Source: an uncultured Bacilli bacterium
Lineage (GTDB): Bacteria > Bacillota_I > Bacilli_A > RF39 > UBA660
Reading direction: 5' to 3'
DNA length: 17,230 bases
Assembly: GCA_949065595.1 (NCBI GenBank)
Contig: CARSXK010000007.1
Coordinates: 16,539-33,768 of the forward strand
Below, one piece after another: positions 1-17,230 of the stretch. Numbering within the stretch: the stretch's first letter is position 1; every line of letters starts with the position of its first letter. A model generated the notes under the pieces. That model was not told where the DNA came from, ran no database searches, and was given only the letters and a program-made list of their open reading frames with translations. The translations under genes were made by a program, and so were the position numbers.

Positions 1-369
1 CAATATTTTAAAAAAATATAACAAATGTATGATAATTGATTTTCATAGTTTTTCGGATGAAATGGTAAAAACATTATTTCATATTGATAATACTCCTGAT
101 ATTTGTATTGGAACAGATGAATATTATACCAACCAGAAACTAATTCATTTTACAATAGAACATTTTAAAAAATATGGTTTTACAGTTGAAATAAATAACC
201 CCTATATAGGGACAATCATTCCAAATAAATATTTCAAAAAAAAGAAGACCGACTATCTTCTATTATGCTAGAAATCAACAAAAGAATATACTTAAATGAT
301 AAAAATAGTTTTTATAAACTGAAAAAGTGCATCGATGAATACTATAATGAGCTTTTAAAAAAACAATAA
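1..369 (+). pseudogene. N-formylglutamate amidohydrolase-family gene; 5' end is off-window and the reading frame is broken at an A8 run
   Basis: Frame 2 is open from nt 2 (NILKKYNKCMIIDFHSFSDE...NNPYIGTIIPNKYF) and stops at 269-271. A family-like C-terminus, DRLSSIMLEINKRIYLNDKN...ELLKKQ*, continues in frame 1 from 247 to the stop at 367-369. The frame switch coincides with A8 at 236-243. A terminator hairpin follows the second stop. Confidence 0.55.
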
Positions 370-384
370 GCTAATGCCAATTCC

Positions 385-409
385 AAATGGATTCTTATAT
401 CCATTTTTT
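385..409 (+). terminator. Rho-independent terminator after the amidohydrolase-like gene
   Basis: AAATGGAT (385-392), loop TCTTAT, ATCCATTT (399-406), followed by a T-run. Confidence 0.6.
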
Positions 410-440
410 CTACTAGCTTTGAATATTTTATAACAAACAA

Positions 441-1298
441 TCAAAACGATTGCTTTATCATAAAAACACCAATGATAATTAAAATACCTGCAATAATCTT
501 TCTGAATATATTTTTTCGATTTTTCAAAAAAAGAAAAGCAAATAAAACATTTAAAATTACAGTAAGACTACACAATGGTGCAATTTTGGTAACTTCACCT
601 AATTGATAAGTTCTCAATTTTGTAATCATCATAAAAGACCAACTAATACCAGTTAACCAAATAAATTTTTTAGAATGATGATTCCACTCCCCTATTACCT
701 GTTTGATTTTTAATCTTTCTACAAGAAAAACTAAAATAGCTGGAATGATTAAAGTAATGGAAACATAAAAAGGTAAAGAAAACGAATTAGAAGTATTCAC
801 ATCTAAAAAAAGGGCCATTCCCATACATAAATTAGCAATAATTCCCAACCAAAGATAACGATTATTTCTCCATGACCCTTTCTGATAAAAGATTAAGATA
901 TTGCTTCCTATCAAAAGAATGGAACCTATTATTTTTGGATATGTGATTTCCTCTTTTAAAAATAGAAATCCTAAAACCATAACAAATACAATGGAAATTT
1001 GTTTTACAATGCTATAAGTAGAGGCATCCATTCCGCTTCTTGCACTCGTTGCAAGTCTATTTTGAATCGTATAAAAAACAATCGCCAAACTCAAAAAAAG
1101 ATATACTTTCCAATCAGTTGGAAATTTTATTTCAAAAAAAGGAATCCATAATAAACTAAAAATACCAGCAATCAATTCTACTAAAACAGTTAAAGATCCT
1201 GCATGTTTCATATTCTGTGACACAACTCTATAACTTTCATTAAAAATAACCGTCATAATCAAATAAGCAATTAAAAAGAAATAAACATTTTCTAACAT
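441..1298 (-). CDS. EamA/DMT-superfamily membrane transporter
   Basis: 285-aa ORF that is hydrophobic throughout, with about 10 predicted TM segments arranged as two similar halves, typical of EamA-domain permeases. GAAGG lies upstream of the ATG. Confidence 0.7.
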   Translation of the reverse strand: MLENVYFFLIAYLIMTVIFNESYRVVSQNMKHAGSLTVLVELIAGIFSLLWIPFFEIKFPTDWKVYLFLSLAIVFYTIQNRLATSARSGMDASTYSIVKQISIVFVMVLGFLFLKEEITYPKIIGSILLIGSNILIFYQKGSWRNNRYLWLGIIANLCMGMALFLDVNTSNSFSLPFYVSITLIIPAILVFLVERLKIKQVIGEWNHHSKKFIWLTGISWSFMMITKLRTYQLGEVTKIAPLCSLTVILNVLFAFLFLKNRKNIFRKIIAGILIIIGVFMIKQSF

Positions 1299-1573
1299 AT
1301 ACTACCTTCTTTCTAAAATAGTATATGTATTTCTGTGTTTTATGCTTATTTAAAAAACTTCAAAATTTAAAGGATATATTATCATTATTCTTCATAAATG
1401 ATCTTTAAAATGAAATAACGTCAACATAGAATCATAGTTTTTAAGATTTCTACCAACATAATTCACTTGAATCTATTTACCATTCGCTCTTCTTTATATC
1501 TTCTTTCCATATAACTTTAACAACCTTACATTCATAGTATAAAGGATATTCATTCAAAAGATAACGAATCAAT

Positions 1574-2449
1574 TTATTGCCTTCTTTTTATTACATCATT
1601 TTCGTTTAAATCGCCAATCAACAAACTACTATTAGAATGATGTTGACTAAAATTAGACATAACTAATTTTTCATCATAATTAGCGTAACAATACTTACAA
1701 AAATGCCTACATGAATTATAAACACCAATATCAACCATTTCCACACATCCACATTTTCTGGCCTTCCAATTGGGGTACTTTTTTCCTGTCAATTGATAAG
1801 CAAGTGAATGAGAAAAACATTCCCCCTTCACAAAATCATATTCCGTCAAATCCTTTTTCTCAAAACATGTCTGCACGGTCATTCCATTCCTTTTAGCACT
1901 TTCACTAAATGAAATTCCAATTTTCTGGTAATCTTCTTCTGACAATTTTCTAACATTTAAAACAGATTTATTTTTTCTCACATTTTGATAATCATCTAAA
2001 AAGGAAACAATCACCGTTTTCACAAAACCATTTAATAAAGAGCACATATGATCAAAAGCCTTTTTATGATACGCAATCGTATATTTATCATTAAAAAAAA
2101 TAGGGTCATAACGAATGAATAAATGATCAATGCCAACCATAGAAGATAACTGTTTGATTGCTTCAATGATTTTTCCCTTTGGGGGAACATTGGGTTCAAT
2201 CTCTTTTAAATAAGGTGTTAATGTTACATGAAAAAGAATGGGTTTATCAATTGCTTTTAAATATTTTAAAATGGGAATGGGATTTTTGGTACAAAATAAA
2301 ATCGCATCCACATCCTCAAAATAAATACGACTAATTTGTTTGGGATAAAAAGGATTTCTAACGTCTACAAATCCTTCATAGTATCGTTTCAAAAACCAAT
2401 CAGAATAAAATGCCACAATATCTGTTCTACCACTCACATTTAAAATCAT
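1574..2449 (-). CDS. DUF1848 domain-containing protein
   Basis: Starts MILNVSGRTDIVAFYSDWFLKRY...VRNPFYP and ends with C-terminal CGCVEMVDIGVYNSCRHFCKYCYANY, which matches the DUF1848 signature. I prefer the ATG at 2449 (AAGGAG 9 nt upstream) to the ORF-track start at 2458. Confidence 0.8.
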   Translation of the reverse strand: MILNVSGRTDIVAFYSDWFLKRYYEGFVDVRNPFYPKQISRIYFEDVDAILFCTKNPIPILKYLKAIDKPILFHVTLTPYLKEIEPNVPPKGKIIEAIKQLSSMVGIDHLFIRYDPIFFNDKYTIAYHKKAFDHMCSLLNGFVKTVIVSFLDDYQNVRKNKSVLNVRKLSEEDYQKIGISFSESAKRNGMTVQTCFEKKDLTEYDFVKGECFSHSLAYQLTGKKYPNWKARKCGCVEMVDIGVYNSCRHFCKYCYANYDEKLVMSNFSQHHSNSSLLIGDLNENDVIKRRQ

Positions 2450-2475
2450 ATCGCACACTCCTTATTATATTAGAA

Positions 2476-2498
2476 AAACAGATTTGGAAAATCTGTTT
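2476..2498 (-). terminator. Hairpin terminator overlapping the TfoX-like stop codon
   Basis: AAACAGATTT (2476-2485) pairs with AAATCTGTTT (2489-2498). On the minus strand it is followed by TTTTTCT. The U-tail is weak and the next gene's RBS follows at once, so termination may be only partial. Confidence 0.4.
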
Positions 2499-2803
2499 TA
2501 TTTTTTCTTTGGTTTCAATTCCTTACAAGTATCTACAATTATATTTTTTAATCGTTCAGAGTCTTCTAAATCTTCTAGCCAATACATCAGCTTCGCACCT
2601 TTATAAGGAAGCGCCTCTTTTAAATTGTATTTTTCATTGCTGCTTGTTTCTTTGATTAAAAAACGATCCTCTTCATAAATTCCACCAAAATAGATATTCT
2701 GATAATAAAATAGATAACCACCCATCATAGGACGATGTGTAATAGAATCCAAACATTCTAATTTTTCTAATATATAGTCTTTATATTCTTTTGTAGTTGC
2801 CAT
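2498..2803 (-). CDS. TfoX N-terminal domain family protein
   Basis: 101 aa. RPMMGGYLFYYQNIYFGGIYEEDRFLIKE...YWLEDLEDSERL resembles the TfoX_N pattern (MFGGyglY...lylK). AAGGAGA lies 5 nt upstream of the ATG. Confidence 0.65.
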   Translation of the reverse strand: MATTKEYKDYILEKLECLDSITHRPMMGGYLFYYQNIYFGGIYEEDRFLIKETSSNEKYNLKEALPYKGAKLMYWLEDLEDSERLKNIIVDTCKELKPKKK

Positions 2804-2812
2804 GGATTCTCC

Positions 2813-3361
2813 TTATTTTGCAGAAAAAATGCTATTGATAGATGGGAATCTTTTTAAGACTTCATCTATGTTTGTTTCAATTTGGTTCATCATTGTTTCA
2901 TTGTAATTTGATTTTCTTGTAAATGATATTTCATAAGGTTTAAATGTGATGGTAAATGCATTTTCATGTTCTGATCCTACATCTTCTCTGTCTCGTTTAA
3001 AATTCAAATTCATTTTAATCTCTAAACTACTCATTTCATTTAAACCTTTTTCCTCTATTGTTTCTTCAAATTCCTGTAAATTATGACAAGTAGTACTACT
3101 ATACATTTTTCCTCTCAATGTGATTTCAAAAAATGTACTTCCCTTTTTAAAACTATAGTTATATTCTCCATGTTGTCCTTTATTTTTTTCTACTTCTTCT
3201 GTAAGCGCAATAAATTTATTGTACTCATCGCAACAATATTGTACTAAATATTGAATACATTCTCCTGTTGGCACAATTGTTGAATAATAATGTTGATTCT
3301 CAATTCCAAATGGTGTATTTTCATCCATATAGTTGTTCACTTTTCCACTCCTTCTTTCCAT
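2813..3361 (-). CDS. Hypothetical protein (no recognisable motif)
   Basis: 182-aa ORF with coding-like composition on the same strand as its neighbours. The start is uncertain: ATG at 3361, or GTG at 3340, which is preceded by AAGGAG. Confidence 0.55.
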   Translation of the reverse strand: MERRSGKVNNYMDENTPFGIENQHYYSTIVPTGECIQYLVQYCCDEYNKFIALTEEVEKNKGQHGEYNYSFKKGSTFFEITLRGKMYSSTTCHNLQEFEETIEEKGLNEMSSLEIKMNLNFKRDREDVGSEHENAFTITFKPYEISFTRKSNYNETMMNQIETNIDEVLKRFPSINSIFSAK

Positions 3362-3495
3362 TATTCAACCTCTTTATATTCTTTTTCACTGACCAATTAT
3401 ATCACAATTCAATATCAATCAGTTTCATATTTCCATTATAACATAAATTTGTTTCATATAGAAATAATTTTCTATATAAAATCATTCCATTCCGA

Positions 3496-3524
3496 TTAAA
3501 AGGCAGATATTATTTCAATCTGCC
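3496..3524 (-). terminator. Rho-independent terminator ending the DGR-target operon
   Basis: On the minus strand, GGCAGAT, a 9-nt loop and ATCTGCC (3524-3502) are followed by TTTTAAT. The hairpin overlaps the last codons and stop of the VWA gene. Confidence 0.6.
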
Positions 3525-4829
3525 CTTTGTAGATGGTACTTGTATAGAAAATAATCTTTCTAATTGCGATTCTGTTATTAAGATAACCTTTCCACAACAA
3601 GGATGAAAATTTGGATTTCCATAAACTAACCAAATAATATTTTCATTTTTCAAATCTTCTTTTGGCATATTACCAGGTCCAGGAATTCCATCTGTAAACA
3701 CAATTTTATTGATTTCTTTTTTTCTTGTAAAGGAACGAACGGCTAAATCCCAATCTTCTGTCTGTGCAGAACGTCCACGAGCTCCCGCAGGAATTTCAAA
3801 ATGATCAATGTCTGAATTCGCTTTCACTTCTACCATTCCCCAAAACTTTTCATTAAAACATCCTACTTTTAGTTTTGAGTGTTTCAATAAAGGTTTTAAC
3901 ATTCTTAAAAATGCTTTTACTAAATCTAAATCTACAGATCCTGACACATCAATTAATACTTCTGTTTCTGCTTCATCTTCTATATCATTTTCTTCTAATC
4001 GATAAGCGTAGTTATTTTCCGCAATTGAACGTCTTTGGCTCCAAATGGTCTCTGTTTTTTCTACCTCTTTTCGAACCAAAATTCTCCAATCTATTTCATG
4101 TTTACTTTGGCCAACTTCTCCCAAAGAAATTTTTTCTGATAAATTATCACCTATATTTTTAAGTACCTGCTCTTTGGCATGTTCTAAGTTTTCTTTTGCT
4201 TTTTGAATTCGTTCTTTTCTATTTTCCGAAAATTCTACACTTTCATCTATTTCTTCATATGAAAAATCGTTGGAATCAAATGAATCTTGTTGTTTTTCAA
4301 ATGCTTCTTCCCATAGACTATGATCATCACCTAAATGCTTTCCGTCTGTCTGTTCTCCTTTTTGATTATCATCTTTCTGTGATGTAGATTCTTGCGTATT
4401 CTTTTGTTGTTCCTTTTCCTTTAGTAAAATTTCATAAAATTCATTGGCAGAATAATGTAAAGCCTCTGGCCGATTGACATAACCTTCTTTTATATGAAAA
4501 CCATCACGCTTTAAATTAGCGTTTATAATCGCATCGGTTGCCTCATTCCATACATCCAAGTCTTTCTTCTCACCGTTTTTATCATTTAATCGAAAAACAT
4601 GGGCAAATTTAATATGCAAAAATTCATGTGCAACTAGAAAAATTCTGTCTTCCTCATTTAAGCTTGCAAAATACTCTGGATCCAAGTAGATTTCTTTTCC
4701 ATCTGTTGCAGCAGTATGATATTTTAAGTCAGATTTATAAGATATATGAGTTTGAGCAATCTCACTTCCAAGACGGGAATAACGGATTAATAGAAGTCTT
4801 TTGATATCAGATATTAAATGTTCATTCAT
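3510..4829 (-). CDS. VWA-like domain protein with an N-terminal putative Zn-metallopeptidase domain (DUF2201_N plus DUF2201/VWA architecture)
   Basis: The N-terminal part reads AATDGKEIYLDPEYF...VAHEFLHIKFAHVFR...WNEATDAIINANL (HExxH). The C-terminal part reads VLIDVSGSVDLDLVKAFL...GARGRS...IVFTDG (MIDAS-like DxSGS). I prefer the ATG at 4829, with AGGAG 8 nt upstream, to the TTG-type start at 4859. Confidence 0.8.
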   Translation of the reverse strand: MNEHLISDIKRLLLIRYSRLGSEIAQTHISYKSDLKYHTAATDGKEIYLDPEYFASLNEEDRIFLVAHEFLHIKFAHVFRLNDKNGEKKDLDVWNEATDAIINANLKRDGFHIKEGYVNRPEALHYSANEFYEILLKEKEQQKNTQESTSQKDDNQKGEQTDGKHLGDDHSLWEEAFEKQQDSFDSNDFSYEEIDESVEFSENRKERIQKAKENLEHAKEQVLKNIGDNLSEKISLGEVGQSKHEIDWRILVRKEVEKTETIWSQRRSIAENNYAYRLEENDIEDEAETEVLIDVSGSVDLDLVKAFLRMLKPLLKHSKLKVGCFNEKFWGMVEVKANSDIDHFEIPAGARGRSAQTEDWDLAVRSFTRKKEINKIVFTDGIPGPGNMPKEDLKNENIIWLVYGNPNFHPCCGKVILITESQLERLFSIQVPSTKGRLK

Positions 4830-4840
4830 ATGATAAACTC

Positions 4841-5224
4841 CTAAAATGCAACAACACAAAAGCGGTAAAGATCACTTACAATTTTTTGTACCGATGCTCT
4901 ATCTTTAACAGTAAATACAATAATTACATTAGAAGGTAGAAAATAACCACCCATTTCCCTATCTTTTACAAGTCCAACATAACGTTTCTGCAATTCTTCT
5001 GAAATTACATCAATTCCTCTAATCACAAAATATGTAATTTTTCCATTTTGAGCTAACAAATTCATTTTTTCTTTAAAAATAGGTTCAGAATAACAAAATA
5101 AATATGCACTGTCCATTCCAGCATCCATCACTAGTGTTTGTCCTAAATTTCTATACGCCTCATCTAAAATGACACAACAAGTTGCTTTACATCCTCTTTG
5201 TAACTCTATTAACGCCTTATTCAT
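4841..5224 (-). CDS. Hypothetical 127-aa protein, translationally coupled between the ATPase and VWA genes
   Basis: Its ATG overlaps the upstream TGA (ATGA at 5221-5224). Its stop at 4841-4843 overlaps the RBS of the VWA gene. No recognisable motif. Confidence 0.65.
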   Translation of the reverse strand: MNKALIELQRGCKATCCVILDEAYRNLGQTLVMDAGMDSAYLFCYSEPIFKEKMNLLAQNGKITYFVIRGIDVISEELQKRYVGLVKDREMGGYFLPSNVIIVFTVKDRASVQKIVSDLYRFCVVAF

Positions 5225-7134
5225 CTTCTCTTTCCAACTCCTTCACTTTGTGTAGTATGATAAGCCATAGCTAGTTCCTTCAATTCATTAATCTTTACCA
5301 TTTTATTTTCATCTGTACCAATCCAAAGCAAGTCATAAAGTTCCCGGTATTCTGGATCACAATATTGATTGATGAAAGTTCTACAGATTCCAACTTGGTT
5401 CTCATCAGCTAAAAGTAAAGAGATCATGCATGCGAATCGTTCATTGATATTTCTTGGTAAATCCGCCTGTGTATAAGTTTCCTTCACCACTTCTTCTACT
5501 GTAAGTGTAGGAATATTATAAAAGTTTAAAAATTCAGCTGCCCACCCCTCTCGGAGTTTTGTACCAATCGATATTTGCAATAAATTTTCTACGTTTTTTC
5601 CAATCAATTTTCCCGCGATTAAATCCTTTTCAAATGCATATAGTGTGTTGGAAATGGAAACCCAACCACGTGGATCATTGGTTCTACCATGACAATCATA
5701 TCGATCCAAATGTTTCTCACCAACTTCAGGTTCTTCATAGAAATAATCCATATTACAAATTTTTTCACTTCTACCTTTTTCTATATATTTTGAAGCAATA
5801 TACCCGATAACAGCAGGATGTACTTGGTTTGGAATTGCATATTCATAAATCCATTCTCCTACATGTGGTTCCATATCAAAAATATGATCAAATCTTTTTT
5901 CAAGCGGTTCTGCTACATCCTCTGCAACATTCGAATATTTCTTTTGGTTACCAGTGGCAACAATCACAGTATTCGCTGGCAATTTTAATCCCTTACCTGT
6001 TTCTACCAATCTATTTAATACCAAGGTATAAACCAAACATTGAACGGCAGGTTTTACATTCAATAATTCATCCAATAAAATGACAATTTTTTTAGTACTT
6101 GTCTTGGATCTTTCATAAATCGTATCCGCTATTTCATAAAGATTCTGTATATTGTCTTGTACCATTTTTCTTTCTGCATCAGTGGCACAAGACAAAAGTG
6201 CCTGTTTCGCAAAATCAGGAGGAATATTTTGACCTGTTTGGAAGTTCATAGATCCTACTACTTTTTCAGGAAGCATATTATTGGTTAACTTAATATAAAT
6301 TAAATCTGGATAAAGTGTTTTAATACGTTCTGTTTTTCCAATTCCAGAAGGTCCTCTTAAAAGAACAGATTGTCCAGCTTCAATCCAATTATGGATGATT
6401 TCAGTATCCGTCATGTTACGCCTTTCTGATGGAACGGTCGTATCAGGATTCAGTTTTTGCAATCTAGTTTCTCGCTTCAATCCTGATGTATTTATATTTA
6501 TGTTTTCAGATGACTTCGATAATCTTTGTATGGCTTCAAGTGCTTTTGCAAAACAGTTATCCAAATATTTTTTGATATCCGTTTGTTCAAAATTTCCTGT
6601 ATAATTACTGACATGATTGAATTGTACACCTGCAAACAATATTTTTTTTGCCACTACTTCATGCTTTTGTTCATCCACCAACCATTTGATTGGTTCAACT
6701 GCTATCCAATAAGGTTTATTTATTTGTACTTTGCTGCCATCTGATAAGGTTTCTCCCTTTGCATTTTTGTCACCCAAAAAGCGAATATATTTCTTACCCC
6801 TATATTCGTACGCAATATGATTTCGTTTTTGAAATTCTATATCATAATCACTGATATCAACAGAATCAGTTGGAAACTCGATATCTGTTTCCTTTAGTGT
6901 TTTTCTTTGATATTCCGTTTCTAATTGTGTTGCAATCGCACTTTCTACCACAGTTTGTGGCCATTCAAAGCACTCAACTTCAAAAACTCCACTAGCCCCT
7001 CTCACTTCGTTCGAGGAGATAGAAGAGATGGATGAGTATGGTAAAGCTGGACGCGCCCCAACATTGCGCGTTACTAACAGTGTTTTAGTAACTATTACCG
7101 TAACTGTCAACGACGCGCGCGTCATTATCCCCAT
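5221..7134 (-). CDS. AAA_5/MoxR-like ATPase; main body of the DGR target protein. The annotated first ~27 codons are an out-of-frame read of the VR.
   Basis: Walker A LLRGPSGIGKT (nt 6331-6354). Walker B VILLDELLNVKPAVQCLVYTLVLNR. Sensor-1-like TVIVATGNQ. Upstream of the ATPase lies NVGARPAL...FEWPQTVV...PIKWLVDEQ...IKKYLDNCF (a binding-module remnant). The ORF ends in TGA, which overlaps the next ATG. Confidence 0.8.
   Translation of the reverse strand: MGIMTRASLTVTVIVTKTLLVTRNVGARPALPYSSISSISSNEVRGASGVFEVECFEWPQTVVESAIATQLETEYQRKTLKETDIEFPTDSVDISDYDIEFQKRNHIAYEYRGKKYIRFLGDKNAKGETLSDGSKVQINKPYWIAVEPIKWLVDEQKHEVVAKKILFAGVQFNHVSNYTGNFEQTDIKKYLDNCFAKALEAIQRLSKSSENININTSGLKRETRLQKLNPDTTVPSERRNMTDTEIIHNWIEAGQSVLLRGPSGIGKTERIKTLYPDLIYIKLTNNMLPEKVVGSMNFQTGQNIPPDFAKQALLSCATDAERKMVQDNIQNLYEIADTIYERSKTSTKKIVILLDELLNVKPAVQCLVYTLVLNRLVETGKGLKLPANTVIVATGNQKKYSNVAEDVAEPLEKRFDHIFDMEPHVGEWIYEYAIPNQVHPAVIGYIASKYIEKGRSEKICNMDYFYEEPEVGEKHLDRYDCHGRTNDPRGWVSISNTLYAFEKDLIAGKLIGKNVENLLQISIGTKLREGWAAEFLNFYNIPTLTVEEVVKETYTQADLPRNINERFACMISLLLADENQVGICRTFINQYCDPEYRELYDLLWIGTDENKMVKINELKELAMAYHTTQSEGVGKRR
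7047..7121 (-). repeat. DGR variable repeat (VR)
   Basis: Aligns with 8640-8713. There are 9 substitutions (VR 7070, 7073, 7076, 7080, 7090, 7102, 7103, 7104, 7108), and every one lies where the TR has A on the minus (coding) strand. All C, G and T positions are identical. The VR has one extra nucleotide at about 7069. Confidence 0.88.
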
Positions 7135-7330
7135 CTGAAGTTCTAGTCCACCACAAACCAGTACGGTCTTTTAATGTCCTTCCTTCACTTGTATATATAT
7201 CATTTGCTACATAACCGCCTAATAAAATAGCAAAATCTGTAATAGCACATTTTGTTCCATATTGTTTAAAGATATCTAATTGTTTATCCCCAAATATTTC
7301 ATTTTGTTCTAAAAATGTAAAATCAAGCAT
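7085..7330 (-). CDS. N-terminal fragment of the DGR target (binding-module half carrying the 5' part of the VR), ended by a TR-templated TAA
   Basis: 81 aa. RBS GGTGGTGA lies 7 nt before the ATG. FTFLEQNEIF...KCAITDFAILLGGYV...GLWWTRTSDGDNDARVVDSYGNSY*. TR codons in this frame are rich in AAC and AAT (AAC AAA AAC GGT AAT AGT AAC TAA AAC AAT), as expected for the true VR reading frame. Confidence 0.7.
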   Translation of the reverse strand: MLDFTFLEQNEIFGDKQLDIFKQYGTKCAITDFAILLGGYVANDIYTSEGRTLKDRTGLWWTRTSDGDNDARVVDSYGNSY

Positions 7331-7392
7331 AGTTAATCACCACCTATATCATAACATAATTTTGCTAATTGTAGACATTTTTTTACAATTTT

Positions 7393-8412
7393 TTAACGAT
7401 TTAACAATATATCTTTCCATTTCGAACAATCACTTGTCTTTTTAATATGATTATAAAATGCATTTTTTCGTACCAACACATAAGTATCATCAACCACACC
7501 CTTACGATATAACTTACCCAATGTTTTTAAATGTTTCTTCATTCTTTGTTTAGAAGAATATCTTAATTTCATGATAATTCTCCCACTAGAACTTACAATA
7601 TGACGATATCCTAAAAAATCAATTCCATTTTTTACCATACCAATTTGTGTTTTTTGATTGAGCTGTAAATCTAAAACAGTATTACATAATCTATTTATTT
7701 CATTTTTACAATGTGATAAAAACTTTTTATCTCTATGGATTAGTATCATATCATCCATATACCTTACATAATGTTTTACTTGCAATACCTCTTTGATATA
7801 ACGATCTACTACATTCAAGTAAAAAAGCGCAAACCATTGACTCGATTGATTTCCAAGCGGTAGTCCTCTATCTGCATAATCTGGCTGTTCCTGAACTAAT
7901 TTTCGGATCAACCACATTTCATCTTCAGAAAAATCAATTTTTTCTAATAAATGAATTAAAATATCATGATGGATACTCGGAAAATATTTATGAATATCAC
8001 ATTTTAAAAAATAAATATGATTGTTATTTTCCTTGCGATATTCTTTTCTTAAAAATTGATGTAAGCGATTGATTGCAAATGTAGTACCTTTTCCCTTTCG
8101 GCAAGCACAGTTATCATAGATCAGTTTCTTTTCTATGTTTGGTTTTAAACAAACATCACAAAAACATCTAATGACTACTCTATCTTTAAAAGGTAAAGCT
8201 TCTATTAATCGTTCTTTTGGTTCATAAATATAAAATTTTTTGTATGATCCTAACTGGTATTGTTTAGTCCAAAGCGCATTCATTAAACGATATAAATTGA
8301 TGGCTAAATCAGTTTCAAAACGAATGACCTCACCTTTATGTTGTTTTGATTTACGACAATTTTTATATGCCGTATATAAATTTTCAAACGTAAAGATTTC
8401 CTCTATTTGCAT
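7393..8412 (-). CDS. DGR-type reverse transcriptase
   Basis: 339 aa. Motifs in Bordetella bRT order: FENLYTAYKNCRKSK, YEPKERLIEALPFKDRVV, CACRKGKGT, FLKCDIHKYFPSI, GLPLGNQSSQWFALFYLNVVDRYIKE (the DGR-specific GxxxSQ motif), VRYMDDMILI, GIDFLGYR. GAGGAG lies 7 nt upstream of the ATG. Confidence 0.93.
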   Translation of the reverse strand: MQIEEIFTFENLYTAYKNCRKSKQHKGEVIRFETDLAINLYRLMNALWTKQYQLGSYKKFYIYEPKERLIEALPFKDRVVIRCFCDVCLKPNIEKKLIYDNCACRKGKGTTFAINRLHQFLRKEYRKENNNHIYFLKCDIHKYFPSIHHDILIHLLEKIDFSEDEMWLIRKLVQEQPDYADRGLPLGNQSSQWFALFYLNVVDRYIKEVLQVKHYVRYMDDMILIHRDKKFLSHCKNEINRLCNTVLDLQLNQKTQIGMVKNGIDFLGYRHIVSSSGRIIMKLRYSSKQRMKKHLKTLGKLYRKGVVDDTYVLVRKNAFYNHIKKTSDCSKWKDILLNR

Positions 8413-8639
8413 ACGTTACTCCTCTCAAAAAAAAGAAACACCCCTGATAACGCCCAAAGAATGATTCCATTCGTTGTTTGTGTGAGTGTTCATGTATTTT
8501 TCCATCGCACTAAGAATTCTCTTTTAGCGGTTAGAAAAGAAGAAAATTCCTTCACCTTACAATACGGACCTATTTTACATAAAATAAATTTCTCTGATCT
8601 GTTTTCTAGATTTGATTTCAAATCTCTTCAAAAGTGAAT
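8413..8639 (-). ncRNA. Untranslated spacer between TR and RT (probable Sp part of the DGR RNA)
   Basis: 227 nt with no credible same-strand ORF, lying between the 3' end of the TR and the RT ATG. It contains the hairpin AGATTTG-ATTT-CAAATCT (8608-8625), 15 nt beyond the end of the TR. The role is inferred by analogy with the Bordetella TR-Sp RNA. Confidence 0.4.
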
Positions 8640-8713
8640 CTGGACGCGCCCCAACATTGCGTTTTCTTACATTGTTTTAGTTACTATTACCGTTTTTGTT
8701 AACGACGCGCGCG
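8640..8713 (-). repeat. DGR template repeat (TR)
   Basis: Non-coding copy located between avd and RT. Minus-strand sequence: CGCGCGCGTCGTTAACAAAAACGGTAATAGTAACTAAAACAATGTAAGAAAACGCAATGTTGGGGCGCGTCCAG. It carries A at all 9 positions that differ from the VR. Confidence 0.88.
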
Positions 8714-8791
8714 AGCACACCAAAAGGGGCAAGAACAAAAACGCACAACTAAAAATTTTCTCCTTAATTAAAGATTTTTCAATCTAAAATC

Positions 8792-9376
8792 CTAATTTCT
8801 TTTACGCCATCTTTCATCATCACTCTTTTTCCAAGCAACAATTAAATTGATGGCTTCTGCTAATTGAATGGATATTTGCTTATATTGCTTTTTTAAAATA
8901 CAATTAGAGTCTTCCGCAATCATCGCAACATACCCTAAAAGTTTTAACTTTACAATTGCTTCTTTTTGAAGCTGTTCTCGGCTTATTTTATTGGTTCCAG
9001 AGTCCATTCGAATCAAATTAGCTTCCAACAACAATTCTAATGTATCTAAACAATAATTCTGCATTCTATTCACAAATACGCCTCTAAACTTTTTAGGGGA
9101 TTTTTCCGTCACCGCAATTACATAAGCACCCAACTTCTTTACAACCGTAATTACCATTAGATCATTTGCATTGAACGGAATCTTGGAAATTCTTTCCAAT
9201 TCCTGATCTTCTATTTCTAATTTTTCTCTTAAAGTATTTATATTTATTTTTTGTTCATTTACACGGGCAAGCGCTTTTTTGATTGCAATGGCATCATCTA
9301 TACTATTTGCACTTGTTTCATATTGTTCTACTTGCTTTGGTATTTTTAAACTACCATTTCTATTTACCTGCAGCAC
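8792..9376 (-). CDS. avd: Avd-like accessory variability determinant (four-helix-bundle protein) with an N-terminal extension
   Basis: The C-terminal ~120 aa (KSPKKFRGVFVNRMQNYCLDTLELLLEAN...ILKKQYKQISIQLAEAINLIVAWKKSDDERWRKRN) fit the Avd/four-helix-bundle pattern, including the basic tail. The position immediately 5' of the TR also fits. The probable start is GTG at 9376, with AGGAG 10 nt upstream. Confidence 0.72.
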   Translation of the reverse strand: MLQVNRNGSLKIPKQVEQYETSANSIDDAIAIKKALARVNEQKININTLREKLEIEDQELERISKIPFNANDLMVITVVKKLGAYVIAVTEKSPKKFRGVFVNRMQNYCLDTLELLLEANLIRMDSGTNKISREQLQKEAIVKLKLLGYVAMIAEDSNCILKKQYKQISIQLAEAINLIVAWKKSDDERWRKRN

Positions 9377-9398
9377 TACATCACAGCTCCTGATTGGT

Positions 9399-9407
9399 AT
9401 TATATCA
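9399..9407 (-). promoter_or_regulatory. Candidate extended -10 (TGATATAAT) upstream of avd
   Basis: The reverse complement of 9399-9407 is TGATATAAT. The -35 is poor and the element lies very close to the avd RBS, so the call is tentative. Confidence 0.25.
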
Positions 9408-9632
9408 CAAGATTTTATATTTTAAAATCATTACTTTCATTTTTGAAACATATATTAATAGAACAAAATACCCATTACTATCCATTTTATATTAAGGGAA
9501 CTATTCGATAATTTTTAACCAACATCAAAAATAATGCTATATGCATATATAATATTTTATATCATTTTACGATATTTAAAAATAAGAAAAATGCCCTGAA
9601 GTTATTTAAAATCAAGACATTTTAATATCATC

Positions 9633-9708
9633 TGGTGTTCCCGACAGGACTCGAACCCGTATCGGTCCCTTAGGAGGGGACTGCTCTATCCTGCTGAGCT
9701 ACGAGAAC
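9633..9708 (-). tRNA. tRNA-Arg (anticodon CCT), CCA encoded
   Basis: Minus strand: GTTCTCGTAGCTCAGCAGGATAGAGCAGTCCCCTCCTAAGGGACCGATACGGGTTCGAGTCCTGTCGGGAACACCA. The 7-bp acceptor stem, D arm GCTC/GAGC, anticodon stem GTCCC/GGGAC with loop CTCCTAA, and T loop TTCGAGT all fold as a cloverleaf. Confidence 0.9.
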
Positions 9709-9756
9709 TTGTTAATATTGTACCACAATGAATTACAAAAAAAAATAGATTTGCAT

Positions 9757-10269
9757 CTATTTCAAAATATTTAGCATTAATAATAAAGAAAAATTAAATC
9801 CATAAGTAAGTTGATACTTAAATTTACAACCAAATTCATAAAGACCTACCAGTTTATCAACTGTACATATAATCCAACTTTCAGCATATTTTGGAATATG
9901 ATAGTCTACTGGAAACATATGTGTTTTAATCATATCCTCTTCCTTTTCTGTCAAAGAAAAGTACTTTTTTGCATTTATCGTTGCTACTTTAGGATGTCCA
10001 GTGGTAAACAATATTACCTTATCCTTTGTTTTTTCATAATTTGTTGTTCGATCTAGAAAAAAATCATGCAACAAACCAGCACGTGCTACTTGATCGTAAT
10101 CCAAACACAATGCTTTTGCAATTTTATAAGAATAATAAGAAACACGAAGTGAATGATTCATTCGAGTAGTTCCATGATGCACGACTGTTTCTAATTGACT
10201 AAATTCTTTATTTGCTAAAATCGGATTTACTAATTTCATATAGCATTTATCCCGATGATAATTGACCAT
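9757..10269 (-). CDS. HD-domain metal-dependent phosphohydrolase
   Basis: HHGTTRMNHSLRVSYYSYKIA...AGLLHDFF (H...HD motif). I prefer the ATG at 10269 (GAGGTGA 8 nt upstream) to the GTG at 10281. Confidence 0.78.
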   Translation of the reverse strand: MVNYHRDKCYMKLVNPILANKEFSQLETVVHHGTTRMNHSLRVSYYSYKIAKALCLDYDQVARAGLLHDFFLDRTTNYEKTKDKVILFTTGHPKVATINAKKYFSLTEKEEDMIKTHMFPVDYHIPKYAESWIICTVDKLVGLYEFGCKFKYQLTYGFNFSLLLMLNILK

Positions 10270-10407
10270 TTTTACTTTCACCTCAAGTACTATTACATTA
10301 TATCATAAAATTAAGAATTTAATCATTATTTTTATAACAATTTTAAAATTTATTCTAAAAAAGATAACAAAATACTTGAAAAACCTATGTATTTGATACA
10401 TAAAGTT

Positions 10408-11430
10408 TTAGGAAATAATGGCTGTTTGATAAGTTGGAAGCACTTGAATAAATGTATTTCCATCATTGACCGTAATTGGTGTTCCATCTAAATAAGAATA
10501 TACCGTCTGTGCGGATCTAGAAGTTTTACTCCAAGTAATCGGTACTGCATACCCATTTGTAATATAGTAACCTGTTCCTGTTCCAACTGTATCCAAATTT
10601 TGTCTTCCATAAGAATCCATATTATAATTGTTGACACTTGCAATAATAATATTTTTAAAATGATATTGTTCATTTGTTACGGCATCTTTATGAATCTCAT
10701 CATTGACAGAACGCAAATATACTTTTTGTTCTGGGTCATATTGGTATGAAGTTGTCACGTATGCAGAATATCTTAACGTAAGTGCACTTGCAACAATCGC
10801 ATCTTCCCTTGTCTCTAAACCAAATTCATCAACACTATAATGAAGCAACAAGGGTTGATCTGAAGTCATACGATACCCTTTATTATTTGCTGTATGTTGG
10901 ATACGGTCCATATCTGTAAACGCAGTGTGCTCATAATCCACACCTAACGTACGATCTCGATAAAAACCATCATCATATAAACCATTGATATTAGAAACGC
11001 CTAAAGCAGAAATATCGGTCTGTGCTTTTGGACTCCATCCAAAATGAACATAAATTGCGTCATGTTCTAATGCATAATCCAAAAAATTATGACGAGAACT
11101 ACGCACAGATCCAATCCGAGCTGTTGACTGATCTTTAAAAATAGCCATTAACCGTGTCAAGCCACCTTCCACAATCATCTCATATACAATATAGGCATCC
11201 TGTAACCCCGCATGATTTCTTCTTGCCTGTGCATGATTATTAATCATAATCGCATATGGTCTACTGTTAGAATCCTCATTTATAATTTGCAATTTTGGAA
11301 CAGGGATTTCTTCTACTGGTGGCTGTTCTACCTTTGGTATCTCTTGTTTCGGTTTCCATAAGGATACTCCAAATACAACTCCTCCTCCAATCAATAAAAG
11401 AAATAATATTATAACAACTACCTTTTTCAT
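10408..11430 (-). CDS. DUF3048 domain-containing protein (YerB-like), secreted or membrane-anchored
   Basis: N-terminal signal/TM segment MKKVVVIILFLLLIGGGVVFG, then RPYAIMINNHAQARRNHAGLQDAYIVYEMIVEGGLTRLMAIF, which is typical of DUF3048. Confidence 0.82.
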   Translation of the reverse strand: MKKVVVIILFLLLIGGGVVFGVSLWKPKQEIPKVEQPPVEEIPVPKLQIINEDSNSRPYAIMINNHAQARRNHAGLQDAYIVYEMIVEGGLTRLMAIFKDQSTARIGSVRSSRHNFLDYALEHDAIYVHFGWSPKAQTDISALGVSNINGLYDDGFYRDRTLGVDYEHTAFTDMDRIQHTANNKGYRMTSDQPLLLHYSVDEFGLETREDAIVASALTLRYSAYVTTSYQYDPEQKVYLRSVNDEIHKDAVTNEQYHFKNIIIASVNNYNMDSYGRQNLDTVGTGTGYYITNGYAVPITWSKTSRSAQTVYSYLDGTPITVNDGNTFIQVLPTYQTAIIS

Positions 11431-11506
11431 ACGCTCACCTATCTAATTTCATTATAACAAAAAAAATAGGAATCATGAAAAAATATCATCCTATTTTACC
11501 TGCCCT

Positions 11507-12670
11507 TTACAGTACAATTCCATGAAATGCCATATAAATTAGAAATACTGTAAAAATAATAGTCAAAATCCATCCATTGATTTTTTCAATACGTGTAGAT
11601 TTATAAGGAACACCAACTGCCATAGTAAGTAGATATCCCCCAATCAATCCTCCAATATGAGCTGCATTATCAATTCCAGAAATCGTAAAACCAATAATCA
11701 AATTAAGCGCAATTAAAGGAATAACTTGGGATTTTAAGACTGTTCCTAAATAGATACGGTAATGATACCCAAAGAACAACAATGCTCCAAATAATCCAAA
11801 TATCGCTCCACTTGCTCCTGCACTAATAAAATTAGAAAAGATAATGGATAATAAATTTCCCATGACAGCACTTAACAAGTAGACAACAATATATTTGAAT
11901 CTCCCTAAAAAACTTTCAATTTGTGACCCAATGACATAAAGCGCATAATTATTCAGAAAAAAATGCAACAATCCAATATGAACGAAAGCACTAGTCAGTA
12001 GTCTATAGTACTCACCATCACGTACTCTTGCTCCATAGTTTGCTCCAAATTCAATTAAAGTAGAAACATCCCTACTACCTTCCCCTAATAGATACATTGC
12101 CAAAAAGACAACCGTATTAATGGCAATCAGAAGGTATGTCATAATTGGTTTTTTTTGCTCAAATACATGTTGGGCCTTCTTGGATTCTTCCTCATTTTTT
12201 TTACTAATATCCTTTGTAATTTTCATAAACAATTCTGCACCTTTTTCTTTAAAGGCTATTTTTTTTGTAATTGTTGGAAATTCTTCTATGATAAAAGGAT
12301 ACTTTTTCAAATCTGATACTTTTTGAATATTGGCACAACTAATATTTCCAAAATGCATATATTCATCCATATGCACACTTTCTCCTAAATTCAAAAATAA
12401 CGATAAAGCTTCCATATGGAAAGAACAAGTTTTCTTCTTAACTCTTTTTAATATTTGTTTGGTCCTGTATAAATCAAAACTCATTTGTTCATCATTGTGA
12501 ATATAATTAGATACAATTCGAACAACTGGATATGAATTTTCTAAATTTTCTAACCAAATTTCGTTTTTTGCACCATGTAATACAATTGGACTATATCCTT
12601 GCTCTGTTATGAAAAAATGCAAAAGTTTCATCACAAGTTCGTCACTTTTTTCTAGCATAATCTCTTCCAT
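11507..12670 (-). CDS. Rhomboid-family intramembrane serine protease
   Basis: Cytoplasmic N-terminal domain followed by a TM core with FVHIGLLHFFLNNYAL and the catalytic GASGAIFGLFGA and AHIGGLIGG motifs. Confidence 0.85.
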   Translation of the reverse strand: MEEIMLEKSDELVMKLLHFFITEQGYSPIVLHGAKNEIWLENLENSYPVVRIVSNYIHNDEQMSFDLYRTKQILKRVKKKTCSFHMEALSLFLNLGESVHMDEYMHFGNISCANIQKVSDLKKYPFIIEEFPTITKKIAFKEKGAELFMKITKDISKKNEEESKKAQHVFEQKKPIMTYLLIAINTVVFLAMYLLGEGSRDVSTLIEFGANYGARVRDGEYYRLLTSAFVHIGLLHFFLNNYALYVIGSQIESFLGRFKYIVVYLLSAVMGNLLSIIFSNFISAGASGAIFGLFGALLFFGYHYRIYLGTVLKSQVIPLIALNLIIGFTISGIDNAAHIGGLIGGYLLTMAVGVPYKSTRIEKINGWILTIIFTVFLIYMAFHGIVL

Positions 12671-12733
12671 AATTTCCTCCAGTCAGTAATAATATTGTAT
12701 CTTATTTCATAGGATAAGTAAAGAGGTGCTTTC

Positions 12734-13189
12734 ATGAAAAAAATAATCACATTTTTACTTATTTTAGCTCCATGGTTTTTAGGGGGTCTATTATTTTCTT
12801 CCAATATCCAATTTTATGAATCATTAAATCTTCCCTTCTTCGCTCCACCTAGCTTTTTGTTTCCCATTATATGGACCATTTTATATATTTTAATTGCTAT
12901 TAGTGTTTACAAAGTATATCAAATTTATCATTTTAGTTATCTCAAAAGCTATAACAAATCTTTATTATGTAATTATATTTTAAATCAACTATTTCCATTT
13001 TTCTTTTTTCAATTAGAAAATATTTTCCTAGGATTTGTTGACTGTGTTGCTACTTTAATTACAGCGCTTTTTGTCTATTATGAAACAAAAGAGATTGATA
13101 AAAAAGCAAGTAAATTCCTGCTTCCATATGTATATTGGTGCTTATTTGCTTGTATCCTTTGTGTTACAATTTATTTTATGAACTTGTAA
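12734..13189 (+). CDS. tspO: TspO/MBR family (tryptophan-rich sensory) protein
   Basis: 151 aa with five TM segments. LNLPFFAPPSFLFPIIWTILYILIAIS matches the family signature. AAGAGGTG RBS. Confidence 0.8.
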   Translation: MKKIITFLLILAPWFLGGLLFSSNIQFYESLNLPFFAPPSFLFPIIWTILYILIAISVYKVYQIYHFSYLKSYNKSLLCNYILNQLFPFFFFQLENIFLGFVDCVATLITALFVYYETKEIDKKASKFLLPYVYWCLFACILCVTIYFMNL

Positions 13190-14078
13190 GTTGATCCACA
13201 ATATTAGAGAAACACGTAGGAAGTTCGCTTGTAAATTCCATATATTTTCCTGTAGTAGGATGAACAAAACCAAGACTTTTCGCATGTAAACATTGCCCGC
13301 TATCATCTATAATCTTGCGTCTTCCATAAACCGCATCATTGACAATGGGATACCCAATATAAGCCATGTGTACCCGAATTTGATGGGTCCTTCCTGTTTC
13401 TAATTGTAACTCAAGTAAAGTGGTATTGGAAAATCGTTCCAATACTTTAAAATGGGTTACAGCATTTTTACTATTGATATCTGTAACTGCCATTTTTTTT
13501 CGGTCATTCATGTCTCTTCCAATAGGAGCATCAATCGTCCCCGTATCAGCAGAAACAATCCCCCAAACAAGCGCAACATATTTCCGATATGTTGTTTTTT
13601 CTTCCAATTGTTTTGCCAAGGATTCATGTGCTTTGTTCGTTTTCGCAACCACCAATAAACCTGTAGTATCCGCATCAATACGGTGAACAATTCCAGGACG
13701 AAATTCTCCATTGATAGAACTCAAATGCTTTGAGTGGTATAAAAGCCCATTGACCAAAGTTCCACTGGGATTTCCAACAGCAGGATGGACAACAATTCCA
13801 TTCGCTTTATTGACTACCAGTAAATCATCATCTTCATAAACAATATCCAAATCCATTTTTTCTGGTTTTAAGTCCATCACTTCTTCCTGATATTCTTCAG
13901 CTTCTATTTCATCATTTTCTTTGATAATATAACTACTTTTTACGTTTTTTTGATTGACAAATACTTTATTCGTTTCTATCATGCTTTGTATTTTACTTCT
14001 ACTCAAATCCATTTGTTTGGATAAATAAGCATCAATACGAATTCCTACATCTTCTATTGTTACAATATATTTTTGCAT
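13176..14078 (-). CDS. rluD: RluA-family 23S rRNA pseudouridine synthase (RluD-like)
   Basis: N-terminal S4 domain (IRIDAYLSKQMDLSRSKIQSMI). Catalytic HRIDADTTGLLVVAKT. Also GRTHQIRVHMAYIGYPIVND. Sits downstream of lspA, as is common in Bacillota. Confidence 0.88.
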   Translation of the reverse strand: MQKYIVTIEDVGIRIDAYLSKQMDLSRSKIQSMIETNKVFVNQKNVKSSYIIKENDEIEAEEYQEEVMDLKPEKMDLDIVYEDDDLLVVNKANGIVVHPAVGNPSGTLVNGLLYHSKHLSSINGEFRPGIVHRIDADTTGLLVVAKTNKAHESLAKQLEEKTTYRKYVALVWGIVSADTGTIDAPIGRDMNDRKKMAVTDINSKNAVTHFKVLERFSNTTLLELQLETGRTHQIRVHMAYIGYPIVNDAVYGRRKIIDDSGQCLHAKSLGFVHPTTGKYMEFTSELPTCFSNIVDQLTSS

Positions 14079-14524
14079 CTTTTATCCTCCCTCCACATGA
14101 TTACAATGAGTAAAAAACCTCCAATAACAACCGCAATATCCGCCAAATTAAAGATTGGGGCATCATAACCCAATAATTGAAAATCCAAATAATCAACCAC
14201 GCCTGCACGAAAAATACGGTCAATTAAATTCCCAATAATACCGCCCAACAATAAACCAAAAGAAAAGATATTCCAAGAATCTTTTTTTTGTTTCTTTACC
14301 CATATATATAAGACAAATAAAACCATGATAGATAAAGCAATAATCGGAATTTGCGAACCCTCAAATAAACTAAAAGCCACTCCTCTGTTTTTGACAAATG
14401 TAAGTGAAAAAAAATGGGGAATCAAACCAACACTTTCTCCAAGTGCCATAAAAATGGTAACTAAATATTTTATCAGTTGATCTAATACAGTGATAAAACT
14501 TGCAATCCCAACTATTTTTTTCAC
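14060..14524 (-). CDS. lspA: Lipoprotein signal peptidase II
   Basis: 154 aa with four TM segments. Motifs NRGVAFSL and VVDYLDF...PIFNLADIAVVIG. GTG start preceded by GAGGTGA. Confidence 0.9.
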   Translation of the reverse strand: MKKIVGIASFITVLDQLIKYLVTIFMALGESVGLIPHFFSLTFVKNRGVAFSLFEGSQIPIIALSIMVLFVLYIWVKKQKKDSWNIFSFGLLLGGIIGNLIDRIFRAGVVDYLDFQLLGYDAPIFNLADIAVVIGGFLLIVIMWREDKRCKNIL

Positions 14525-14548
14525 ATAATCACCTCAATATCAATGCTT

Positions 14549-16222
14549 CTATTTACAAATTTGTTCTATATAAGTAACAATCTCTTCTTTTTTAATGTCC
14601 TTCGAAATTTCTTCATTTCTGAATTTGACCTCTACATATCCATCTACCAATTTTTTTCCAACTGTAATACGTATTGGTATTCCAATCAAATCCATATCAT
14701 TAAACTTAACCCCTGGTCGCACATCACGATCATCCAAAATAACATCAATACCCTTTTTCTTTAACATATCATATAATTCAGTTGCATATGCATTCCCACC
14801 AATGTCAATAATAGCGACTTGATAAGGCGCAATAGACATTGGAAAACAAATCCCATATTCATCATGGTTCTGTTCTACGATTGCAGCTAAAATTCTTCCA
14901 ATTCCAATCCCATAACATCCCATTTGAACTGGTTTTAAGTGATTATCCACGTCACTATATAATAGATCCAAAGCTTCTGAATACTTGGTACCTAGCTTAA
15001 AGGTATTTCCTACCTCAATCCCTTTTTTAAAAATAAGTGGGGCACCACAGTTTGGACAAGCATCTTGTTCTCTTACATTTTTAATATCCCCATGAATCTG
15101 ATAAGTAAAATCTTTGGTATTAACATTTTGATAATGATAATCAGTCTCATTCGCGCCTACTACATAATTGTACATATGTAATACTTCATCATCCACAACA
15201 ATTGGTATATCAAGTCCAATTGGACCTGCAAATCCAACCTTTGCATGTGTAATACGCTCAACATCAACCGTTTCTGCTAAAATCACTTCTTTGGCATGCA
15301 ACAATTTCCTTAATTTTAATTCATTTAACTCACGATTTCCAGATATCATACAAGCATAGTAATTTCCATCCACCTGATAAATTAAAGTTTTGACGATTTT
15401 GCTTTCTGATACATTTAAGTATTTTGTAATTTCTTCTATCGTTCCATGATTTGGAGTGTGTACTTTTTTGATCGGCAACAAATCTTCTTGCATACAATCC
15501 TTCACCACACAAGAACTCACTTCTATATTAGAAGCATAATCACATGCTTCACAAAGAACTAAAATATCTTCACCGATATCCGTAACCGCTTGAAATTCTT
15601 CAGACAAAAGCCCACCCATTGCTCCTGTATCTGCTGTTACAATTTTATAATTCAATCCAAGTCGATTAAAAATGGTTTGATATGTTTGATACATCTTTTG
15701 ATAAGAAAGGTTCATACTTTCTAAATCAGTATCAAAACTATAAGCATCTTTCATAATAAATTCACGAACTCGTATTAAGCCATATCTCGGTCTTGGCTCA
15801 TCCCGATATTTATTGGCCATTTGATATAAGTTAAAAGGCATGTCTTTATAAGATTTTATCTTCTCTTTCGCAACAGAAACAAATAACTCTTCATGAGTTG
15901 GTCCAAGTACATAATTACGATCCATTCTATCTTTTAAAGAAAACATACTAGATCCAAAAATATCTCTTCTTCCACTTGCAACATAAACATCTTCTGGAAG
16001 TAAACTAGGCATTACCAGTTCTTGAGCACCTGCTTGATTCATTTCTTCTCTCACTATTTTTTCAATCTTTTGAAGAACACGATATCCCAGTGGCAAATAG
16101 GAATATACTCCTGTTCCAAATTTTTTAATCATTCCACTACGCACAAGCAGATTTCCACTTATACTTTCTTCTTCCTTACTATCCTCTCTTACTGTAAAAA
16201 AGAAACTTGATTTTAATTTCAT
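14549..16222 (-). CDS. proS: Proline--tRNA ligase (bacterial type with an inserted editing domain)
   Basis: 557 aa. Class II motifs (FRDEPRPRYGLIRVREFIMKDAYSF; GCYGIGIGRILAAIVEQ), an INS domain in the middle, and a C-terminal anticodon-binding domain. Confidence 0.95.
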   Translation of the reverse strand: MKLKSSFFFTVREDSKEEESISGNLLVRSGMIKKFGTGVYSYLPLGYRVLQKIEKIVREEMNQAGAQELVMPSLLPEDVYVASGRRDIFGSSMFSLKDRMDRNYVLGPTHEELFVSVAKEKIKSYKDMPFNLYQMANKYRDEPRPRYGLIRVREFIMKDAYSFDTDLESMNLSYQKMYQTYQTIFNRLGLNYKIVTADTGAMGGLLSEEFQAVTDIGEDILVLCEACDYASNIEVSSCVVKDCMQEDLLPIKKVHTPNHGTIEEITKYLNVSESKIVKTLIYQVDGNYYACMISGNRELNELKLRKLLHAKEVILAETVDVERITHAKVGFAGPIGLDIPIVVDDEVLHMYNYVVGANETDYHYQNVNTKDFTYQIHGDIKNVREQDACPNCGAPLIFKKGIEVGNTFKLGTKYSEALDLLYSDVDNHLKPVQMGCYGIGIGRILAAIVEQNHDEYGICFPMSIAPYQVAIIDIGGNAYATELYDMLKKKGIDVILDDRDVRPGVKFNDMDLIGIPIRITVGKKLVDGYVEVKFRNEEISKDIKKEEIVTYIEQICK

Positions 16223-16319
16223 AAAATTCCCTCTTTCTGTTTTGCTCTATTTTTATTTTATGTTACCCACAAGGGGAAATTTTAAAGAATACATAAATTT
16301 CACCACATTTCTTACAAGT

Positions 16320-16328
16320 ATTATATCA
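16320..16328 (-). promoter_or_regulatory. Candidate extended -10 (TGATATAAT) for proS
   Basis: The reverse complement of 16320-16328 is TGATATAAT. It would give a leader of about 90 nt. No convincing -35. Confidence 0.25.
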
Positions 16329-16531
16329 TATAACTGTGGGAACGATACGATTTTCTTTTGTACGATTCTATTTTTTCAATTTTTCTATTAAAAAATGAAA
16401 TTAGTTTTTTCATGTATTCTTATGATTTTTCATCATTACTTATAATAAAAAAAATTTCCTTATTCAAAAAATAGGTTTGAATGTATATTTGAAATAATAA
16501 TGTACATAAGAAATTAGAAAGGATGAATGTT

Positions 16532-16729
16532 ATGGAACAAGTACCTACTATGATTTCAACAAAGGATTTAGCTTATTTAAACGATATTTTTGAATGGAAT
16601 TTCACTGTATGTAAAAAAGCATATCATTTTGCAAAAGAAGTAACCGATTCCGAAATCAAGGACAATTTAATGCAAGTATCAAACATGCATAAAGGAATTT
16701 GTGAACAAATTATTAAAATTTTAGAATAG
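16532..16729 (+). CDS. Small hypothetical protein upstream of the CotF-like gene (possible spore-coat partner)
   Basis: ORF of 65-68 aa. The ATG at 16532 has AAAGGA 8 nt upstream, whereas the ORF-track ATG at 16523 abuts the SD. It lies 9 nt upstream of the next gene. Confidence 0.5.
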   Translation: MEQVPTMISTKDLAYLNDIFEWNFTVCKKAYHFAKEVTDSEIKDNLMQVSNMHKGICEQIIKILE

Positions 16730-16738
16730 GAGAATCAT

Positions 16739-17056
16739 ATGAACGAAAAAATACAAAATCCCAAAACAGAAGTTCCTGCAACCAAAGAAATGAATGACAA
16801 GGATTATTTAAATGCCATATTAGAAAGTGAAAAAAATATGAGCGTCAATATGTGCATTGCGCTGAATGAGGCAAGCAATGAGGATTTATTCAATGAGCTT
16901 TATGAACTCTTTGAAGATATCAAAAAAAGTCAAAGGAATTTATTTGAACTTGCTTTTCGAAAAGGTTGGTATCCCCTTGAAAAAGAAACTCCCAATAAAA
17001 TTTCTGAAAAATACAACATGTTAAAACAGGAATTACAAGAATTAGAAAATGAATAG
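16739..17056 (+). CDS. Coat F domain (spore coat protein F-like) protein
   Basis: NDKDYLNAILESEKNMSVNMCIALNEASNEDLFNELYELFEDIKKSQRNLFELAFRKGWYPLE matches the CotF-domain pattern. AGGAG RBS. Confidence 0.8.
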   Translation: MNEKIQNPKTEVPATKEMNDKDYLNAILESEKNMSVNMCIALNEASNEDLFNELYELFEDIKKSQRNLFELAFRKGWYPLEKETPNKISEKYNMLKQELQELENE

Positions 17057-17061
17057 TCGAT

Positions 17062-17088
17062 AAAAACCAAATCAATTTTGGTTTTTTT
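17062..17088 (+). terminator. Rho-independent terminator after the CotF-like gene
   Basis: AAAACCAAA, loop TCAAT, TTTGGTTTT, followed by a T-run. Confidence 0.7.
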
Positions 17089-17153
17089 ACACATGTTTTT
17101 ATACTAAAGAGACAATGCAAATGTGGAAAGTTTTTTACTATTATTTCATGTAA

Positions 17154-17175
17154 AAAGACAACTAATTGTTGTCTT
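17154..17175 (-). terminator. Terminator hairpin for the partial minus-strand gene at the window edge
   Basis: AAAGACAAC and GTTGTCTTT form a 9-bp stem. On the minus strand it is followed by TTTTTAC. The stop codon lies in the hairpin. Confidence 0.5.
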
Positions 17176-17230
17176 TTAGCACATCTAATGCCTTACGCAT
17201 TTCCAAATCATATTTTACCATATCCAAACC
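17162..17230 (-). CDS. 3' end of an unidentified gene running off the window
   Basis: The minus-strand frame is open from the window edge (GLDMVKYDLEMRKALDVLKDNN*) and is followed by the terminator above. The fragment is too short to name. Confidence 0.3.
   Translation of the reverse strand, partial: GLDMVKYDLEMRKALDVLKDNN

Follow-up and report, generated by a model that had tools for sequence, protein, structure and literature searches.

A diversity-generating retroelement (DGR) carried on the chromosome of an uncultured gut bacterium (Bacilli) rewrites a stretch of some 25 codons in the N-terminal part of a cytoplasmic ATPase of the AAA_5 type, whose gene lies, in the 17,230-nucleotide stretch analysed (hereafter the window), directly upstream of those for a 127-aa protein and for a zincin metallopeptidase with a VWA-like domain (DUF2201 type; VWA-peptidase below). 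The gene set is widespread and undescribed, and looks like a hypervariable internal sensor; its architecture represents a family and not a one-off, systems of the DGR-MoxR-vWA kind being already known. All of the listed parts, that is the accessory gene avd, the template repeat (TR), the reverse transcriptase (RT), the target, the 127-aa gene and the VWA-peptidase gene, are carried by the minus strand, to which all features given below belong.

The RT (7393–8412; 339 aa; RVT_1, 4.6e-19) displays the motifs GNQSSQ (7854–7837) and YMDD (7761–7750), while the Avd-like protein (8792–9376; 194 aa) matches bAvd (3.5e-5) and NCBIfam DivGenRetAVD (8.7e-7), both under the curated cut-offs; its four-helix-bundle part (approximately residues 75–185) is preceded by an N-terminal extension, and 24 related loci likewise have an Avd-like gene upstream of their RT. 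The promoter-like site upstream of avd (9399–9426; TTTAAA-16-TATAAT with a TG motif), retrieved by a consensus scan, is a consensus match only, such sites being no commoner in the region than in shuffled sequence.

The RT copies the TR (8640–8713; 74 nt) into the variable repeat (VR; 7047–7121; 75 nt) with errors at adenines. Alignment of the two repeats reveals nine or ten substitutions, depending on gap placement, all of them among the 29 adenines of the TR, together with a single 1-nt insertion in the VR; over 27 such pairs, drawn from the window and 23 related loci, TR adenines account for 341 substitutions, the remaining 34 falling mostly at the 3' boundary. The process is ongoing; indeed, in two contigs of one species, obtained from different samples, the TR is the same but the VRs are not, and they differ at adenine positions only. 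The VR spans approximately codons 70–95 of the roughly 702 of the target, in keeping with the N-terminal location, some 60 codons into the gene, put forward in the original prediction; it coincides with the hypervariable block of the family alignment, and the variation among near-identical homologues is concentrated there.

The target gene (5221–7330), which encodes an N-terminal variable module followed by the AAA_5 ATPase, with a helical region at the C-terminus, starts at the ATG at 7330, preceded by the RBS GGTGGTGA. Being disrupted in the window, it is listed as two ORFs of 81 aa (7330–7085) and 637 aa (7134–5221), the latter beginning at an ATG (7134) devoid of an RBS; the 81-aa ORF, once considered a possible separate insertion, is the N-terminus of the ATPase gene itself. 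Two lesions are responsible: an in-frame TAA at 7085–7087 and an extra base located within 7066–7073, its exact position being ambiguous in the alignment, a stretch that includes the previously proposed position of about 7069. Removal of one base and of the stop, as had been proposed, restores a 702-aa protein, which aligns end to end with intact homologues of 695–741 aa (59–67% identity). The organism uses TAA as a genuine stop codon, since the majority of conserved genes in the window end with it. The TAA of the target had been taken for a defect in need of repair; it is an unchanged copy from the TR (whose in-frame translation reads ARVVNKNGNSN*NNVRKRNVGARP) and recurs across the family. 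A 5.5-kb contig that was assembled separately (L076) has the same VR allele, extra base included. The window copy is a null allele produced by the DGR itself and is switched off.

Approximately 30 nt beyond the downstream limit of the TR homology, a conserved stem-loop within the coding sequence (6997–7019; 5-bp stem, 11-nt loop GAACGNAGNGA) is a candidate DGR target-site hairpin. Compensatory changes occur in four of its five pairs, 85% of the cells are paired compared to 31–55% after sliding the partner columns, and its covariation score was reached by none of 500 shuffles; the stability of the window hairpin, folded as a single sequence, is not unusually high.

To our knowledge, the accepted rule is that TRs contain no in-frame stop codons, and ten of the TRs recovered here run counter to it. 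Because the TAA of the TR lies at a diversified codon, retrohoming leaves a stop in the target in about four events out of ten; alleles associated with a TAA-bearing TR carry the stop in seven cases out of ten, whereas 0.44 per allele would be expected under neutrality from the 0.47 substitutions per adenine that were measured. Such figures might be thought to describe a decaying target, in which mutation of the TR to TAA poisoned the VR, a frameshift followed, and the three downstream frames survive as remnants or in a purely DGR-independent role. The stop and frameshift of the window, the presence of the stop at the TAA codon in all five sampled alleles of its lineage (window, L077, L078, L001 and L002), the null state of 8 of the 27 VR alleles of the family (about a third) and the lack of depletion of stop-carrying alleles relative to the neutral expectation all speak for such a pseudogene; it is nonetheless quite unlikely, given that purifying selection acts on the coding sequence on either side of the stop (dN/dS 0.19–0.27 before the VR, 0.43–0.49 just after it and 0.10–0.12 in the ATPase) while the TR stop is common to species whose flanking genes have a dS of 0.4–1.2, that Avd and RT, like the TR, are intact, with the VR continuing to turn over between samples, and that the in-frame stops of the TRs arose at three different codons, four genomes with a stop-bearing TR having a sense codon in the VR and an intact ORF. 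Purifying selection in spite of null alleles suggests on/off switching, whereby the DGR would both diversify the sensor and toggle it on and off; in the window lineage, where each sampled allele is null, the sensor may stay off for good, in which case what is selected would not be the protein in its full length.

The ATPase core (5890–6366) is identified by Pfam AAA_5 (23.6 bits; cut-off 22), which matches 47 of the 47 homologues scanned, and by its motifs, namely Walker A GPSGIGKT (6354–6331), Walker B ILLDELL (6081–6061), VATGNQ (5961–5944) and PLEKRFDH (5907–5884). A Foldseek search with the model of a homologue, in which the core (residues 330–490) is predicted at low confidence (pLDDT 33–72), returned NorQ, McrB and CbbQ as best matches. 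The original assignment as an AAA_5/MoxR-like ATPase holds for AAA_5 in the broad sense, the attribution to the MoxR class being only approximate because of the low TM-scores to NorQ and CbbQ. The VR sits within a compact N-terminal module (N-module) of about 270 residues, for which a confident model (pLDDT 87, pTM 0.88) yielded no PDB match by Foldseek (best E-value 0.36), nor did its sequence profile match the PDB. The resemblance to DUF6273 noticed earlier applies to about 43 residues around the VR, where the match is weak (16.3 bits in the window protein, the cut-off being 23.5; E<0.01 in just 7 of 47 homologues); a C-type-lectin or DUF6273 fold for the N-module as a whole would be conjectural, the confident model being without counterpart in the PDB. 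A ligand-binding role of the N-module is proposed on account of these DUF6273-like residues and of its targeting by the DGR.

Judging from sequence comparisons and from the housekeeping genes that flank it in the window, the locus is apparently not phage-borne. A remnant of a phage or mobile element, combining a receptor-binding module of the tentaclin/DUF6273 kind with CobS/CobT-like phage AAA_5 and VWA genes, is very improbable: tentaclin phage nd12 and Faecalibacterium phages are among the nearest phage relatives of the RT, the VR segment resembles the C-terminus of DUF6273, the ATPase model also matches AAA_5 ATPases of jumbo phages and one lineage adjoins serine recombinases, ParE and IstB, but the closest phage RTs are just 38–40% identical to that of the window, a set of 50,697 phage records contains nothing that matches the N-module, and the phage collection nothing that matches the window, phage structural genes are found in none of the loci, integrases make up only 2 of 140 neighbouring genes, and the proteins bear no secretion signals.

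The genes downstream of the target are tightly packed, as originally described: the stop of the target overlaps the start of the 127-aa gene (4841–5224) in an ATGA at 5224–5221, and the TAG of the latter falls inside the AGGAG RBS of the VWA-peptidase gene (3510–4829; ATG at 4829). At 3496–3524, where a terminator had been reported, a terminator-like hairpin (GGCAGAT-N7-ATCTGCC followed by TTTT) is read directly from the sequence; it extends across the stop of the VWA-peptidase gene and is not listed by a simple terminator scan. The 127-aa protein, conserved among the loci, has no match in Pfam, NCBIfam or PADLOC; its profile aligns weakly and colinearly with the AAA core, the P-loop being absent (hhalign probability 14%). 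In the VWA-peptidase, DUF2201_N (5.8e-20), the HExxH motif (AHEFLH; 4631–4614) and a MIDAS-like motif (DVSGS, 3953–3933; TDG, 3701–3687) bear out the expected DUF2201-type architecture, and a weak match to the minimal metallopeptidase MJ1213 was obtained; PF09967, the Pfam model of the VWA-like domain of DUF2201 proteins, misses the window protein but is matched by orthologues at 1e-8, and the MIDAS motif is conserved. As anticipated, no signal peptide or transmembrane segment is found in the ATPase, the 127-aa protein or the VWA-peptidase, all three being soluble.

The family is large, comprising more than 1100 close homologues of the target, mostly intact and 695–741 aa long, and 3309 representatives (50% identity) at E<=1e-3. 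In 23 of 75 species-level loci from uncultured gut Bacilli and Clostridia, a VR lies at this N-terminal site and differs from its TR in an adenine-specific manner, which disposes of the doubt that homologous operons might never be DGR-linked. The three genes form a conserved set with or without the DGR, in agreement with the unit first proposed: among 49 loci with enough downstream sequence, 45 contain the VWA-peptidase and 40 the 127-aa gene, the only other recurrent neighbour being a gene of about 155 aa (24 loci). In 14 of 39 informative loci no RT lies within 8 kb of the three genes, N-module included; the DGR is therefore an accessory, gained or lost. Of the earlier reservation that a housekeeping cluster might have acquired a DGR independently, the DGR-less loci remain and the housekeeping cluster does not, since the flanks are not conserved.

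On balance, the locus probably encodes a sensor, the DGR-diversified N-module, mounted on an AAA_5 ATPase and coupled to the 127-aa protein and the VWA-peptidase. The N-module, presented on a ring of ATPase subunits, would serve as the sensor that binds the ligand; this ligand would change over time and probably derive from an invader, and its binding would be signalled via the ATPase to the VWA-peptidase, with the peptidase being activated or a substrate being delivered to it. In the NorQ-NorD and CbbQ-CbbO pairs the ATPase engages the VWA domain of its partner; a comparable contact is proposed here by analogy with these pairs and from a natural single-chain fusion (P0363) of N-module, AAA+ and VWA-like domain, a split form with N-module and AAA on separate ORFs being also found.

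The conflict-sensor role is what we infer from these traits, and a machine of the MoxR-VWA type devoted to remodelling or proteolysis of cellular or environmental substrates (turnover of variable self proteins, incoming toxins, nutrient proteins), the DGR merely widening substrate choice, appears fairly unlikely. In its favour, NorQ and CbbQ, to which the ATPase is structurally closest, act as housekeeping chaperones alongside VWA partners, PADLOC models do not match the locus except for a weak partial DolB on the AAA core, defence genes are only sporadic among the 140 neighbouring genes, the flanks in the window are housekeeping genes (as they mostly are elsewhere) and the DGR is absent from many loci. 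Against it, targeted hypermutation implies an unpredictable ligand, the genomic position of the three-gene set differs among lineages, its copy number is variable with paralogues retaining distinct N-modules, null alleles are tolerated, and the three genes diverge faster than their flanks; compared to the syntenic sister species L001 and L002, protein identity is 76–92% in the flanks, 90–93% in Avd and 80% in the RT, but 68–70% in the target, 55–57% in the 127-aa protein and 57–60% in the VWA-peptidase. Traits of this sort suit accessory conflict genes more than housekeeping genes, and even with incoming toxins as the substrates the role would still be one in conflict.

Apart from its outer parts, which are occupied by housekeeping genes (ProRS, LspA, a RluD-like protein, a rhomboid protein, TspO, DUF3048, an HD-domain protein, DUF1848 and TfoX_N), the window, whose G+C content is about 30%, carries a compact row of genes extending from about 9430 to 3496, every one of them on the minus strand. 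Within this row, an Avd-like accessory gene (9376-8792), a template repeat (TR) of 74 nt (8713-8640), a reverse transcriptase (RT; 8412-7393) and a variable repeat (VR; 7121-7047) constitute a diversity-generating retroelement (DGR). The RT matches RVT_1 (4.6e-19), carries a YMDD motif and includes, in its GNQSSQ motif, the SQ dipeptide described for DGR RTs (PMC3521204); its nearest relatives in the phage collection are the RTs of phage DGRs. The VR, which is the sole partner of the TR, differs from it by 9-10 substitutions, all of them (9-10 of 9-10) located at TR adenines, and by one additional base. The Avd-like protein matches the known Avd profiles with significant E-values and with scores below the curated cut-offs (24.7 bits for bAvd, cut-off 40; 29.2 bits for DivGenRetAVD, cut-off 80); the position of its gene and its conservation in related loci fit an Avd. 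Ahead of the Avd-matching part, this protein (8792-9376) displays an N-terminal extension of about 75 residues, which is kept in the related loci.

The target of the element is broken in the window. An 81-aa ORF (7330-7085, minus strand) overlaps a 637-aa ORF (7134-5221, minus strand); the ATG at 7330 has a good ribosome-binding site and that at 7134 has none. In the reading frame of the 81-aa ORF, translation of the VR meets a TAA at 7087-7085, and past the extra base the frame is that of the 637-aa ORF; replacing the stop and removing one base yields a target protein of 702 aa, which aligns over its full length, at 59-67% identity, with hundreds of intact metagenomic proteins of 695-741 aa. 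This alignment of the reconstruction with its intact homologues places the VR near the N-terminus of one long gene, at codons ~70-95 of ~700, and confirms the original prediction, according to which the DGR diversifies the N-terminal module of an AAA_5/MoxR-like ATPase encoded together with a VWA-metallopeptidase; the architectural reading is also supported, and generalises beyond the window. Since contig L076, assembled separately, contains the identical broken allele, this allele is not an error of the window assembly alone.

A survey of related loci, limited to one genome per species, returned 75 loci, all of them hosted by uncultured gut Bacilli, 'Tenericutes', Clostridia or Christensenella-like MAGs from humans and animals; a family profile searched against a library of 50%-identity representatives retrieved 3309 proteins at E<=1e-3, with 1011 at E<=1e-30. 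The ATPase, the 127-aa protein (5224-4841 in the window, minus strand) and the 439-aa zincin-VWA protein (from the ATG at 4829 to 3510, minus strand) form a conserved set: among the 49 loci with at least 4 kb of downstream sequence, the VWA-peptidase gene is present in 45 and the 127-aa gene in 40. Beyond the core genes, the sole recurring neighbour is a gene of about 155 aa (24 loci), and the flanking genes show no conservation between lineages. This fourth gene, which is absent from the window, sits in one clade between the target and the 127-aa gene (L006:10159-10677, L011:7118-7594 and 22 other loci). Two further ORFs were noted next to the gene set: a 182-aa ORF without Pfam match, directly downstream of the operon terminator (2813-3361, minus strand), seen at the same position, at 76-96% identity, in the two syntenic sister species (L001, L002) and in two contigs carrying window-lineage alleles (L077, L078) and not seen in other lineages; and, just downstream of the set in another genome, an ORF (L011:12028-13131) whose start resembles, by eye only, an AbiQ/ToxN-type toxin.

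Mutagenesis by the DGR hits the N-terminal module of the AAA_5 protein. In the 39 loci in which this module (N-module) is accompanied by at least 4 kb of upstream sequence, the RT is full length in 21, a fragment in 4 and missing in 14, and a TR/VR pair is found at the homologous N-terminal site in 23 loci. Over 27 TR/VR pairs, 341 substitutions fall at TR adenines and 34 elsewhere, the latter mostly at the 3' boundary. A second clade has a TR of 108 nt, whose reading starts WLRSAYS, and in three loci (L011-L013) one TR serves two full-length target genes. Two conspecific contigs from different samples both contain the TR of the window together with unlike VRs, which differ at adenine positions only, indicating recent DGR activity. 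DGR-free loci were also observed: in contigs resembling Coprobacillus sp. CAG:605 (L079-L081), a 664-aa N-module/ATPase protein with a longer VR-equivalent segment is followed by a 133-aa gene, a DUF2201 gene and a truncated second N-module gene (329 aa), and genes of this type are present on very many human-gut contigs.

The N-module, of about 270 residues, is rich in beta strands and has few helices; modelled alone, it reaches a pLDDT of 87 and a pTM of 0.88. The model finds no match in the PDB below an E-value of 0.36 by Foldseek, a method which may miss divergent lectin folds, and the sequence profile of the module has no significant match in the PDB. The only annotation is a weak match to DUF6273, confined to a stretch of about 43 residues that includes the VR (RTGWWWT...GARPAL; profile positions ~124-168 of 172) and reaching E<0.01 in 7 of 47 family members; the whole profile is not matched, and the rest of the module is left without a counterpart. 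DUF6273 has been described as the C-type-lectin-like variable domain in DGR targets from phages of gut Firmicutes, where it carries the VR at its C-terminal end (PMC10743442, PMC11792537), as in tentaclins (Baykov et al. 2023, PMC10743442) and in Faecalibacterium prophages (PMC11792537). As in these phage targets, the VR of the window is framed by a WW-x-(R/K)-(S/T) ... G-(A/V)-R-P-A motif and maps to the C-terminal part of the profile; the RT of the window is also a distant relative (38-40% identity) of those of phages with DUF6273 targets. Unlike the phage module, which precedes Ig-like domains and is regarded as a binder of receptors outside cells, the N-module precedes an ATPase and carries no export signal. 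A circular permutation of DUF6273, with residues 116-266 of the N-module corresponding to the N-terminal half of the domain and residues 1-100 to its C-terminal half, was considered and dropped, artificially permuted sequences giving a Pfam match neither longer nor stronger. A phage origin was likewise rejected: the phage collection yields no match to the window, and none of its 50,697 phage records contains an N-module homologue.

The assignment of the central part of the target to AAA_5 is close to the threshold for the window itself (23.6 bits, cut-off 22) and is shared by all 47 homologues (47/47); the core motifs are Walker A (GPSGIGKT), Walker B (LLDE), VATGN and PLEKRFDH. In the AlphaFold model of P0004, a full-length metagenomic homologue (mean pLDDT 74), the N-terminal 270 residues are well predicted (about 90) and the ATPase core poorly; the best PDB matches of this model are NorQ, McrB (second-best) and CbbQ, with E-values from 5e-4 to 1e-3 and probabilities of 0.95-0.99, the TM-scores being low and the core of low confidence, and its best matches among viral structures are the AAA_5 ATPases of large phages, hits to the ATPase part prevailing in both searches. 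The partner protein consists of an N-terminal zincin domain (DUF2201_N, 5.8e-20), with the HExxH motif in the form AHEFLH and weak similarity to the MJ1213 minimal metallopeptidase, and of a C-terminal half with a conserved DVSGS...TDG MIDAS pattern, in which DxSxS and TDG are kept. The VWA-like family PF09967 does not match the window protein even at E<=10; it does match its orthologues in L057 (1e-8, 35.8 bits, cut-off 26.4) and L014. As for the 127-aa protein, it has no match in Pfam, NCBIfam or PADLOC; the idea that it is an AAA+ fragment was not borne out by single-sequence comparison (16 aligned residues, 1.9% probability), and profile-profile comparison gave a weak match, with a probability of only 14%, colinear with the ATPase core minus the P-loop. 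None of the three proteins has a hydrophobic segment of the strength of a transmembrane segment or a signal peptide, and all three are predicted to be cytoplasmic. Two natural rearrangements argue that the N-module, the ATPase and the VWA-like part work together, namely a metagenomic protein of 882 aa (P0363) in which the N-module, the AAA+ domain and a VWA-like (DUF2201) domain, without the zincin domain, form one chain, and a widespread lineage (P0186 and its neighbours, L082-L084) whose N-module (283 aa) is encoded apart from the AAA_5 part (466 aa), by two ORFs that overlap. These split genes adjoin two serine recombinases, a ParE toxin and an IstB-like gene, with no DGR nearby.

The DGR targets of cells have mostly been regarded as binding proteins of the surface or of phage tails. 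In the present family, the N-module would bind a changing ligand, the ATPase ring would couple this binding to the VWA-peptidase, by analogy with NorQ and CbbQ, which engage the VWA domains of NorD and CbbO, and the peptidase would be the output. The NorQ-NorD and CbbQ-CbbO couples, MoxR-class AAA+/VWA pairs which provide the best structural matches of the ATPase, share with the window family a partner with a VWA or VWA-like domain and MIDAS motif, and the family includes a natural ATPase-VWA fusion; these couples differ in acting on one fixed housekeeping substrate and in lacking a variable N-terminal module, a peptidase domain and a DGR. The layout is also like that of McrBC, where a specificity domain lies N-terminal to an AAA_5 motor (McrB) and the adjacent gene encodes the effector (McrC); McrBC is mentioned as an analogue for a possible working mode, with no claim of membership, since McrB reads modified DNA, its effector is a nuclease, and VWA partner, peptidase and hypermutation are all missing.

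Among described systems, the nearest are the ternary conflict systems of the MoxR-vWA-VMAP type linked to DGRs (Kaur et al. 2020, PMC7159879; Dore et al. 2024, PMC10907252). Like the window set, they combine an AAA+ ATPase of the MoxR kind (an approximate assignment for the window set) with a vWA-type partner, a peptidase and a DGR, and in many of them the diversified protein is predicted to be cytoplasmic (PMC7159879, PMC10907252). The proposed logic is also alike, from a variable sensor through an ATPase to a peptidase effector. The window family differs from them in four ways: the VR, which the VMAP systems carry in an FGS/C-type-lectin domain at the C-terminus, as a rule joined to the vWA protein or a STAND NTPase, is here at the N-terminus of the ATPase, with no DGR-diversified FGS/C-type-lectin domain on the VWA protein; the peptidase, trypsin- or caspase-like and carried by the VMAP protein there, is here a zincin fused to a VWA-like domain (DUF2201); the third component is here the unannotated 127-aa protein; and the hosts are uncultured gut Bacilli and Clostridia instead of cyanobacteria, actinobacteria and Chromatiales with a multicellular habit. 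A protein joining a DGR-diversified domain and an AAA-type ATPase, from a small-genome uncultured organism, was reported in 2017; according to the account that cites it (PMC10907252), it is set apart by a C-terminal variable domain and by the lack of any reported VWA-peptidase partner. N-terminal VRs with long uncharacterised regions behind them had already been observed in earlier surveys, which assigned this class of VR to phage tail fibres; no paper connecting a DGR to DUF2201 or AAA_5 turned up in the literature library searched.

The gene set may plausibly serve in defence. No system in PADLOC-DB 2.0 is matched by any component, the hits of the gene row being limited to generic RT models and to a weak, partial DolB match on the AAA core only; a PADLOC and Pfam scan of 140 neighbouring genes, which has no background rate for comparison, gave mostly housekeeping genes and sporadic defence genes. 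The existence of DGR-diversified cytoplasmic sensors coupled to NTPases has been proposed on comparing the genomes of cyanobacteria, actinobacteria and purple sulfur bacteria of multicellular habit; with the window family, this idea reaches unicellular gut Firmicutes that are common in humans and animals and have small genomes, in a different layout with the putative sensor on the ATPase and, as partner, a zincin-VWA protein of the uncharacterised DUF2201 family. Being a compact set of three or four genes, it is clonable and testable, and offers a handle both on DUF2201 and on a module of about 270 residues without known fold.

According to a stated rule, the placement of TR adenines keeps mutagenesis from yielding stop codons (10.1101/2024.11.15.621889; preprint of PMC10907252). 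The recurrent stop codons in TRs of the window family contradict this rule: ten TRs contain an in-frame TAA or TGA, at three codon positions, namely N*N (TAA in the window, L001 and L002; TGA in L016 and L073), VVN*NG (TAA in L005, L017, L040 and L056) and VT*RN (TAA in L035). Stop avoidance is a usual and not a defining property, so that the assignment to the DGRs stands. The TAA which breaks the gene in the window is thus also encoded in the TR; in other TRs the N*N column reads TGG (Trp), TAC (Tyr) or AAC (Asn). An alternative genetic code was ruled out, and the stop in the VR is a real one, not recoded, because TAA, TAG and TGA all terminate conserved genes of the window. In four genomes with a TR stop, the ORF is intact and the VR has a sense codon at that position (Trp, Ser, Cys, Cys), the remaining VRs keeping a stop. 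Overall, 8 of 27 VR alleles are null, two frameshifted VRs included. From the measured substitution frequency per adenine (0.47), a stop is predicted in 44% of homing events starting from a TAA codon, against 7 of 10 observed, which indicates that stop alleles are not being purged. As in the window, the VRs at L069:8209-8293 and L049:7962-8068 have a single-base insertion or deletion relative to their own TR, so that homing in this family may repeatedly generate frameshifts as a side effect.

All five window-lineage alleles sampled (window, L077, L078, L001 and L002) contain a stop. Between them, dN/dS is 0.19-0.27 for the target before the VR, 0.43-0.49 for the 70 codons after it, 0.10-0.12 for the ATPase and C-terminal part, 0.09-0.27 for the 127-aa gene and 0.12-0.23 for the VWA-peptidase; these low values, despite the stop in every allele, indicate that selection has acted on the full-length reading frame. 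In comparison with the syntenic sister species, the proteins of the gene set are 55-70% identical, those of the flanking genes 76-92% and Avd 90-93%, so that the three genes evolve faster than their flanks. Null alleles are frequent despite long-term constraint, and the simplest reading is that on-state alleles arise via the DGR and matter under some conditions. A bolder proposal, which we put forward tentatively and consider rather unlikely as it stands, is that the DGR has a dual role, diversifying an intracellular receptor and gating its expression by means of the TR-encoded stop codon. Each retrohoming event would then draw a new specificity and an on/off state together; most cells would keep a silent receptor, and a minority would show a random one on the ATPase/VWA-peptidase machine. 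Were such gating real, it would amount to a bet-hedged repertoire, similar to adaptive immunity, in unicellular gut bacteria, and would cap the cost of self-reactive variants; if the TR stops have a function, a single element would link hypermutation to phase variation.

At the 3' side, TR and VR diverge consistently after CCAG, the VRs continuing as GCTTTACC and the TRs as GATTCACT. Some 30 nt downstream of the point at which TR homology ends, within the coding sequence, a stem-loop (GAACGNAGNGA; window 7019-6997) with a 5-bp stem and an 11-nt loop was identified, whose homologous site is conserved in 40 related sequences, RT-less loci included. Compensatory changes affect four of the five pairs although the encoded residues differ (SSNEVRG vs PTNGESG), and the covariation score was reached by no shuffle. 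Folded as a single DNA sequence, the region downstream of the VR does not exceed shuffled sequence in stability; it is covariation, and not stability, that argues for the stem. This element may be the counterpart, placed within a gene, of the hairpin found at the target site of other DGRs.

Two target genes per locus are found in L010-L013, L025, L026, L029, L033 and L037. In such tandem paralogues the ATPase halves are identical or nearly so, whereas the N-modules are old and divergent (dS 0.27-0.70 in L011-L013); outside the VR the N-modules are under purifying selection, and nearly every change within it is nonsynonymous. For the rest of the N-module, positive selection was considered and is unsupported, dN/dS between paralogues being 0.12-0.41 and synonymous divergence being also high. 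The high dS and low dN/dS of the N-modules, set against identical ATPase halves, suggest gene conversion of the motor half or exchange of the sensor module. Paralogue pairs from RT-less loci, examined as a control for VR identity in the absence of a DGR, were uninformative, being 100% identical throughout in L008 and L039 and 99% in L006. The N-module is also found alone, in tandem copies or ahead of unannotated C-terminal regions; in some members, such as P0003 (962 aa) and representatives with 3-5 matched stretches, at least two tandem copies precede the ATPase.

Follow-up and report, generated by a model that had tools for sequence, protein, structure and literature searches.

A recently active DGR with a stop codon in its template repeat and a null target allele in an uncultured mouse-gut bacterium

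The window, a 17,230-nt stretch of DNA from an uncultured Bacilli bacterium, contains the minus-strand features listed in Table 1. The proposed element reads, in minus-strand order, avd, template repeat (TR), structured spacer RNA and reverse transcriptase (RT), with the target gene immediately downstream. A tRNA gene directly upstream of avd marks the island edge.

Table 1. Features of the locus, in window coordinates
Feature	Position	Strand	Details
tRNA-Arg(CCT)	9633..9708	(-)	directly upstream of avd
Avd-like accessory gene	8792..9376	(-)	194-aa ORF, GTG start as called
Template repeat (TR)	8640..8713	(-)	74 nt, 27 adenines
TR-templated in-frame TAA	8677..8679	(-)	variable site 8; frame set by flanks DNDARVV and GARPAL
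Structured spacer between TR and RT	8413..8639	(-)	conserved, covarying
DGR reverse transcriptase	7393..8412	(-)	339 aa; LGNQSSQ and YMDD
Target, 5' part	7085..7330	(-)	81-aa ORF; conserved start MLDFTFLEQNEIFG, RBS GGTGGTGA; ends at TAA in VR
Variable repeat (VR)	7047..7121	(-)	75 nt; 9 A-to-N substitutions and a 1-nt insertion relative to TR
VR TAA	7085..7087	(-)	unmutated copy of TR TAA; truncates target
+1 insertion site	7069..7073	(-)	TR AAGAAAACGC, VR AGTAACGCGC; in TR adenine run
Target, remainder	5221..7046	(-)	frame of 637-aa ORF: ...GARPALPYSSISSISS linker, second module, AAA_5
127-aa ORF	4841..5224	(-)	overlaps ATPase gene stop; kept in conspecific loci
DUF2201_N putative metallopeptidase-domain protein	3510..4859	(-)	449 aa; PF13203 5.8e-20; phrog_1314 5e-41

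A sequence-only reading of this DNA had assigned the RT to the DGR type by its GxxxSQ and YMDD motifs, and both motifs were found. The best solved-structure match of the RT is 8ub7_A, a 328-aa reverse transcriptase (E 1.3e-37); the protein shares 34% identity with brt from Bordetella phage BPP-1 (E 2e-36) and also hits phrog_1423 (1e-101). Structure-database matches to group II RTs and retron-type RTs reach 9e-8 and 3e-7, respectively. By these comparisons the RT is far nearer to brt and 8ub7 than to group II or retron RTs, which supports the DGR-type assignment, and adenine-biased TR/VR pairs are present in 55 of 80 RT relatives. The gene directly 5' of the TR had been called Avd-like. This identification is borne out by a match to phrog_3206 ('Avd protein of DGR') at 4.5e-16 and by hits that cover the full Pfam bAvd and NCBIfam DivGenRetAVD profiles at scores of 24.7 and 29.2 bits, under the curated cut-offs. 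The likeness is confined to residues ~70-192, behind an N-terminal extension of ~70 aa, and a PDB sequence search with the Avd-like protein gave no match. Across 16 relatives the spacer forms 51 pairs with 96.4% of cells paired; compensatory changes occur at 19 pairs, whereas shuffles gave 8.5 (0/500 as high) and slid controls 3-7. The spacer, which matched no Rfam family, is probably the portion of the DGR RNA that does not serve as template.

The two repeats flank the RT at the coordinates originally reported, and their alignment confirmed nine substitutions, each with A on the RT-sense strand in the RT-side copy (TR) and G, T or C in the VR. Given 27 adenines in 74 nt, the chance that all nine would fall at A is ~1e-4. 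Both repeats end in the GC-rich 3' sequence GGGGCGCGTCCAG, after which the junction diverges (CCAG/ATTCAC in the TR, CCAG/CTTTAC in the VR). The count of 24 TR adenines within 8662-8700 was also accurate, but the variable tract runs on to 8657, since both A of CAATG vary in other alleles. The statements that no C, G or T position differs and that the mismatches are adenine-only hold for substitutions alone, because the VR additionally carries an overlooked 1-nt insertion at ~7069-7073. Three alignments tie for the position of the inserted base; as a result of the insertion, the reading frame shifts between the TAA and GARPAL.

Related loci and assemblies, designated by L-numbers (L001, L008 and so on), were compared with the window. 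Conspecific assemblies with a 100% identical RT carry at least six VR alleles, and the TR sequence is the same in all conspecific loci that include it. The comparison of related-strain VRs that had been suggested as a check of the adenine pattern was thereby carried out: among the complete alleles, five in number, all 53 substitutions lie at TR adenines (chance ~6e-24), with an observed per-adenine change rate of ~39%. Over 15.6 kb, L001 differs from the window by one SNP outside the VR and by 14 differences inside it. Three of the five complete conspecific alleles contain 1-nt indels, located in TR adenine runs, and alignment gaps are present in 14 of the 40 relatives sharing the window layout. 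The earlier claim of recent activity is upheld by the allelic series beside identical RT and TR. A retron, group II intron RT or defence-associated RT amid chance repeats would account for the top NCBIfam match, group_II_RT_mat, and for the many generic DRT matches given by PADLOC. That match, however, scores 95 bits against a cut-off of 300, and an Rfam search found neither group II intron RNA nor retron ncRNA. This explanation, whose probability is negligible, is refuted by the brt/8ub7 affinity, the GxxxSQ motif, the Avd neighbour, the 53/53 adenine-specific differences and the allelic series. We conclude that the locus is a genuine, recently active DGR in an uncultured mouse-gut bacterium.

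The VR had been placed inside a coding region. It does overlap ORFs, but it spans the stop of an 81-aa ORF and the start of a 637-aa ORF, which lie in different frames. Read in the target frame, the TR is ARVVNKNGNSN*NNVRKRNVGARP, and the target is called as these two ORFs because the templated TAA was kept in the VR. TAA has not been reassigned, since among the ordinary stop codons of the window it is the most frequent. More than 250 homologs match the read-through reconstruction, many of them intact and covering 100% at 45-56% identity on into AAA_5; homologs without interruption are colinear across the VR junction. The reconstructed protein, which has no signal peptide, begins with a DUF6273-like variable module, followed by a second module that is beta-rich (EPIKWLVDE) and then by a MoxR-like AAA_5 ATPase. 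The ATPase lies at ~5890-6366 (residues 257-415 of the 637-aa ORF) and scores 23.9 bits against a cut-off of 22, with a phrog_1297 ATPase match at 1e-31; a MoxR-like ATPase component is thus indicated, its clade assigned by the AAA_5 profile alone. The match of the first module to DUF6273 (PF19789) is weak, at 20.6 bits (E 4e-4) under a gathering threshold of 23.5 bits, and aligns residues 53-97, which span the stop and the frameshift, with profile positions 124-168. DUF6273 is matched at E <= 0.01 by 18 of 68 homologs (best 2e-5), and a precomputed PF19789 match is present in 9 among the 120 homolog matches listed. An AlphaFold model places the VR region on two predicted strands, 70-74 and 80-84. 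The partners of the variable module in relatives are ATPase types, ankyrin, a VWA-like domain, or none; one homolog (P0026) is fused to PF09967.

These homologies bear on a very improbable alternative, in which the real target consists of nothing more than the 81-aa ORF, whose C-terminal tail is diversified, the distal half of the VR does not encode protein, and the ATPase starts separately downstream, for example at the GTG called for a 594-aa version. Gene callers do split the locus in this way in every conspecific assembly, and a good RBS and a conserved start speak for the small ORF. Intact homologs, however, are continuous through the VR into GARPALPYSSISSISSN and the ATPase, the TR is in frame from ARVV to GARP, and the DUF6273 match uses residues on either side of the stop. 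In addition, all relatives conserve the protein sequence of the 45-codon linker that precedes the GTG, and inspection of the sequence before that codon revealed no RBS.

Because the VR kept the TAA and gained the +1 insertion, the target gene is a null allele here. The description of the DGR as complete therefore stands for the machinery (avd, TR, spacer RNA, RT and VR) but not for the target. Judged from the allele sequences, the target is off both here and in all of the related samples that were compared, with intact alleles numbering 0 of the 6 independent conspecific alleles sampled. Assembly artefacts in a hypervariable region could in principle produce the indels, and perhaps the stops, from true alleles that are in frame, and the L095 and L090 assemblies do break or show N-runs exactly at the VR, as expected of mixed, hard-to-assemble populations. 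We give this explanation little credence: the 75-nt window allele recurs identically in three more assemblies from different samples (L002, L004 and L007), the TAA is also found in the invariant, easily assembled TR, and indels beside adenine runs are documented in 7% of curated DGRs (PMC5758913).

The template stop is shared more widely. A TR TAA is present at the identical site in L008, L009, L010 and L023, and TR in-frame stops, at several different sites, occur in 18 of 40 relatives with the window layout, whereas none of 15 classical-layout relatives has one (Fisher p = 0.001). Nonsense-free codon usage in the TR, a typical DGR property rather than part of the definition, has been stressed as a rule (Kaur et al., 2020, PMC7159879; Dore et al., 2024, PMC10907252); it is violated by the window TR, and the DGR family with this layout breaks it. 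Target alleles that are ON are known from sister lineages with a TAA template, where the codon has become TTA (L010), TGC (L025) or TGG (L027). From GARPAL onwards the frame stays open for 530-660 aa in 24 of 24 placeable relatives, nine of which have a VR now broken by a stop or frameshift. In comparisons with L008 and L009, both OFF, dN/dS is 0.17 overall and 0.11 in the ATPase, values by which the open downstream ATPase frame is under purifying selection.

The same observations have to be weighed against a decaying system, in which working DGR machinery serves a pseudogene target and the TR TAA is a deleterious mutation not yet purged; stops and indels would then accumulate because there is no selection for an open frame. 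The 0/6 intact alleles and the frameshifting indels in 3/5 complete alleles resemble unselected RT output and fit a decaying target equally well, and more than half of candidate DGRs were discarded as inactivated, for instance by premature stops, in a published survey (Wu et al., 2018, PMC5758913). The VRs of L024, L038 and L050 differ from their TRs at the T of the TAA, as if the TR had mutated after the last homing, which suggests that some TR stops are recent mutations and not maintained features. Against decay, the TRs of L008, L009, L010 and L023 share a TAA at the same codon, and the RTs of these lineages have just 74-81% identity to that of the window. Their VRs carry TAA, TAG, TTA or TTT at this site, all T-initial, so homing went on after the TAA arose. 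Decay is likewise opposed by the intact RT and avd, by the downstream frame that is open in all placeable relatives at dN/dS 0.11-0.17, by the ON alleles in sister lineages and by the occurrence of TR stops at several sites in 18/40 relatives. We regard decay as unlikely, but a serious competitor.

We favour, with a probability of roughly 85%, the interpretation that the locus is a chromosomal DGR with a stop-bearing TR and a target that is null here, and that it would function both as a diversifier and as an OFF/ON toggle of a sensor-ATPase. By analogy with the BPP-1 paradigm, RT and Avd would copy the TR-spacer RNA into cDNA with misincorporation opposite template adenines, and the cDNA would then replace the VR. 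In simulations at the ~39% change rate, about one third of retrohoming events would yield an open frame (P ~0.35 with TAA at site 8, as against ~0.81 with TGG); relative to this, the observed shortfall of ON alleles is not significant (P ~0.08). The element may diversify the module and at the same time switch the sensor-ATPase fused to it from OFF to any of many different ON states and back. That the in-frame stop has been selected for, as a design feature across a whole DGR family, is a further proposition, which we consider doubtful. If it were true, every round of retrohoming would end in a null allele or in a new variant of full length, since an unmutated TAA is copied into the target, and the element would serve an intracellular sensor-ATPase as phase-variation switch and diversifier in one. 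The majority of cells would then stay OFF, sparing cost or self-reactivity, and the TNN codon would reach Trp, Tyr, Phe and Cys, Trp lying beyond AAC codons.

The prototype DGR is that of Bordetella phage BPP-1, in which avd-TR-brt diversifies mtd. The window resembles it in its brt-like RT, Avd-like accessory protein, AAC/AAT-rich TR codons, adenine-specific TR-to-VR differences, GC-rich identical repeat 3' ends followed by a diverging junction, and structured RNA between TR and RT. The window departs from BPP-1 in placing its target after the RT instead of before it, in having the VR close to the 5' end of a long gene where BPP-1 has it at the 3' end, in diversifying a cytoplasmic ATPase fusion instead of a tail-fibre protein, and in the in-frame stop codon of its TR. 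A possible further difference is that folding 86 nt (the VR 3' end and 72 nt downstream) detected no stable hairpin after the VR (z = +1.5).

DUF6273-domain DGR targets are known from gut phages, as tentaclins (PMC10743442) and in Faecalibacterium prophages (PMC11792537). As in those targets, the window VR lies at the C-terminal end of the DUF6273-like unit (profile ~125-168 of 172), which is N-terminal in the protein as in tentaclins, and the AlphaFold-predicted strands are consistent with the beta-hairpin of tentaclin VRs. A second comparison is with NTPase conflict systems diversified by DGRs, namely the ternary MoxR-vWA (VMAP/iSTAND) systems that have FGS/C-lec effectors (Kaur et al., 2020, PMC7159879; Dore et al., 2024, PMC10907252) and the C-lec-AAA ATPase DGR targets in CPR/DPANN that those papers cite. 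What they share with the window is a set of cytoplasmic proteins in which a DGR-variable recognition module goes together with a MoxR-like AAA+ ATPase. In those systems, however, the variable FGS is C-terminal and usually on the vWA component, whereas in the window the variable module is N-terminal on the ATPase itself. The window also differs in that no vWA or VMAP domain was detected with a profile set that contained no VMAP-specific profile, and its family is hosted by unicellular-looking gut Bacilli/Clostridia MAGs. Profile searches of the neighbours detected no vWA domain, with no VWA or PF09967 match at E <= 1 and DUF2201_N as the sole hit; the 127-aa and 182-aa neighbours matched no family. 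The DUF2201_N protein is a probable partner of the ATPase, and these two, with the variable module, probably make up an intracellular system for recognition or conflict that is based on an NTPase. The lack of a vWA match in the neighbours counts against the favoured interpretation, as does the finding that defence-system models gave nothing beyond generic RT matches.

In ~7% of curated DGRs, indels were found beside AAC/adenine runs (Wu et al., 2018, PMC5758913), and the 1-nt VR indels of the window species resemble those of such non-canonical DGRs in falling within TR adenine runs. They are much commoner here, in conspecific alleles (3/5) as in same-layout relatives (gaps in 14/40), and, unlike those in the earlier survey, they coincide with templated stops.

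All parts of the cassette lie on the minus strand (see table). Alignment of the TR and VR, which share the ends CGCGCGCGTCGTT (5') and GGGGCGCGTCCAG (3'), revealed nine substitutions, and the TR base was adenine in 9/9 cases (chance probability ∼1e-4). The sequence-only reading had described these repeats and the nine mismatches at TR adenines, and its count of 24 adenines within 8662-8700 is correct. Its statement that the repeats differ only at adenines holds for the substitutions; a 1-nt insertion in the VR inside a TR adenine run (TR AAGAAAACGC, VR AGTAACGCGC) had been overlooked.

Features of the DGR cassette and its target (window coordinates)
Feature	Position	Strand	Remarks
Avd-like ORF	9376..8792	minus	phrog_3206 'Avd protein of DGR', 4.5e-16
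TR	8713..8640	minus	74 nt, 27 adenines in all
Templated TAA in TR	8679..8677	minus	in-frame
TR-RT spacer	8639..8413	minus	227 nt, conserved in 16 relatives
RT ORF	8412..7393	minus	339 aa, LGNQSSQ and YMDD
81-aa ORF	7330..7085	minus	ends at TAA inside VR
637-aa ORF	7134..5221	minus	starts inside VR, other frame than 81-aa ORF
VR	7121..7047	minus	75 nt
TAA retained in VR	7087..7085	minus	alongside +1 insertion
127-aa ORF and DUF2201_N metallopeptidase-like protein			downstream of target; no family match for 127-aa ORF

The reverse transcriptase carries the DGR-specific GxxxSQ motif and YMDD, as had been proposed, and matches RVT_1 and phrog_1423 (1e-101). Its best match among solved structures is 8ub7_A, a 328-aa reverse transcriptase (1.3e-37), compared with 9e-8 for group II RTs and 3e-7 for retron-type RTs, and its identity to the Bordetella phage BPP-1 brt is 34% (2e-36). 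We take 8UB7 to be brt from the entry length and the parallel BPP-1 match; a literature search for the PDB code found nothing. The predicted Avd-like gene at the TR is confirmed by its phrog_3206 match; bAvd and DivGenRetAVD profiles also align end to end, with scores below the curated cut-offs. From its GTG start at 9376, the Avd ORF has a ∼70-aa N-terminal extension outside the coverage of the Avd profiles, and translation from an internal ATG (MVITVV...) would yield a ∼121-aa candidate protein nearer the profile length. The TR-RT spacer folds into seven helices (51 pairs, 96.4% of cells paired over 16 relatives), and compensatory changes were found at 19 pairs, whereas shuffles gave 8.5 and slid controls 3-7; it is probably the structured part expected of a DGR RNA. 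An Rfam scan of the window matched a tRNA alone: none of the known DGR, group II or retron RNAs was present, and the spacer matched no family. A hairpin search 3' of the VR found none. Every defining test run places the element in the DGR family, and its initial identification as a DGR was right.

DGRs are textbook targeted-hypermutation machines, and their template codons are repeatedly said to be set out in such a way that mutagenesis of adenines yields no nonsense codons. Activity at this locus was evaluated on conspecific contigs from mouse-gut samples, which were found by exact-match look-ups of the RT, Avd and the 127-aa neighbor. Mouse-gut samples with this organism include SRR26844560/61, ERR3957882, ERR3957834, SRR14619883 and ERZ941149. 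The TR is invariant among these loci; the VR is present as at least six alleles with lengths of 73, 74 and 75 nt. Across the five complete alleles, 53/53 substitutions fall on TR adenines (A>T 25, A>G 20, A>C 8; chance probability ∼6e-24), the pattern that the sequence-only reading had proposed to look for in related strains; the share of altered adenines per allele is ∼39%. Over 15.6 kb, the conspecific locus L001 differs from the window by one SNP outside the VR and by 14 differences within 7064-7103. The window VR allele was found unchanged in three other assemblies, and its insertion is therefore not an assembly error. The VR is also a break point in conspecific assemblies: L095 begins inside it (L095:1-41) and L090 has an N-run there, which fits the presence of several VR haplotypes in one sample.

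The VR had been placed in a coding region, and it does overlap ORFs, but no single intact gene surrounds it: the 81-aa and 637-aa ORFs are in different frames. When read in the frame of the conserved flanks, the TR encodes ARVVNKNGNSN*NNVRKRNVGARP, and thus the TR itself templates an in-frame TAA. The target was reconstructed by joining the pieces across the stop and frameshift, and a search of a protein collection returned >250 homologs, many of them intact and covering 100% of the fusion at 45-56% identity. Intact homologs are continuous through ...ARVV-(16 aa)-GARPALPYSSISSISSN... into a second module (EPIKWLVDE), followed in several by an AAA_5 ATPase. Because these proteins read through the VR, the fused gene is present in the window as a null allele. 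The search omitted the 81-aa and 637-aa proteins of the window species, both of which are in the collection, so its failure to return a close protein from an ON allele (frame open through the VR) is no evidence that ON alleles are absent.

The variable module aligns weakly to the final 45 positions of Pfam DUF6273 (20.6 bits versus a cut-off of 23.5), the match spanning the stop and frameshift; 18/68 homologs match DUF6273 at E ≤ 0.01. An AlphaFold model of the homolog P0005 is confident (pLDDT 89.7, pTM 0.84); Foldseek and sequence-profile searches of PDB and BFVD gave no significant match for it. As read from its sequence, the target protein has no signal peptide and no hydrophobic N-terminus. 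Among homologs and related loci, the variable module is constant while its C-terminal partner is swapped (P0019, P0021, P0023, P0026, P0070; L010, L011, L023, L028): partners are the AAA_5 type of the window, a second ATPase type (∼32% identical), ankyrin repeats, VWA-like PF09967, or none (∼300-aa stand-alone proteins). In the 45-codon linker after the VR (6912-7046, minus strand), dS relative to L008 and L009, two related loci, is ∼0.4 versus 1.2 in the remainder of the gene, or ∼3-fold lower. This hints that the nucleic acid (DNA or RNA) is itself constrained, perhaps because target recognition depends on it; hairpin prediction was negative.

Eighty RT relatives were fetched from species-representative genomes, all of them Bacilli and Clostridia MAGs from gut or rumen, and 55 of them contain adenine-biased TR/VR pairs. 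In-frame TR stops were found in 18 of the 40 relatives sharing the window layout (VR downstream of the RT), versus 0/15 relatives with the classical layout (Fisher p = 0.001); of the 40 VRs in the window layout, 15 currently contain a stop. The window TAA site is also TAA in the TRs of L008, L009, L010 and L023, where RT identity to the window is 74-81%. The corresponding VR codons are TAG, TAA, TTA and TAA; since all start with T, homing continued after the TAA arose. A second TR stop site (N*NG) is TAA in seven other lineages, and TGA and TAG also occur. In a rough NJ tree, the window and L008-L010 form one clade and the second site is scattered over deeper branches. At the window TAA site, the residues in 93 intact homologs include W (44), Y (15), C (14), S (6) and L (2), mostly encoded by TNN codons. 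Reassignment of TAA was rejected, as it ends 9/15 ordinary ORFs in the window, including the RT. A metagenome scan for the VR 3' flank gave no match. Scanning for the TR/spacer junction picked up 33 loci, only seven of them real TRs; two of the seven, on metagenome contigs L125 (1-78) and L137 (6700-6787), are TRs of this family with TAA at a third position (ARVVDNNGYNNRK*SNKRNGGARP). TR codon usage has been said to avoid nonsense codons (PMC10907252, PMC4372165, bioRxiv 2024.11.15.621889), and a curated survey dropped candidates with premature stops as inactivated (PMC5758913). A limited literature search found no report of templated stops. Separately, the VR of L043 has a +1 followed by a -1 change relative to its TR, L040 has a 6-nt deletion and L050 a 3-nt insertion; such compensating or in-frame indels therefore add length and sequence diversity to ON alleles as well.

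We consider it unlikely that the target of an active machinery is simply degenerating, even though none of six independent alleles of the species is open and 1-nt indels are present in 3/5 complete conspecific alleles. In simulations at the observed mutation rate, the probability of an open frame was ∼0.35 with the TAA template versus ∼0.81 if the codon were TGG, so that 0/6 open alleles fits unselected output (P ∼0.08). Three relatives in which the VR differs from the TR at the T of TAA suggest recent TR mutations, a further point for decay; sister lineages with TAA templates nevertheless carry ON alleles, and the RT and avd are intact. Moreover, each relative that allowed placement of the GARPAL frame keeps it open over 530-660 aa, currently OFF ones (frame broken by a stop or frameshift) included. 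The window, L008 and L009 are all OFF, and comparison of the window with either of the other two gives a dN/dS of 0.17 for the whole and 0.11 for the ATPase. Programmed read-through or frameshifting was set aside, as the alleles vary in the site and manner of the frame break. In our reading, the target gene is kept over evolutionary time, with single lineages often OFF. Selection may favor the stop, as a switch or because it makes Trp and aromatic residues accessible, or the stop may be merely tolerated; the data accommodate both.

Compared with typical DGRs, the window target is downstream of the RT, its VR is close to the 5' end of a long gene, the target is a cytoplasmic ATPase fusion, and the template contains a nonsense codon. 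DGR-coupled MoxR-vWA conflict systems (PMC7159879, PMC10907252) likewise pair a hypervariable module with a MoxR-like ATPase, but their architecture is not matched: vWA/VMAP was undetected here, and it is the N-terminus of the ATPase that bears the variable module. With this fusion, the locus is a Firmicutes gut case that takes the 'hypervariable sensor plus NTPase' theme past multicellular cyanobacteria and proteobacteria. As a DGR the element is ordinary; worth following up are the stop in the template, the spread of such stops among family members and the finding that all alleles are null. Almost half the members of this gut/rumen family break the no-nonsense-template statement, with machinery intact and demonstrably active and the target under purifying selection. 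A functional templated stop would mean that DGRs can switch their targets ON and OFF stochastically in addition to diversifying them, and that pipelines demanding an intact target systematically miss such elements. Were the stop tolerated decay, the locus would nonetheless document cleanly, in nature, what a DGR produces without selection, including the substitution spectrum and indel rate.

Housekeeping genes (ProRS, LspA, RluD, rhomboid) and tRNA-Arg flank the cassette, and phage genes are absent; phage DNA similarity is confined to a single 88-nt RT match, and there is therefore no sign of a prophage. PADLOC returned generic RT matches and a weak DolB match, with no defense system assignable. 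The tRNA-Arg(CCT) (9633-9708, minus strand) is directly upstream of avd, and the cassette and the ATPase, 127-aa and DUF2201_N genes lie between it and TfoX_N/DUF1848/EamA genes, an interval that may be a small tRNA-adjacent island. On a 75.7-kb bovine metagenome contig (L139:8142-19657), ∼10 paralogous ∼307-aa proteins containing the variable and second modules without the ATPase form a tandem array adjoining a separate AAA_5 gene and ankyrin-repeat genes; no RT was found in the 21 kb examined. In at least four copies, probably six, there is a VR-like segment whose GC-rich flanks are near-identical between copies and whose variable codons occupy matching positions, and the array is probably a multi-target DGR.

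Follow-up and report, generated by a model that had tools for sequence, protein, structure and literature searches.

Canonical diversity-generating retroelements (DGRs), such as those of Bordetella phage BPP-1 (mtd-avd-TR-brt), Treponema (TvpA) and Legionella (LdtA), combine a reverse transcriptase (RT) carrying an (I/L/V)GxxxSQ motif with an Avd-like gene and a non-coding, AAY-rich template repeat (TR) adjoining the RT. The variable repeat (VR) of the target shows adenine-specific changes relative to the TR, and the two share an identical GC-rich 3' end. The DGR literature describes a design rule, by which the adenines of the TR occupy positions where their mutagenesis never yields nonsense codons, and curated DGR surveys have discarded candidates with premature stops.

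Two described groups of DGR targets resemble the one studied here. In tentaclins, a group of phage-encoded DGR targets, an N-terminal C-type-lectin domain of DUF6273-like type precedes Ig domains (Morozova et al. 2023, PMC10743442, a paper that makes no mention of stop codons in the TR). The MoxR-vWA "ternary" conflict systems of multicellular bacteria contain DGR-diversified FGS/C-lectin domains (Kaur et al. 2020, PMC7159879; Dore et al. 2024, PMC10907252). A third point of reference is provided by contingency loci, which switch genes ON and OFF by repeat-length change (slipped-strand mispairing) or recombinase inversion of DNA.

The stretch of DNA analyzed here (the window, 17,230 nt) contains a chromosomal DGR on its minus strand, in the order Avd-like gene, TR, RT, target (Table 1). 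It shares the canonical features listed above, the Avd-like gene on the strength of a weak profile match only. Unlike in canonical DGRs, the RT precedes the target, the VR sits close to the 5' end of a 2.1-kb gene instead of at the C-terminus, and the TR contains an in-frame TAA together with AAA and AGA codons, so that homing can write stops. A scan of 106 nt spanning the VR 3' end and its downstream flank also did not reveal any significant hairpin (z = +1.08), a further difference from the BPP-1 type. Such a downstream hairpin or cruciform is not universal among DGRs.

Like tentaclins, the target has an N-terminal VR domain that weakly resembles DUF6273, in which the VR is predicted to form a surface beta-hairpin; in contrast to them, the element is cellular and chromosomal, and what follows the domain in the fusion is an AAA_5 ATPase instead of Ig domains. 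As inferred from sequence alone, the locus shares with the MoxR-vWA systems an intracellular arrangement of a hypervariable lectin-like sensor, a MoxR-type AAA+ ATPase and a vWA-type partner. In those systems, however, the FGS domain is C-terminal on the vWA component in a strict syntax, the hosts are cyanobacteria and gammaproteobacteria rather than gut Firmicutes, and the TRs are reported to avoid nonsense codons, whereas here the VR domain is N-terminal on the ATPase and no third component was identified at the locus.

Table 1. Coordinates of the DGR and its target operon in the window
Feature	Coordinates	Strand	Evidence
Avd-like accessory gene, 194 aa, upstream of TR	8792..9376	minus	Weak PF22296 bAvd match
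TR	8638..8714	minus	TR/VR alignment; identical or near-identical TR in L003, L155, L001, L158
Non-coding spacer between TR and RT	8413..8637	minus	Position only
DGR reverse transcriptase, 339 aa	7393..8412	minus	RVT_1, E 4.6e-19; LGNQSSQ and YMDD
Target 5' fragment, 81 aa	7085..7330	minus	Aligns to residues 1-81 of intact ~700-aa homologs
VR of target	7045..7122	minus	TR/VR alignment, adenine-only substitutions
In-frame ochre codon "P10", copied from TR	7085-7087	minus	TR/VR alignment
Interval holding the single extra, frame-shifting base of the VR (+1 relative to TR)	7066..7075	minus	Three equivalent alignments
Target 3' part, annotated 637-aa ORF	5221..7134	minus	Homologs cover 99-100% of repaired fusion
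Conserved 127-aa gene, start overlapping the target stop	4841..5224	minus	Synteny with relatives
DUF2201_N metallopeptidase-like protein with vWA-like C-terminal region, 449 aa	3510..4859	minus	PF13203, E 5.8e-20

The RT ORF is intact, and its DGR-type LGNQSSQ ((I/L/V)GxxxSQ) and YMDD (YxDD) motifs could be read directly in the sequence; PADLOC returned a generic RT match (E 1.3e-36). The bAvd match of the 194-aa gene (E 3.5e-5, 24.7 bits) falls under the 40-bit cut-off, and the position of the gene is kept in related loci. By analogy with the avd-TR-brt layout of BPP-1, the TR transcript presumably includes the spacer that separates the TR from the RT.

Downstream of the target, the 127-aa gene also follows the target in L001, L002, L003, L155, L158 and L159, and is likely its operon partner; profile and PADLOC searches gave no family match for the protein. 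The 449-aa neighbor matches DUF2201_N at 72.5 bits, its ortholog in L158 also matches PF09967 (DUF2201), and it is a conserved partner of the target ATPase. Apart from generic RT matches, PADLOC returned only a weak DolB-like match on the ATPase, and the sole match in an Rfam search was a tRNA. A phage-borne element was considered and rejected, since a megablast search of positions 5000-9500 against phage and plasmid collections gave no match and a scan of IMG/VR gave a single distant one. The DGR is likely a working chromosomal element of a low-GC, spore-forming gut Firmicute.

The norm in this target family is a single protein of ~700 aa, in which an N-terminal VR domain (residues 1 to ~125) is fused to an AAA_5 ATPase, and the fused homologs span 99-100% of the repaired window gene. 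The AAA_5 match (23.9-27.7 bits) is slightly over the 22-bit cut-off. The descriptions of the ATPase as MoxR-like and of its neighbor as vWA-like are inferences from sequence, and assignment of the ATPase to the MoxR clade is putative. For the N-terminal domain, PF19789 (DUF6273) scores 19.8 bits in the repaired window protein and 21.8 bits in P0024, against a cut-off of 23.5 bits, and 26.3 bits over the corresponding region of P0220, a member of the same domain family. No Ig or Fn3 domain was matched after the N-terminal domain, where the AAA_5 ATPase follows.

An AF2 model of the N-terminal domain from a 73-sequence alignment (pLDDT 90) superseded an earlier prediction from 27 sequences, which was unusable (pLDDT 47). 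It predicts two VR strands, at residues 71-75 and 81-85, with codon P10 midway along the second strand of the hairpin, so that the 81-aa product would lack about one third of the domain. The best Foldseek matches of the model in BFVD were DUF6273 phage proteins, and were weak (E 2.6e-3 to 0.4, TM 0.4-0.5). No significant match was obtained with Foldseek against the PDB, and a PDB sequence profile search with the domain gave only a chance-level match.

The alignment of the TR (~8714->8638) with the VR (~7122->7045) spans 77/78 nt. It contains 9-10 substitutions within the repeat, depending on the placement of an indel, every one of them at a TR adenine. The probability of 10/10 substitutions falling on adenines by chance is 4e-5 at 36.5% A, and the same adenine-only pattern is present in more than 30 related loci. 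The GC-rich 3' end, GTTGGGGCGCGTCCAG, is identical in the two repeats, after which the flanks diverge. In the target frame, the TR translates as ARVVNKNGNSN*NNVRKRNVGARP (asterisk, stop). The stop is a TAA at positions 8677-8679 of the TR and 7085-7087 of the VR (plus-strand coordinates); in the VR it ends the 81-aa ORF, which comprises the N-terminal two-thirds of the DUF6273-like domain. The TR also contains two AAA codons and one AGA codon in frame, which are capable of giving rise to stops.

The VR is one base longer than the TR, the indel being placed either beside a GCGCG run or in an A-run. As a result of the frameshift, the two target ORFs overlap by 50 nt, and the first 22-23 residues of the 637-aa ORF (7134-7069), MGIMTRASLTVTVIVTKTLLVT, are an out-of-frame reading of the VR. 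The correct frame is regained at RNVGARPALPYSS, and from RNVGARPAL (7068) onward the ORF encodes the middle region, the AAA_5 ATPase and the C-terminal region. A preliminary description, made without database searches, had reported a templated TAA shared by TR and VR, one extra VR base shifting the frame, the 50-nt overlap (7085-7134) and an out-of-frame N-terminus of the large ORF. All of these held; for the extra base, which it placed at about 7069 in a GCGCG run, there are three equally good alignments within about 7066-7075.

TAA is the commonest genuine stop in the genome, ending 9 of 14 long ORFs. An alternative genetic code (TGA as Trp, or TAA reassigned) was rejected, since TAA, TAG and TGA each terminate long ORFs, and ORFs containing TGA were not rescued.

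To compare the locus with its relatives, codon P10 was examined at the DNA level. The same TR TAA is common to at least four lineages (window/L003/L155, L001, L004/L005 and L158), separated by dS of up to ~1.3, and the VR codons seen at this position were TAA (four), TAG (three), TGA (one), TTA, TTC and TGT. In L158, a TR with TAA, a VR with TTA and an intact 642-aa gene occur in a single locus with the synteny of the window. TTC is found in L159/P0213, together with an intact 694-aa gene, and TGT in L083. ON and OFF alleles are thus derived from the same TR codon.

The extra base is missing from L155, a 99%-identical genome, and from L001, L002, L156 and L157; among relatives only L003 has it. 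In L155, L001 and L002, a VR of TR length gives a single frame. Eight of the ten real differences between the window and L155 fall within 26 nt of the VR (7065-7090), flanking the TAA on both sides, and L001 and L002 show no differences in 680 codons outside the VR and many inside it. The VR has therefore been rewritten recently between near-clonal genomes. Independent VR frameshifts were found in the same lineage (P0184; P0189 with P0207) and elsewhere (L071, L050, L049), and the AAA-derived stops and indels of close relatives likewise all lie inside the VR.

Outside the VR, no stop or frameshift was found in ~1.9 kb of the target in any lineage. Between lineages sharing the TR stop, dN/dS was 0.12-0.27 for the N part and 0.09-0.18 for the C part, with dS of up to 1.29, showing that both halves are under purifying selection. 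The locus shares with contingency loci the occurrence of ON and OFF alleles among near-clonal genomes, with lesions confined to one hypermutable tract of an otherwise conserved gene (dN/dS far below 1). It would differ from them in its means of switching, a templated, RT-mediated rewriting of codons coupled to diversification of a binding site, for which no rates have been measured.

We propose that the window allele is a reversible OFF allele of a working DGR with a TR nonsense codon at a variable position. We consider this likely, although no read-level or culture data are available, and switching within a population was not directly observed. The normal target would consist of a DUF6273-like (C-type-lectin-like) N-terminal domain, with the VR as its beta-hairpin, on a MoxR-like AAA_5 ATPase, followed by the 127-aa and DUF2201/vWA-like proteins. 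Every retrohoming event would rewrite the VR from adenine-mutagenized TR cDNA, and T-A-A would be redrawn as T-N-N. Using the empirical adenine spectrum of the family, the expected stop fraction of such draws is 0.564; about 56% would stay stops (TAA, TAG, TGA), and about 44% would encode Tyr, Leu, Ser, Cys, Trp or Phe. When the two AAA codons and the AGA codon are also taken into account, an open VR would result from only ~35% of full homing events.

The window allele would then represent an OFF draw, plus a +1 indel in an A-rich stretch. The indel would most likely be an RT slippage product, harmless as long as the upstream stop stands; PMC12875486 reports slippage indels made by a DGR RT. 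An origin of the extra base in homing is inferred, and in our judgment probable, but homing cannot be distinguished from a replication or assembly error by the sequence. Because the stop and the extra base are both within the VR, a later homing event would overwrite both. That the ON alleles are the functional state, and that switching occurs within populations on ecological time scales, are likewise inferences. Purifying selection over dS > 1 implies that the full gene is used often enough to be maintained.

The mechanistic claims of the preliminary description were borne out by the relatives. It had argued that the stop is templated rather than a sequencing error (L001, L004/L005, L155 and L158 share this TR TAA), that adenine mutagenesis would turn it to sense in some homings (TTA in L158, TTC in L159, TGT in L083), and that a VR of TR length joins the 81-aa frame to that of the 637-aa ORF (L155, L001, L002, and the ~700-aa norm). 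Of the four readings it offered, an allele currently OFF that the next homing could repair has good support; a stochastic gate on the ATPase fusion fits the mechanism, without its adaptive value having been shown; a consensus artefact is unlikely for the TAA and not formally excluded for the extra base, though that VR was assembled more than once; and an early pseudogene is contradicted by the low dN/dS of both halves in lineages sharing the TR stop. It had also proposed comparing TR and VR in related genomes, where the same TAA and extra base throughout, without VR heterogeneity, would have favored a fixed pseudogene. The VRs do differ from one another, and the extra base is restricted to the genotype of the window.

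In-frame TR stops (TAA or TGA) were present in 11 of the 22 distinct TRs of the window's DGR family, at three codon positions. They contradict the published nonsense-avoidance rule, which is a generalization and not a criterion for DGR membership. Other TRs of the family have TGG (L008, L020, L058), TAC (L015, L071) or AAC at the position of P10, and in L006-type clades the TRs are unable to make stops (P(no stop) = 1.0). OFF alleles were at least as frequent as expected under neutrality, being found at 5/5 unbiased loci (p = 0.057), in about 9/10 when counted by C-part clusters (p = 0.028), and in 16/19 overall (p = 0.011), the last being partly ascertainment-biased; pooling all TAA-template VRs gave 17/23 (p = 0.066). 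As a sign of selection, the excess of OFF alleles is only marginal and partly subject to this bias. ON alleles seem uncommon on these counts, and the ON state could be one that is dispensable or is even selected against. Retention of the TAA across lineages was dropped as evidence of selection, since most TR third positions are likewise unchanged (14/22 codons across four TRs).

Whether the switch is adaptive or merely tolerated remains unresolved. Under the second view, an aromatic codon of the TR became a stop through AT-biased mutation, and the stop persists because the target is mostly dispensable, the OFF alleles being neutral and without a regulatory role. In favor of this are the TGG, TAC or AAC codons at P10 in other TRs, the ~30% GC of the genomes, the closeness of the pooled TAA-template VRs to the neutral 0.56, and the accumulation of further frameshifts and AAA-derived stops in the same lineage. 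Against it are the purifying selection on both halves over dS > 1, and the repeated appearance of TR stops, in several lineages and at three hotspot positions, which is more than a single accident would explain. We regard a tolerated defect as possible, if slightly less likely than not.

The alternative, an adaptive gate, is possible but less likely than not; it sharpens the proposed explanation and does not contradict it. The TR nonsense codon would itself be selected, making the DGR both a diversifier and a phase-variation switch; a costly or potentially self-harmful sensor-ATPase would be OFF in most cells, and a minority of homings would turn it ON with new specificities, as a form of bet-hedging. 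Several observations are consistent with this possibility. The TR stop is kept in all sampled lineages of the clade, over a dS of about 1.2, though one A-to-C/T substitution (TAA->TAY) would suffice to rule out every stop; the family's TR stops have several apparent origins; OFF alleles are slightly commoner than neutral; and the purifying selection on both halves resembles that on classical contingency genes. However, the retention of the TAA is not significant alone given the slow evolution of TR third positions, the OFF excess is marginal and partly biased, and L006-type clades do well without stop-capable TRs, and therefore ON is not generally harmful. The hypothesis also rests without phenotype data.

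An assembly or consensus artefact from a VR-heterogeneous population, at least for the extra base, is very unlikely. VRs are hypervariable, many of the related sequences are metagenome-assembled, and frameshifted VR ORFs are common among them. Against this, the exact VR of the window, including the +1, recurs in L003 and on three contigs (NCBI and Logan) of P0205, whose sequence in the cluster table is the same as the 637-aa ORF, although an exact look-up of that ORF returned no record; a mixture of equal-length variants cannot yield an indel; and the TAA sits in the non-variable TR itself.

We also consider it highly improbable that the gene is truly split, with the stop kept because the 81-aa peptide and a ~590-aa protein from an internal start are functional products. 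The split falls at one and the same codon in nearly all clade members sampled, stop-to-stop changes (TAG, TGA) occur, and gene callers place a GTG start 79 nt past the stop. A dedicated internal start was nonetheless rejected, since clades with an intact gene have the identical GTG and upstream context, and no Shine-Dalgarno-like sequence is present. The stretch between the stop and the GTG still codes for GARPALPYSSISS, with synonymous changes between lineages, the 81-aa product is predicted to end mid-strand in the VR hairpin, and full-length ON alleles are present in the clade.

Fixation as a pseudogene, or early decay of the target, is suggested by the two VR lesions in the window and the interruption of all close genotypes sampled, but is very unlikely and already contradicted, since dN/dS of 0.09-0.27 on both halves argues against decay, the remaining ~1.9 kb is lesion-free in every lineage, the lesions, all of them in the VR, are not the same in near-identical genomes, intact ON alleles occur with the same TR, and the RT ORF is intact.

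Returning to the reversible OFF allele, the same template yields both stop and sense alleles in nature, and therefore DGRs can generate ON/OFF heterogeneity in expression besides binding-site diversity. Since half of the distinct templates in the family carry an in-frame TAA or TGA, and the stop is kept over long divergence with the target under purifying selection, filters requiring an intact target may systematically hide a class of active DGRs. A bolder reading, which we regard as possible but less likely than not, is that TR nonsense codons are selected, and that retrohoming diversifies the lectin-like sensor and flips expression of the MoxR-like ATPase/vWA module together. If so, OFF would be the default "safe" state, with a minority of cells ON with new specificities. 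This would constitute an RT-driven phase variation coupled to hypermutation, possibly shielding an intracellular conflict or immunity system from its cost or self-reactivity. The window locus provides a concrete, testable system for this coupling, and for the role of an N-terminally diversified AAA+ ATPase/vWA module in gut bacteria.

The target of the diversity-generating retroelement (DGR) in the window is likely a reversible OFF allele, in which an ochre codon encoded by the template repeat (TR) and a +1 insertion internal to the variable repeat (VR) would together interrupt the gene. The cassette genes all lie on the minus strand.

Features of the DGR locus, with the cassette in gene order from the Avd-like gene to DUF2201_N
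Feature	Position	Strand	Remarks
Avd-like gene	9376->8792	minus	194 aa; weak bAvd match
Template repeat (TR), non-coding	about 8714->8638	minus	
Spacer between TR and RT		minus	225 nt
Reverse transcriptase (RT)	8412->7393	minus	339 aa; RVT_1 E 4.6e-19; DGR-type LGNQSSQ motif and YMDD
81-aa ORF	7330->7085	minus	5' part of target, closed by TAA
637-aa ORF	7134->5221	minus	AAA_5 match
127-aa ORF	4841-5224	minus	no Pfam or PADLOC match
DUF2201_N protein		minus	after 127-aa ORF; profile match
182-aa ORF	2813-3361	minus	no Pfam or PADLOC match
tRNA-Arg(CCT)	9633-9708	minus	~260 nt upstream of Avd-like gene

The alignment of TR and VR spans 77/78 nt, and the 9-10 substitutions within the repeat (depending on indel placement) are all at TR adenines (chance probability 4e-5 for 10/10). 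In the AAY-rich frame, the TR translates as ARVVNKNGNSN*NNVRKRNVGARP, with the in-frame TAA present in both the TR (8677-8679) and the VR (7085-7087). The VR also carries one extra base, whose placement is ambiguous within about 7066-7075. The 81-aa and 637-aa ORFs overlap by 50 nt, and residues 1 to 22-23 of the latter come from out-of-frame translation of the VR. The preliminary description, made from the sequence alone, had reported the shared TAA, the extra base, the overlap and the out-of-frame N-terminus, and every part held. Its proposed mechanism, a templated stop redrawn by homing, is supported, as is its option that the locus is currently OFF and repairable by the next homing event.

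In silico repair of the target (TAA to Tyr, one base deleted) gave a 702-aa protein, which was used as a query and has more than 100 homologs of ~700-740 aa (99-100% coverage, 59-67% identity). Its N-terminal module of ~125 residues was found in 1,251 representative clusters, nearly always at the N-terminus, fused to varying partners including the window-type ATPase, ankyrin repeats and DUF4116. A structure model of the module (73-sequence alignment, pLDDT 90, pTM 0.80) predicts that the VR forms a beta-hairpin (strands 71-75 and 81-85). The stop, at residue 83, is predicted to sit midway along the second strand, and the 81-aa product would therefore lack about one third of its domain. The repaired protein and the related P0024 match the DUF6273 profile below threshold, and one family member matches above it. 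Foldseek against a viral library gave DUF6273 proteins as best matches (E 2.6e-3 and weaker), and a Foldseek search of the PDB with the module gave nothing significant. A DUF6273-like fold is possible from these predictions, the assignment being weak but the evidence consistent. Some members (P0003, 962 aa; locus L010, 3716 and 4508) carry two tandem N-terminal modules ahead of the ATPase, each with a separate VR-like segment.

Comparison of relatives indicated that the DGR is very likely active, with the TR stop redrawn as stop or sense. Related loci L001 and L002 are identical at 680 codons outside the VR, and within it many adenine positions vary. Between the window and its close relative L155 (about 6.5 kb compared), 8/10 real differences fall within 7065-7090, some before and some after the TAA. 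The VR 3' half (7065-7090) contains 7 differing positions and an indel, and because the 5' half (7091-7122) is identical, a partial, 3'-anchored cDNA replacement is possible, rather than a full-length rewrite. At the DNA level, the codon at the position of the window's TAA (P10) is TAA in the window, L155, L002 and L005, TAG in L001, L156 and L004, TGA in L157, TTA in L158, TTC in L159 and TGT in L083. The earlier claim that homing can turn TAA into sense thus held. The decisive case is L158, which has the window's synteny and in which a single locus combines TAA in the TR, TTA in the VR and an unbroken target (642 aa); L159 (P0213) contains an intact 694-aa gene of the L004/L005 lineage.

Several peculiarities of these relatives were recorded. 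The ON target of L158 (4001-5929, P0193) has the N-terminal VR domain and middle region in common with the window's target, with a strongly divergent C-terminal NTPase region (Walker-A-like HGRSSEGKS versus RGPSGIGKT), possibly reflecting exchange of modules downstream of a conserved sensor domain. In L083 (3420-3620; metagenome contig ERZ777305 NODE-2186), an Avd gene and TR 5' flank are fused to a mutagenised VR body and VR 3' flank, without an RT gene or the N-terminal part of the target, and with a single non-adenine change (GGT to GTT); recombination between TR and VR may have deleted ~1.6 kb, or the contig may be an assembly chimera. Many Clostridia-type relatives (L009, L011, L013-L016, L085-L088) have one TR and two paralogous targets about 3 kb apart. 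In L009, L011 and L088, the two VR segments show no difference along the 78-90 nt compared, which is unexpected for independent diversification; recent duplication, gene conversion or assembly collapse could be the cause. The public MAG contig of L155 has N-filled gaps (5458-5473 and 5755-5782) in its DUF2201 gene region, with Illumina-adapter-like flanks (…AGATCGGAAGAGCGTCG… in reverse), a defect of the assembly.

The window's +1 was found only in the window, L003 and P0205 (on three contigs), and was absent from L155, L001, L002, L156 and L157. Other VR-internal disruptions in the window's lineage include a different +1 (P0189 with P0207), a frameshift (P0184) and a stop further upstream, at a codon templated by AAA (P0185, 'ARVVY*'). 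VR-versus-TR indels also occur in L071, L050 and L049, every one in an A-rich tract, and in another lineage N-terminal ORFs of about 107 aa with frameshifts are numerous. In one related lineage, at least 11 ORF clusters of 93-108 aa (P0130, P0132, P0140, P0142, P0146, P0149-P0151, P0158, P0159, P0161) have a common out-of-frame tail (...MVGLAQLYLTLQS...SPRTE) and frameshifts at differing VR sites. Indels may be a frequent second route to OFF, or a recurrent problem of VR assembly. Slippage-type indels by a DGR RT have been discussed experimentally in the literature, and we infer, without having shown it, that the window's +1 is a by-product of homing. It would be cost-free while the upstream stop stands, and the next round of homing would remove it.

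The P10 stop is very likely an old property of the template. The TR TAA is common to L003 (identical to the window), L155 (99.1% identical), L001 (about 92% protein identity), L004/L005 (67-69%) and L158, with dS between lineages of up to 1.1-1.3. Across these comparisons, dN/dS was 0.12-0.27 before the VR (70 codons) and 0.09-0.18 after it (~605 codons), and no lesions were found outside the VR.

In 30 clean family TR/VR pairs, 57% of TR adenines are unchanged, 21% are replaced by G, 13% by T and 9% by C. A TAA template codon is then expected to yield stop in 56%, and otherwise Tyr (12.6%), Leu (10.3%), Ser (8.9%), Cys (4.6%), Trp (4.4%) or Phe (2.9%). Once the two AAA codons and the single AGA codon are counted too, an open VR is expected from no more than about 35% of full homing events, versus 100% for relatives whose TRs have only AAY-type codons. 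P10 stops were observed in 5/5 loci found irrespective of VR state (p=0.057), with about 9/10 OFF judged by C-part clusters (p=0.028), and in 16/19 readable variants overall (p=0.011), the last being partly biased by use of the 81-aa ORF as a search query. OFF alleles are clearly not being eliminated, and a mild excess of them is possible.

Two readings of the stop-capable template remain open. That it is merely a tolerated defect is rated slightly higher, although we stop short of favouring it; that it was selected as an adaptive gate is possible. The OFF counts cannot separate neutrality from selection for OFF. None of decay, a split gene, recoding or artefact is a likely explanation of the split target: the early pseudogene proposed in the preliminary description failed, as did a fixed one, since dN/dS is low (0.09-0.27 across dS 1.1-1.3) on both sides of the VR without outside lesions, and an alternative genetic code was rejected, since the genome gives no indication of one and TAA is its commonest genuine stop.

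The cassette is flanked by ordinary chromosomal genes (ProRS, LspA, pseudouridine synthase, rhomboid, DUF3048, HD protein, spore coat F). Phage and plasmid collections searched with the DGR region gave no matches, and IMG/VR gave a single distant one; the related loci come from MAGs of gut origin that carry the labels Bacilli, Bacillales, Clostridia or 'Tenericutes'. Because synteny with the DUF3048/HD genes is also kept in L158, the cassette may be long resident. The alignment with L155 stops at 9642, so only the first 10 nt of the tRNA gene are covered, and insertion at a tRNA site is conceivable. L001 (1153-3303) carries, between the HD and Avd-like genes, a defence-type insertion adjoining the DGR (DNA methylase, Eco47II-type restriction enzyme, ASCH-domain gene) that is absent at this spot in the window. 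The 127-aa and 182-aa ORFs beside the target/DUF2201 pair are kept in all related loci, and could be uncharacterised components of that system.

The element shows the canonical DGR features of an RT motif, TR/VR differences specific to adenines, and a VR that changes between near-clonal genomes; the Avd feature rests on a weak match only, and nothing significant was found for a downstream hairpin near the VR. The closest architectures are tentaclins (PMC10743442), which have an N-terminal DUF6273-like domain with a VR hairpin, described there as C-lectin-like, but continue with Ig domains and occur in phages, and MoxR-vWA conflict systems with DGR-diversified FGS (PMC7159879), in which the lectin domain is C-terminal on the vWA protein and the hosts are cyanobacteria and gammaproteobacteria. 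By analogy, the functional pattern would resemble a contingency locus, driven here by templated reverse transcription. The element departs from the rule, repeatedly stated in the literature, that TR adenine placement prevents nonsense codons. A major curated DGR survey discarded candidates with premature stops, and TR-stop elements would therefore stay hidden. The full-text literature searched contained no description of natural TR-encoded stops, which is not proof of absence.

In-frame stops were present in 11/22 distinct TR sequences recovered: TAA at P10 in four TRs of the window's clade, TGA at P10 in L018 and L075, and TAA at codon positions P4 (L008, L020, L058, L042) and P15 (L037). The corresponding VR codons were sense (TGG, TCG, TGC) or stop (TGA) at P4, TGT or TGA at P10-TGA, and TAA at P15, with 11 stops and 7 sense codons in total at stop-bearing TR codons. 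Codons TGG, TAC or AAC occupy these positions in other TRs, and the residues there in intact homologs are chiefly F, L, S, Y, C or W. P4, P10 and P15 are likely aromatic hotspot positions, and we infer that Trp can be reached by adenine mutagenesis only from a T-A-A template codon. At least 35 clusters of N-terminal ORFs in the protein database end exactly at these codons (74-75, 80-81 and 85-86 aa). TR stop codons are very likely a trait of the family, and not an isolated case.
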